64,000 bases of DNA from Spizellomyces punctatus DAOM BR117 (Eukaryota). The DNA lies in assembly GCA_000182565.2 (NCBI GenBank), contig KQ257454.1. One strand, written 5' to 3'. The position numbers were made by a program, and so were the translations under genes. This document shows, one piece after another, positions 1 to 64,000 of this stretch (position 1 is the stretch's first letter; every line of letters starts with the position of its first letter). The notes under the pieces were generated by a model. It searched no databases. It worked only from the letters and a program-made list of their open reading frames with translations, and was not told the DNA's origin.

Positions 1-1202
1 GCGGGAAAGGAAATGGACGAGACTAAGGCTGCTGCTAAAATTGGCGGTAAAGACGGCCTAGAAATGGCAGAAGCGAGATTCAAGTTGCCAACATGTCACG
101 TAAGCAAGCAAGCGCAGGCATTGGTTGAGCTGGCTCACCAAACCCTTGAGAGTGTTGCGACTGCCGATGACAGCAGGTGTGACTGGTGGTTGTTCAATTG
201 AACGCTTGTTTGTTGACCAGTCAACTGATTCTTTGATTATAGCAAAATCGAAGCCTTTTACTGTGCCCGAGATATTTTTGACTGCTACCGCGCGGTCATA
301 CCGGTCCATCATGCTGATTCACTGGAGAATATCCCCGGACGAACAATGCTGTTCTATAATGATTGCGAGTATATATGCTTTCATCTTCTCGCGATGGGGT
401 ACAAGTATAGCACACTTCTTCCGTATCCCTTGAAACAAATGGGAACGTTTCTGGACATGGTGCCAAGTTATCGCAAGTTGGGCGAAGGTTATTTTAGAAA
501 CCAATTGGTAGGGTGCACAACTTCTGCACAAATGGATCCTGGTTTTTATCCTTTTTCGTTGTGTTGTAGCGCAAACAGCGAGACGACCTCTTGGCTCGAT
601 TGGCCGAAGCGGGTGGCTTTGGGAGTCTTTCGGACGATATGCGCTGCGAGCAGGTTGAGAAGGCGATCAAAGCAGCGCTTTATCATTTGAATGGACTAGT
701 AAAAGCATGGAAGGTATGTCGTTTGTCAGAAATCGGTTCTGAGTGCGCGATTTAATGGGTAAGTAACACATATTTTAGCCGATTATGCCACTTGAGATAT
801 ATCTGAAGTCTATGGGCATTCTGGTGGACGTCATAATATCGGCGATATTGAATGATGTCGCGGAACGTTCGACCTGGACGAAGCAGGAAGGGCACCAACT
901 GCGGTATCTTATGTCACTGATAGACAAGACCGAAGCCCACTTTCATCGTGTATCCGGAGTTGGTAAAAACAAAGAGATAGAGAGAGTAAGCGTCATCGTG
1001 CAAGCCCTTTTCTTTTCATACTCCTGGTCCTAACCGAATATTCCAAAAGGCACCCATTCCGAAATATTCAAATCTATGGGAAGTTTATCGCGATATCACA
1101 GATATGTTGGAAGCTGCTTCACCCGAAGCTGTGTTAGAACGGATACGAAATACACTTGAGACGGTGGGCGGAAAGGACAACAATCAGGGACGTTTGCGAT
1201 AA
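1..1202 (+). CDS. ZW10: ZW10/Dsl1-family kinetochore/NRZ tethering protein, 3' portion (5' end outside window), multi-exon
   Basis: Spliced translation ..FKLPTCHVSKQAQALVEL..ARDIFDCYRAVIPVHHADSLENIPGRTMLFYNDCEYICFHL..TFLDMVPSYRKLG..KAIKAALYHLNGLVKAWK|PIMPLEIYLKSMGILVD resembles the ZW10 C-terminal region. GT-AG introns; stop TAA at 1200-1202. Confidence 0.8.
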
Positions 1203-1269
1203 CTGCAAGCTCGCTCCGCGTGACAATACAATATATTAATTCACTTGCAACTCGGCCCATAAACATATT

Positions 1270-1687
1270 TTACTTCCGCTTTTTGCCCTTCTTTGTGCCA
1301 TCAGCCTGTGGCGGCTTCGCTTTCCCTGTCAAGACTGGACGTACTGGATGAGAAAACAGCCAGGCCAGCAGTGTGCTCTGAATTACTCAACTTACCAGAC
1401 ACCCTTGGAGGTTTGCCCCTCTTTGTCATCTCCTCCTCCCTGGCAACCTTCATCTGCTGCCACACATCCACCAATTGCAATGTTCCTAACGAAGGATCCT
1501 GAGAGGCCAATTTGGTTGAGTCGACTCCAGGTGGATAATGCGTCAAGAGCTTTTGGCGGCGGGAGGTTATTGAGGGTGTAATAGGTCGGAGGAGCTCGAC
1601 ACCAGTACTCGCTTTATGGATCGCAGAGCGAAGGGTTTGTAGCGTTCCCAATCGGGAGGAAGGTGGTGGGAGTGGAATGGGAGCCAT
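1270..1687 (-). CDS. RSM27: Mitochondrial small ribosomal subunit protein mS33 (Rsm27-like), 2 exons
   Basis: Basic ~115 aa protein with ..HYPP..VDVWQQMKVAREEEMTKRGKPPRVSG|KAKPPQADGTKKGKKRK*. Lys-rich tail typical of mS33. Intron gtaag..cag. Confidence 0.65.
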
Positions 1688-1888
1688 GATTATTGTTAAT
1701 CTAAGATAAGATCAACGACTTTATATATATCTTTGGTGCACTCTCTGCATGCAATGGACCGATCACGGCCTACGCTGGCAAACATGCTCAACGTCGATCT
1801 CAATTGGAATTTTGCTGCACTCCAACCGGTGGCGTAGCACGATCAGTGTGGCGCAGTGGGCGAATATCGCAAGGCCGCCATATCTTTC

Positions 1889-2351
1889 ATGGCTGACATT
1901 GCCAGCATTGAGAGCGACGAAGGCGCAACTATAACCGTTTGCGCAGCTCATCAGTATGAGTGTTGTCCCTTTTGTTGTCTCGACTTTTTCGATGTCAACA
2001 ATGAGGCTCGAAACGCCGTTCGGATGAGCAAGGCAGTTCGACCTCCCTCGTCATCTCTAGGAGACGGTCGTCTCCGAACTGGCAAGGAGGTCCGCATGCT
2101 GGACAGGTCTGGGACGACACCACCAAACCATTTGGACGGACGGATAACTGGCATCATGATTGAAAAAGACGAGGAGAGCGATTTTGAGGGTCTCCTCTGC
2201 TACGTGATCGAATATAATGGTTCCGACAAGATGACGTACCCAGTAGACTGGGTTCATGAAGAGTGGATGGTCAATGCACAAGGGTAAGTACGTCCCTGCA
2301 TACAAGTATGTCAAGATGTTATCCGATGAGCAAGATTCGGATGAGGAGTGA
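1889..2351 (+). CDS. Small hypothetical protein with N-terminal CxxH-x3-C-x2-C..DF putative Zn site and an SH3/Tudor-like C-terminal part; apparent +1 frameshift at ~2283
   Basis: MADIASIESDEGATITVCAAHQYECCPFCCLDF..TYPVDWVHEEWMVNAQG* (stop 2285-2287). The +1 frame continues KYVPAYKYVKMLSDEQDSDEE* to 2351. Confidence 0.6.
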
Positions 2352-2469
2352 AATTCCACTTGGAGAGAATCAACAGCAAGTAGATGAATCCACTGGTGAA
2401 TTAGGAATGATGTAAAAATAGATCTTTCTGCTTCCCCATAGCAAAATACGTATATACACGGTGAATATT

Positions 2470-4562
2470 CTAGCCAATTGATCCAGGTGCCATCAAAAAC
2501 TTATGCTTGATCAATAATCGCTCAATTCCATCAAGGCCTCTCACAAGCTGATCCATGGGAGGCCCAAAACTTAATCGAATGTAGTAATGGAAAGGGCTGT
2601 CAAAAAGCTCACGTCGGCGGCCTGGATTTATATCAAAGAAGATGCCCTGTAAAACATGGGAGAACGAGAACAACATATTTAGATGAGAAGACGGCTCTCA
2701 TGTCTTTCAGACATGGAAACAGGGCAACGAATTACCGGAACCACAATGACTTTCTCGTCCAATGCTTCTTCAAAGAAGGCGAGTCCATTGTTCAGGGGCT
2801 ACAGTGATGGAGGCTAGCTTAATAAAGCGGAATGATTTCACGTAAACCGTCTCCTACTCACCTCCGGCAGTGGGCGCAAATCCAGCCATATATAAAAGGT
2901 TGCCTTCGGCGGGTTAATAACTGGCAAATTCATCTGTGATAATCGTCCAATCACATAGTTCCGCTTGGCGAGGAAATGTCTCTGCAGCGCTTTGGCATCT
3001 GAAAGTACACGTTCGGGCTCCAAAAGGGGAATGGCCGCTTGTTGAAGTACATGATTCGCCCCTCCATCCATGAACGATCCAGCAGATGACAAGGACGAGA
3101 TAACGTCTTGCGGTCCAATTACCCAGCATACTCGCCAACCAGGAAGTCGAAAGTTTTTGGTGAGACCATCCACCCTGCGAAGAAATAAGATGAGCTCCTA
3201 TCCCTGCCCACATCATGGTATTCCTCGCGTACATAATTACGGGATCTTTGTTCACATCCTCAATGTGTTCCGCAGCGGACACTGTTCGTCCAAAATTTTC
3301 TGGACCGTTGGTGTAAATGTAATGGCTGTAAAACTGAATGGCAGTGGCAGAAGTGTCAAATCTTGTGGACAGGTTTCCTCCAAGGGTACATGATGACCCA
3401 CCTCATCCAGCACTAATGTAGTGTGATGTTCTTTTGCTATCCGAATCCATTCTTTCATCTCATCTCCCTCAACCAGCTGTCCAGTGGGGTTTGCAGGATT
3501 GCTGCAGACGATGACGCCTAGGCCACGATCTGCTACCTCCTGGCGTAAAAACTCGGGAGACACATGGAATCCAGTCTCAGGATGAAGGGGTGTCGGGATA
3601 GGTACAAATCGCTTGAATATCTTGCAAAATCATGAGGCTTCAAACAAGCATAGTCACATGCATAACACTACTCTTACCCCTAAAAGTTGCTCATATGCAG
3701 TGTACTCTGGCAGGAAAAAACCGACATTCGCGTCCCCAATCACGCCCGCAATTCTTGTCAAACCCGCTCGTCCTCCGGGAACAATGCACACGTTTTCGTG
3801 AGTATATTTGGATTGTTTTCCTTGTCGATAACGGACGTTGTAGAGGTTTGCGACGGCCTCTCTTAAGGATCTGACCCCAGACACGGGTGCATCTGGCAGA
3901 GGAGAAGTCAAGTGAATCAGTTTTCCTGATGGTCAGTGATGCTAAAATAACTCACATTCGAATTCCTCCTCCTTGAGATGCAATTGCATTGGTTTCTCTG
4001 GCGCATTTTCAATATGACCGACCTCGGGCGCTCCCTAATAAATTAAATGAGAGGTTTTGCCTTGTAGGACCACAGCAGCCAAAGTCGCACCTGCCCAAAG
4101 TTTCCCCAAGTTTTATCTTCAGATGACCAGCCTTTCTTGGATGCCCTTCAGAAAGCTCGTTGATATCAAGAAAGCCCGGTCGTAATCAGATTGAAATGGC
4201 CGTAAATACCTGTCCATCACATAAATTACACCAGTGTTTGACGGATGCTAAGTGAATGCGTCCATGTAAGTCGTATCTCATAGAGATCTAAGAAGCATAC
4301 AGAGTAAGTCCTACCTCTATAGTCGGAGTCGAATTCAGCCGATTAGATCCGCCGCCATGCACATTACCCTTATATTCTCTCAAAACCTGATGTGCTTCAG
4401 AGTCCTTTTCAGAGCCGCGAATTTGGCGGATAACTGCATTGACTGCGTTCTGTACAGTCATTTTATGCTAGATGTAAAAAGGCCGTATGAGTACGACATT
4501 GCTAGGATTTCAATGAAATGAGAGCGTACTTGATGCATCTCTTGTGAAGGTTGTTCAGGCAT
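2470..4562 (-). CDS. PLP-dependent aminotransferase class I/II (aspartate aminotransferase-like), multi-exon
   Basis: Motifs WGNFGQGAPE, YAPVSGVRSLREAVA, SNPANPTG, LVLDE, DGLTKNFRLPGWRV (PLP lysine), PKATFYIW, RLSFGP. All introns inspected are GT-AG. Start MPEQPSQEMHQ inferred. Confidence 0.9.
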
Positions 4563-4650
4563 TATGAACGTTGGTAGCTACTGGCAGTCTGCAAGTCGCA
4601 AGGTCAGGAAGTCGATTGGGTACGAATTTAAGTAAGTTCGATCATCGAAG

Positions 4651-4662
4651 CATGACGTCATG
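4651..4662. promoter_or_regulatory. 12-bp palindrome CATGACGTCATG containing a CRE (ATF/CREB-type bZIP site)
   Basis: Perfect palindrome ~90 nt upstream of the aminotransferase ATG (4562). Confidence 0.4.
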
Positions 4663-4783
4663 ACTGGAAATCGCAACTGAAAGCCACGGTCATTTGCTCT
4701 GGCTAGAGGCTACTGATTTCTTGCCTGTATTTGAATCGAACAAAGAGTTGGGAAAGGGCAGCGCAGGATGTGCAAGCTGTTGA

Positions 4784-4813
4784 ACATGATGTTCACACAT
4801 GATGTTCACACAT
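4784..4813. repeat. 13-bp tandem duplication (acatgatgttcac x2 plus partial)
   Basis: Read directly from the sequence. Confidence 0.8.
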
Positions 4814-6248
4814 ATTCGAAAGGCTTTAAGCATTACAAGAATGCCCCTTTGCGGAAATTGCCAGCATCAGTAGGTTACAAGCATCCGGAAGGCCAAATCT
4901 CTGACGGACTCATATACACAGACACACGCACACATAAAAACTAGCATAACATGCGATATCTTTGCATTCTACTCAGTGTTTTATAATATAACCAGAAAGA
5001 ACTTCCGCGTTGCACTAGAAGAATGTACTCCATTTTTTCTGTCCATACGTCACTGGCTATAGAAGCATCCCCGCCATCATCCACCATGCCGCTTGAACGA
5101 TTATAGGAGAGCTTTCGAAATGGTACTGAGGCGATGATAGGGAATTCCTCCAAGACCTCGTTGATGAAGCATCCTAACAGTGCAAACTCACTCTGGAAGT
5201 GTACACCGGTACCAGAAAGACCTCGAATCCTGGGTAATCGAGGGACTTACCTTACGGCAGTGTCATAGAACATATTCGTACCGACCCACTCATGAAAGTA
5301 ACGTTATGTTCATCTATCCGTCGACATCATTCATCCCATCTGTCATGCTGTATAATGGGTATGAAAACGATACTCATACATGCATCGCCATGACCACCCA
5401 TCCGATAAATGCAGTTAAATATGACCTCTTTAGGCCACCGTCAAATGTTCATGCCCAGATAAGATTACTCGTTGTATCGAATGCTCGCGACGTACCCAGA
5501 TGTATTCGACGCCATGATGTTAATCAAATTTGCTATCCCGCTTGCAATTGTTAATACCTGACTCGACCACCGTTGATGTCAAAGATAAATAGACGCTTGT
5601 GGGATGCATCTGCTGAACCTTGGTCTGACATACCTTGTGTAAACGCACGAATCCATCATATTGCAACATGAAAGGGTGTATACTTCATTACTGCCACCAA
5701 CAAGGGATCCGATGACGTTCCTGTACCGATGCTCCAAAGACCTTGAGTGTATCCGACATTTTTACTTATCGCCCGATATCAGTGTAAATATTCACATCAT
5801 TGTAAAAAAGTATTCTAAACGGGTAACGAATGCACCGCATCTTAGCCTGCTTGAATAAGTAAGTTGAAATGCCCATCAGGTCGTTTGGCATCAGATTCCG
5901 GATTCAAAACGTTGGGTCCGATTCCATATTGTTTCATTGAACCAGTACATGCTAGTGTTGACCAAGCCTTTCATACTGCAGTATAATAAGTAGGTATCCG
6001 TACCTACTGCTACATGCTGTTACACCAATAGTTCGAGAGGAGAACTATAGTTTTGAGTCCTTGTCGACAAAATTTTGGTGGCCTATTTCAATAAATGTAC
6101 AGGTATGTAATAAGTATCGCTAACTCGAATGTAAGTAGGAGTTATCATGAAGGTTGCTTCGTGTGTCACGTGGCTACCCAAAGGTAAGCTCATCGCATTC
6201 CTGGGCTTCACTGCCCAGATCAAGTGATCTGGATAGTGACCGTCTTCA

Positions 6249-8730
6249 ATGTCGTCGCCGAAATTCGCGGTTCCAGGGCTACCGGCTTCCAAAGTTACAG
6301 CAGAGGCGGGTATTTCATCAGTTCATGAAACGGCAATCGAATCAGAGAATGCCACCAAGGAGGAAGCTACCGACGACTTTGTAAACCCGGGTTTGCCTGC
6401 GTCCAAGCTCACCGAGAACTCAACGGAGAATGCCAGAGTGCAGAAAAAGGGGGAAGCTGCACCTCAAACTATTGAGAGAGCACCGCAATCTCGTCCTGAA
6501 GCGCCGCCCTTGAACTACGAGCCACCGGAATGGTCTGCAGCACCGAAGGAGGAGCGATATTTTGAGGTGCGAACGGGCTTGTAGATTGTAATAATGAATG
6601 ACTTTCTCACTACCTTCGGGATTTAGGTCTTGAAGGGTGGACAAATCATACACCGAACTCCATCAATATCGAAGCCCATGCTCGTTGTTGGTAAGTTTGC
6701 AACTATTTATTATATGATGTACTTGTCCTTCAACGATTGGCTAGGTCGTCTACCCATTTGCGATATCGAGTTGGAGCATGCGGTATGGTTCGTTCTTAAG
6801 GTCGCATTATTAAAGAAGGTTAGGCGGATTCCGCTGATTACTATATTGTGTCTAGAGCATATCACGATACCACGCGGTGATTCAGTTCAAAGGAGATGGT
6901 GAGTATGGAAAACTTTACTTCACCAGATGACTAATGGGAATAACATCTTGGAGGACAGGCACGGCATATGTTTATGACTTGGGGAGCACCCATGGAACGT
7001 TTTTAAACAAAGTGAGCAGGCTGTCCATCCGAGCAGATCGTAGAATTGTATCTCATCTATGATGAATTGTGACTTCGTAGAGCGAACTTCCGAAGGGCTC
7101 TTATCAACGTCTACGGGTGGGAGGTATATGTTCGGGTGATGGTTGCTATTCTCTGAGGTTTGCTTACGCGGTGATTGCCAGATATGTTACGGTTTGGAGC
7201 AAGTACACGCATATACATATTCCAAGGAGAGGGAGAGCAAGTGGAAGAAATAAAACGTGCCCCCGTGCCACGTAAGCAGCTAGCACAAGCGGAAAGCACT
7301 GGCGTGACATGGTACGCCCCGCTTTGGACTGCTCGGTAACACTGCATTGCCTGACCCACTTTTTGCAGGGGGTTCGGAGAAGATGCCTCAGAAGAAGACC
7401 AACCAGTCGAATATGATTTGCCAGAGAATGATAATACGGCTGTCGATGAAAACGCATATTACTACGCCGATCCAAGAAAGGCTTTGCGTTTATGGTTGGA
7501 AGCACGTGGTTATGATATGGAATTCCGGGTCGAGGAGGAAGGGCATGGACGAGACCGGGGCTACGTTGCTAGAATCGAACTACCAGTTGAAGTGGGATAT
7601 GGGGCTGCGCTTCAGGGTGTGGGGCACGGACGTCGGAAGAAGGAGGCGGAGAACGATGCGGCTTTGGATGCCTGTATCAAGCTGGATAAGCGGGGAGTTT
7701 TGCGGTCGAATAGGGCGGAGCAGGCTGAAGCAGGTACGTTTCTTTAGTCTTGAAACAGGTATTGGCAAAACTCGGGTCTCAAGCACCCGGACACTTTAGA
7801 AAGAAATCGTATGAAAGCGCTTCTCGGGGATGAGGACGAGTCAGAGGATTCATTTTATGATCGAACCAAACGCAGTGAGTCCAGTCATGCTAAGTTGTGC
7901 ACTTTGTGCGACGCTCATGTATGCCCACTACAATAAGCGGGAAAATCGAAAACGTTACCAAAGAAAAGTGCACCTGCCAAAGCCGAAACTTACGAATCTC
8001 TCCTCAAGAAGCGAGATGCTGTACTCGCTGACATTGCAGATATTCAACGACAGGTGGAGGCAGACGCGGAATCCAAAGCTGATGGAGACGCAGACCAAGA
8101 CGAGCTTGATCAAGTTATGCTTGCCTTGCACAGCAAAGAAGCATCACAAGCTAAAGAGACTTTGAAGAGAAAGATCCCACCTTTGCAAAAGGTTGGATGG
8201 CAACTATGTCTTCTGGCTTGTGATGCAATCTGCTAATTCTGGTCATATGAGAATAGGAAGTTGAACGGTTGAACAAGTTGATTAAACTGGTTGCGCCAAC
8301 TTCAATTAGCTTACCGGCACCTCCGCCTGCAGCGACACAAAGTACCCAACCTGCGGACGCAAAAAGGACGAAGCCATTGCCTGGACCCTCACCAATATCT
8401 CAACCCCCAGCTGTGCAACAGATGCCTCCATCATCACAGGAACACAAAACCACGGATGATGACGAGGACATTCCGTCTCCAAAGTACGGTCTAGTGATAC
8501 CACAACCACCACTCACGGGCAATGGTAAAAGGAAAGAACCAGACAGTACGTCAAATGGAAAACCAGAACGAGATCCGACGAAACGACGAAGGGTTTATGG
8601 CGTGTTAACTCAAGCGCAGGTTGAAGAACATGAACAGGTGGAAAAGGAGGAGGCTGTGGATTGGATCGCGCCGGGGGGAAACGTTACAGATGCTGATGTT
8701 GCAAAGTCTAACGCGGCTTATGGGTATTGA
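6249..8730 (+). CDS. SLC4A1AP: Kanadaptin-like protein (FHA domain, dsRBD-like domain, coiled coil), multi-exon
   Basis: YEPPEWS..FEVLKGG..GRLPICDIELEHASISRYHAVIQF..YDLGSTHGTFLN..DMLRFGASTRIY (FHA). DPRKALRLWLEARGY..KKEAENDAALDACIKLD. DSFYDRT. C-terminal W(I)AP..NAAYGY*. Confidence 0.85.
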
Positions 8731-9203
8731 AAAGTCATTGTTCTATATAAAGAAATGTGCATAGTTCGCAGGACGTGGATTTACTCCAATACGTATCCTC
8801 TGCCTTTGCTGGTTCTCACGTATTTCTGGATTAGCAAGTCAATCCTCGACTTTCTAACCCTATGCAAAACCAGGCTTGCTCCTAACCCACGCGCTACAAT
8901 CGTTGAATGTATACAGAACCGCGGCCTTGTAGAGACTATTTGCTGCACAGCAGATTTCTGAGCCATACCATGGCCTCTACCAAATCAATGCAGGTACACA
9001 GCATGTATTGCGGGGATAGGTTTGTTGCGATAAGTGAAAAGACGGGCCAGCAGGAGATACTGTCGTCAATTATAAAATCATAACTGCGATCAAGCCAGTG
9101 ACTACATTCTCTCTTCTTTAACTGCTTTTACTGATCGCCCACATCGATTGTCAAATGTAATAATGTACTACTGGTGATGTGATGGGCCGCGTTTAGTACC
9201 TGA

Positions 9204-10262
9204 CTAGTAGTAGCGGGCGTGGTGCATCCACGCCAGGTACGTTGACGTATTTATTTAATGATTGATGTGGGGGATAAAGGTTAAAGAAGAAGAGAAGGAG
9301 CAGGGAGAGAGATGCGCATCCGGTAGGCAGCGTTCCCCGATTATCTTCCTCCTCACCGTAGCCCTCCTGTATATATGCGCGGATTCTTCCCTTAGTAGCG
9401 CATTAGCTTCGATGGACCGTACATTACAGCTAGATCAAGTCACCTATATGCATTGCCCGCACATACACCGTCTTCCTATGCGAGGCACCGGCAAGGAGAC
9501 TCCGAAATCCGCTCAAGAGTCTCCAGGATGTATCGTGCCTCGTCATCCCCGGCATTTGTGCTGCAGCAACTCGGACATGTGCTTTTATACCACTCATGTG
9601 GCTAATGAGCATGACGCGAGACTGGAGGTTGATGCAGGATGTCGGCTAGTTCTCTCGCGTGTGGAATCATAACGTCTTCGGTTTTCCTATCGAACCCGAT
9701 GTACAAAACATCGGTACTTTGAGAGCGGGAAAACACCATCGGGGAGCCACTAAACATCGTTACTTTACTCGTCTGCCCAGAACATGGGTACATTCGCGCG
9801 AAGACCGACCTGCCGCCGTAGACTTTGTTCGGTCCTTGTACGGATTATAGCCGCTCCTGCCGAGTCCCGTATACATATATTCGATACGTTGTTGGGGAAC
9901 GGTGCGTCAATTGATACTATTGCAGCGCCTGCTTTGAGAATAACCAACTATGCGATGGGGAAATACAGGCATCAGCTCATAATAACAGCTACGCGACATC
10001 CTGTTAAACCGTGGGTTCAAGATCCAAAGCGGTGCTCTAACTCGCTATACGTCAACATATGCTCACCATCTTCCACGGCATGCCTCTCGAGACATTTCTT
10101 GGGCGTTCGAACAAATGACGGAGGCGCCTAGTTTTCTGATCAATCGGTTGCCGGAAGCCGCAACCCTGGAAGGATATCTGAATGCTGGAAATCAAACCTA
10201 AGAAGAACGCTATATAATCATTGTAAAGAATCTGTGCAAATAATAATGTTATACTTATTAGA
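9204..10262 (-). mobile_element. Candidate non-autonomous Helitron (~1.06 kb)
   Basis: Minus-strand 3' end: hairpin GGCGTGG-atgca-CCACGCC, 8 nt spacer, then CTAG followed by host T. Best candidate 5' end is A|TCTAATAAGTATAAC (AT-rich) at 10262. No TSD; A/T target. The 5' end is tentative. Confidence 0.45.
9412..10202 (+). pseudogene. Degraded, frameshifted gene fragment with weak F-box-like and ankyrin-like segments
   Basis: Pieces in different frames: FLCEAPARRLRNPLKSL / SRVSRMYRASSSPAF, AAPAESRIHIFDTLLGNGASID, RDILLNRG. TATA-like gtatatat at ~9369. Confidence 0.3.
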
Positions 10263-11479
10263 TAATATACATAACAATATACGGCATCGAGCTTCTTTAT
10301 TTCTTTTCCTTCCTACTCTAAATCAATGATGCCTCTTTTACTTCTTTTTAACATCATTAGCATACCTATATCTATTACTCGTTGTCTCGTATGAAACACA
10401 CCGTAATCGGAATAGATTATACAAGAATCAAGGGAGCTTTCATTCGCTACCCAGTTAAAGATTTACCAGTCATCGAAGGTGGACGGCTTTTGGTTGTCAT
10501 TTGAGTGGTGTTCGATGAGTTGCAAAGTCGTCTAAACAAATTCCTCAAGTAATCAAGACGTGATACGTATCTCTATATCTCAGCGATGCGGCATATTGCG
10601 CCTGGTCAATCCAAGACCATTATGCGCAACAGGTGGTAGATAGGTTGGGACTCAGGAGTGGAGATCGACCGACGCACGTCTGGGACCCAGGTTGAGGTGC
10701 CCATCGACACCAGCTGAATAGGACTGCGTACGATGGAAAGTAACACTCGACAAGTGGGGTGCTGGCGTCTTAAATCCCTCTGCAGGGGACAGTAGGGCTA
10801 TTACAATAACAAAATAGTATTCAGACTCTAGAGCACATCTTGAAGGTGGGCGGTTAGTCATCAACTGTTCAACTTGACAGGTGGAATGCAGACTCCAACG
10901 TCCGCGACAACGGTGAACCTGCTGTCGCACTAGTCAAGACGGCATTTATGCAACCCGATGCCCAACATCATAACCGGCGACATCACTAGAGCGCGGATGT
11001 TAGCAGAAGTACAGATGGTTTCCCCCAAAGTTGTCGGATGGAGACAGAGATGGCACCCTCCGAACTCATTAAAGCGATGTCATGTATGACCTTGGATTTC
11101 TCTGAGTTGCTTTAAAATTCAATGTCGCCCATCCGGTGCATGCTGAAAGTTGCAATGAATGAATCATTCTGCGACCGTGTTCTGTTGGCCTGTATGTGCG
11201 CACCAAAAAACAGCAAATTGAGGTCCCGGCCGGGGAGTTATGTAAAGCCTTGTTGTGCCTCATCTTTATTGCATCCGGCATACACCATCACTGTTCAGGT
11301 CAATTTCCCCAAATCCCCGTTGCATACATTTCTGCGAATATGTATTAGTCTGCAAAAGGGAACGGCAGCGTTTGGCCACCGACATCTGAATGTGTACGCA
11401 AAGTGCTTTCGCACTCCCGATCCCCAGTCCAGCTCAGACTCAGTCACATTTGGGGAGTTGTCTTTGAACGTCAAGGCTC

Positions 11480-14400
11480 AGGACGAAAGAATCAAACCAG
11501 TCAAATCTGTTTTACATCGTAATGCATTGTCTTCTGTTTTGCTCTCCTGGCTCCCTACGCTCTTGCTGGTTGGGTACAAGACACCTCTGGAAGAAGGGGT
11601 AGGTGACCGTGAAATCGACGCAGAGGGCGAGGAGAGGGCTGCCGTACAGTCGCTGAAGTTCAGTGCACATTGGATTACAGTACTTAACCCCACCGTCAAG
11701 TAGGATCTGCTATAACTGGAAGCCAACGATAGAGCAAAGAGGTAGGATTCCTACATCGCACCATTTTGGACACAGTATGAGGCTGCACAAAACAATCCCA
11801 ATCCCCGCCCGTCCCTGTTGTGCTCGTTGCTGCCACTCTTTGCTGGACAATTCGTACTGAACCCTATTGCAATTTCCATCGGCCTACCTCTTTTCATTCC
11901 TCGCGTCATCGACGTTCTGGAGGCAACAATCGCACTGATCATGTCCTCGCTGTCATTCTGTGCCTCCTTGCAAGTCTCGACGACGCTTCTTTCTGGACCT
12001 CATGCTATTTGGGATGACCAGCAGATCCAAGGCGGTCTTGGTCGGCGCATTGTACCAGAAAGCACTGCGCCTCCTTCCTTCATCCTGTCAATAATTCTCT
12101 CCCGGCAAAATCAACTCCCTGATCAATAGCGATACGCAGGGTCTTGTTTCGGCATTTACGGACATCAATAAAGTTGCAGCGTCCGCTGTTCAGGTCGCTC
12201 TGGCTCTCTACTTTTTCTCCCGCTTCCTCGGACTCGCAACTGCCATATCCGTCAGAGGTAACATCGTCATGTCGGCTTTACAGTTTGGGTCCGTTCCAAA
12301 ATGGCAGTTCACATCAAGGGCTACAATGGCCGGCCTGGATCAGTATTCGAAGCAATACGAGAATTTTTTTACGGCATCAGGCTTATCAAGTGTCAAGCAA
12401 TCGAAGATCATCCCGCAGAAATTATCATGAAATCCTGGCAGCAACAGTCAAAGTATCTTTCGGGCTTCAACTACAGAAAGAAAGTCATATCTGTCTGCAG
12501 AATGTTCTATCAAACGCTTTTTTCTCAACCATCTCGTTCATTGCTTTCGCGGGCTTGGGTGGAGAAAATGAATGCTACGAACGTTTTCACGGCCCTCGCC
12601 CTGGTTCTCCACCGTCGGTGAACATCCTGGACGATCCGATTGCCGCGCTGGATGCGCACCTGGGCAAACAAGTATTCGCCAAGACACTCCGCCAAGACCT
12701 GCGACATAAGACGGCTTTGCTCGTCACACATCAACTGCTGCCCCGTCGACTCACTCGTTGTTATGAAGGAAGGGCGTGTTGTGGAAATTTAAAAATGGAT
12801 CGCATGAAAACATTACCAATACGATGATGTTGAAGAAGATGGGGTTGCAGATGGGGCACGGGAAGAGGCGGAGACACTAGTGGCGAGAGAAAAATAATAT
12901 GAAATGGGAAAAGCAGTTGCCGAAGACCGTCCCGTACAAGCTGTGCAAGACAGCCTCGTCCATTCATATTTCAGAGCAGCCTTCCTTACATTGATTTTAC
13001 TCGTCAACCTCGCCCTTGCAGCAACCGGAATGGTTCTCTCCTCTTCCACGTCGTCGAATCGTTTTTCGTGATCCCCGGAGAAATACCTACACGTTGATTT
13101 GGTATCGATGCAACGGATGCCTTTGTGAACCTCCTCGCGATGGTGGTTTTCTTCTAGTTCACTTATAAAGCCACGATCCTCCTCTCTGCAAGCCGAAGTC
13201 AGGAATAGCTGGGACGCTCGATGCTCCCGATGATAGCTGCGTGCTGGCATGCGCTCAAAGTAGTTTGATATTCTCTGACGGCTGATATCACTTCTTCGCG
13301 GAATACCTTCCTCATCAGTCGAGCCTAAGAACTGTCTCTCATCGAACGTTGTGGAGCTAACTGTGAACTATTTCATTAATGTTAAGGACATTAAGAATTC
13401 CGCCTAGTAACAATTCAGACCTGTTCCAGCTCGCGCTCTGCCTGATTTTACTCCTTTGTTGAACAACCCCAGACGCTGCTCTGAATTGCCCGTTTTCATC
13501 TACACAGTACGGCCTTAGTAACACAGTAGTCATGGCTGTCCTCCTCTTTCGCGCTGCCATTTCGCGACACTGTGGGATGTTATGGCTTGCAACCGGTCGG
13601 CTGGTTTTGAACCGCATGACCTTGAATGTACGAGCAATCGAGATGAGTATGGTGCAAATCCTGTTCAAGTCTCATTGACCTTCTTGGAGGTGGTGATAAG
13701 CATAGAGCTGTTGTGCAAATCGCCGTGTTAGTTGTCGTGGAGATTTGGGTACTTTCTATTCTTCCAGAGCTCATATCGTGGAGCTCAAACGTCTATCAAT
13801 CATCATGCAGTCTCCTATTACCGCACATCTCGCGGAAACACTCGGCGGTATAATACCATTAACGCCTACCGTGCATAAAATAACATCGTTCGCGTTCAAC
13901 AAGAAAGAGATCTCGACAACAGTGCCCACTTATTTCTCTCCAGCGCTCAGTTTTGGTGTGGACTACGATCGGATCTGCTGGCATCTACTGTGACTCTTTT
14001 GCTCATCATAATCGCTGCTGTTGTGGGCCTCCAGCATCTTCCATTGAATCATCCCTCTCCGCATCTATTCCGTTGAGCAGAGCGACCATTTATGCTTCGC
14101 TCTGGCTGAGCAATTCCGAAGCGTCTTTCAAGGTCGTGGAAACATCTCGACTACTACGCTCATGAACTACCGCAAGGATCACCGCATCAATTACCCAGTG
14201 ACCCAACCGACTCGTCTTGGCCTTCAAACGGCGCCATCGACTTTCAAGAGTACAAACACGAGACGCATCTCGACCATATCATATCGTCGTAAAGACATAA
14301 CGTTAATCCGTCAAACCTAGCGAGAAGATTCGAATCGTTGGACGAACGGGGTAGTGGGAAGTCAACGCTCGACATAGCTTTAATTCGTATGGTCGAACTT

Positions 14401-14950
14401 CCGGTAATACAATAACCATCGACGGTCGTGATACCGCGGGATTGGGCCCGTGAACCTTGCCCTCGAAATTGCTGATGATTTCTCAGGAACCTGGTTCGTT
14501 TGCTGGTACTTCAGATCTAATCTCGAACGCCATCAGTTCCAAGGACATCCGAACGCGGGCCATATACCGACGGTCAGATTTGGACAGCTATCAAGCCTCA
14601 ACACCTACATCCCCACCCTGTCCTCCAAGCTTGATTCACTCGTCACCGCCAACAGGTTAAGCGTCTCCCTCACGCACCTCCAGCTCCCATGTCTCTCTAA
14701 AGGTATCACATCCCGTCCTAAAATCCTGATCATGGATGAAGCCACCGCATCCGTCGACGTTGGATTTGTTGGACCATTCAAATGGTTGAAAAGCAGTGGC
14801 TCAGCTTTTGGTTGTAAGAGACTGATGCGGCAGGTGCCGCGAGCATAAAGGATATTGCTGAAAAGCATTTCAAGGTGGGATACCAAATGACGATGGAGGA
14901 CATTTGCATGATTGGCCCCTCATTTTTATAGCAGTACAAGGGCAAGAAGT
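11480..14950 (+). pseudogene. ABCC/MRP (YOR1/YCF1-like) ABC transporter pseudogene, heavily frameshifted with deletions
   Basis: Family motifs in the correct order across shifting frames: NALSSVLLSWLPTLLLVGYKTPLE; IREFFYGIRLIK; VFTALAL; ILDDPIAALDAHLGKQVF..KTALLVTHQL; ELKRLSIIMQSPITAHLAETLGGI; WPSNGAIDF; IVGRTG/SGKST; ISQEP..FAGT/RSNL; KILIMDEATASVD. Confidence 0.9.
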
Positions 14951-15442
14951 TTACTAAAGCACTCAAAAACTTATTCAGAACTTGGACATGCATTCCAAAC
15001 CCAAATGGATATGAATTAGGGCCCAAAAATCTCACAAGGGAGTAAGAGTTGACTCCAGCCAGAGTGAATGTTTGGGCAAAATAACCCTTTCCCAAGCATA
15101 CGTTGTTCGCAATGGGACAATTGACTTTATTCGTAAATCACGACACATGGCATCCCTTTGCTTCTACTTTGCGATGCTTCAACGTCCGTACCTTTTTGGT
15201 TGCTGTATCTCCCGCTGAAAACCTCTTCACCAAAATCCTTATGCTCTTCTTCTTCCATTCACCTGCTATGAAACTGATCTTCAACTGTGAGTCTGTCGAC
15301 TCATTGTGCGTAAATAAAAGAGCCGATGTGGCTGTGAAGTTCATGGGGGATGACAAATCCATCAAGATCAGCAATGGTTGGACATCGATTGTCAAAGCTC
15401 ACCATCTACCTTCTTGTCGCCTCCTACCATTGCCCGTTCAAC

Positions 15443-16759
15443 ATGCCCTCAATACCACATACAACCCGCATACTGAAGGCAGCTGACCCTTCCGTTCGCC
15501 TGTCACTGAACATCTACCGTTCCCCTCGCCCCGCACCCCATCCCAAAATTGCTGTAGTCTGTGCACACGCCAATTCAATTTGCAAAGAAGGCTGGGAGCC
15601 TGTGATCTCCCGTCTTTTCTCTTCTCGTATTGGAGAAAACATTAGCGTGGTATATGCATGGGATGCACGTAACCACGGGGATTCAGCAGTATTAAATAGA
15701 GACATTGCATCACTATCCAAATTACACCACTTCGATTGGTGGACGGGGGCAAAGGACGCACTACGTATCCTAGAGTTCATCAGATCCGATTTGAAGGATG
15801 ATACGATACTCGTTGGGCTGGGACATTCGTTTGGAGGCACTGTGCTGTCCATGACGGAGCTTATGCGACCTGGCACATTCAAAGCACTTGTCTTGGCTGA
15901 GCCTATGATTTTCACGCCCGAGTTTTTTATAAGAGGATATGGGTCAAGCGATCCGTATGCACCTACTCTGGAGAATGATATCTTTACCAGAGGGGCAATG
16001 AGGAGAAAGGCGGTCTTTTCGAGTCGAGAAGCGGCCGCCAAGAATTTGGCCTCAAAGTCCTTCTTTCAGAGTTGGACCGAAGAGGCTTTGGATACGTATC
16101 TGGTATTTAGTCGTTTTTGTATCTTCATAACATACAACAGCAAGCTAATAGTAGAGCAGACGTACGGCTTCTACCAAACAGATGCTGGATATGAGCTCAA
16201 ATGCACACCTACAATGGAAGCGGTCAGTTCGCCGATGTCCTATCGAAGCCTTCATAAAGCTAATTCCCTCCTAGTCCGTTTTCATGGGCTGCGGTTCGAC
16301 TTTAAGTGCATATTCTCGTCTCCATGAACTCACTCCTCCATCTCTTTTCTTGACTGGGGCTAAGTCTGAATTTGCTCAAGGCATTTATATTGCGAAGGAA
16401 GGTGATAACCTGTACGTAAACGTTTTTCGCGTTCCGTCATGGATTTTAGGTTGACTGCTGATTAACAGGATAAAGGATCAACATTTGGCATCACTCTGCC
16501 GAGATGCAGAGCATGACTATGTGCCGGATGCCGGGCATGTAAGTGTACCGGTTCTTTTGGATATTTTTTCATCTGGAATTCATCATCTTTGGCTTTTAGA
16601 TGCTAACTCTGGAGAATCCGGATGGATATGGTGAGTCTTGAAATCCGACCCTTTGACATTCTTCGTGCGATCTGACATTTTGCCTTAGTCGAAAAGTGCG
16701 TCCAGTTCATCCGCGCGAAAATCTTGACCAAAGATGTGGGAATTCAGAGCAGGTTGTAG
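15443..16759 (+). CDS. Alpha/beta-hydrolase (LPX1-like putative peroxisomal lipase) with PTS1 -SRL, multi-exon
   Basis: HANSICKEGWEP, WDARNHGDS, GHSFGG nucleophile elbow, LVLAEP, DAGH|MLTLE. The last exon ends ..KDVGIQSRL* (TAG 16757-16759). Confidence 0.85.
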
Positions 16760-16924
16760 ATTGTCAGGAATGTAGATTCCTAGATGGATATGGATTACTC
16801 GAACGCTTAGAACAAATGTATCACATTTACTCAAATTATAAATGTCGCAAACGTTGGCGAAGAAATGTATTTGGTAGTCTCTTCATCTTCCTTTTCGTCT
16901 CCCAACATACAAGTATTTCAACAT

Positions 16925-17506
16925 TTATAAATTGGCACGGACGCGCTTGCCCGAAACCTTTTTTCCGGTCACTCTCTCCAAATACTTCATGGCTTTCTCA
17001 GGCCCACCTGCCTTGGAAAACACATCCTCCAATTGTTGTGCGAGTAGCAAATCGCCAACGATACGCACGCGTTGCGAAGTGTATGCTTTCAGAGCAGGCA
17101 GTCCCCCGGTGATAAAGTTGAGAATATCTGCGTCCTCAATCTCAACTAAAATTACTGGGAGGGGGGTTTTGGAGGGCGCTGGAAGGGTGGGGCGGGTTTG
17201 CGAGATCACCGGCTTGGTGTTTATGCCTTTGAAGAGGAGAAACCTGTCGAACAGAATGTTTTGATATGAATATTCAGCCTACGGTTATTCTGCTACTCAA
17301 CAAAAAGAACGGAGGGAAACAGACCATTCATCCTTCTTCACTCCCTTTTGTAAAACCGTGACAATAAACAATCCCTTCAAATTCTTTGCCAATGTCGGAT
17401 CAGCTTCCAGCTCGCGTTGGAGCTCCGGAAAAAGGATGGACGCATTGGTGGGTTTGGCGGACTTTGGGGGAAGATATTCTGCGAGTTTGTCTTTCAGGTC
17501 GCTCAT
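16925..17506 (-). CDS. SCP2 sterol/lipid-binding domain protein with PTS1-like -ANL, 2 exons
   Basis: MSDLKDKL..GLFIVTV..EW|FLLFK..VEIEDADILNFITGGLPALKAYTSQRVRIVGDLLLAQQLE..RVRANL*, matching the SCP2 pattern. Confidence 0.8.
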
Positions 17507-18046
17507 TTCCGTCGTTGTTCTAGTGTTTTGATGGGGACGATGAAGGTCAAGAGGCTGACCAGGTGAGTCCTCAAGGAAGGGCTTGTGTAATCCTCCCTTG
17601 GATGACTGTGCCAAGCTTGATGTAGAGCTGATCTACTTCTATTTGGCGAATCTGGAATAGAGCGCATGTTTTCGACGGCGGCGGTGGGGATGGCGATGGC
17701 GGTTCAAAAGCCGCTATACGGTGTTGAACGTTGTCGCTCATCATCTTGTCTTGATTGGTAAATGTGTTTAAAGACCAGCCAGAGCAATATGCAATTTACA
17801 AGAATTAAGTTTTGAAGTTGTTTAATCACATAATCAAATGCATTCCAATGCTTTTGGAATGAAATGTGTCCGCAGTTGATTGGATGATTTTGGACTGGTC
17901 TCCCTTGCCGTGTTGAGGAACCGCCTAGAAATTTGCAGATCCCCGGTTTCCATTGCCTTGTTTCTACTGGAGTCTCCTAGTGCCTCACCGTCCACCGTAA
18001 ATAATTGCTAGAGAGTGTGTTCCCCTTCGCTCCTGAAAAGGCCGCC

Positions 18047-19708
18047 ATGCGGAACCCAACCCTTTATCTCGTCTCCCTCATATTCACACTCCTCGTTTGG
18101 TTCACCAATGCGGAACACTCGAAAACCGCTCAGGGGCATTTGGACGACGCAAAGGCCCACATGTCGGCGGGCCGATACAATGAGGCGTTGGACAGCTTTG
18201 ATGCAGCCATAACTCAAGACCCTGACAATTATCTGACGTATTTTCGACGGGCAGCAGTGTTTTTGACCTTGGGAAGAGCGGGAACGGCTCTGCGCGACTT
18301 CACAAAAGTATTGCAAATGAAGCCGGACCATCATCCTGCCCTCCTGCAAAGAAGCAAACTGCACATTAGGCAGGGTGCTTTGGAGGATGCTCTAATAGAT
18401 TTGGACAAGTACCATACTATCAGCCCGGAAGATGCTGAAGTCGCCCAACTTCAGGCTGACATCCACCACGCACAGTCCAACATTAAGGACGCAGAAGCGG
18501 CGATTAAAGCGGCACAATGGGACACAGCCATTTCGCACCTTACCGAAGCCCTCATGATAGTTTCACATACTACCGACCTCCGGCTAAAGCGTGCCGAGTG
18601 TTTTCTGAAGACGGGAGACAAGGAGATGGCTATTGCGGATTTGACGCGTGTGACGAAATTAGATCCTGATAATACGGATACATATGTCCGATTATCTTCT
18701 CTGCACCTTTCGTTGGGTGAAATCGAGGCTGCTCTGACCAATGTCAAGGACTGCTTACGACTCGACCCTGACCATAAGTCCTGCAAAAGAACGTTTAGAG
18801 AGATCAAGAAGTTGGATAAAGCCCTTAAGAGCGCCCAAGATGCTGTAGCAAATGGCGCTTGGAAGAGTGTGGTTACAAAACTGACAAGTGGGGATGCAAA
18901 ATCTTCAGTCGTTGGTCAAGTCGAGAAACTGGGGGCGAGCGCCAAGAAGCGTGTATACAATATGATGTGTAAATCCTATGCGGAAATGAAGGACGGCAAG
19001 AATTCATTGACCTGGTGTTCAAAGGTTTTGGATGTCGACGGCGATGATGTCGATGCTTTGATATACAGAGCGGAGGCAAAGATTTTGTTGGAAGACTATG
19101 AAGATGGTGGGTTGAATATCTTTCTGTACCTCCAATGTTCGTATGATTTTCCGTCTCCCGCTCACCAATGCTTGTACTCGTCTAGCAATGCGAGACTATC
19201 AAAAAGCCTCCCAAATTTCCCCGCATGATCCTCGTATTCAATCTGGCTTCACTAAAGCCCAAAAGCTCCACAAACAAAGCACATCAAAAGACTATTATAA
19301 AGTCCTCGGTATACCCCGCTCAGCCACGAAAAAAGAAATCAAAAAGGCGTATCGTAAAATGGCGCAGGAGTGGCATCCGGACAAGTATTCTGGTGATCTG
19401 CCAAAGGACAAGGTCGAAAAGCGGATGAGTGAGATCAATGAGGCATATGAGGTGCTGAGTGATGATGAATTGAGGAAACGGTTCGATATGGGTGATGATC
19501 CAAATGTGAGTTCAATTTGAAGTGTTTCTGGTGATGCGCGTGGTCACAACTGACTAATCGCTTCTTTTGCTCATAGGACCCGGGATCTCACGGCGGAGGC
19601 AATCCCTTCCCCGGGGGGCACCCCTTCTTCCAGCAAGGAGGGTTTCCATTCGGATTCCAACAAGGCGGCCAAGGATCGGGATTCCAATTTAAGTTCCATT
19701 TTACGTAG
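18047..19708 (+). CDS. DNAJC3: ER co-chaperone DNAJC3/P58IPK/Jem1-like (signal peptide, TPR repeats, J domain), 3 exons
   Basis: Signal peptide [22 protein letters not shown]. TPRs with [38 protein letters not shown]. Ends FQFKFHFT*. Confidence 0.92.
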
Positions 19709-19841
19709 AATTTACAAGAATTTAGATGGTTTTGACGCATTTTTGATACATGTTCTGTGGAACTAACGTCTGCTGTAAATATTAATGATCCTCTTGCGTT
19801 TGTCTGTTTGATTGCCGTGGGACACATGACATAGTACAGGA

Positions 19842-20910
19842 TCAACCTTTGAGTTCAAGTGCCATGCGGGCATCCCTCTCCACACTCCTAATAATCTCTC
19901 TGCTCTCAAAGTCGGCTGCACGAATTGGTTCTGGCACGCGATATTTGCAGCACCATGCGACGAGGTTCACGGCCGTTGTCAGCGATATCATGTGTCCGGG
20001 TGATACGAAAATAGGGTTGATGGATTCTTGCGAGGATCTGAGTGCCTACTCCAAACGTCAATAATAAGTGACAATCCACAAAGCCATGCGTGATTACATA
20101 CAGCACCAAAGACGTATCCAGAACTTCCAATGATCCTCAGCCACTTCCCGGCACCATCTAACCTTTTACGTGCAATATCCTTCATGTCGCATAACAAGAG
20201 TCCTTCAGATTCGATTTGGAGAAAGTTTTTCGCAATGCCAATCGACGGGACGCCTAGCTCGGCTGAAGATCAATCATCCATCCACACGATATTTTGACGA
20301 ATGAGAGTTTGGAGAACGAACCGGCCAAAACCCCAACATGACAAGCTAGACCAAATTGTCTTGGATGCAGAGTTCCATTGCCATCCACAAATACCACCTG
20401 CGGATACCATTCTTCATGTTCTTGCTTCAATTCTTCCAAGAGTGACAGCAAAATGGGTGATTCGCGGAAAGCTAGGAAGCCTGGTATATAGGGCTCGGTT
20501 AAGGTCACTGGATGGAGAAGTAGCAGTGAGGTTCATGTGGAGCGGTATATTAACAGTAGGTGACCATACCCTTGCGACACTTTGTGTACACTTTCACCAG
20601 GCCGGGCACCTGAAACACGACCACACATGCTACCGCTTCATTTGTCCCTTCAAAAAACGAGACGTCCAATCCAGCAATATAATTTAGCCCTTGAAATGAA
20701 GAGTCATGTGGGTCTGCACCCCGTCCGACTAGTGGGCAAGTTTCGACATCCGACGAGCACGCAGAAACGGCAGGGACGGAAAATGAGCAGGAATCGGTCG
20801 GGATCCGGCGTTTTTTAAGAGTTTCTTGGAGGCTACAGAACTGTGTTCAAGCCTGTTGACGCTGCAAATAGAAGCCAACAATGTGCTCACCGTTCCCATT
20901 CCTCAGACAT
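19842..20910 (-). CDS. ENDOV: Endonuclease V (deoxyinosine/inosine 3' endonuclease), multi-exon
   Basis: MSEEWER|LQETLKKR..IAGLDVSF..PYIPGFLAFRE..VDGNGTLHPRQFGLACH..SIGIAK..KYRVPEPIRAAD. Catalytic D/E/D residues present. Confidence 0.92.
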
Positions 20911-21042
20911 GCCTTCAGATGAATGTTCAACTGAGCACCGCGAAGGATGAGTAAGGTTGTCACGTGGAACATTTCACCATTTTGGGTTAGATGGGTTATC
21001 TCAACCTTCGAGCGTATTTCGTCTCGTCTTCCCCGCTTGCAA

Positions 21043-23347
21043 ATGTCCCACCCATTCCCCCGAGTCATTATCGAACTGGACGTTGATTATTGTAAGTAAG
21101 GGACATCATGCGGACACGTTGTGTAAATGGGGGTGATAATGGAACTCTGTTTCTTCTTAGTTTATGCCCAGGCGGAGGAAGTTCGTGATCCCAGTTTGAA
21201 GTTGCTGCCCGTAGCGATTCAACAGAAGGTAACTTTCATGGACAGCTTACAAGTTGCGTTGGTATTGATGGTTGATGTTCTAGCATATTGTTGTGACCTG
21301 TAACTATGTTGCGAGGAGTTTTGGGGTAGGGAAGTTGGCCCTTCTCTCAGAAGCTGTAAAAAAATGGTAATATTATATATACTACATTTTGAGAGTTCGT
21401 ATCTGATTCTTATTCATCTTCAGCCCTAATTTGGTTATCATTGACGGGTCAGGTTACGTTGACTTGATTGCATGCTGTCACACCATCAGGCCAGATTCCC
21501 TTACCAACGATTACAGATATCACCCGCTACCGACGAGCTTCGCGACAGATTTTCGAACTCGTGAAAACCATATTAAACGGTCATAATGCTGACGAAACGG
21601 GTGCGAATTGGGTGGTGAAGGTGCAAAGATTGGGTATGGACGAATTATTCTTGGATGTGACCGATCTGATTGAGAGGCATCTGAATGAGCGGAACATAAA
21701 CGATATGGAGGTGGAGTTTGACCTTCCTGGAGGCGTGTCGTTTCGATATACTCCTGGTCTGTGGGCGGGCCATGTGATGGGTGAGAGCGAGCGGGAGCTT
21801 GACGGAGAAAGTGGTGATAGTTTGCCAAAGTGGTATTACCAAATGGCATCCCACCTCGCCTCATGTATCCGGTTGGCAATCTATTCCAAACTGGGATTCA
21901 CAACATCAGCTGGAATATCTAGCAACAAACTTTTCGCCAAACTCGCTGCGAGCGCCCACAAACCCAACGATCAGACCACGTTACTTCCAGGTGTGGCCGC
22001 CGATGCCTTTCTTTGCGGAACAAAGCTCCGTGGTATACCTGGCATCGGACATTCAGCTTGCAAAGTCCTTTTGAAGCATGTATCAGAAGCAGAGATGGAT
22101 GAGAAGAGGATCCTGGAGGAAGATGAGCGGGACCGCGGGATCTTAGATTATGTTATGATGGAGAGTGAAAACCCTGACGAGGCCATGCTTCCGGACGCAC
22201 CGTCGACTTCAGCAACGGTTGGAACAACACGCCAGTATTTATCCCGCGAAACGCTGATAAGCCTTCTGGGTCCCAAAATAGGCCCTAATATTTATGACCT
22301 CCTTCGCGGGATAGATCCCACCCCAGTCGTCCCGTCCGGGTGGCCGACCCAAATATCCATTGAAGACTCTTTTCAGCATTGTACAAATGTTCAAGATGTC
22401 CGAGCAAGGCTGTTAGAGCTTGGTCGAATGTTTGTTGAAAGAGTTCAGGAGGAAGAATGGAGCCAAGAAAGCGGGTGGAGGAGATTCGCGAGGTAAGGGT
22501 TCACATGTGCGTGTGTATGACTTGATATTCATTTTGGTTTTGCGGAAAGAAACGTGAGACTGACCATTCGGAGAAGACAAGAAGGGAATATTCGGGCTTG
22601 GTCGGATGACCGCGAATCACGGTAAATTCGTCCCACCGTTTCCAGACACTTTCCATACTTATCTATCACTTTATGCCCAGATCTTTGCCACTTCCTGTCT
22701 CCATCTTCACGCACACAACACCCTCTGCCACCAGATCCCAAGTCCTAGTCGACAAAACCCTCTTACCGCTTTTCCGGAAGATGGTGGGCGACAAGCCGTT
22801 TGACTTGACTCTGTTGAATATTGCCGCGGTGGACTTTAAAAAGGAGACTGTTGGGAGGGATATTGTCGGCTTATTTGCCGCTCAGGAAGAAGGGAAAACG
22901 TTGGTTGACCAAATTGATCAAGAGGTAATAAACGCCCTTCCAGAGGAGATTCGGCGGGAGATTCTGGGAAGTGGCCACCAGGATACACCAATTTTGAGCT
23001 GTACGCGGAAAACGGACACAGGAACTTCTATTGCAGAGTTTTTTGCTAAGGGAGAGGGCAGCGGGATGGGCGTAGAAGATTTGAATCCATTACCTAAGGA
23101 CGGTCGACGAGATACTGTGGGTCATAGAATAGTGAATGAGCAAAATACCTCTACATGGCCGAAAGGAAAGCGAAAGGTCTCTTCAAAGAAAGTAAATATA
23201 TCCAAGAAGAAACCAAAGACCGATGGGCCACTGACGAAAATGTGGCGTATGGGGAAGGAGGACGAGTTTGTATGTCCCAAATGCTCCGAGTCGGTGGCTG
23301 TATCGGGAGTTGCAGCACATGCCCGGCTGCACGAAAAGGATACATAA
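21043..23347 (+). CDS. POLI: Y-family DNA polymerase, Pol iota-like, with UBM and C-terminal UBZ-like zinc finger, multi-exon
   Basis: RVIIELDVDY|FYAQ..VAIQQK|HIVVTCNYVAR..GVGKL..RLGMDELFLDVT..SAGISSNKLFAKL..KPNDQT..IPGIG..SIEDSF. UBM IDQEVINALPEEIRREIL. CPKC..HARLH. Confidence 0.85.
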
Positions 23348-23519
23348 AAGTGATACATATCGCGCAAATGTATATATTCGAAAAGCAACATGATATTCCT
23401 ACAGAGAAAACCCGTTTTATCGATTCACCAAAATATATACAGAGACCCAACCTCGACATCACAAAGGCTCTCTTTTCCTGTGTTTGGTTTACTTTTTCGT
23501 TTACCTCCTCTAATACCTT

Positions 23520-25250
23520 TCAAGTAAACTCAATTGAGATCCGCGAGAGTCGGTAGGTTTGCGTCCTATCCACTCGGCGCCGTTTACACCTTTCACATCA
23601 CAAAACACTCAACGTCAGTATACACTTACGTCCTTCCGAGCAAATCACCGCAAAATACTCGAGAGACTCACCACATCTCTCGATCCAGCACGACGCATCG
23701 CGACTCCACTGTTTGTCCCTCCCGATTAACGCTGACCCAATTTCTCATACTCATAACAGTCTTCTTTGGGGACGTTTCCTTGTCGAATAACTTTCGACAA
23801 GTGTTTCTTTTTTCTTTATCTATTGCGCGACGTTCAAGGATGACTGACGAGGAAACGCGGCGCTTCGGAGTGGGAAAAGGGGTCTTTGATGTGTGTTTGG
23901 AAAGTTCCAACGCAAGGTCTTCAGGGATCCGCCAAAGCCTGCAATCCCTCTGTAGAATATCCGCAGAATTGGTATGTCGATCTCCTGCGTACATCAAGAG
24001 TTCAAAGAGATACGCAGGCCAGGTGGGTTTCTTTGATTTTCTGGGTGTGGATGTTGGTGTGATTTGTGTGTTTGGAGAGGACGTTATTTGGGGGCCGATG
24101 ATTTCGGATATTGTTTTCTTTGCGGCACTTTGATAAGGAGCGGGAGCAGTGCGGCTAATGTGGCATGCAAATGAGAGAAGGTACTGGGCGAGATGGCGGT
24201 TGGCGATGGGGAGCAGGAGCATGGTGTCACTGTGGACAAGGTATTCATTCATGGGTGCTTATAAGAATGAGGTGGGGATTCTATCACTTACCGTAATAGG
24301 TCCTCTTGTCGGGGAGTGGGGTAGCGAACGTTGGCGCTGGGTATAATGGTGGCTGTCTCATCGTTTCTATTCAATGTAACAATGGCTGGGTAAAGATAGA
24401 TGATTAGGCTTTGCCTCTTCACCTTTACAGTATAAATTCTCCGACACCACTTACTCCTCCAAATCTCATGTGTCTCACATGGCAAGACCGCTGGCGCACT
24501 GCTTAACAGTTTGACTAATGGGTCAAGCACTGTTTCAAATCGCATTTTCAAGCCCTCGACATCATTATCCTCCATGGCTGATGCATCAGCTAGCGACATG
24601 AGAATGGATGTCATGCATTCTTCTATCTTTTTGGGGACTTCGAGGTTTTGAATGCGCGTGCGGGGCTCAGATGCGTATAAAGCAGTGATGTTTTCTACAT
24701 TGCGCCACTGTTTACGAGAGAGTCCTCAATTATTTATCGGGGCAGGCGAAATGAAGAAAACCTATATGAGCGCACCTGTAGCTCTTGATTGTGCAACCTC
24801 TTTGGCCACATGAAGGAGTACTCTTCATCAGATTTGGGAAGCATGATATCATCAATATACAAGCATTTTTCGATTCTCTGGCTTGCCCACAGCCGGGCGT
24901 ACTTGAGCTCTTCGCATGAAAGGCTGTTAACGCAGCGGTCTGTTGCATAAGGAACTAACGGAATATGGTCAAAATTGGGATCCACCAGTTAAATAGATTA
25001 GGCATCGGAGATACCTTTAAGAACGTCTACATATGAATTCAGATCAACAGAGTCCCCATACTCGATATCTCCCCGTTGCCGTTTGACACCGCATGGTTCT
25101 GGAAGAGGGATCTGAGGAGGGGGGAGGGAGAGGTACGGCGGGGAAGGAGGGAGGCCCTTTTTCGTCTTGTATCCGTTGAGTGTCTGCATGGCGCGCGTCA
25201 CTCTATACTCTCCAACACAGACTTTTGGGACAGCTTGTTCTTACCTGCAT
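23520..25250 (-). CDS. Hypothetical protein, multi-exon, no family recognised
   Basis: Coding-like ORFs (24998-25201, 24734-24985, 24288-24614, 23668-24252) join through GT-AG introns. Ends ..RLSRISIEFT*. Several S/T-P-x-K/R motifs. Start and end inferred. Confidence 0.55.
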
Positions 25251-25829
25251 AGGAAGAGCCTGATGATGTTTCGGTAATCAAAGATGAGGATGCATCAACG
25301 ACTGTGTCGTTTCGAGCGCAGTGAACCACAAGGTAGAACTGTGGACGGCGGATGAAATATATAATTTATCCAAGGCCTCTTCAAAAACTACAGGAATTTT
25401 GTTCGGCGTCACTTTCAGACGAAAGCTCTGATCTTTCCAAGCTGCCAGAGAAGACAAGAGTAAGCAAGTAATTGTAGCGAATAAAGTTCCGATGCTGCGT
25501 TCAAGTTTTTGACTGAACGTTGTTCCGTCTACCGTCCTCGACTTCACCTACCAATTTCAAGAATCAAGTTCACGGCAAAGAAACCTTCAAGTGCAGCAAA
25601 ATAAAGGCGAAAAACAGCCGTTACAAAGGCCGTGGATATCACTACGAAAAACGGGCACTTGCAAGAGGGCAAATGGGCGCGACGTTCTAGAGTCCCCTTG
25701 TGTTGGGTCACTTCAAGTAACGCGTCCTTACGTAACGCTGGCGTGGCGTTGGGCACGCGCACAATGAGTCACGTGCTTAAGTTGTTATCAGCAATGGTTG
25801 AAAAGCTTTTCGGCCATCTACACGGCAAC

Positions 25830-26361
25830 ATGCCACCACCAAAATCACCCGCCTTCAAATGCTTCATAACCCATCTGTACCAGACGTCTTATATACCATC
25901 CCATGAATCCTTTATCTACGCCAAAACACTCTTTTCAACGGTCAAATTGCAGGTTTCCGTTGTCGTCGCTCGCGTTCTGACTGTCTTGTAGTGCTACCGA
26001 CACTGGCTATCACCTAGGGCATAGTGATCGATTTCCACAATAGCCCACCAAGTTGCATCATTGACGATGCAACAGGGTTGGCACGGATAGACCTCCCCCC
26101 AGACACTCTCGTTGAAAAGGGTTCATGCATATCCGTTGTCGGATCCCTGACGTGGGATCAGGATGATGAAATATTTGCTGTGGTGGCGAATAGAGTCTTT
26201 GAGAAACAAGATGTAGATTGTGAGGGGATATGGGGGATGGAAATTGTGAGGATTCATCGAGAAGGTGCGTGCAACTTTATTTTGAAAGTATTGTGACAAA
26301 CAAACTCATTGGCTGCATAGTGTATTTACCTGATGCAGAGCTGGATGCCTATTTGGCTTGA
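25830..26361 (+). CDS. RMI2: Small OB-fold protein, RMI2-like, 3 exons
   Basis: MPPPKSPAFKCFITHL..FSTVKLQ|GIV..IIDDATG..KGSCISVVGSL..ANRVF..CEGIWGMEIVRIHRE|VYL matches the RMI2 pattern (P-x-K, V-x-x-QG, DDGTG, W-x-x-EV). An alternative start exists at 25764. Confidence 0.65.
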
Positions 26362-26409
26362 AGGGGAACTCTATCTACAAGGCTATGCTATGACTATGAT
26401 ACCCCTAGC

Positions 26410-28601
26410 TCACCCTTCGTAATTGTCATTTTCGTATGCATTCGATTTATGTCTGAGAAATAGTTGTCAGCACTGGTGGAAATGAGTAGTTGTCATTCGC
26501 ATAAAACTTACTTTGGCACAAAGTTGAATGAAGGCGGCGCAGGCCCCAAGATCATTTCTGAAATCTTCACCCAATCCTTCGAATTTGGACTCGCCATCAT
26601 CGTCTCCAAATCATTCCGTCCGTAATACGCCGGTGGCCGATCATTAATCTTCTGAGGCAACACCTCTAACAATCCCACCGGAATATATCGATACAAAAAT
26701 GACATCCATTCGCACATGAATCGGCGGGTTGTGTTGACTCCCATAGTATCTGAGCCCCAATACTCCAACCCACATTTGGCAAAGTCTTTAAGCATGTCGA
26801 AACGTTCTCCAGAACTGATGTCCCACACGCGTCGTTCACGGATTTCAGTGAAGATCCATGGTTTAATCAACGCGCCACGACCAATCATGACACCATCCAG
26901 ATGCTCCTCTTCGATTTGGCGCCAATAATCTTGTGGGGAAAGGATATCGCCGTTTCCGAATAGAGGTAGATCATTGACAGCGCTGGAACACTCTTTGATG
27001 TATGCCCAGTCGGCCTGCTTTGTGTATCGCTGTTCTTTTGATCGACCATGAAGTGAGACGAGGGACACACCTGCTTGCTTGAAGAGGGGAAGCAGCTTGT
27101 GCGCTACAGGTTTGGACGTTGATATACCCTTTCGCAACTTCACCGTAAAGGGGGTGTCGCCAAGCACGTAGTTTGCCCCTGCACAAATATCGTACAGCTT
27201 GGCTTTCTGATCCAACAACGCACTTCCAGCTCCAATCTTTGTGATACTATCCACCGGACAGCCCAAATTCAAATCCACAAAGTCCACTTCAATCCCCGAC
27301 TCCTTAATCGCCTCACAACACCTCGCAATAGTTTGCACGGAATTTCCCGCAATTTGCACTCCAAAGATATCCTCAGAGACATGTCGTTTTGTCAATGCCC
27401 ATTCATGTTGTTGGCCAGAGAGTAGGTTGGTGACCATAGCCATTTCCCCACAGGTGATATCAACGCCAAACGACTTACAAATGCGGCGGAATGGTAGGTT
27501 TCCGACGGTTGTCAGAGGAGCGAGATAGGTCTTCCCGCGGAAATCCAGGGGCTTCTTTCTATCGCAGCGGAAGCGAATTGTGGCGGGATCGTGATCGAAC
27601 TTTTCTAGGATCTTACGGCGAGCTTCACGATGCTTTTCGTCAAAGATAGTTGTGTTGGCAAACCTTTCCTTGAGTTTTGGTTTGTTCGCTTGCTTGGGCA
27701 CGTCCCCCTTATTCGGTACTTTGGTGAGCTCGGCAATAGCGTCCATCAAACCATCCGTCGCAGTCTCTGATCGTGAGACATCAATCTGCAGACCGCCGTC
27801 ATCGCCATTTAACCCCTCATTCTCACCCGATGTTCCATTGGATGTTCCATTGGACTGCCGCAATTGCATCCCTGGCGGTATATCAATTCCCTCATTGATT
27901 TCCTGCCTTCTCAATTTCGCTGCGTTGTACCAAGTAGTGTATTCATCCGCTTTCTTCAGCTCAATCTTTCTCGTTCGCAGCGCTTTTTGAAATTCCCTCA
28001 GCCCAGCATTTTTGAATACATCTGCCTCCGTTATGCTGGCTGTCTTCTCTTTATCCACAATCATTTTGCCCTCGTTGTCAGTGTGTGCCTTTGCAAATCG
28101 GCATTTTATACCGTACTTGCATTGACCAAACAAGTCGAACTGAGGACAATTAGGTCCAAGGTCTTCTCCCTTGTTCGCAAGATAGGCATCTATATCGTGT
28201 GACCAGCGACAGTTTTTACCCTTCTCACAGGTTTTGCCTTGAGCGACTTCGTTGCAAATTTTGACCTCGTCCCAGACCGCACTACGATCGCGTTTTTTAT
28301 TTTGACCGCGTTGGCGTTTTTTCGACTTGGACGATTCATCTGTTGGAATGCTGAGGACATCAGCCGCGAGTTCTTGGGGTTGATTTTCTAATTTCAGACG
28401 CTTCGCTTCTCGCTCGGAGTTTTCTTCTTGGTAAGCACCCTGCTCTTCAGCTTCGTCGAGGAGAGCTTGGTCATATTGACGCTTATTTTGTTTTGCTGGA
28501 TCATTCTTAGGCTTCAAATATTCCTTCTTTATCGGCGCTACACCGGCTACTTGGACGGGATCTGGTGCTGGCGCATCTTGTGGAGTAACATCGGTCGCCA
28601 T
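26410..28601 (-). CDS. DUS3: tRNA-dihydrouridine(47) synthase with two CCCH fingers, 2 exons
   Basis: YLAPLTTVGNLPFRR, DLNLGCP, LHGRSKEQRY, GNGD, MIGRGALIKPW, C-terminal FVPK|HKSNAY. Confidence 0.97.
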
Positions 28602-28733
28602 AATTTAGATCGTTTGAATGTGGGAATTCAAGGAAATCTGGTCTTTAAATCAGTGCAAGCCACGCACATGACTTGTCTCTGCTAAGCAGAGCACATCTGC
28701 TCCTAACCTTCCCACTAACCCTAATGTTATTCC

Positions 28734-29161
28734 ATGGAGAAGGAAACTGCAGCTACTAGGATACAGGTAGAGTCATGGATTGTCGATGGTTTAGAGCTGT
28801 AACTCACGATCTGCTCAAGGCACTATGGCGAGGACATCACTGCAGAAACCGTATTAGGAATCTCTTTGGGGAAGTCAGACAAGAGTATGAGGACATTTAC
28901 GAGGAAACCGAGGGGAGTCCAATGCTGCAGTGGAAAGGTCTTGGGGCCATAAGCATTCCCTCACCTATGCCATATACGCACCAGCACACATTACCCCGAC
29001 AAAATACAGACAAACAGAAACGCATGGAGCGTATAGACCGTCTTAAAGAGCGGCGGGGCGATTTGATGTCAGAGGTGGAATGGGTTAAGCAAGCTATCCT
29101 CTCCCGGCGGATGTGGTTAAACCAACTTCGTAACGGTCCGCCTCTCCCGATATCATCTTGA
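28734..29161 (+). CDS. IQCC: IQ-motif protein, IQCC-like, 2 exons
   Basis: Removing intron 28767-28819 gives MEKETAATRIQ|ALWRGHHCR (IQ motif)..RQEYEDIYEETEG..LQW..LMSEVEWVKQAILSRRMWL, matching the two conserved IQCC blocks. Confidence 0.7.
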
Positions 29162-29326
29162 GGATGTGCAAAAGAATAGTGAATTCTGTAAATAGATTAC
29201 TTGTAGTAACGCTCTAATAACAGCCCAATTTTGTCCCCGCGATCAAAAGCCACCTTCGCGCGTAAGGCACAGCTCCAGACATTAGTTACGTCGTATTTTT
29301 ATCGCATTCGTTCCATTCCGGGCATC

Positions 29327-30883
29327 ATGACAAGCTACACGGAAGAAGCACTCGTTCAAAAACTGGCTCGACTGGTGGAAACACAGGATAGTATCACTGT
29401 CTTGTCACAATGTGGGTCTGCTATGTGGTGCTTGTCTTGTGCTGGATTACGACCGTGTAGATCAACCGTGGCTTTTTTGCAGGGTTGATGTACCATCGCA
29501 AGCATGCTGGGGCCAGTGTGCAAACATGGGCCAGAGAACTCCATAAAGGTGAGTCTCGTTGAGGCATCTAACTTATTTAAGACAAAGAATTTGACTATTG
29601 CAATGCACCTGATATGACCTCTATACACTCGACAACAGCTCCATCCCACCGAAAGCTCAGTTTCCTCTACCTTGCAAACGACGTAGTCCAGAATAGTCGA
29701 CGAAAAGGGGAGGAATTTGTACGAGAATTTGCCAAAGTGTTTCCGGAAACAGTGCCGCATGTTTATCGGTATGTTCTGCTTCTCTTATCGACGGGACGGT
29801 CACAGTGGAAGCTCACGCCCACTTTCCGCAGACACACAGCACCTGAAATACAGCAAAAAATCACGCGGATTCTGGGGATATTGGAGGAGCGAAAGATCTA
29901 CGGTCCGGACTTTATAAAAGTTATCAAGGATAGACTAGGTATGATCCCCTCGCTGTAGTACCTGCCACTGCGGAAACACCCTTCTGACATTGAATATAGT
30001 CAGTAGACCTCCGGCAGCTACCTTTGCGTCCGAAGATGCTATGGTTATTGGCACTCACCTTGAAAACATCCGAAAAAATGAGGCAGCTAGACAAAAGCTA
30101 GCTGAAAGAGTGCACGAGATACCAGAACAATGGCCTAGTGCTGCTGGTAAGTTGCCAAGCAATAATCTACTTTTGGTGTCTGTTTACTAATGGCGACTAA
30201 GATGGTAATAACCCAGAAGTGGCGGCTGCGATCGAGCAGCTGGAGCGATACCAGCGGGCATTGAAAAGTGATATCAGCGAACGCAACCAATTGATAGAGA
30301 ATCTAAACAAATTGATCCAAAAGCAAGAGTTGCATATTCAGGGCGATGAGCTTGAACTTGAGGTTGGTTGAATGTTGCGCGTCATGCCGTTTTGGTATCT
30401 CTGATCACCTCCTTTACAGCAATGTCAGCATAAGATCAACACTATTCGCGCGGAACCAACTGCTTCCACTCACCCTCTTCAAGATCAGGAAGAAGGTGTC
30501 CAGATTGGGCTCAATGACATTCAAGTCGACCATGCACATGCACTCCCGCATCAGGACGACATAACCAGCGATCCTATACAGGCTGTGATCCCGGACTCTG
30601 AGGGCCTCCCCAGCGACATCCTTCAACAGCTTCAGGTCATGGCAAAAGCTCACCAAGAAGCAACCGGCGCCCCGATCGATTCCGTGATCGACCCTACTAC
30701 CGGAGGCACAACGGACGCCATGATGAATGATCCTCCAATTGCCGATGGTGTCATAACCCATGACATTGTAACGACGCTGGAATTTCTGAGGCGTCAGGGA
30801 GGGGTATGTATCATTTCTTGTCTGCAATGTCTGATTAGTCCTTCATATTGAGATTTCCTGGCTAGCTTTCGACAAAGTCGTAG
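29327..30883 (+). CDS. RTT103: RNA Pol II CTD-interacting domain (CID) protein RTT103/RPRD1-like, multi-exon
   Basis: MTSYTEEALVQKL..TQDSITVLSQW|LMYHRKHA..RKLSFLYLANDVVQNSRRKG..ILEERKIY, followed by a coiled coil. Confidence 0.9.
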
Positions 30884-31049
30884 AACATAAATTTTCTGCA
30901 CTAGCGCATTCTCTGCCTTTAGCTGGCCGACATAATGAATTCCCATGGCTTGCGTTCGATTTTTTATATTCTGCAGCTATCCGTCTCTTTACATGTCCGT
31001 AATTCGGCAACTATTGTAATTTACATTTGGGGAATGGTTCTCTTCTTGT

Positions 31050-32225
31050 TTAAATAATCGTGCAAACTTTAGATTTTTTGGATGGAGTGTCTTTCTGGGC
31101 CACTGGAGCGACCGTCGCCTCCGGCGATGAGACAGCGGCATTGTCTACGGGCTCGGGTTTAGTCGATTCCGCTTCCGTAGGTGCCACAGCGTCGGTAGTA
31201 AGGGAAGGCTTGGCTGGTGTGGACAAAGATATCGAGATTAGAGGCATGTACGGAAATCCGCAGTTTCCTTCGGCGAGGGCTTACTTAAAACAGAGATGAA
31301 GTCATCTAATTCTGCAAAAGCCTTGTCGAGATCGTCATTAACAATAATCTTATCGTATGCTCCAGTTTCCGCAAAATCCATAGCATCCTTTGCTGTCGCC
31401 AGCCGCGTCTGCAAAGTTTCCTCTGTCTCTGTATTACGACTCCTAAGTCGTTGCTCCAAAACTTCAATAGAAGGAGGCTGAACAAAGATGTACTTTGCGT
31501 GCATGGGACTGTTTTTAATGCTCCGGACTCCATTGATTTCTAAATCAAGGATGCATATCCGACCGGAGGACTGGACCACTTCGACGGCTTCAAAGCTGGT
31601 TCCATAGCAGTTTCCTAGACTGAGATTAGTGAAAGAAAGATGATTTTGAGAATAAATAGGACTACCTGCATATTCAGCATGTTCGATAAACTTTTTTTCC
31701 GCAATCATTCGTTCGAATTCATCGCGTTCGATGAAATGGTAGCTTTTGCCAGGCACCTAGAGAGATAGCCCTAAGTCCCACAGCGAAACTCGATGCAAGA
31801 CGCGCAGCTACGAATTCACCTCGCCAGGGCGCGGACTTCGCGTAGTGTCTTTACATTAGGACACAGCGTCAGCATCATGCATGAAGTTCAAGAGACTGAA
31901 TAGATGCTTACGCGAACACGAGAAACCAAAAAGGTTTGGGTACTTTGCGAACAAGCTACCGTTACACACAAATCAGCATTTATGAGGAAGCCATGAAAAT
32001 AAACATACGCTGTACATACCGCTCTAGCAAGGTGCTTCGGAAAAAATGTAACAAATATGGCTCAAACAACCAGGCACAGGCAGACAAAATATCGTCACAA
32101 CTTACCTCTTACCAGACCCACTCGGTCCGGATATGACAATGGGGTGTATGTTGGCTACATTACAAATACTCAATAAGCACCATTTAAGTCGCGTACAGTC
32201 CAAAGCGATATAGCATACAGGCCAT
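31050..32225 (-). CDS. GUK1: Guanylate kinase with low-complexity C-terminal extension ending in polybasic CaaX (KKSKVCTII); 8 exons including 7-nt and 15-nt exons
   Basis: MAS|NIHPIVISGPSGSGKS|TLLER|LF..FGFSCSH|TTRSPRPGE|VPGKSYHF..FIEHAEYAG|NCYGT..ILDLEING..RLRSRNTETEE..IIVNDDL. Last intron 31214-31284. Confidence 0.95.
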
Positions 32226-32425
32226 GAGTGGTCGAGTGGAATTGAAATGTCGAAAAGGTCGGAGTGGAGGTGCCGCCAACTTCAAGATTGCCTAAGAGGC
32301 TTACGATCGTAACGTGACTGTGCACAATCTGCTTACGCGTTTCAGTTTTCTTTTTGACCAAAAGCTCTCTCGCCTACGATTTTCTGGCTTTCATTTTCTC
32401 GCATTTTCAACAGTAATAGCAGAGG

Positions 32426-35049
32426 ATGGGGAAACAAAAGAAGGAGAAGGCCCGTCAAGCGGCGGAGAAGTCGTCCAGCGGAGGTCCTTCTCTGAGCAAT
32501 GTCACTCATGTGAAAGGTGTCAACTTTTACCGGGATGCTAAGAAAGTGCGACAGGTCAATATGTTGAAGGGGGGCAAGGCGACGCGGAACGCCGACGGAA
32601 AGATTATCAAGGCTGCAGAGTTCCAGACTCGCCTTGCACCAGGGACGCAAGCGAGGGTGCAACCTGATCGACGATGGTTTGGTATGGAACAACACTCTAT
32701 GCAGAATAAATAGAATTTTGCCGACCTAATGAGGTCTTCTTCTTGTTGGTAGAGAACACAAGGACGATTGGCCAAAACGCTTTGACAGCCTTTCGTGAAG
32801 CCATGGCGAGTCGAGCAAATGATCCATATACATTCATAATGCGACAGAACAAACTGCCAATGAGTTTATTGACAGACCCAACAAAGGTGCGTGCTGAAGC
32901 AGATGGAAGGAGCCGCATTGGACATGCAACTGAGCATGTTGTTTTGTCTCAGGTGTCTCGGATGCAATTGCTCGAAACCGACTCATTCGCAAATACTTTT
33001 GGACCCAAGGCACAGCGAAAGAAGCCAAAGTTGAAGGCTGGATCTCTGGATGATTTAGCGGTCAATGTCTCGGATTCCCTAGGTACCAATAAAATGCAAT
33101 GCGGTTCTCTCTGTGTTCCTTGCTTACGGCGGTATTTAGATGGTTATGACGCTGCAAAGGACGAAAATTTGTTAGCCAACGTTCGAACGGATGGAGCAAT
33201 CGATGCAGCGAAGGACCCCTTCTTGCGAGCTGGGCAGTCAAGGCGTATTTGGAATGAGCTCTACAAGGTGAGAATTTCTGTCGTCTCAATAATGCGAATG
33301 GGGAGCTAAATAAAATGCTCATAGGTTTTGGACTCTTCCGATGTTGTGATTCACGTTCTGGATGCACGGGATCCCATGGGCACACGCTGCAAAAACGTTG
33401 AAAAGTATTTGAAGGAGGAGGCCAAACATAAGCATTTGATCTTTGTGCTCAACAAATGTGATCTAGTTCCTACGTGGGTAACGGTACGTAGGGACATTCG
33501 TGTTTAACTCTTTCCGCGAACTATTGGTAATCTTCGATGCGACCATTACAGGCAAAATGGGTCAAAATTCTCTCCCAAGAGTATCCCACATTGGCTTTCC
33601 ATGCTAGCATCAACAACTCCTTCGGCAAGGGGTCATTAATTCAGCTACTCCGGCAATTCAGCAAACTACACGCGGACAAAAAGCAGATTTCTGTCGGGTT
33701 CTTTGGATACCCAAATACCGGAAAAAGCTCCATCATCAACACATTACGCCAAAAGAAAGTGTGTACCGTTGCGCCGATCCCAGGTGAAACCAAGGTATGA
33801 CAAGTCAACTGCTTCCCACATTGCGGTACACCATGGCTGACTCGTTCCTCCAGGTCTGGCAATATATAACATTAATGAAACGTATCTATTTAATCGACTG
33901 TCCGGGAGTGGTACATCCGGGTCCGGAGGATTCGGAAACTGACATCGTCCTTCGAGGGGTTGTTCGAATTGAAAATATCAGCGGTCCAGAACACCATATA
34001 CCTGCCGTTCTAGAAAGAGTACACCCTGAGTATATCCGTCGAACATATGATGTACGGGAATGGGAGGATCATATCGACTTTCTGAGTCAGGTTGCTAAGA
34101 ACACTGGCAAGTTGCTGAAGGTGGGTAGTCATGATGTGGCTGCATGGAGATCCCTTGTTATGCAGCTGGTTCTAATGTCTTGTTATAGGGCGGGGAGCCA
34201 AATGTCCCGGCGGCAGCAAAGATGGTGTTGAATGACTGGCTTCGCGGAAAGATCCCTTACTACGCCATGCCACCTGATTCGGAAGAGCATGAAGCGCGTG
34301 AAAAGGCGGACGAACAGGTTCGTGCCGATATGACTTATGGTTCCTCAATAATCGTCTAATCGTCGTAATGACAACCTTGGGATCAGGCTGGACCGATTGT
34401 GCAACAAATCTTCTCCAAGATACCCGTCACTACCAAGTTCCTTCCTGATGATGCTAAGAGAGATGCAGGGGATGATGCCACAGCTCTGACAGATGGAGAG
34501 GAAGATGCAGTCAACGTTGAGACTGAGGCCAAAGGAGATGAAGAGAACCCGATCGAGAATGACACAGTAACAGATTGGGATGAAGTGTTTGAAAGTGTGG
34601 TTGGAGAGGATGGACCTGTAATTGAGCAGGATGACCTGGAAAGTCCTTCCGAGTCTGGCGAGCCTGATGTGGAAGGAGTCGCAGATGCAGAGGCAGAGGA
34701 GGAATCAGTTGAGAGCGACGCCGACGAGACCAGCACTCCAGAAGCCGTTCAGCCGGTGGACACCCGTACCCGCATGCGCCAAAGGCTCTTGAAAGCCAAG
34801 GGCCTACCCAAGTTCTCCGTAAAAGACGTTGGCACATCATCAAATAAAAGGCAGCACGAAGACTCCGATGACGACAGTGACAAGACGCGAGTCAAAAAGT
34901 CACCGCGGATGACGACCAACAAGAAAAAGGTTGGCGATCATTATTATGAGAGTGCCAATGTCAAGAATAAGAATCGGAATAAACAGAAGCCTATTGATCC
35001 GGCTACTTTGGCGAAAAAGTTGCAAGGAAAAGGCACACGCCGGCGATGA
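32426..35049 (+). CDS. NOG2: Nucleolar GTPase Nog2 (circularly permuted GTPase), multi-exon
   Basis: [59 protein letters not shown]. Confidence 0.97.
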
Positions 35050-36148
35050 GTTTTATACGTGATAGATGGTTATTGTATATATTATTTATCGTTGTTTTTG
35101 CTTTGAATCTATAGCTGCAATATAGGAGTTGGTCTTTTGTCTTTGACCAGTTGGAAAGAATGAAAGCGTTATCAGTTTGCCCGATGCTTGACTGCAGCTT
35201 TTAAAAACGCCTTGAGTGGCAGGTCCTAAATAGTGTCAAGCGCAACCAAAGGTGCTGCGCATACTCCTCAGGAAGATGCGCAGTATTCATTGGTTCTTTC
35301 ATGAACTCTCGATGGGGGACCCTCTAAGATGCCTAGGTACTGATGAGCGCAAAAGGGGATAAAGGAGATGACGCGCAGTCGTTTTTCCCTACATCTCGAG
35401 TACATACAGCCAAACCTGAACAAAACGAGAGGGTCGATGCGCGCGCTTCGAACATCACAAGAAGAACTACTAGCCACAAACTCGCCACGATATCCAATTT
35501 CGACCCCCACCCGCTCTCCCGATAATTAAGACAATATCAACGAAAGTTTATGAATGCTTATGGAATAAAAAAGGATCCCCCATCTTGGGCCAACTGCCGG
35601 CTTTCGCTTACACAAGTCGTGGTGCACTTTTGTTTCTACTCGTTTTGGTCGTACTTTCGGACAAGGACAAGAGATCAAAATCTGCTAGACTTGTCAAGGA
35701 CGGATCTATCCTCATCGCAGCTTCTGCCCACCTGGGAGACTCTCTAGACGGAAAACGGAGCACAACCTAAACGTGATCGTTTACCAAGCTTCCAATTTAC
35801 ACACATTGGAAAACATCCGAGAGCGGAGTTTCCGACCGATTGAAACCGGGATCATTTCCAAATCTTTTTTCTTTTTTTGGTCAACCAGCGCTGTTTGGCA
35901 CACTGGGGACTTGTTTGTCTTGTTTGTGCTGCGCGATCTCGCGACGTGAAAACTCCGGACAGCTTACTTTTCCCAACGCGCTTGGGGCGCAGCAGCCTTG
36001 TGTAAGTGTCAACGACGTTGTGCACGCAACCGTGATTACTCGTTCATCCCCATGCCTCAACTTATTCGACGGCTCTTCACCTCATTGTCATACAGTATTC
36101 GGAACTCATAACATCTGGCATCATCCCCCGGTGCGTATACCCTGCGTG

Positions 36149-37541
36149 ATGCGATCCATCCCAACAAAACGATCAGCCGACAAGGCATCCCCAACGCCGG
36201 CAAGCCTGACCAGACGTGACGCGACAACGGGGCTCCCCGTCGTCAAGCCAAAGAGGGTTCAAGTAAAGAATGCGTGTGGTAGGTTCAATTCAATGTGTTT
36301 GCCGGCCAACAGCCGACATGGTATGGAGGTACTAACAACAGCACATTTCGATTGGATTCCAGTAAATTGTCAAAAGGCTTGCAAGAAGTGCGATGAAGCT
36401 CGTCCGTGTGCGCGATGTGTCAAGTTTGGAATTCAAGAAACTTGTCGAGACTCGGAACGGAAGGAGAGGAATAGAGGTTGGTGTTGCAGCAGATGATACC
36501 TTGCTTATACCTGCTTTGACGTGTTGGTTAACCCCACGCTCGATATTCTTCGTAGGCCTAAAACGAGGGGCTTATAAACGAAAGTCTTCAGAAGGTACGT
36601 TCCAACTTGCATCATCACCAAAACCTCTCCCATCTAATAATCTACCCATTACTGTAGTGTATGAGTCTCGCCTCCATTTTCATAAACATCACGACTCACA
36701 CTATGAGAAGCAATCCAAACATCTTTTGCCACCAAGTAGCCTCAAAGCCTCGCTCTCTCAATCAACACCCACACCGCCACCACCCTTTTCCCAATCACCC
36801 CAACTAGCCATGGCGGCCGAATTCGATCCCCGAGCAGGAGGTCTCGTCACGCCGATTTTACCCGCATATCACCACATTTACATTACACCAGCGGGCCCCA
36901 CAGACGTGGACTGTGTAGAGGATGACCTAGAATCCAGGTCACCCACTCCACCGAAAGACGACGAAGAGAAAGACTGGAACAAACTCCAAGTTCTTTCATC
37001 GCTTTGCAGTGCAGTACTAGGCAATAAGGGCAAGGAGCCCACGCAGGACCGCCATTTTGCCTCATCGTATCCGCTCAAGCACCCTCCTCCCATCCCAGAT
37101 CTGCACCAAGATCCAGTCAGCCCTCCCCCTTTTGACTCGCTCCTTCCCCACCCATTCACAAACCTGTACAACTACACCTACCTCCCCTCGTATCCCCTCC
37201 ACCACAACCATGACCTCCACCACCATCCTCTATCGCGTCTGACGCACTTGGACGACAACCTTTTTATAAAAACACATATGACTTCCCTCCACCACATGAG
37301 TTTCCTCCGTCGGCCGTGGGAGGTGAGTGAAGAGGGATATGATGAAGCCACCGTGTTGATGAACCGGTATACAGAGGTGGGAGAAGATGATCATGAGGAG
37401 GAAGGGGAGGACAATAGTGCAATCGAGCAGAAGGACGTCTGCAAACGAGAAGGGCTCAAGGTTATGGGCATGAACGCTTTTGCTAGTGGGAGAGGGTCAG
37501 GCCCAAGGGATGAGTGGACAATGGGATTTAATTTTTCGTAG
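36149..37541 (+). CDS. Zn2Cys6 binuclear cluster transcription factor, 4 exons
   Basis: KPKRVQVKNAC|VNCQKACKKCDEARPCARCVKFGIQETCRD..G|LKRGAYK; Pro/His-rich C-terminus. Confidence 0.88.
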
Positions 37542-37914
37542 GTTGTTGTCGTGTTTGAGGATCAAATAAAAAGTCTTAAGCCTGTTGGCCGTGTGAGTTT
37601 TCAAGAGCTTGAAATGAATGAAGGGATTACAAAGGCATGAATAACCTCCCTAGATTCCGTGATTTCTCTAGGTTCAGCAGGTATTGACTGCACCAGGGAT
37701 GATCGCATACAAAGGTCAACGTGACACTCAAAGTGGCCTACTGCCTTTGTAACATCTGTTTGTGCTCACACTTCTTCATCGTATCCGATGAGCGCACGCA
37801 CACATGTCTATTTTTTACGTGATCCTAAACCAGTTGCCCAACACCCCATCTATCCCCTAACTATACACAGACCCTCTAGGCAACGTGCGCCTACCTGGAA
37901 CACCCTAAGCCTTT

Positions 37915-40629
37915 TCAATGTATCTGTCCCTTGATATCCACTCCCTTTCGCGATATAGCATCGAAAAGTCCTTGCAATACAGGCAAACTGCCTTTAGTGT
38001 CCACTGTACGCCCAACTTCCCCATTGACCCACTGAACACCCTGCTCCTTCAGCCACTTGGTACACGCTTTACGCCCTAGGCGAATCGCATCCACGTCGTT
38101 CTCTGACACATCGTCCGCATGAACGAATCCCAGTTCAGTCGCGATGTAGTCCAATGATATTCCAGGACGGTAGGCACGACATATTATTTTTAGTGCACGA
38201 ATACGTTCCCTCTCGGCGAAATGATCCATAAGGTACGCCGATAGCCGGGGTGCTGCACCATACATCAAAAAGAATCGGTGATAGTCACCTATTGCAACGG
38301 CTGTTCGGACATTAAGGGCATGTTTGACAATTTCACCATTCTTCTGCTCGTCGGTCAGTTCCCCAAGAACCTTAACAAGTTCTTTAATTTTTAAGCAGTG
38401 TGAGATAAATCTCCAGACGTACGACGAATGGCGGAAGGAAATTAGTCCGCACCTGTTCTGTTGGACGTATGCACCAAGTATAAAATACGATAACCAGTAA
38501 ACTCGTCTTGGCACCCGCGCAAGTTGAATATGTTATACAGCTGCATGAGCTGAGCCTGACATTGGTTGTACTCCCCAAGATCGCCCTAGAGGATAGGGAT
38601 GGTGTCATAATTAGCCTCAAGCCTTGCGACAAAGGCCAGACTCAGAAAGCAAACCTTTTCAAGCGCTATTCGGGCATGCGTCTCATAAACAGCTACAGTA
38701 AACTCATTCTTAATTCGCTGGACCGTCAAATCCTGCCGTAGACTCTTAAACTGATCGCAAATAAAGGTGTAATTTTGCTCCTTTTTCCACTTTGAGATCA
38801 GCAGGTCCAATGTTTGCCGAAGGATGTGTAGCGGCCGTACAGATGCGGGATCCGGTGCCGAAGTGAGGCGAAGGTAGCGCTTCTCGAGATCCGTGCAAGT
38901 CCCCACAATTGTATACTCATCCCAATCAATCACATCGGGATTCCCTTCAGCACCAGCACGCAAAAATGCTTCCTTTGCTCGCTGTATTTCCCGTTGCTTT
39001 TCCAAATTCTTCCGCCGCTCCTCCTCTTCCCGAGCTTTAAAGCGCTCTTTTCGCTGCTGTCGTCTCTCAAGCTCCGCTTTGCGCAGCGACGGAGGAAGGC
39101 GGGCAAGCATCACATCTTCGTCGTCAGAAGATACATTGGATGAAGTAGAAACGGTTACGGTTGCCATTTTGGTGGACTGTCGTGATTCTGCTGGTGATTG
39201 TGGGATTTCCTTCCGCTTTTTTGATATGGAAGGGGACGCTGGGGGGGAAGGTGTGCTCACAATATTGATACGCTGCTTCGCTTTCGGCTCTGGCTGTTGA
39301 CAATAGCTACAGACGTAGTTTTAGATCTGCCATTGCATGCATTCGAGGCAAGAAGGACTTTCCTACCTCGGCAACGCCATGTTTGTCCAGTCTGTGGTCC
39401 ATATGACGTTATTTTGCATGGTCTGCACAATTAGATCCTTTATCTGCTTCTCAGCAATATCTCTCTTGTCCGCTGGACATGTGTCGAACACCTTGGTCAC
39501 ATACTCCCTGAAATCAAGAGAGCGACTGTAAATACCCATCGCCACGCTGAATACCAGTTAACCCAGGATGCATACTTTAAACTAGGAGGCCATTTATTTG
39601 GATCCTGAGACTCCTGCTTCGAGGACGATGCACGGGGTTTGCTGCTTGGCTCATCATCCTTTGACTGAGATACCAGAGGTGATTCTGCGAGGACTTTACG
39701 AGGTTTCACCGTGATATATGCAGGTTCTGCATTGAAAAGAAGAAATTAGGTAAACACAGCATCATACATCATCAGACAGATCTATTCTTACTTGCAGCGC
39801 CAAAAGCAGATGGTTTCGCGGCTGTGGTCGATGATCCTTTTACCACGTCGGCGTAGGCCATCTTTTGCGTCACAGCCGGTTGGGTAGAAGTAAAGGGTGC
39901 GGATGTGGAGGACGTGCTGGAGATCATATTTTGAGGAGGGTGTGCGGCTAGCGTTGAGCTTCTGACAACACAAGTCAGATGAAACCGAGTCAATAAAGCC
40001 GGTAGAGAAGATAACTTTAAAAGCAGTGTACTTACACTGTCGGCGCCGCCGCATACACTGTCGGGTGCTGTATACTGGAATGTTGTTGTTGCTGTTGTTG
40101 TTGCTGCTGCGGATTCTGCGCATACCACGCTGACCAATCGTAGCCGTGACTACCGTAGGCTGTTACCGAGGGTGTAGCATAGGCGTATTGGGGTGTATGT
40201 GTGTACGGTTGTTGATAGAATGGCGCTGCAGTTGAATATGATGGGGTTGAAGTGGAGACTCCTGGAGGAATCTCGACGGCTGTTTGCGATTGTTGGTAGT
40301 ATTGTTGATTGTAATACTGTGCGTAGGCGGAAGCGTCTATGGCGTATCCAGCTGGCCTGAAATGACGAAGAAATGTGCAATTAGCTTAAAGCTCCAGGTC
40401 ATAACCGTGTGAAGCATATATACATGTTTAGCTGAGCACAACATTGAGAGCATTAACCGGCAACAAAGCTCATGCCAGATCTCGCAAAGTCTCCTACAAC
40501 AATGACGTACCAAGTCGTTTGACCATAAGCTACTGCCGTTCCAGGAGCCGCCTGTTGCTGCTGTTGGCCCAAAGGCGTTGTCTGAGCAGCGTAGGCGGAC
40601 CCGTAATACTGGGACGGGTCGGAAGCCAG
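37915..40629 (-). CDS. THP3: SAC3/GANP-family PCI protein THP3/LENG8-like with Q/Y-rich N-terminus; putative CUG start
   Basis: [88 protein letters not shown], ends GVDIKGQIH*. Start position uncertain (see findings). Confidence 0.9.
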
Positions 40630-41219
40630 GATTGGATTGAACGAAGCAGGAAAAGTAATGCCAAGACACGATCCGGCAAACGTCCTGGTAACCCGAGTAC
40701 GTGCGTTAAATATATACCGTTCCGTGGAGCACTTCTGATATGTCTCGAGAAGATGTACGAAGGTGGTCAAGGTGTTTGGAGCACCCGCGACAAAACCTCG
40801 GCCATTCAGGCGTGTGTAGTGGGAGTAGGTGTTGGATCGGCCCGCCTTGCCATGGCAACAAGGAGGGAGGGCCACTTGAAGAGCATCCAAGAAGCAAGAT
40901 ACTCAGAGTATAAGATACAGCTTTACATAACTCATAACTCATAAATCATAAATCATATGGTGGAGATGATGCTGGCATCCGGCAATCCTTGATAGTGGAT
41001 TTCCTGTAACCGTACATATGCGCAACAGAGAGTGTTTAAAACCAATCCAAACAATGGATCCAGACTGTCCCTGGCCAAAAGCGTTCAAAGTACCGTTTAT
41101 GCTGTGCATCAATGTTATGTAGCGCCGGCATCCCTGTAGACTCTCAGAATGATGCATTTTGCTCATATACTGATGTGCGAGAAAGCATAAGATTCCATTA
41201 TAAACAAACCGCTTTAAAG

Positions 41220-42370
41220 CTATCCAATGTCTGCATGCTCTGGTGTCAGATCAGCTTGGAGGATAGTTGTCCGGTCAGTCCAACACAATGAGGAAGCCCA
41301 ATAGTCTCCGCAGGTTCCTGGAAAATCTGCACATTCTGTAAAACTGCTGGAGAGAGGGACCCGCCGATTGGAGCTCCGATTGTAGGAGAGATTCTCGGCG
41401 TGGATATACGCAGCTAGGGATGTCCGGTTCACGAAAATGTTTTATCAACGGTCTACATTTGACAAGCCCGTACATGCCTTTTCAGGAGCCCACGAGCATC
41501 GTCTCTCAACTCCAGCTGGTGAAAGTGGTGTACCTTCCGGTGTGAACATGTCGAGAATCGTTCCTACAGCTGGTGGAGTGTTGGCGGTAGGCTCGAGCGG
41601 CCATCCAGACCAGTCCACCCATTGCTGGTCAGGACTGAATGGCGGCGATATTTCAGTGGGTGTTGGCGCGGGTGTCTGAATATGCAACCAGCAGTAAGAA
41701 CCTTTCGACAAGCGTTTACAATCACCTAATATGTCATTACCGGAAAAAGATTAGACGCTACGTCGCAATCTCCTCCGCAATCACATGGAGTGGGAATATC
41801 GAGTGGCGGGGTGGGAACGTCAGCCGAGATGCAAACGTACTCGTCACAAAATGGCCTGCCTAGGAAACCTGCTCCCAGTTCAGCATCAAGGTGATATTCC
41901 TTGGATTCAGCCATTGTCCCGAAACCCGGGGATGCAAATATTGAAGCAGGCAGAGAATGCCGACGTTGATTTTGCGATATTGATGGAAGGATCGCTGTAC
42001 TGTTCTCGATCAGGCTGATTTCATCATCCAGTTCATTCTCTACAATATCACACTCTTGGAACTCGTCCAACGCTTCCTTTACTTCTTCGCTAAGATCGGA
42101 TTCATCGTCATCGTTCTCTTGGCTCAAAAACCAGTTCTTGACCATCAAGCCCGCTCCCAGCAAGCGGCGATTCACGGCTCGGAGCTCCCGAACAGTGTCC
42201 TCAAGATCACGGAGATGTTGTGACCGTTTGCGACGGAATGCTGCTTGTGCAAGTCTGTTGCGGTCTCGTCGTTCTTCTTCCGTGTAGAGACGGTGACGAC
42301 CACCCTTACGGCGTAGCTGATTAGCTTCGATTTTTACTTGGCCGGGCATCCTTGTTGGCTGGCTGTGCAT
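41220..42370 (-). CDS. bZIP transcription factor (Yap/AP-1-like basic region), 3 exons
   Basis: RRDRNRLAQAAFRRKRSQHLRDLEDTVRELRAVNRRL. Downstream exons join in frame to a stop at 41220. Confidence 0.85.
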
Positions 42371-43674
42371 GAAATGATGGAAATAATATGTCCTCGCAAG
42401 TTCTTTTCAAAATGAGAGATTGCCAGCTATAGGGAGACGAGGGCTAATGCGTGGAAAGTCGAATTAATCCTCCACAACGGAAGACAAGTAGTCCAACCTA
42501 GGGTCCGACGATGACACAAATGTCTTGCACATACATTGGTCAGGGGCTTTTTGCATATGGTCTGTTACCTCTAGCGCCACAGTCCTCTGCAAGGGGGTTT
42601 GCATCCTTCACAGTACTTGCTTTTGTAGGTGCGAATTGCACGCCTATCTGGAGATGGTACGAAGATCCTTCCCAATGGGATCACCCAAACCCTTCAATTT
42701 GCCATTGCGTCGTTACTGGGAGTAAATTTGTGGAGATGCCGTGGGCCATCCATTCCCGGCAATGCGCACGAGCCATCTGTAAGATTCTCGCTATTCTGCC
42801 CCTGGGAGATGTCTCCACATGATGCCAAAGCCTTGGCGATGTCAAGCAATTACCTGGCCTTCCGCATGCATGTTGCGTAAGCTGTTCACCGCCCATTACA
42901 AAACAGGACCCCTGGCTGCACCGGTACAAGTAATCTCGCTCTACGTGGGCGGATTCAGGGTTACGGAGCAATTATCCACGAAAGAACGTTCCAAAGGGTT
43001 TTGATCGAACCTTACCAGTGCTGTCCGGTATGCACCAAATTACCTTTACCCATGGGATTGCCTCAAGTTACAGTGGTAAGGTGGAATGAAGGCTTTGATG
43101 CATATGACCAGGGCTTTGTGCGTAAGATTGCGTAATGGAAGGCTTACAGGACGGGGCGAGGGGGACCTAACAACCATCATCTGCAGGGTTGATATTGCTG
43201 ACCTCCCCATTACTGACAGAACGCCATTTTATTATAGCTGCTGAGGGCTGCTTACTATGAAACACCATATTGGTTCTCCTCCACGGACGGGACAGCTGCT
43301 CCCAACCAACCTCATATGTCTTTTGAAATTATTAAACCTTACGGCAAAAGTAAAGTAATAGATAGTGAGTGCAAGGGAGATGTGACGTAGAAAGGTCGTG
43401 GCTAGTTTAAGTCAAACTCAGGGTTGCGATCTGCGGACCGCTCCCCCACGAAACCTTCCTCACCGGGTCTTGATCGAACGGGTGTCTTACCAAAGTTTTT
43501 TACTTAATCGTATCGCCTCATATGCCATCTCCTAGTAAAATTGACGTAAGAGTTCAGCGGGACAGGGATTACTATTTGGATTTTAAACCGTTTCCCATCA
43601 TAAATCGGATTCCCCCCATCAACATCTCTTTTGTTGACACACGAATCACTTTAGTCAATTCCCGCAACAAATCC

Positions 43675-44057
43675 ATGACGTGAGTGTGTATTTCCACCCC
43701 TTCTTTCCCAGAATAGCACACCTAATTGTCCATTGCTAGACTCGGATCCGCCGCCATTCGCCAGCCAGCGTTTACCTTCCTCATCGGGGTCACGCTTGCC
43801 TTTACCGCTTACGGTACGGTGGTCTGGTTACGTGGTGGGAAGGCACCCCCCGTCACGGAATTGGGGAAGTTGGAGCAGCAAGGCGAAGTTGGGTTGGCAG
43901 GGCCACCCAGGGTGAATTTAGGTCCACCTCTGCCAAGGGTAGGTATTGTCTTTGGAAATTATCGGATGTAAGGATCATCCTTACGTTACTTGGTCCATTA
44001 CAGCGAAGTGCTGCCGCTGAGGGACCCCCGGACAAGGCTCGTAATCCCAATGCCTGA
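43675..44057 (+). CDS. ~85-aa single-pass membrane microprotein, 3 exons
   Basis: ATG AC|gtgagt..ctag|..cca agg|gtagg..cag| gives MTLGSAAIRQPAFTFLIGVTLAFTAYGTVVWLRGGKAPPVTELGKLEQQGEVGLAGPPRVNLGPPLPRRSAAAEGPPDKARNPNA*. Confidence 0.7.
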
Positions 44058-45219
44058 GAGCTCTTTCGATTCAGAGGCGGATGCATTTGGAATGAGAGGT
44101 TGAGATATATGATTACTATCTTGTTGCATTTTGAAATATCGAATGGCGGTATACCGACTCCACACTTTTATTGATTAGTGTAGAGGTGACAGAAACTGGC
44201 ACTAGCTACTACACCAGGGAATGAACCAGCGTAAACTGGCTCGGAAAAGCTAACTAACTACTACTAGGCAATTATACACACAATACGTAACGGTTCTAAA
44301 CCAGATAATTGCCCACCACCACACGCGGTCCCTAGTAGGCCTTGATCCAGAACCCTTGATGGCATTGAAGCCAGAGTCTTCACAACATTGGGGAGACTCG
44401 CAAGCTGGAGGATCTTCAGTGACAAGGCTTGGAGACTATAAAAAACTGCATGTCAGCGACAGAATAATATGAAAAGAGATGATGCCATTGGTACATACCA
44501 ACCAAGCTCAACTAATGTGGCAGTATAATAGCAGCTTTGTTGGTTCCGAGTGATTGTTGCTGGTTCCAGTTGGTTGTAGTCATCGGGAGGGCGAGGTCCT
44601 CGGCACCACCACATCTGCATTCTCATGATTGGACTGAGTCGCGATGAGAGTTGCGCAGATGGTTTGAGAGTCAAGGACTGGTGAGCCGATCACGCAGCAA
44701 TCATATCGCTTGTAAAGATGCCATCCATTTACATGGGTCCTTTTATGTCGCTACCCGGTCATCACAATGATCCACTGTCAGCAATCTGCATTATCTTTCA
44801 TCAATCAAATTCCTCTTGACTTGCATGTAGATGGAAAGTTGTTGAAATACGCTTCCCCCCCGCAAATTGACCGGCATTGGTAGTATGCATCGTGGCTTCC
44901 TGTTGCATCGAGCGTCTCCATTCCTGCGATTCTTAAATTTGGTATCGCCACAAACGTATATGTGAGCAAGTAAACGCCTGTTGATGACAGCGGTGGGGAC
45001 AAGTTGGCTGAGGCACGAGAAGCCAGAACTCCTGACAACCCCCGTTTTTTTCTGTTGCGTTTCGCAAAGACAAGACAACAACACGAACTACTCCGTTGTT
45101 GAATTATTATCTCTGCTGTGAGACAAATAAAAATGCACTCAGCAAGCTGGAATGATCACAATTCAAGTAATGTAATGATCATCAGTATTATATATTAAAC
45201 AAAAACATTCAAATTACAT

Positions 45220-45303
45220 GCCTCAGTAGCACAATCAGGTAGTGCACTCGCCTCCTAAACAGAGGTTAGTGAGAGGTTGCGGGTTCGAGTCCCGTCTGAG
45301 GTG
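45220..45303 (+). tRNA. tRNA-Arg(CCT) with 10-nt intron (45258-45267)
   Basis: Acceptor stem gcctcag/ctgaggt. D-arm gcac..gtgc. Anticodon stem ctcgc/gtgag with CCT at 45254-45256. T-arm gcggg-ttcgagt-cccgt. T-runs downstream (Pol III terminator). Confidence 0.92.
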
Positions 45304-45782
45304 CTTCGCGTTTTCGAAGGATTTTTTTTGTCGTTCTTCGTCTGCTTCTTGTCCGTCATTACCGCAGCAGTCGCTAAGTTAACCCCTTTCCAGAGAAATT
45401 TCAGAGAAGGCTCTTGATGATGGTTCACCTATAGAACATTCCTCTTTTTGCCATGCTCGACCTCCTCATGAAAAACGGACATGTCAAACAACTCGTGCAG
45501 AGTCCCAACCAGAATACAACAGTGGGTACCACCCTGCTCAAGAATCCTTAATATCTATTCTATTCTTTCACATGATATTCGCATTGTATACCAAAAGGTA
45601 CCTTTGTGGGCTCAAAGAGAGACCATTCCAAAAAAAAAAAAGGAAGAGAAGAATGGGGGAAGGGCAGAATAGGCATTCCCCAGCAATAAAAAAAAGGAAA
45701 AAAAAGCCTGGGGAATCGTCAAAATGTATACAGAACCAAACCAAAAAAAAAAAGACGAAAGAGAATCACGGCCACATGCTCA

Positions 45783-48700
45783 TCATGCCTTAACCTCAGT
45801 ACTACTATTTCTCGTGTGACCTCCATCCAAGGGGTCTTGCTCTCCGTCGGTTTTCCCATTCCGCAACAATCGCTGTTCTTCCCTGATATCCTCGACAACA
45901 GCAGCAACCACTTGATCAATGGGGATAATGGTGGTAGATGCCGGTGCGGATGATAGCTTGGTGGGTTTGGCTGCCGACCCAGGAGCGAGGGGCTCGGCTG
46001 CAGCGGCAACAGTACTCACTACTAAATGTCCAAAATGTTTGGCAATTTTTTCCTGAAGTTCGAGGGCCTTGAAAGGCTTGGCCAGCCAGTCGTGCATGCC
46101 GGCTTGTTCGCACTTGGCTCGATCGTCCGTTGTTGCAGAGGCGGTGAGTGCTATTATAACTATGGATGGTGGCGCGCGGGATACTGTCCGCGATGACGTG
46201 CTGGTTGAGATAGGAAGTGATGGTAAAGGTGGCGTCTTACAGCGAGCCAACAGCTCTCGTGTTGTTGCCAAACCATCCAGATAGGGCATGCATATATCCA
46301 TTCTGTGTAAAAAGAGGAAGTCAGTCAGCAATGACTCTCTCAATCACACAGCAAAGTCGAACATGGAAAACTTACAGTATCAAATCGTAATGCTTCCCTT
46401 CATCAAAGATCTTTTGCAGCACTTCTCGTCCATTCCATGCAATGTCTGCTTCATACCCCATTTTCTTCAAGACACTCAAAGCAATTTGTTGGTTGACTAC
46501 AGGAGCCGATATCAGAGTAATGCCCAGAAACGAGTTTGTGCAACCATGACAACCACAAACCATACTCACTAGCATTATCCTCAGCCACCAATATTTTGAT
46601 CGGATACATCTTGGCCAAATCTCGGTTGATCCGTGCATTGCGCCGAGTCCTGGTCATTGCCTGGTCTCCTACCACAGTCGAGTCCTCCAGCTCTGTCGCG
46701 CGTGCTTCTGGGAGAGGCGGCAATGCTGTCACCACTGATTCTGCGCTCCCGATTTCGCTGACACCATGGTGAAGGCCAGATGCTCCTGTTGCACCGGGAG
46801 GTGCAGGTTTGACACCAATGCAAAATGCAAATTTGCTCCCGACGCCCTCTGAGCTCTCAACCCAAATATGTCCACCCATCATCTGCACGAGACGAGATGA
46901 GATGGCAAGTCCGAGTCCCGTCCCAACGCCAGAACCCCGCGTGACTTCATTGTCGATTTGCGAGAACGGGATGAAAAGCCGGTTGATTTTGGAACGTGGA
47001 ATACCAATACCTTTTGGTACACGAACAGTCAATGGTCAAATCTGATCACCTCGAGCGCACAAAGGCAGTTAAGGAGAACATTGACACTCACCAGTGTCCA
47101 CGACGGTAAACAATAGTGACACTCTCTCGTCAGCTGCCTTCATATCCTGTTCCTGTTGCGGGTCCTGCTTCGAATCGATAACTGTGCTCATAGTCCCAGC
47201 CGACGCAGCATAATTAGAGCGAATGCCGGCAATAGAGGACCGCCGATCCAGCGTTTGCGGAGGAGTGGGTATATGCCGCCCTTCAAACGTAGGAGAACCG
47301 CTCAGTGTCACCGCCTGCTCCTCGCCATCTTCTGATCCAGAAGGACCAAAGAGCGGGCTATCCGCTGTAAAGTTGTTGGCAAGGGGAGACGATGGAAGTT
47401 TTGTCACATTAAGAGTCACAGCACCGCGATTCGTAAACTGTAATGCATGCATATTGTCAGTGTTTATAGCCCCAACAGGAGCAATCTGTGCCCAGGTACC
47501 TTTAATGCGTTGGATAGGAGGTTCATGACGATTTGTCGCAGTCGCGTCGTGTCCCCTACTATCATGTCAGGAACAGATGGATCAACGTCCCAACGCAGCA
47601 ACAGAGCGGGTGCTGCTCCCTCGACGGGTTCCACAGGCTTGAACATGATCGGAGTAGTATTTGCTGCATGCCCCTCCACAACAGTTATTCTTTTTTTCGA
47701 TAGACTTGGTGACATGCTTGCGAGGTGAACCGCCTCCTTCAGACATCGTCGCAGCGACATGGGACGGTCCTGTAGGACAAACTTGAGATCCTCATCCCCA
47801 ATCTTTGACAAGTCTAGAATGTCGTTGATAACAGCTAGCAAATGTTCGCCGCTTGAGTTTATCAGTTCAAGTCGGTTTCTTTGTTCGTCTTTCAAATCAT
47901 TTGAATCCCAAAGAATCATATCTGTGAGCCCTATGATGGCAGAAACCGGCGTTCTTATCTCGTGACTCATGTTTGCCAGGAAATGCGTTTTGGATTTCGT
48001 TGCTGCTTGCGCAGCTGCGGATTCAATTTTGAGGTGACGTAGTTCCGTTGAGCGCTCGAGTTCCTTGCTCACTCTGCATCCAACCTCTTTCAAGACGCCA
48101 GCAGCGAGCGGGGTTGATGCAGACTCTGGCGCCATGGCATGCAGATGGAGCGAGTTCTGTACGTTTGTTCCTACGCCCAAGATGCCTATTGTGCGACCAC
48201 TCGCATTTTTGAGAGCTAATAGACAGCAGGATTCGAGGTTTGCATCGGGAAATGCTTTTAAGGTGGAAGTTGGGATGATAGATGCCAATTGGGAAGGGAT
48301 AACAATCGGGTCTCCTTGGTCTAGGTGAGCAAAGATGTCTTTGGGGATTGGGAACACCGTTGCTGATGTATTTCGAACACTGCAAGATTGACGAGCGATG
48401 AGTAAAGAGTGGATTACACAAATGCGTTTCGCTCTGCCATTTGTAACAAAGTCCTTAGAGCATCGCCGACATGTTCGCCACTGTAGGATATCCCCACAGC
48501 GTCCTGACAAGCTCGCATGATAAGGCACGCTAATATGACGAGAATCCCCTCCGAACTGCGGATGTCTTGCCAATCCTTTTTTTCAGCGCGTCGCACTGCT
48601 TTTCCTCCCTTGGAGCTACACCATGTTTCGCGACTTGGCACTCTTCTGACGATAATAGATTCCCACACTCAACTGCGCACTCTTCAGTCGCTTACCGTTC

Positions 48701-48991
48701 TTGGGAATAAGAAGCGATGAGAGAAAACCCCACATCTCTACTATTGCACGGTCTTTTTCCAACTTTGCATTCGTCTCTTGTTGAATCTAACTGTGGTGTC
48801 GTCTCATCGTCCTCCTCCGCCAACTGCCCGACAAAAGCAACCACTACGCCCAAACACTCGCAAAGCGTCTCTGCAAGTTCCTGAAAATAGGCCTGTCCAG
48901 TGTAGGAGTACGTTCTCAGTTTGATGTGGCTGACAAGCGAGTTGTCCACCTCGTCCAAGCGGTGAATGGGAAGCGATGAAGATCCGGGCAT
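45783..48991 (-). CDS. Hybrid sensor histidine kinase (GAF-like input, HisKA, HATPase_c, receiver), multi-exon
   Basis: H-box [13 protein letters not shown]-box [34 protein letters not shown], receiver [23 protein letters not shown]. The start could lie further upstream (ORF open to 49195). Confidence 0.93.
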
Positions 48992-49489
48992 TTTGCACCA
49001 ATGCCAGTGTGATGAAGGGAAAACGATGCAAAAGGGAAGCCCAGCGTCTCTTCCCTCACTTGCCTTCCACGTGATTTCCGGTGGAACGGCCACCTCCTGT
49101 CGTCCTCGCCGTCCCAACAACCGATCTGCGTCATTCCCATAAAGTGGGACCAAAAAGCGTCTTTTTGAATCAAAGGGAAATGTCGTCATTTTCATGGATG
49201 GAGAATTTTACATTTATTTACCCGCATTTTGGATATCACTATAACCATATTTGGATTAAACTCACTTACAGCTACAACATGCTATGTCACCCACACTGGA
49301 TTATGTAATTGTTCATATTTCCATTTATGGCTAAATGAACAAGGGTGGGAAACAAACGTCGATGGGACGACAACGAAAACGACGACGGGGCCATTGGCGA
49401 TTGGCAAGCAAGTTTATTAAACAAGGAAGCAGAACAGAAAATACATTTGCTCTCAAAAAGCACACACAGCAGCAGCATCGTTGTGTACA

Positions 49490-52400
49490 CTACAGGCCTC
49501 TCATGAATCCACCACTCGGGAGCGACATGGGCATGGGCACACGCCTTCTTTCCTCTGCAGCATGCCACGACGGCTGCTGTCTCTCCCGATGCATCGACTC
49601 CTCGTCAAGTGGATCATGTGAACCCATAGGAGGAGACACACACTCAATGCTTGTGGCTGAACCCTTTTTGCGAAACAGGTTTGTGGCCGATCGGTGGGTT
49701 CGCGTGTCTTTGCTGCCGGATGAGATGGTGCCGTAATGACTACTAGACGACGATGAGCCATGTACCGGACTAAGGGGATGACTTCCAAGTGTCAGATTAT
49801 CCCCAGATTTGGAATGGGAGTGCTTGGAAGAGTCTCGTCCTGTGAGAATGTTGCGGAGAGTTGTTCCAACCTTGTTGGTTCGCGCCAAAAACCCATAACC
49901 CTTCTTGGTCGGGGACTTTGCTGGTTTGGTAGGAGATTTGGGTGTTTCTTGTTGACTAGCTGGAGTAGGAGGTGCTGCAGCCGGCTGCTCTTTGTTAGTA
50001 GGTGGCGGTGGTGGGGTAGTCGTTATCCGTGGTATTGTCCCAGGAGTTGTCACGGTTGGGGGACGTTGAGAACGTTGAGTAGTAGAAAGTGGCGTAGGCA
50101 CCACCATTGGGGACGGAGCATTCATATGCTCAGGTTGGGCGCGAACAGACCCGACAGGAGTCCCTACGTCACTTCCAATACTACCTTCACGTCGTGACCC
50201 TACCATGCGCCCCCAGCTGATTCTCCTCTTTTGTTTCTCCTCTTGAGGGGTAACTAAAGGGCTCATGGGTGCCAAAACAAAGGCGTCTTCATCGTCATCA
50301 TCCACAGCGGCAATGGCATTAGACAAGAGTCCGTCCTGCATACTGAATGGGTACATTGTCGCCTGTGCCGCATTCGATGACACGGGTCCCGAGGAATTGG
50401 TGCTTCCGCTGCCAAGCCCGCGGACGAAATCTTTAATGTGGTCCACGGCTTGTGGGGTACCCACAATGGCTTTGGGTTTGCGCAGCGGGCTGGGACGTGA
50501 CTGGTTGCGAGCAGAGTCGGGTATCGGTGGGATCGGAGGTGCAGGTGGGATGTGTCCAATGTCAAAATGTCCCGCCATTGACATGGGCGACGGGGCGACG
50601 AGAGTTGGCGCAGCAGAGCCAATGTGTGTTGGTATCATTCGTAACGCTAATTGTGTCGATGGGACAGGTGCTTGCGGTGGTGGTGGCGGTGCCAATTGGC
50701 CTGAACCGAGTTGGCCTGAACCGAGTTGGCCTGACCCGAGTTGGCCAGAATCGAGAGCATCTGGCATTGATCCTTCATTCCCGCCACTCCCTCGTCGCTT
50801 TGCCTCATCGTCGAACACTGGAGGTTCTCCGTATACGCTCAGCCCTCTTGACCTGGTGTAGGCTTCAAACGCAGGGTCGGCTTCCTCCGCCAGCGTTGTG
50901 GCAGTGACAGGTGGCAACACTGGTACCAATTCACTTTCCCCATTGGGTCCCCGCTGGCTTGCCTGCTCTTGGGCAGCAACATTGAGTTTTTCCATGATCG
51001 GAATCAAACTTGTTAACTTTGCTTTCTTTTCCACATCTTCTGGGGTGGCCAATGCCTCGATGCTCGCTTTAATGTCATCCCATTTTTCGCTAATGCATTG
51101 GTGCAATACAGCGCTTTCTCTCCTGAGATCAACTCGAGGTTTAGGACAGGGCGGTCGACCCATTCCATCAGGTGGTGTTGAGACCTGCTCAATAAACCCT
51201 TTCATGGCGTCGACATGTGTCGCAATCCAGTTGTTGCACGGCGCCATGTGGGGCTCCTTTCCCTCGAATTCGCTCAAATTGGCCAGATTTTGCAGAATCT
51301 TTGCAATTAGAGTCAATGTTCGTGCTGTAGATGCATCGGGGTGATCATTCATAATTCCAAACAGCTTGGGAGACAAAATAGCCGGACAAAAGAACCGAAG
51401 AAAGATGAATCCGCTCACAGCAGCATACTTGATTTTGGGTTCTGAAAACTTTGTGCCGGCAGTTTGGGCCATGTCCGAAAAGACAGCAACCAGCTCGATG
51501 GGACAATTGTTAGCGGAGCGTTGAATGGCTTCCCAAAAGATCGTGACGTGATTTAGGAGGCGCTTCCAATTCCGTTTCAGTAGCTCGGTTTCTTTGCCTT
51601 GTGGAAGACGAGCAGGATCGACCTCGCAGCTCTCTTTCGAAGTGTAGACACCGCGGATGAGGGATTGAAGCGTCTGATGGAGATATTCTTGACCAACCAA
51701 CTTCATATACTGATCGAGTAGTTTGGTGGCGACAGAATTACCCCGGAAAATGATGTTTGGGTCATCTGCCAGCATAAAACGAGATGAGCACGATTGTGAC
51801 ATCCAAGCGCTAGATTGAAATACTCACCTGTAGCTACAATCTCGTCCTTTGTCAAACACTTGACGCCCTCCACATCTCTATTATGCGCAATCAGAATGTT
51901 TAAAACAGTTTTGGCAAACTCCTCTCTTTGCTGCGTTAATATCCCTCCCAAGAACCTGACACATGTCAAACTGGGTTCTGTTACAATCTGCAAAAACTCT
52001 TCGTAAAGGGCAATGGGCAGAGATTGGTCATTGGAAAGGATGTAAGCGATTCGAACGGCTCCCACGGGAGAGTTTGCGTTGTCGCTGGCTCGTGCGAATG
52101 GGCGGATTTGGTACCATTCTTCGACCTTTTTGCCAGTCTTGAGGGTGGAGAGGTTGATACTCACGTAACCTAGAATAAGTAGCAAACGGTTTAGCTGTTC
52201 CGACAAGTGGATATCGACAATGAACAAGGCCGAAACTCACCAATTTCGGAATCCTTTTGCAGCTTCATTGTAGCGCCGTTGAAGAAGAGTAATCTCAGCC
52301 TCGATCGACAGGGCGGAATGTCGCTGAACCGAAACTCCTCTCCCCAGAAAGGACTCTCCTCATTCCGTATCCCCGTCCTCGCCTGTTTCACATCGTTGAA

Positions 52401-53929
52401 TAGAACAACACAATAGGGATTGATGCTCTTTACAAGTCCCGTGCTGCTCGATTTGAGATCCTTGGCTTCCATTACCCACAGCCGCATGGACCGGACGTTG
52501 GTTCCGTCTTGTTTGGGTGATTCCACACCGTTGAGGCTTTTACCGTAGACTGCAGCACATTTAGGACAGCATGAGCAGAATTTGCGAAACGTCTGCATCC
52601 ATTCATGCTTGTCATTGGCGGATTCTGCAATCAGGTTGTAGGTTATTCGGCCACTAGTGGAAGTCGCACCCTCCTCGCTCCAGTCCAAAATCAACTGAAA
52701 ACAGTTCGCTCGGCCAAAGTAACTGTCGTCAAGAGACCACACCTGTCCCCTTGACAGCGTCACTACCTCTCTAGGTGACTCGGAATCTTCGTGATCGAAA
52801 CAGTATAATATCCCATCGTCCATTATGACAAAGTAATTGGTTGTCCAGCCACTGACTGTGTCCCCTCGTTTAATGTACACTCGCCCAGCCTTGAGCGGGT
52901 TCAATAAACTTCGAACTGAAACAGTGTTGAAATCCACCCGTTCTGCTCTGCCTATGTGGTTTTGTTCAAATATAACAATATCCTTTTGGGTGTCGATACT
53001 GGACATGAGGTCTTGGACAGAGCGAAGGACGGCGCCGCGGGACTCAATGTCAATGCAGTCTAGAGAGGCAACATCGTTCATAGCTTTTCGTATGAGAGAG
53101 AGCCGCTTTTCTTCGTACATTCTGACTTCCTGTATATGACGATATCAAATGAGCACGGTAAATTGAAACCAGAAACAGACGCAATGACTTACGTTTTCCA
53201 ACGCAGGCATCATTTGTTCATAATAAACCTGCTGTGCTGTTGAGCGCTTTTCCTCTGATTTTCTTAATCCCTCCGCGGCAACCGATACTCGCTCAATAGC
53301 CCCTGCAGCCTTGATTTGCAGCTTCTCCAAATCCCTCTTTTTATCCGCCCTCAACTGAGCCTTACTCAAACTATCCACCATTTCGCTCGCCGCTGTCTGA
53401 GCGCTATCATACTCTTGTTTTGCCCGCCGAAAGTCGGTGTATGTGTCTTGCAATTGTCTCGTCAGTGCTCTACCCTGGTCAAGGTGTGCTTTGCGCATGG
53501 CCTCCATCTCCCGGATATGTCCTTGCATTGGGTCAATCACTGTGCGTTGTAGCTGGTTGGCCACTTGTATGTGAGCTTCCGCGAGAGAGTTCAGTTGGTC
53601 AGCTGCATCAAAGACGGCAGTCCATAAGCTCATGCTCAAGAGTTGGGATCGAACTGAGGTAGGGGCACCGGGGGATTGGTGGACTGATGCTGTGTAAGAA
53701 TGTGGCCGCATGCCTTCCCAGGCCGATCGGTGGTAGCCTTGACATAGCTCCGCTGGAGTAACAGCCATACCGTTAGTACCAAAAAGTCGGAACTGCTGGA
53801 TATGACAGACTCACCAAGCGCCATCCCATACTCTTGCTCGATCTCCTGTCTCCTTCTCCAGAATCCCACCAACTCCCGACACTGTCGGGTAGACTCCTCC
53901 GTAAACCCTGCAATCGTCGAAAGCGGCAT
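49490..53929 (-). CDS. Ras GTPase-activating protein with F-BAR(FCH)-PH-C2-RasGAP architecture and long disordered tail, multi-exon
   Basis: FCH-like CRELVGFWRRRQEIEQEYGMAL plus coiled coils. PH KAGRVYIKRG..WMQTF. C2 LWVMEAKDL..PFWGEEFRF. RasGAP IFRGNS (Arg finger), FIFLRFFCPAILSP, IAKILQNLAN, KEPHM. Confidence 0.9.
50693..50752 (-). repeat. 15-bp coding tandem repeat, ~4 copies (SGQLG)n, in the RasGAP tail
   Basis: Unit gagttggcctgaacc on the plus strand; protein DSGQLGSGQLGSGQLGSGQL. Confidence 0.85.
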
Positions 53930-55229
53930 GATCCACTAACGAAAACCAACCAAAATCCAATAATTAAAGATATAGTACTACTGAATACCAAAGGTTACAG
54001 AAGAAGCTCTAAACGGGTTCCAAATCCTCTGCATTCGGCCCGGACTTCTCCCTCAAAAAGAACCTTCTGCGCAGTGTTACAAGAGCAGGGGAAAAATATA
54101 ATTAGACCCCTAAATCACTAGAGTTAGTGGCTCACGCTTAACCAGACCAAACAGCTATTCCAGCAGGGTCCCTATTCATGTGGTCAATTCGTTCATGAAT
54201 GAGTTGCCAATGTCCGACACCAGATCAATCTAAAAATAGCTTTGAGGTAGTGTGATCAACTTCTGGATTTTATCCCACTCATATATGTAACTGGCCCGGA
54301 GATACTGGATTCCCGGTTCTGACCAATTACATGGTTTGCTGCTTCAAGCAAGGTTACGTTAAAGATCAATGCATGGCAGCGCGGTATTTACATGAAATGC
54401 ATCGAGGTGCAGTGGGTGCACATCCGTATCGTGGGGACCTATTGGAGACTATCCATTCAGGGCTTTGTATTCCTCATGCGGATCTATGTGTTTGTCAACC
54501 GCTTTAATCCCTAATAATTCGTAACGTACACTCAAGAGGATTACAGATAAACTAGACCACGGGTACGATCCACGTTGATGAAGCAGAAGTGCGTGGCCGC
54601 ATTTCGACTGTGGTCAAAGCGGTAATGAAATATAACCTTCTGGAACCCAAAGTTTTTCTAACGTTGTCATTTACTCAAAATTCCTGTCAGGAGTGCTAAG
54701 TTTAATCTTCCACCATGAAATCAAGATGCTACATCATTGCTTCCTTTGGCTAGCACTTCCAGTCTGACAGAGTGACAGTCAACTAATTTCTCCTGGAAAG
54801 AGCCAATCTGCCCGGACGATTGCAAGCTCACATTAAATTGTTGCTAATTTATCTAGTACATTCTGGAAATGCTTCATACAGTGTGCACGCCATCCCGTAT
54901 ACTTTGACAGTATGCCAAAGGTTGGAAACACATACAATATCAGTCATTTCTGGCTGTTACGACGATAGGACTTCAAAAACATCGACAGATTGATCAGCAG
55001 AAATCCTGAAGAGCAAGTCCAATCTGAGTGGGCCAAACGTGAGGTCAAACTCACCTTGTCACGCCAATTAGTAAGCAATGACGCGCGACCAACGAGATCA
55101 AGCCACGTTTCAATCACGCAAGACTGCTCACAACTTTTGAACAAACGTATAAATACGATAGGTCACTTTTCAAGATCTACTGCCATATTTTGACGCACTT
55201 TGCACCCAACACAAAACAACAACAACGAA

Positions 55230-55874
55230 ATGCCTCGCAGAAGCGGTGGTGGAAGCGGCGGTCGGGGCGGTTCTGCTCCCAGAACCTCGACACCACCAGC
55301 AGCTCCCCGGAACAGATCTTACTCTTCTGCGCCCCCTGTTAACCCTTCTCGATCAGCACCTCCTCCCCAGCAGCCACGCGGAGATTCCATGTTGGGTCGT
55401 TTTGCCAGCACGGCTGCGGGAGTAGCTGTAGGAAGTGCAGTTGTGAGTGTCTTGATTACCGTTCATGTTATGTTCATAGAGTGCAACAGTTATGAACTAA
55501 TGGATGTTCATGCCATTATAGGGCCACACTCTTGTTTCCATGTTTGGCGGCCTGTTTCCACGATCCGCACACGATCAAATCGCGCAACAGAATGAAACCC
55601 TGCCACCCGATCAGCAACAAGCGGTAGCTCAGGCCTCTCTCTCACAACGCCTATTGGGGACTGCAACTCTTTGGGGTGTTGGTGGAGGTGCATGGTGGTA
55701 TAGAAACAGACTGCTTGCACAGACTCGGAACACGAGGGCGGCAGGTCCGAGAGTGGCAGCGGTTGTGGCAGCTGGTACGTATCATTGAGGTTTGCGTTTA
55801 CAAAGCGCACTGCTTTGAACTTACAATTATTTGTAGGATCCGGTATCTTGGGATTGGTAAATCTGGTCAGCTAG
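55230..55874 (+). CDS. MIX17/CHCHD2/CHCHD10-like protein lacking the CHCH domain, 3 exons
   Basis: MPRRSGGG..PPPQQPRGDSMLGRFASTAAGVAVGSAV|GHTLVSMFGG (family signature). The C-terminus has no Cys: ..LLGTATLWGVGGGAWWY..VAAVVAA|GSGILGLVNLVS*. Confidence 0.75.
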
Positions 55875-56436
55875 AAGAGAATTGGATGATGCTGTTCATG
55901 TTTGTTTGTGATGACGTAAAATGACTTTGTCCGAAAGAGATGTCCGATTAATTGGTTCGATCCACTATACAAGCTTTGTCAGAGCTGTCAAATCATTGCA
56001 CCTCCACCTTGTAGCTTATTTGCCCATTTGCCATCTGACAGGCCCAAGTCATCCTGGGGAGGCGGTTCGCTCGTCCCTTGCTCTCCGCTCAGCGGGTGAA
56101 GTGCTATTCTCAGTAGAAGTTGTGACATGACCGGTTCTCCACTGTTTCTAGTCTCTTCACCTGCTATCTATGTCCGAGATCAGTGACACCTAAGAGCAAC
56201 TTATTCCAATTTCTCTTTGCCATCGGTAGGCAGTAGGCTGTAAGTTTGCACATTCCTTCATTGAAGTTGTTCAGCTATGAATTGCGATAGCTTTTATGTG
56301 TATCATACTGATCTCTTCGAATGTGATCAGGAGGCTTCACATACCTGAACGTATCTCCCATCTTCGTACATACCCCAGACTTTTTTTACATATCTCCAGT
56401 TGCTATGCTCTGGATCTCAATTGGAGACGTGCAGAT

Positions 56437-59400
56437 ATGACCCCCTTGTCGGATATCCAAATGGAAACAGTGCCGAAAACTCCAGAAGAAGCGCACGCTG
56501 TAGCAGAATTTTATCGGCAAAAGTACGAACAGTCCTTGAAATTAGCCAGATCACTGAGCACGACTGTGAAAACCGCAGGTACGCGGCCATTCCAAGTTCA
56601 TGACGAACCAATATCTGGGATCGCTGATGAACCACGATATGCAGCTCCGATCCGTAGTCCTCAGCAAGCACTCCTTCCTGCGGAAGCAGGAATTAGCGCT
56701 GAAGCATCACGTCAATACAATGGAAGTCCCTCTCAACAGGCCACAGTAACTGGTACTGCCGGGTCTCCCGCTTCCGCTGGGCCTGGCAAAGATGCGGTCC
56801 CGTTGACACAGTCAAGTTGGACGTATCCGTCGTCCCGAACACCTTCGCAGCCTACTACTTCAGCTTCATTCCCGGGGAAGACGCTTTCAAATGCAATCAT
56901 CAACAGCGCTGCCCCCATCCAAATACATCCCTCACAGAAAACTTCACCAGCTGGCAAGAATGCTGACATGCAAAACGCACCTGCGTCTTCGCAAGCTGCT
57001 ATCGTAGAGCCCGCATGTTATGCAATTTTGCCATCGTTGTACCCTTCAAAACCTATTCCGCACTGTGTACATGGGAGTGTCGAACACATGGCAGCATTCA
57101 CTGCTAGTATATCGGAACAGCCCCCTGGATCTGCTCGTAGGGTGCCCTCGTCGGATGTGCTGGTCGATTCTATTAGTCCAGATCTCACTACGCAGGACGC
57201 CGGTACTGCGTTTCTTGGTTCACACCTGCCGCTGGTAACGAAGGCCCATAGATGGCAGAGCTTGTCGGGAAATGACTCGACGGTCACCGATGCAGGATCA
57301 GCCAGTCGTGAGGATTCCATGAAAACCATACCTCAACCGGATCCCCAGCAAATGCCAGCGCCCCAAACAAGTCAAGCCACGATGCAGCATACCAGCCAAT
57401 CTCAACAAGCTTCCTTTCCTGCAATGGCGCGGCAAACACATTTGCAGGGATACTTGATCTCAAACAATATTGCAGCTGGCATGCATTTCGCGAATGCACC
57501 GCATTCAGGAGAGGGCGGCATTCAAACAAATGTCCAATCATGGACTTCTCTGGCTCCCGGCCGTTCACCTCAAGTACACATTCCATCTGCGAGCGGGCAA
57601 TTTCCGAATGCTTTGAATCAGCAATCACATTTCATTGGACTTACTTGCGTGCAAGGATCGGGAAGTATTGCTCCAATTTGGTACCCCGTAAATTTGGTAC
57701 ATGCGCAAGGCATGGCTCACCTTCCCCAAGCAATGCTGGCAAACCCAACCGTGACGCCAACACCCGACCGTAGTGCAGCATTTGCGTCTGTTACACATGC
57801 GCAGCTAAAGGCTTCGCAATCCAGTGTAAGGCAACTGCGCCCTGCAGACCTCAGTACATCGGGATCTCTTAAGCTGGCAGCACAAACATATCAATCGCAG
57901 CATACGCCTCCAGCAGTCAGTAACACTCGGGACACTGCTGGCGCTGCCACAGGTCAAGTTCGGCCAACGTCATCGGGGACTGTGGCTGATACAACTTCGT
58001 CAGGAACGCGTCCAAATCATTACCAACAGCAGCAAGTCGCCAGAGGCTTGTATGAAGGAACCTCATCGGGTTCAAGTACATCACACGTGAATGATAACGG
58101 CAATTCACGGCAAAGATGCTCGACGGGCGGGAAATCTTTTGAGAAAATCGTAAAGCGGGCTGCCCATGTACACCAGCAAGAAAGCCAGCTTAGAGAAATG
58201 TACGACGATCTTGTTACAAAGGAGCGAAAATTGCATGAAGAGTTGCATCAAGCTAGATATAGGCGGTTGGAAATGGAAGGTCGAATAATGCCTCAACAGC
58301 CCAAGTCAATCCAACAGCGAATTGAACCTCGAACGGATCCGCAAGGCACCGCAAGCGCAAGGTCCCAACAGCAAGCAGCTACGCAAAAGAGTCATAAGAA
58401 CCAGCCACCAGTAATACATTCGCAGCAACCGGTGTCAAGAACGCCGCAGAAGGTTCGTATGCAGACTGTTCAGTCGCAGAATACCCCTACTGTCACGACA
58501 CAAACGTATCAGGGCGAAACACAAGTCAGTCCCCCTCAGAACCCCCCGAACAGTACTTTTCAGCACAATCCAGGCCCACTTCAAGTTCAACAACCACTGG
58601 GTGCGCCTTCAACTCAACAACATCAGGACTACTTAAAAGAATGGACCGGATATCGACGTCGTTACGCGCAATTGGCCAGTGAAGTGACGGGATTTTTGGC
58701 AAGGAAGCGGCCCGACTTTATAACACCAGCATCTGTGATTCGATGGTTACGTGAACTGGGCAAGCTTCTAGAAGGCGTAGAATCGTATTCGATAGCGACG
58801 AAAGAGCTAGCATGGTTCTGCAGTGTTGAGAATGCTTATTCCTGGATGTATGCTCCGTATCTGAAGGCTGACTTAATGGTGAGGCTTGATAGTGTGTTGC
58901 TTACTTCGTCTAGTGGCTTAATGGAACGTCCTTTTACATTCTTAGGGGTGCTTTCGAGGATTGAAGTTGCCCGTATATTTTGCACAAGTCTATCACGTCT
59001 TCACAGTCGCCTCACAGTTCTCACATCTGATGCTTCCGGAATTACTGGGTACGTATCTGGCTTGCGCCTTCCTTTTATGTCAGTTTTAGAAGCATGTTTC
59101 TCATTCTCGGTCGCGTGCTTGCTTTTCAAGACGTTGTCATGAACGGGCTCACGATTCTCAAACAGCTCGAGCGTGTCAGGGTATTAGATCCAGATATCAC
59201 CCCATGGAGCTCGAATTTTAAAGCCAAATATCTTGCTGTGATGGAACTGCGTCTGCGTCAGATTTCGAAGCATGCATCGACCAACGGCTGTGAATCGTCG
59301 ATTCAGAAAGGTGTGCAGCATCCTCAAACACAACCAAATCTCGGTGAAGCACCGGTCGTTAGCGTCGAGGATGCTACGCCAAAATTTTCGGAACTTTTCC

Positions 59401-61250
59401 CGATACGAAAATGTTACTTGCGGCATCCTATCGAAATTACACCCAAGACAACTTGCTTGTCATTTCTGATCACAGTAACCTCAAGTCTCTATACCATTAT
59501 CCGTATGCAGGATGCAAAGTCTGGTCCCCCTCGTCACTATGTGCGGATAAGTTGTAATCGATCGGAGGACACGATAGAGACTTGGCCATCATTTGTATCT
59601 GGAGTTACCTGCAACGACGTGCTTATGGTATCAGATCGTAAAAGATGTGACGGACCAATCGTTTTGAATGCTGCCCTCGTTGCAGGTAGTAATAAGATTG
59701 CGCTTACTTGTGACTGGGATGGAATTGACGAACAGACGAGGATGGTTGCGGTTGACTATATTGTTTTTGTGGACATGGACGAAGCAATACAGGTAGTAAA
59801 GAAGCAGAGAATTGATTTCAAGACGAGCTGGGATAGATGTGAGTGCGTGCGCCATTGCGGACAGATTACATCCAGCTGAAGTGTTGCCTGTGTTTCCCTT
59901 AGATCTTCAGTCGCGAACCCAGACCCATGGCGATAGCCCTACTGCTCTCTTAGACCTTGTCGATCCTACAACACGGAAGAAATTGGAAATTCCTGTTCGA
60001 ACGTCAGGATGCGCACATGTAGCAGTAAGTTGTTTTTTGCTGTTGTTTAGCTCGGTGCCGGTCTTTTGTTAAGTGACATGATCTCCAACAACCAGTGCTT
60101 CGACCTGCAAACGTATCTCAAGGAGCAACTCAAGCATCGCAAGTTTACATGTCCGATTTGTCATCTCGCGGCTGGTGTCCAAGACTTGCTCGTGGACGGC
60201 TGGATTGAAGCGCTCTTGAGCAAAACGGAGCCGGATGAGACGAATGTACTGTTGAAGTTCCCTGCCATGTCTAGTACAACCAACGAGGAACTCCCTCATT
60301 CAGGCGCCAACGGTGATAGTAATGCCCGCAATAATACCGACGCGTTGCTTTTAGCGGACGATGCACCGGATGTCATAGAGCTTCGAATCCCACCGATCCA
60401 GCGAGTGGACAGAAAATATATACTGGTCGACACACCGTCGCCCGTGCTCACAGCGAGGAGTGGGGAGATGATGGAGGATGTGGAGCTGCTGCCGAATGTG
60501 GACGGTAGCGAAGATGGCGCGGCGTCACCAGCAAAGGATGCAGAAGAATCTCTCACGGAGATGATAGTGGATGTCGAAAACTCTGGTATGGAAGTGGATG
60601 AAGGTGACAAGACTATTCAGATTGCAGACGCAAGCGTTGATCCGTCTCCCGGAATGGAAATGGAGGACAGTCGGGCAACCGAGGACACGAGAGGCGAGGC
60701 TGAGGAGCTGCCAAATAATGATTTAGAGCACCGTGTGGCGGAGGAATTGGCCAACTTACAAGTATACGACCGCGTGCCTGATAAGGTGACAGTAGCTGAG
60801 GACAATGCCCAGGGAACGGCAGTCCAGGAGGTAGAAATCACAGCGCCGGAGACGATGGGGGACCGGATCCTGGACGCCGTAGTGGTGGCAGCAGAGCCGC
60901 AATCCAGCAACGGACTGATGCAAAGCGGTGCTGGAAAGTTACCGGAAACTACTTTCCAAAAAACCCTCCAAGAAGTTTTAGAAGACGACGAAGATATTGA
61001 GCTCATGTCAGGTAGCATCTTAACTCTGCAACCTCAGACTGTCAAGCGCCCCATGTCCCCCCATATCCCGGTTACCGAGGTCCGTTCTCATCCCGTCAAG
61101 CGCCAGAAGCTCAGTTTTCTCCCGCCTCGCAAACTGACCTTTGCCCAATCCATAACAACATTCAATCCCGAGGAAGATGCCGCACAGATTGTGCAAAGGC
61201 TGGGATTCGATGTCGCAACAATGTACCATAAGATTTTCCATACTGTGTGA
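56437..61250 (+). CDS. Large Q/S/T-rich protein with SP-RING (zf-MIZ) domain, putative SUMO E3 ligase-like, multi-exon
   Basis: LDLVDPTTRKKLEIPVRTSGCAHVA|CFDLQTYL..FTCPICH..LLVDGWI; acidic tail with SIM-like VIEL/ILVD motifs. Confidence 0.8.
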
Positions 61251-61563
61251 ATATTCGGTAGATTCAACGTTGGTCGTGTTTGGAAATACGAGAAGCCGGC
61301 CCATCGTTTGCTTTAATTTAAATGCACAGAATTAGCAATGTAAAACTCAACGTTTTTCAAATATATATTAAGGAAAAAATAGCCAATGCAGGGTATGCAA
61401 GAGATCGCTTGGTAACATACAGGAATGGATACAAGAAACAAGCAATGAATGTACAAGAAATTGGCACTACCCAAACGGAAAAAGCCAGTGTGCAATCCAT
61501 CCTACATCATTCTGCAGTCCGCTCACTCCAAAATTCCCTCATCCACTTTGTCAAAAGACGTTT

Positions 61564-61833
61564 TCAGTCCATCGAAACCCACACGTCCAAGGGCGCTGGA
61601 TACTTGTCATTTCTCCTATCAAACAAATCAGGGACATTTTGGACGACCGTTTCCACCGATCTTTTGTTTGTGGCCGCTCCACGGACTTTGGGACCGCTGT
61701 TCAAAAGACGGGGGAGGAGACGGGTGGTGTAGCGAGGTGCTTGTGAGAGGAGAGTAAGTGATATTGGGTGGGTTTTGAGTGGAGGTTGGTGTTGTGCTTC
61801 GTCTTGGTGCAGCTCACTGGAGGTGTTGGGCAT
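61564..61833 (-). CDS. Possible ~63-aa microprotein (one in-frame intron)
   Basis: atg ccc aac acc tcc a|gtgagc..cacaag|ca cct cgc gives MPNTSTPRYTTRLLPRLLNSGPKVRGAATNKRSVETVVQNVPDLFDRRNDKYPAPLDVWVSMD*. Confidence 0.4.
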   Translation of the reverse strand: MPNTSSELHQDEAQHQPPLKTHPISLTLLSQAPRYTTRLLPRLLNSGPKVRGAATNKRSVETVVQNVPDLFDRRNDKYPAPLDVWVSMD

Positions 61834-62410
61834 ATTTGGATAACGGTTGAAATTGGTGTTGGCTGCTGCTGGTGAGGACTTTTTGGCCGGTAACTGGGGG
61901 CGCTGGTGGCTGGCAGGTCTTAAAAGTGTTGTGTTCTGATCAAGTCTCCTAGCGCGACAACACATGCGATAGCGCGACCGCTACGCTATTTTGTGAACGT
62001 CCAAGGAAGCTCAAAAGTGTGAAAAACGCTCTAAATCTTTGGAATTTGGTTCTTCCGTTCTGAAGATGAGAGGCGTGGAAGGTTGAGGAAAGCCGCCCCT
62101 CCCTTTAAACACTTGTTCCCCAAATCCTACTCCAAAAAGCCCTTTTGCGTTTAACGCCAAGTCATGCTGGTTACCTTTTACCCTGTTGCCCCAACTTGAA
62201 GGGTTTTTAGGAAAGCGCGTCGTGTTGCGCGCCGCGACCGGGCGTTTGGCAAACTGACTTTTTACCAGTTTTTGAATGTTTGTAAAAACTGCCACAACAG
62301 CAGTTGATAGGATGCATGCAAAAAGAAGCTGGGTATTTATTCGTATTTACAGCTTTACAGCGGATATGTCTATTCTTTACATTTAGCGACCAAGAAAATG
62401 AGACAAAGCT

Positions 62411-64000
62411 CTAGTCATCCGTTAGATCAATAAAATCCATGGGTGATATGTTACTCCCAGTGATGGCTGAAGAGTGAGCCGAATCCTCATCCATTGACTC
62501 CTCTTCCGACTCTGAGTAGATTTCAATCACCTGGTTCTCCTCTTCTGTGTCACCCTCACTGTCTTCTTCTTCCTCCTCCTCATCATCCTCCTTTTCACTG
62601 CATTCGCCACTCTCTACCTCATCAGAGTTGGCAGTTGAATGCGATTGTACATCGTCCTCCATATCACTCTCATCAGAGGTGTCCTCCTCTTCATCTGTTA
62701 GTTCTTCCATAACATCTACTGAGAAATCAGGACGAATAGGTAGTTGCATCAATTCTTCATCCTCCTTCTCCTCTTCTGCATGCTGTTGCATTCTAGACCA
62801 GTTGCCGTCTTTCGCGTCAGCACGTCGCTCCCGATCATCTTTCGGTTTTGCTTTATGAGGAAGATGGCACTTTTTATTTTTGCATTTCCCCTCCGCAAAA
62901 TCTGGGCACTGGTAAACATGCCGATTCTTGCACTGATCACCAGCCTCACAGAAACCCTCAAGCGCAAAATCGCGACAGATAGCAGCATCGGGACTTAGCT
63001 TGACATGCAGGTACGGACAATTCTCGTTCCTACAGCGTCCACGCTCAAAATGCAGACAGGTGGGCATATTGTGCATATTTGGGCTGTGGGAAAGTTTGCA
63101 GGACTCCACATCACATTGGCCTTTTAAAAAGGCGGGGCAGACTGCCAATCGTTCAGGCACGTGAGCGAAGCGACAGTACAGACCTTTGTCGCATCGACCT
63201 ATAGTGCCCGGAAATGCAACTTTAGAAACGCGAAAGGGTACAGTCATGTGGACCCTTACCAAAGCGATAGAATTGGCAGTATTTCGGCTTCCGTAGAATC
63301 TTATTTCTGTTATGCATCGCCTTTGTACCTTCCCTGTAATAGTAATCTTAGTGACCAAGCTGAAATTCTTACAGTAAATGCCCGGCACAAACTTGAGAGA
63401 GGGAGGCGTTTTGTTTGATAATACGAGATTTCCTGTTTTGCTTCGCACGAAAGACAGTCCATTTAGGACCACACGCTTTGGGGTTTTCTTCTGTGGCGTA
63501 ATCTCTGCATTTTAAGCATCGCACGTTGCTGATCGGTAAACCGTTCTCGGACAGCGAATCGCATGCATATACCTGTCTTGCGTATAAGTTTCCTCCCCGA
63601 TGCATCCCGGATAAAAGCAACCCCGTTGATGTTTACAGTTTTTCGCCGTGGCGTTGCTAGATCTAGCATGCCAAATCAACACACACTTGCTGCTCGACGC
63701 TGCAAATGACCGCTGTACCTCGTTTCGCATTGGCTGCTACTAGTTTACTACCATCGGCGCTCTTACTGTACTGCATTCCATCCACGATGATGAGCGTCTT
63801 ATTTGCGGATCTCGAGTATGTCTTTTTCGACAGTTTCTTTGATCTGACGCAAACATGACATGAGCTTGACCAATCTGAAGTCCACACACAAGGAGCTTCA
63901 CGTACCGGATAGGTGTCGGTGGTTTTGGAGGCCTTGGCTTGCTAAGTGGCGCTAGAGCAGCCGAGTTAGAATATCAGGTGGCTATATCGAAAATAACGAC
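62411..64000 (-). CDS. ZC3H3: Tandem CCCH zinc-finger protein, ZC3H3-like, 3' portion (5' end outside window)
   Basis: CDKGLYCRFAH, CPAFLKGQC..CKLSH, CLHFERGRC..CPYLHV, CRDFALEGFC..CKNRH, CPDF..CHLPH; repeated (N/D)Gx(Y/F)..SGxKL motifs; acidic tail. Confidence 0.82.

What the first reader, a model, noticed from the sequence alone, without database searches (positions are those of the whole stretch)
40590..40860. THP3/LENG8 homolog appears to start at CUG, downstream of two back-to-back uORFs
Seen: the clearly coding Q/Y-rich N-terminus ([51 protein letters not shown].., roughly 140-150 aa over spliced exons) has no in-frame ATG until ~39927. It opens at CTG 40629-40627 in the context ccaatcCTGgct. 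This is the same aatc-NNN-gct context as the RSM27 ATG in this window, and it would read (M)ASDPSQ. Upstream are two short same-frame ORFs joined TGA-ATG: 40853-40806 (MARRADPTPTPTTHA*) and 40805-40767 (MAEVLSRVLQTP*). I found only weak donors (gttttg, gtgctc) that could splice an ATG in. Inference: near-cognate initiation with uORF control of an mRNA-processing factor.
Basis: partly seen in the sequence, partly recalled or inferred. Interest (0 to 1): 0.7.

Follow-up and report, generated by a model that had tools for sequence, protein, structure and literature searches.

The report
Fungal LENG8/THP3 likely starts at CUG
The gene for a nuclear mRNA quality-control factor in a soil chytrid fungus has no AUG where its protein should begin. 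Relatives in a second fungal phylum carry CUG, GUG or AUG at the same spot, so translation probably starts at a non-AUG codon; the small upstream ORFs are real sequence but not shown to regulate it.

Summary
This single-copy LENG8/THP3 gene (deposited as SPPG_09089) has no in-frame ATG for 158 codons, and its Q/Y/A-rich coding sequence opens at atcCTGg (40629). A sister-species model has Leu there. In 4 Mortierellaceae-like orthologue loci, the matching codon heading an exon 1 that ends in the same phase-2 Trp intron is CTG, GTG, CTG (all A-3/G+4, no in-frame ATG before the upstream stop) or ATG in a weak context. Best reading (0.66): the protein starts at a near-cognate codon, a state shared across two phyla that probably keeps output low. 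Main rival (0.2): the deposited model splices uORF2's ATG in through a weak 50-nt intron. Only 16 RNA reads were laid, so this is untested, and the leader just upstream is unexpectedly conserved. The uORFs exist but carry indels in the sister genome, and their arrangement is not seen in the other loci. Many orthologues use ATG. Eight literature searches found no report, and the scan had not noted this gene before (it noted CUG starts in idi-4 and viral ODC). New member of a known kind; interest 0.58.

The parts
40627..40629 (-). Proposed CUG start codon, A at -3 and G at +4
   Evidence: Leu in P0121; CTG/GTG/CTG/ATG at the matching codon of L004/L005/L006/L003
40511..40629 (-). Coding exon 1 (39 codons + 2 nt), ends in a phase-2 intron inside a Trp codon
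   Evidence: the same TG|GT junction at codon 33-35 in 4 of 4 orthologue loci; Q+Y+A 51% against 15% upstream
40357..40510 (-). Intron 1 (154 nt, GTACGT...CAG)
   Evidence: junction present in P0001 and P0121
40036..40356 (-). Exon 2, Q/Y-rich prion-like region
   Evidence: RNA read depth in the bin fits a piece ending at 40036
37915..39961 (-). Exons 3-8 (39961-39792, 39726-39576, 39507-39367, 39306-38655, 38585-38453, 38381-37915), SAC3/GANP PCI core; first in-frame ATG at 39927
40806..40853 (-). uORF1, 15 codons, context gccATGg (26 codons if read from ATG 40886)
   Evidence: 1-nt deletions at 40820 and 40824 in run X10
40767..40805 (-). uORF2, 12 codons, context tgaATGg; its ATG is the start of the deposited model
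   Evidence: 1-nt deletion at 40795 in run X10
40735..40784 (-). Candidate 50-nt leader intron of the deposited model (GTGCTC...CAG); an alternative donor at 40796 gives 62 nt in the same frame
   Evidence: not confirmed by reads
40630..40684 (-). Leader segment just upstream of the CUG, in frame, unchanged at amino-acid level in the sister species; holds ACG 40683 and ATT 40659
40524..40526 (-). Out-of-frame ATG in exon 1 (cttATGg) opening an 11-codon ORF across intron 1; would catch ribosomes that scan past the CUG
   Evidence: role inferred

Best explanation
The gene is the single LENG8/THP3 orthologue, and its full-length 717-aa protein, including the Q/Y-rich N-terminal region, starts at CUG 40629. 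Shown: gene identity, exon structure, absence of an in-frame AUG, strong context, and a near-cognate codon at the matching position in orthologues. Inferred: scanning ribosomes initiate at the CUG at low efficiency, helped by A-3/G+4. Those that pass it meet an out-of-frame AUG 103 nt later and three more, so little protein, or a short form from 39927 without the Q/Y region, results. The weak start keeps this mRNA-surveillance factor scarce and sensitive to start-codon stringency. If uORF1 and uORF2 are in the mRNA they lower output further by forcing leaky scanning or reinitiation 137 nt before the CUG, but they look lineage-specific.
For: (1) DNA of 4 of 4 metagenome loci found by an exon-1 motif, each matching fetched SAC3/GANP-family proteins: aatCTGgc (L004), aaaGTGgc (L005), aacCTGgc (L006), tccATGgc (L003). 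The three non-AUG loci have 64, 21 and 17 open codons upstream and no ATG among them. Under a permissive rule L006 has 0 splice routes for an ATG in the 341 nt held and L005 has 2, both needing a 296-nt intron. (2) All four share the window's phase-2 Trp intron. (3) A CTG/GTG/TTG/ACG codon with A-3 and G+4 occurs at 0.44% of window positions, yet sits where composition changes (Q+Y+A 15% to 51%). It is the only one of the 17 in-frame near-cognate codons in 40902-40511 with both A-3 and G+4. (4) P0121 has Leu, no Met in exon 1, and 39 of 40 exon-1 residues identical. (5) Of 58 Mortierellaceae-like proteins, 11 have Leu and 2 Val at the site behind discordant leaders, and 8 lack exon 1 (P0100 corrected by eye). 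(6) 7 of 7 internal donors of this gene have G at +5 and introns of 60-154 nt; the deposited leader intron is 50 nt with GTGCTC. (7) The 43-aa deposited N-terminus matches only P0001 and P0121 among 403 fetched proteins; the next hits have E 8.8 and 9.9.
Against: No read, ribosome or peptide evidence: 16 RNA reads laid, no joint called. The deposited annotation used RNA-seq among its inputs (PMC4991717). The 20 residues up to and including the Leu are identical in P0121; with 40 non-synonymous sites the chance is 0.015 at intron-like 10% divergence and 0.13 at 5%. All four leader deletions of X10 miss 40734-40630, and the one at 40795 would give the alternative donor a +5 G. The neighbouring bZIP intron has a donor without +5 G (GTAATG). 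L004 has 198 and the window 56 permissive splice routes. Exon-1 homology between phyla is positional, not alignable. No DNA of a second chytrid start was read: Leu in P0121 could be any Leu codon. Geranomyces P0004 (two accessions) has Met eight residues before its Leu-Ala-Ser. Many orthologues start at Met. Fused models also occur in Batrachochytrium, where an ATG is present, so fusion is not diagnostic.
Confidence: 0.66

Rival explanations
1. Ordinary AUG start. uORF2's ATG (40805) lies in a short first exon that is spliced (50-nt intron as deposited, or 62-nt from donor 40796) onto 40734, giving a 755-759 aa protein in which the CTG is an internal Leu.
For: It is the deposited model (P0001), from an annotation that used RNA-seq among its inputs (PMC4991717, whole text). 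There is amino-acid identity upstream of the Leu in P0121. X10's leader deletions fall in the would-be intron or 5' of the ATG if the 62-nt form is used.
Against: The donors lack +5 G, unlike 7 of 7 internal donors; the intron is shorter than all seven; the only branch-like motif is 36 nt from the acceptor. The deletion at 40795 shifts the deposited 7-codon exon in X10 unless one of 3 unlocated inserted bases compensates. The sister-species model does not use this exon. The extension is found in no other orthologue. It leaves the strong-context CTG and the orthologues' CTG/GTG as coincidence.
Confidence: 0.2
2. The main start is the first in-frame AUG at 39927 (aatATGa), giving a 559-aa protein without the Q/Y-rich region; exons 1-2 would be mostly untranslated or lie 5' of the usual transcript start.
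For: Good -3 context. Several deposited chytrid models begin downstream in this way (P0002, P0005, P0010, P0016).
Against: Exons 1-2 keep the frame and sequence in P0121, with one in-frame Gln loss. Four out-of-frame ATGs precede 39927. Human LENG8 has a functional N-terminal Q/Y-rich domain (PMC13554387, passages) and U1-binding N-terminal regions (PMC12363940, passages).
Confidence: 0.07
3. Initiation is near-cognate but further upstream (ACG 40683 or ATT 40659), which would explain the conserved in-frame leader; the CUG is then a second site.
For: The frame is open 91 codons upstream. ACG 40683 has A-3 and ATT 40659 has G-3. The segment is conserved. Multiple near-cognate starts are described for cpc-1 (PMC5487733, passages).
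Against: Neither codon has G+4. The residues gained are unlike the orthologues' N-termini. Orthologues have only 17-21 open codons upstream in 3 of 4 loci.
Confidence: 0.06
4. Assembly error: the true base makes ATG at 40629.
For: None found.
Against: X1's contig shows 0 other letters over 39512-41300 (depth 2.8, and the tool notes it may be near the assembly's source). P0121 has Leu.
Confidence: 0.01

Closest known systems
Human LENG8 / yeast Thp3 (LENG8-PCID2-DSS1, Thp3-Csn12-Sem1; TREX-2.1)
   Same: SAC3/GANP PCI core (best solved matches LENG8 E 4e-74 and THP3 E 6e-47, against GANP E 2e-6); long disordered N-terminus with a Q/Y-rich region (PMC13554387, PMC12363940, passages)
   Different: No non-AUG start or uORF is mentioned in the passages searched; the control suggested for human LENG8 is through nuclear retention of its own mRNA (PMC13391367, passage)
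Main ORFs that start only at a near-cognate codon: EIF4G2/DAP5 (GUG), TEAD1 (AUU) (PMC5666671, passages); Podospora IDI-4 (CUG, proposed; PMC5487733, passage)
   Same: No usable in-frame AUG, and a near-cognate codon in strong context at the N-terminus
   Different: Different protein family and lineage; here the state is patchy, with ATG in many orthologues; not yet tested experimentally
Fungal cpc-1/GCN4 leaders with two uORFs and conserved near-cognate codons (PMC5487733, passages)
   Same: Two uORFs plus near-cognate starts; position conserved while codon identity varies by branch, as reported for Agaricomycetes cpc-1
   Different: There the near-cognate codons add extensions to an AUG-started ORF and the uORFs are conserved; here the codon replaces the main AUG, lies downstream of the uORFs, and the uORFs are not shown to be conserved

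Membership tests
LENG8/THP3 subfamily of SAC3/GANP | SAC3/GANP PCI domain | tested here: met
   PF03399 above cut-off in two exons
LENG8/THP3 subfamily of SAC3/GANP | Closer to LENG8/Thp3 than to GANP/Sac3 | tested here: met
   LENG8 4e-74, THP3 6e-47, GANP 2e-6
LENG8/THP3 subfamily of SAC3/GANP | Binds PCID2/Csn12 and Sem1 and acts in nuclear RNA surveillance | not tested
   taken from papers on human and yeast proteins only
Main ORFs initiated at a near-cognate codon | No in-frame AUG before conserved coding sequence in the genome | tested here: met
Main ORFs initiated at a near-cognate codon | No AUG brought in by splicing in the mature mRNA | tested here: inconclusive
   16 reads, no joints; the deposited model assumes one
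Main ORFs initiated at a near-cognate codon | Near-cognate codon in strong context kept in orthologues | tested here: met
   3 of 4 orthologue loci; ATG in the fourth; positional homology only
Main ORFs initiated at a near-cognate codon | Initiation at that codon shown by profiling, proteomics or mutation | not testable with these tools
   no such data available
GCN4/cpc-1-type uORF reinitiation control | uORFs conserved in position and length across relatives | tested here: inconclusive
   deletions inside both uORFs in X10, with 3 unlocated inserted bases; upstream ATGs in L004-L006 differ in number, frame and length, none in the 246 nt held for L003
GCN4/cpc-1-type uORF reinitiation control | uORFs lie in the transcript leader | tested here: inconclusive
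   3 short read pieces over 40795, possibly chance matches; no start site called

The most novel reading that the evidence does not exclude
LENG8/THP3 in early-diverging fungi is held behind a deliberately weak start (CUG, GUG, or AUG in poor context) kept or re-evolved across Chytridiomycota and Mortierellaceae. In this chytrid a weak leader intron adds a switch: when retained, uORF2 ends and only the CUG makes protein; when spliced, uORF2's AUG opens the main frame. Since LENG8/THP3 acts on intron-retaining RNA, this would be a feedback loop joining splicing surveillance to start-codon choice and to the amount of the form bearing the prion-like region.
Probability: 0.12. Interest if true: 0.82.

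Novelty: new member of a known kind. Interest (0 to 1): 0.58.

Why it matters
Main ORFs that depend on a non-AUG codon are few, and my searches found none described for this gene or for chytrids and Mortierellaceae. If true, it gives a cross-phylum natural series (CUG, GUG, weak AUG) at one position of a conserved mRNA-surveillance factor now under active study. It would explain why many deposited models of this gene have discordant or missing N-termini and lose the Q/Y-rich region that drives condensate functions in human LENG8. It also offers a simple reporter for start-codon stringency in early-diverging fungi.

Tried and rejected
No RNA holder was listed by the run search. 4 of 24 listed runs were laid: X21 gave 16 short reads, too few for joints or ends, and a 19-nt piece inside intron 3 shows that some are chance matches; X9 laid nothing; X10's substitution table was cut at 40018, so its letters at 40629 were not seen. 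A chytrid exon-1 pattern found 0 matches in metagenome contigs. The alignment scan found 0 relatives in viral contigs (22 candidates) and 1 of 130 candidates in genome contigs, an ascomycete-like gene with an ATG start. The representative-protein search added no chytrid N-terminus that aligns to exon 1 (judged from the matched ranges). Folding of four leader/exon-1 stretches gave z from -1.44 to +0.83, so no special structure. The back-to-back uORF arrangement was rejected as significant in itself (2.4% background). Gene-model fusion was rejected as a sign of a missing ATG. The core tree (36 proteins chosen by hand, FastTree) puts Met-start Mortierellaceae in two well-supported groups among Leu, Val and exon-1-less lineages, but backbone support is too weak for an order of events. 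One literature search timed out.

Full report
Observation. uORF1 (40853-40806) is followed at once by uORF2 (40805-40767), and 137 nt later comes CTG 40629 in ccaatcCTGgct. Seven GT-AG introns join it into a 717-codon frame whose first Met is residue 159 (ATG 39927). The frame is open for 91 codons upstream with no ATG. Composition changes at the CTG (Q+Y+A 15% before, 51% in exon 1), and it is the only one of 17 in-frame near-cognate codons in 40902-40511 with both A-3 and G+4. Run X1's contig agrees letter for letter.

Gene identity. Two exons hit Pfam SAC3/GANP. Solved structures rank LENG8 (4e-74) and THP3 (6e-47) far above GANP (2e-6). All 7 matches in the own genome are exons of this locus. 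The deposited protein P0001 (SPPG_09089, 759 aa) is identical from the Leu onward. It starts at uORF2's ATG and reaches the frame through a 50-nt intron, 40784-40735. This is the main rival, and its annotation used RNA-seq among its inputs (PMC4991717, whole text read).

Sister species. P0121 (S. 'palustris') is a model that fuses the upstream bZIP gene to THP3. It has Leu at the CTG position, no Met in exon 1, and 39 of 40 exon-1 residues identical. Run X10 is a related genome; two of its shown changes that I checked give P0121's amino-acid differences. It has 1-nt deletions at 40752, 40795, 40820 and 40824 and, by length arithmetic, 3 inserted bases that the output did not place. So both uORFs and the deposited 7-codon first exon are probably shifted there. 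Against my reading: all four deletions miss 40734-40630; the one at 40795 would turn the alternative donor into GTTTGT, which has +5 G; and the 20 residues up to the Leu are unchanged in P0121 (chance 0.015-0.13 depending on the divergence assumed). A 62-nt leader intron is therefore compatible with both species.

Wider comparison. Of the 281 proteins fetched by then, 58 carry the Mortierellaceae exon-2 motif. Of these, 25 begin with Met at the matching site and 6 have internal Met there (2 after a long upstream frame; 4 in Podila models that may be splice artefacts, inferred). Another 11 have Leu and 2 Val behind leaders that disagree between strains, 8 lack exon 1, and 6 have it with the start motif absent or cut (P0100 moved by eye from 'missing' to Leu). 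Strains are redundant, so these are not independent counts. An exon-1 pattern found 4 metagenome loci, all matching these proteins. Their start codons are tccATGgc (L003), aatCTGgc (L004), aaaGTGgc (L005) and aacCTGgc (L006). The three non-AUG loci have an upstream in-frame stop with no ATG between. L006 has no splice route for an ATG in the 341 nt held, L005 has two long ones, and L004 has 198 under my permissive rule, none with a branch motif in the rows shown (the output was cut). All four end exon 1 in the same phase-2 Trp intron as the window. Codon identity thus switches among CTG, GTG and ATG while the non-AUG forms keep A-3/G+4, the usual signature of near-cognate initiation. Among the other Spizellomycetales models, P0002 is truncated, P0012 and P0124 lack exon 1, P0003 and P0026 are partial, and two Geranomyces models share Leu-Ala-Ser but differ upstream; one of them (P0004) has Met eight residues earlier, which may be a true AUG. 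Chytridiales, Batrachochytrium, Umbelopsis and Lichtheimia models start with Met. Two ATG cases have a pyrimidine at -3 (L003; Tyr-Met in fused Batrachochytrium models), a hint, on few cases, that the start is weak either way. The tree does not fix the order of events.

Splice rival weighed. The gene's 7 internal donors all have G at +5 and introns of 60-154 nt. The deposited leader intron is 50 nt, with donor GTGCTC and a branch-like motif only 36 nt from the acceptor. The neighbouring bZIP intron does lack +5 G, so weak donors are used in this genome. The deposited 43-aa N-terminus matches nothing beyond P0001 and P0121 among 403 proteins. RNA run X21 gave 16 reads; depth fits pieces ending at exon borders 40036 and 39792, but no joint or 5' end was called.

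Mechanism. I commit to CUG initiation of the full-length protein (0.66). The sequence features are shown; use by ribosomes is inferred. Ribosomes passing the CUG meet an out-of-frame AUG at 40526 and three more before 39927, so output should be low, possibly with a short form lacking the Q/Y region. In human LENG8 that region is a prion-like domain needed for stress-granule targeting (PMC13554387, passages). N-terminal segments bind U1 snRNP and PAXT (PMC12363940, passages), and LENG8 mRNA is suggested to be autoregulated (PMC13391367, passage). The uORFs may lower output further, but they are not shown to be in the mRNA or conserved.

Known systems and novelty. It works like EIF4G2/DAP5, TEAD1 (PMC5666671, passages) and IDI-4 (PMC5487733, passages). 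It does not meet a tested cpc-1/GCN4 uORF criterion. PMC13322074 was seen as listing and passages for the Thp3-LENG8 equivalence. Searches (listings only, apart from the papers named) showed no report of a non-AUG start for LENG8/THP3 or for these fungi. The library lacks most subscription papers and I read no supplements, where genome-wide lists could hold it. Verdict: new member of a known kind, interest 0.58.

Noticed in passing
window 41445-42349 (-): bZIP gene (deposited SPPG_09090, P0122) directly upstream on the same strand, one intron with donor GTAATG; fused to THP3 in the sister-species model P0121.
   Followed up: partly
window 40925-40960 (-): Short tandem TTATGA-like repeats giving several ATGs; in run X10, 129 nt at 40866-40996 are replaced by 134 unrelated letters, which marks the upstream edge of the conserved leader block.
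   Followed up: no
window 40685-40758 (-): Possible 74-nt 5' UTR intron (GTACAT...TTAAC...CAG); splicing would put uORF2's frame in line with THP3, with its TGA between them.
   Followed up: partly
L002:4743-6494: Ascomycete-like THP3 gene on a 65-kb contig filed in a Deltaproteobacteria MAG, so probably a contaminant.
   Followed up: partly
P0262, P0266: Batrachochytrium models also fuse THP3 to an unrelated upstream gene although an ATG is present; that ATG follows a Tyr codon, so -3 is T.
   Followed up: partly
L006, 233-201 nt upstream of the matched motif: Cluster of five upstream ATGs in a TGCA repeat, one opening an ORF that overlaps the CTG; L004 has two in one frame, L005 one.
   Followed up: no
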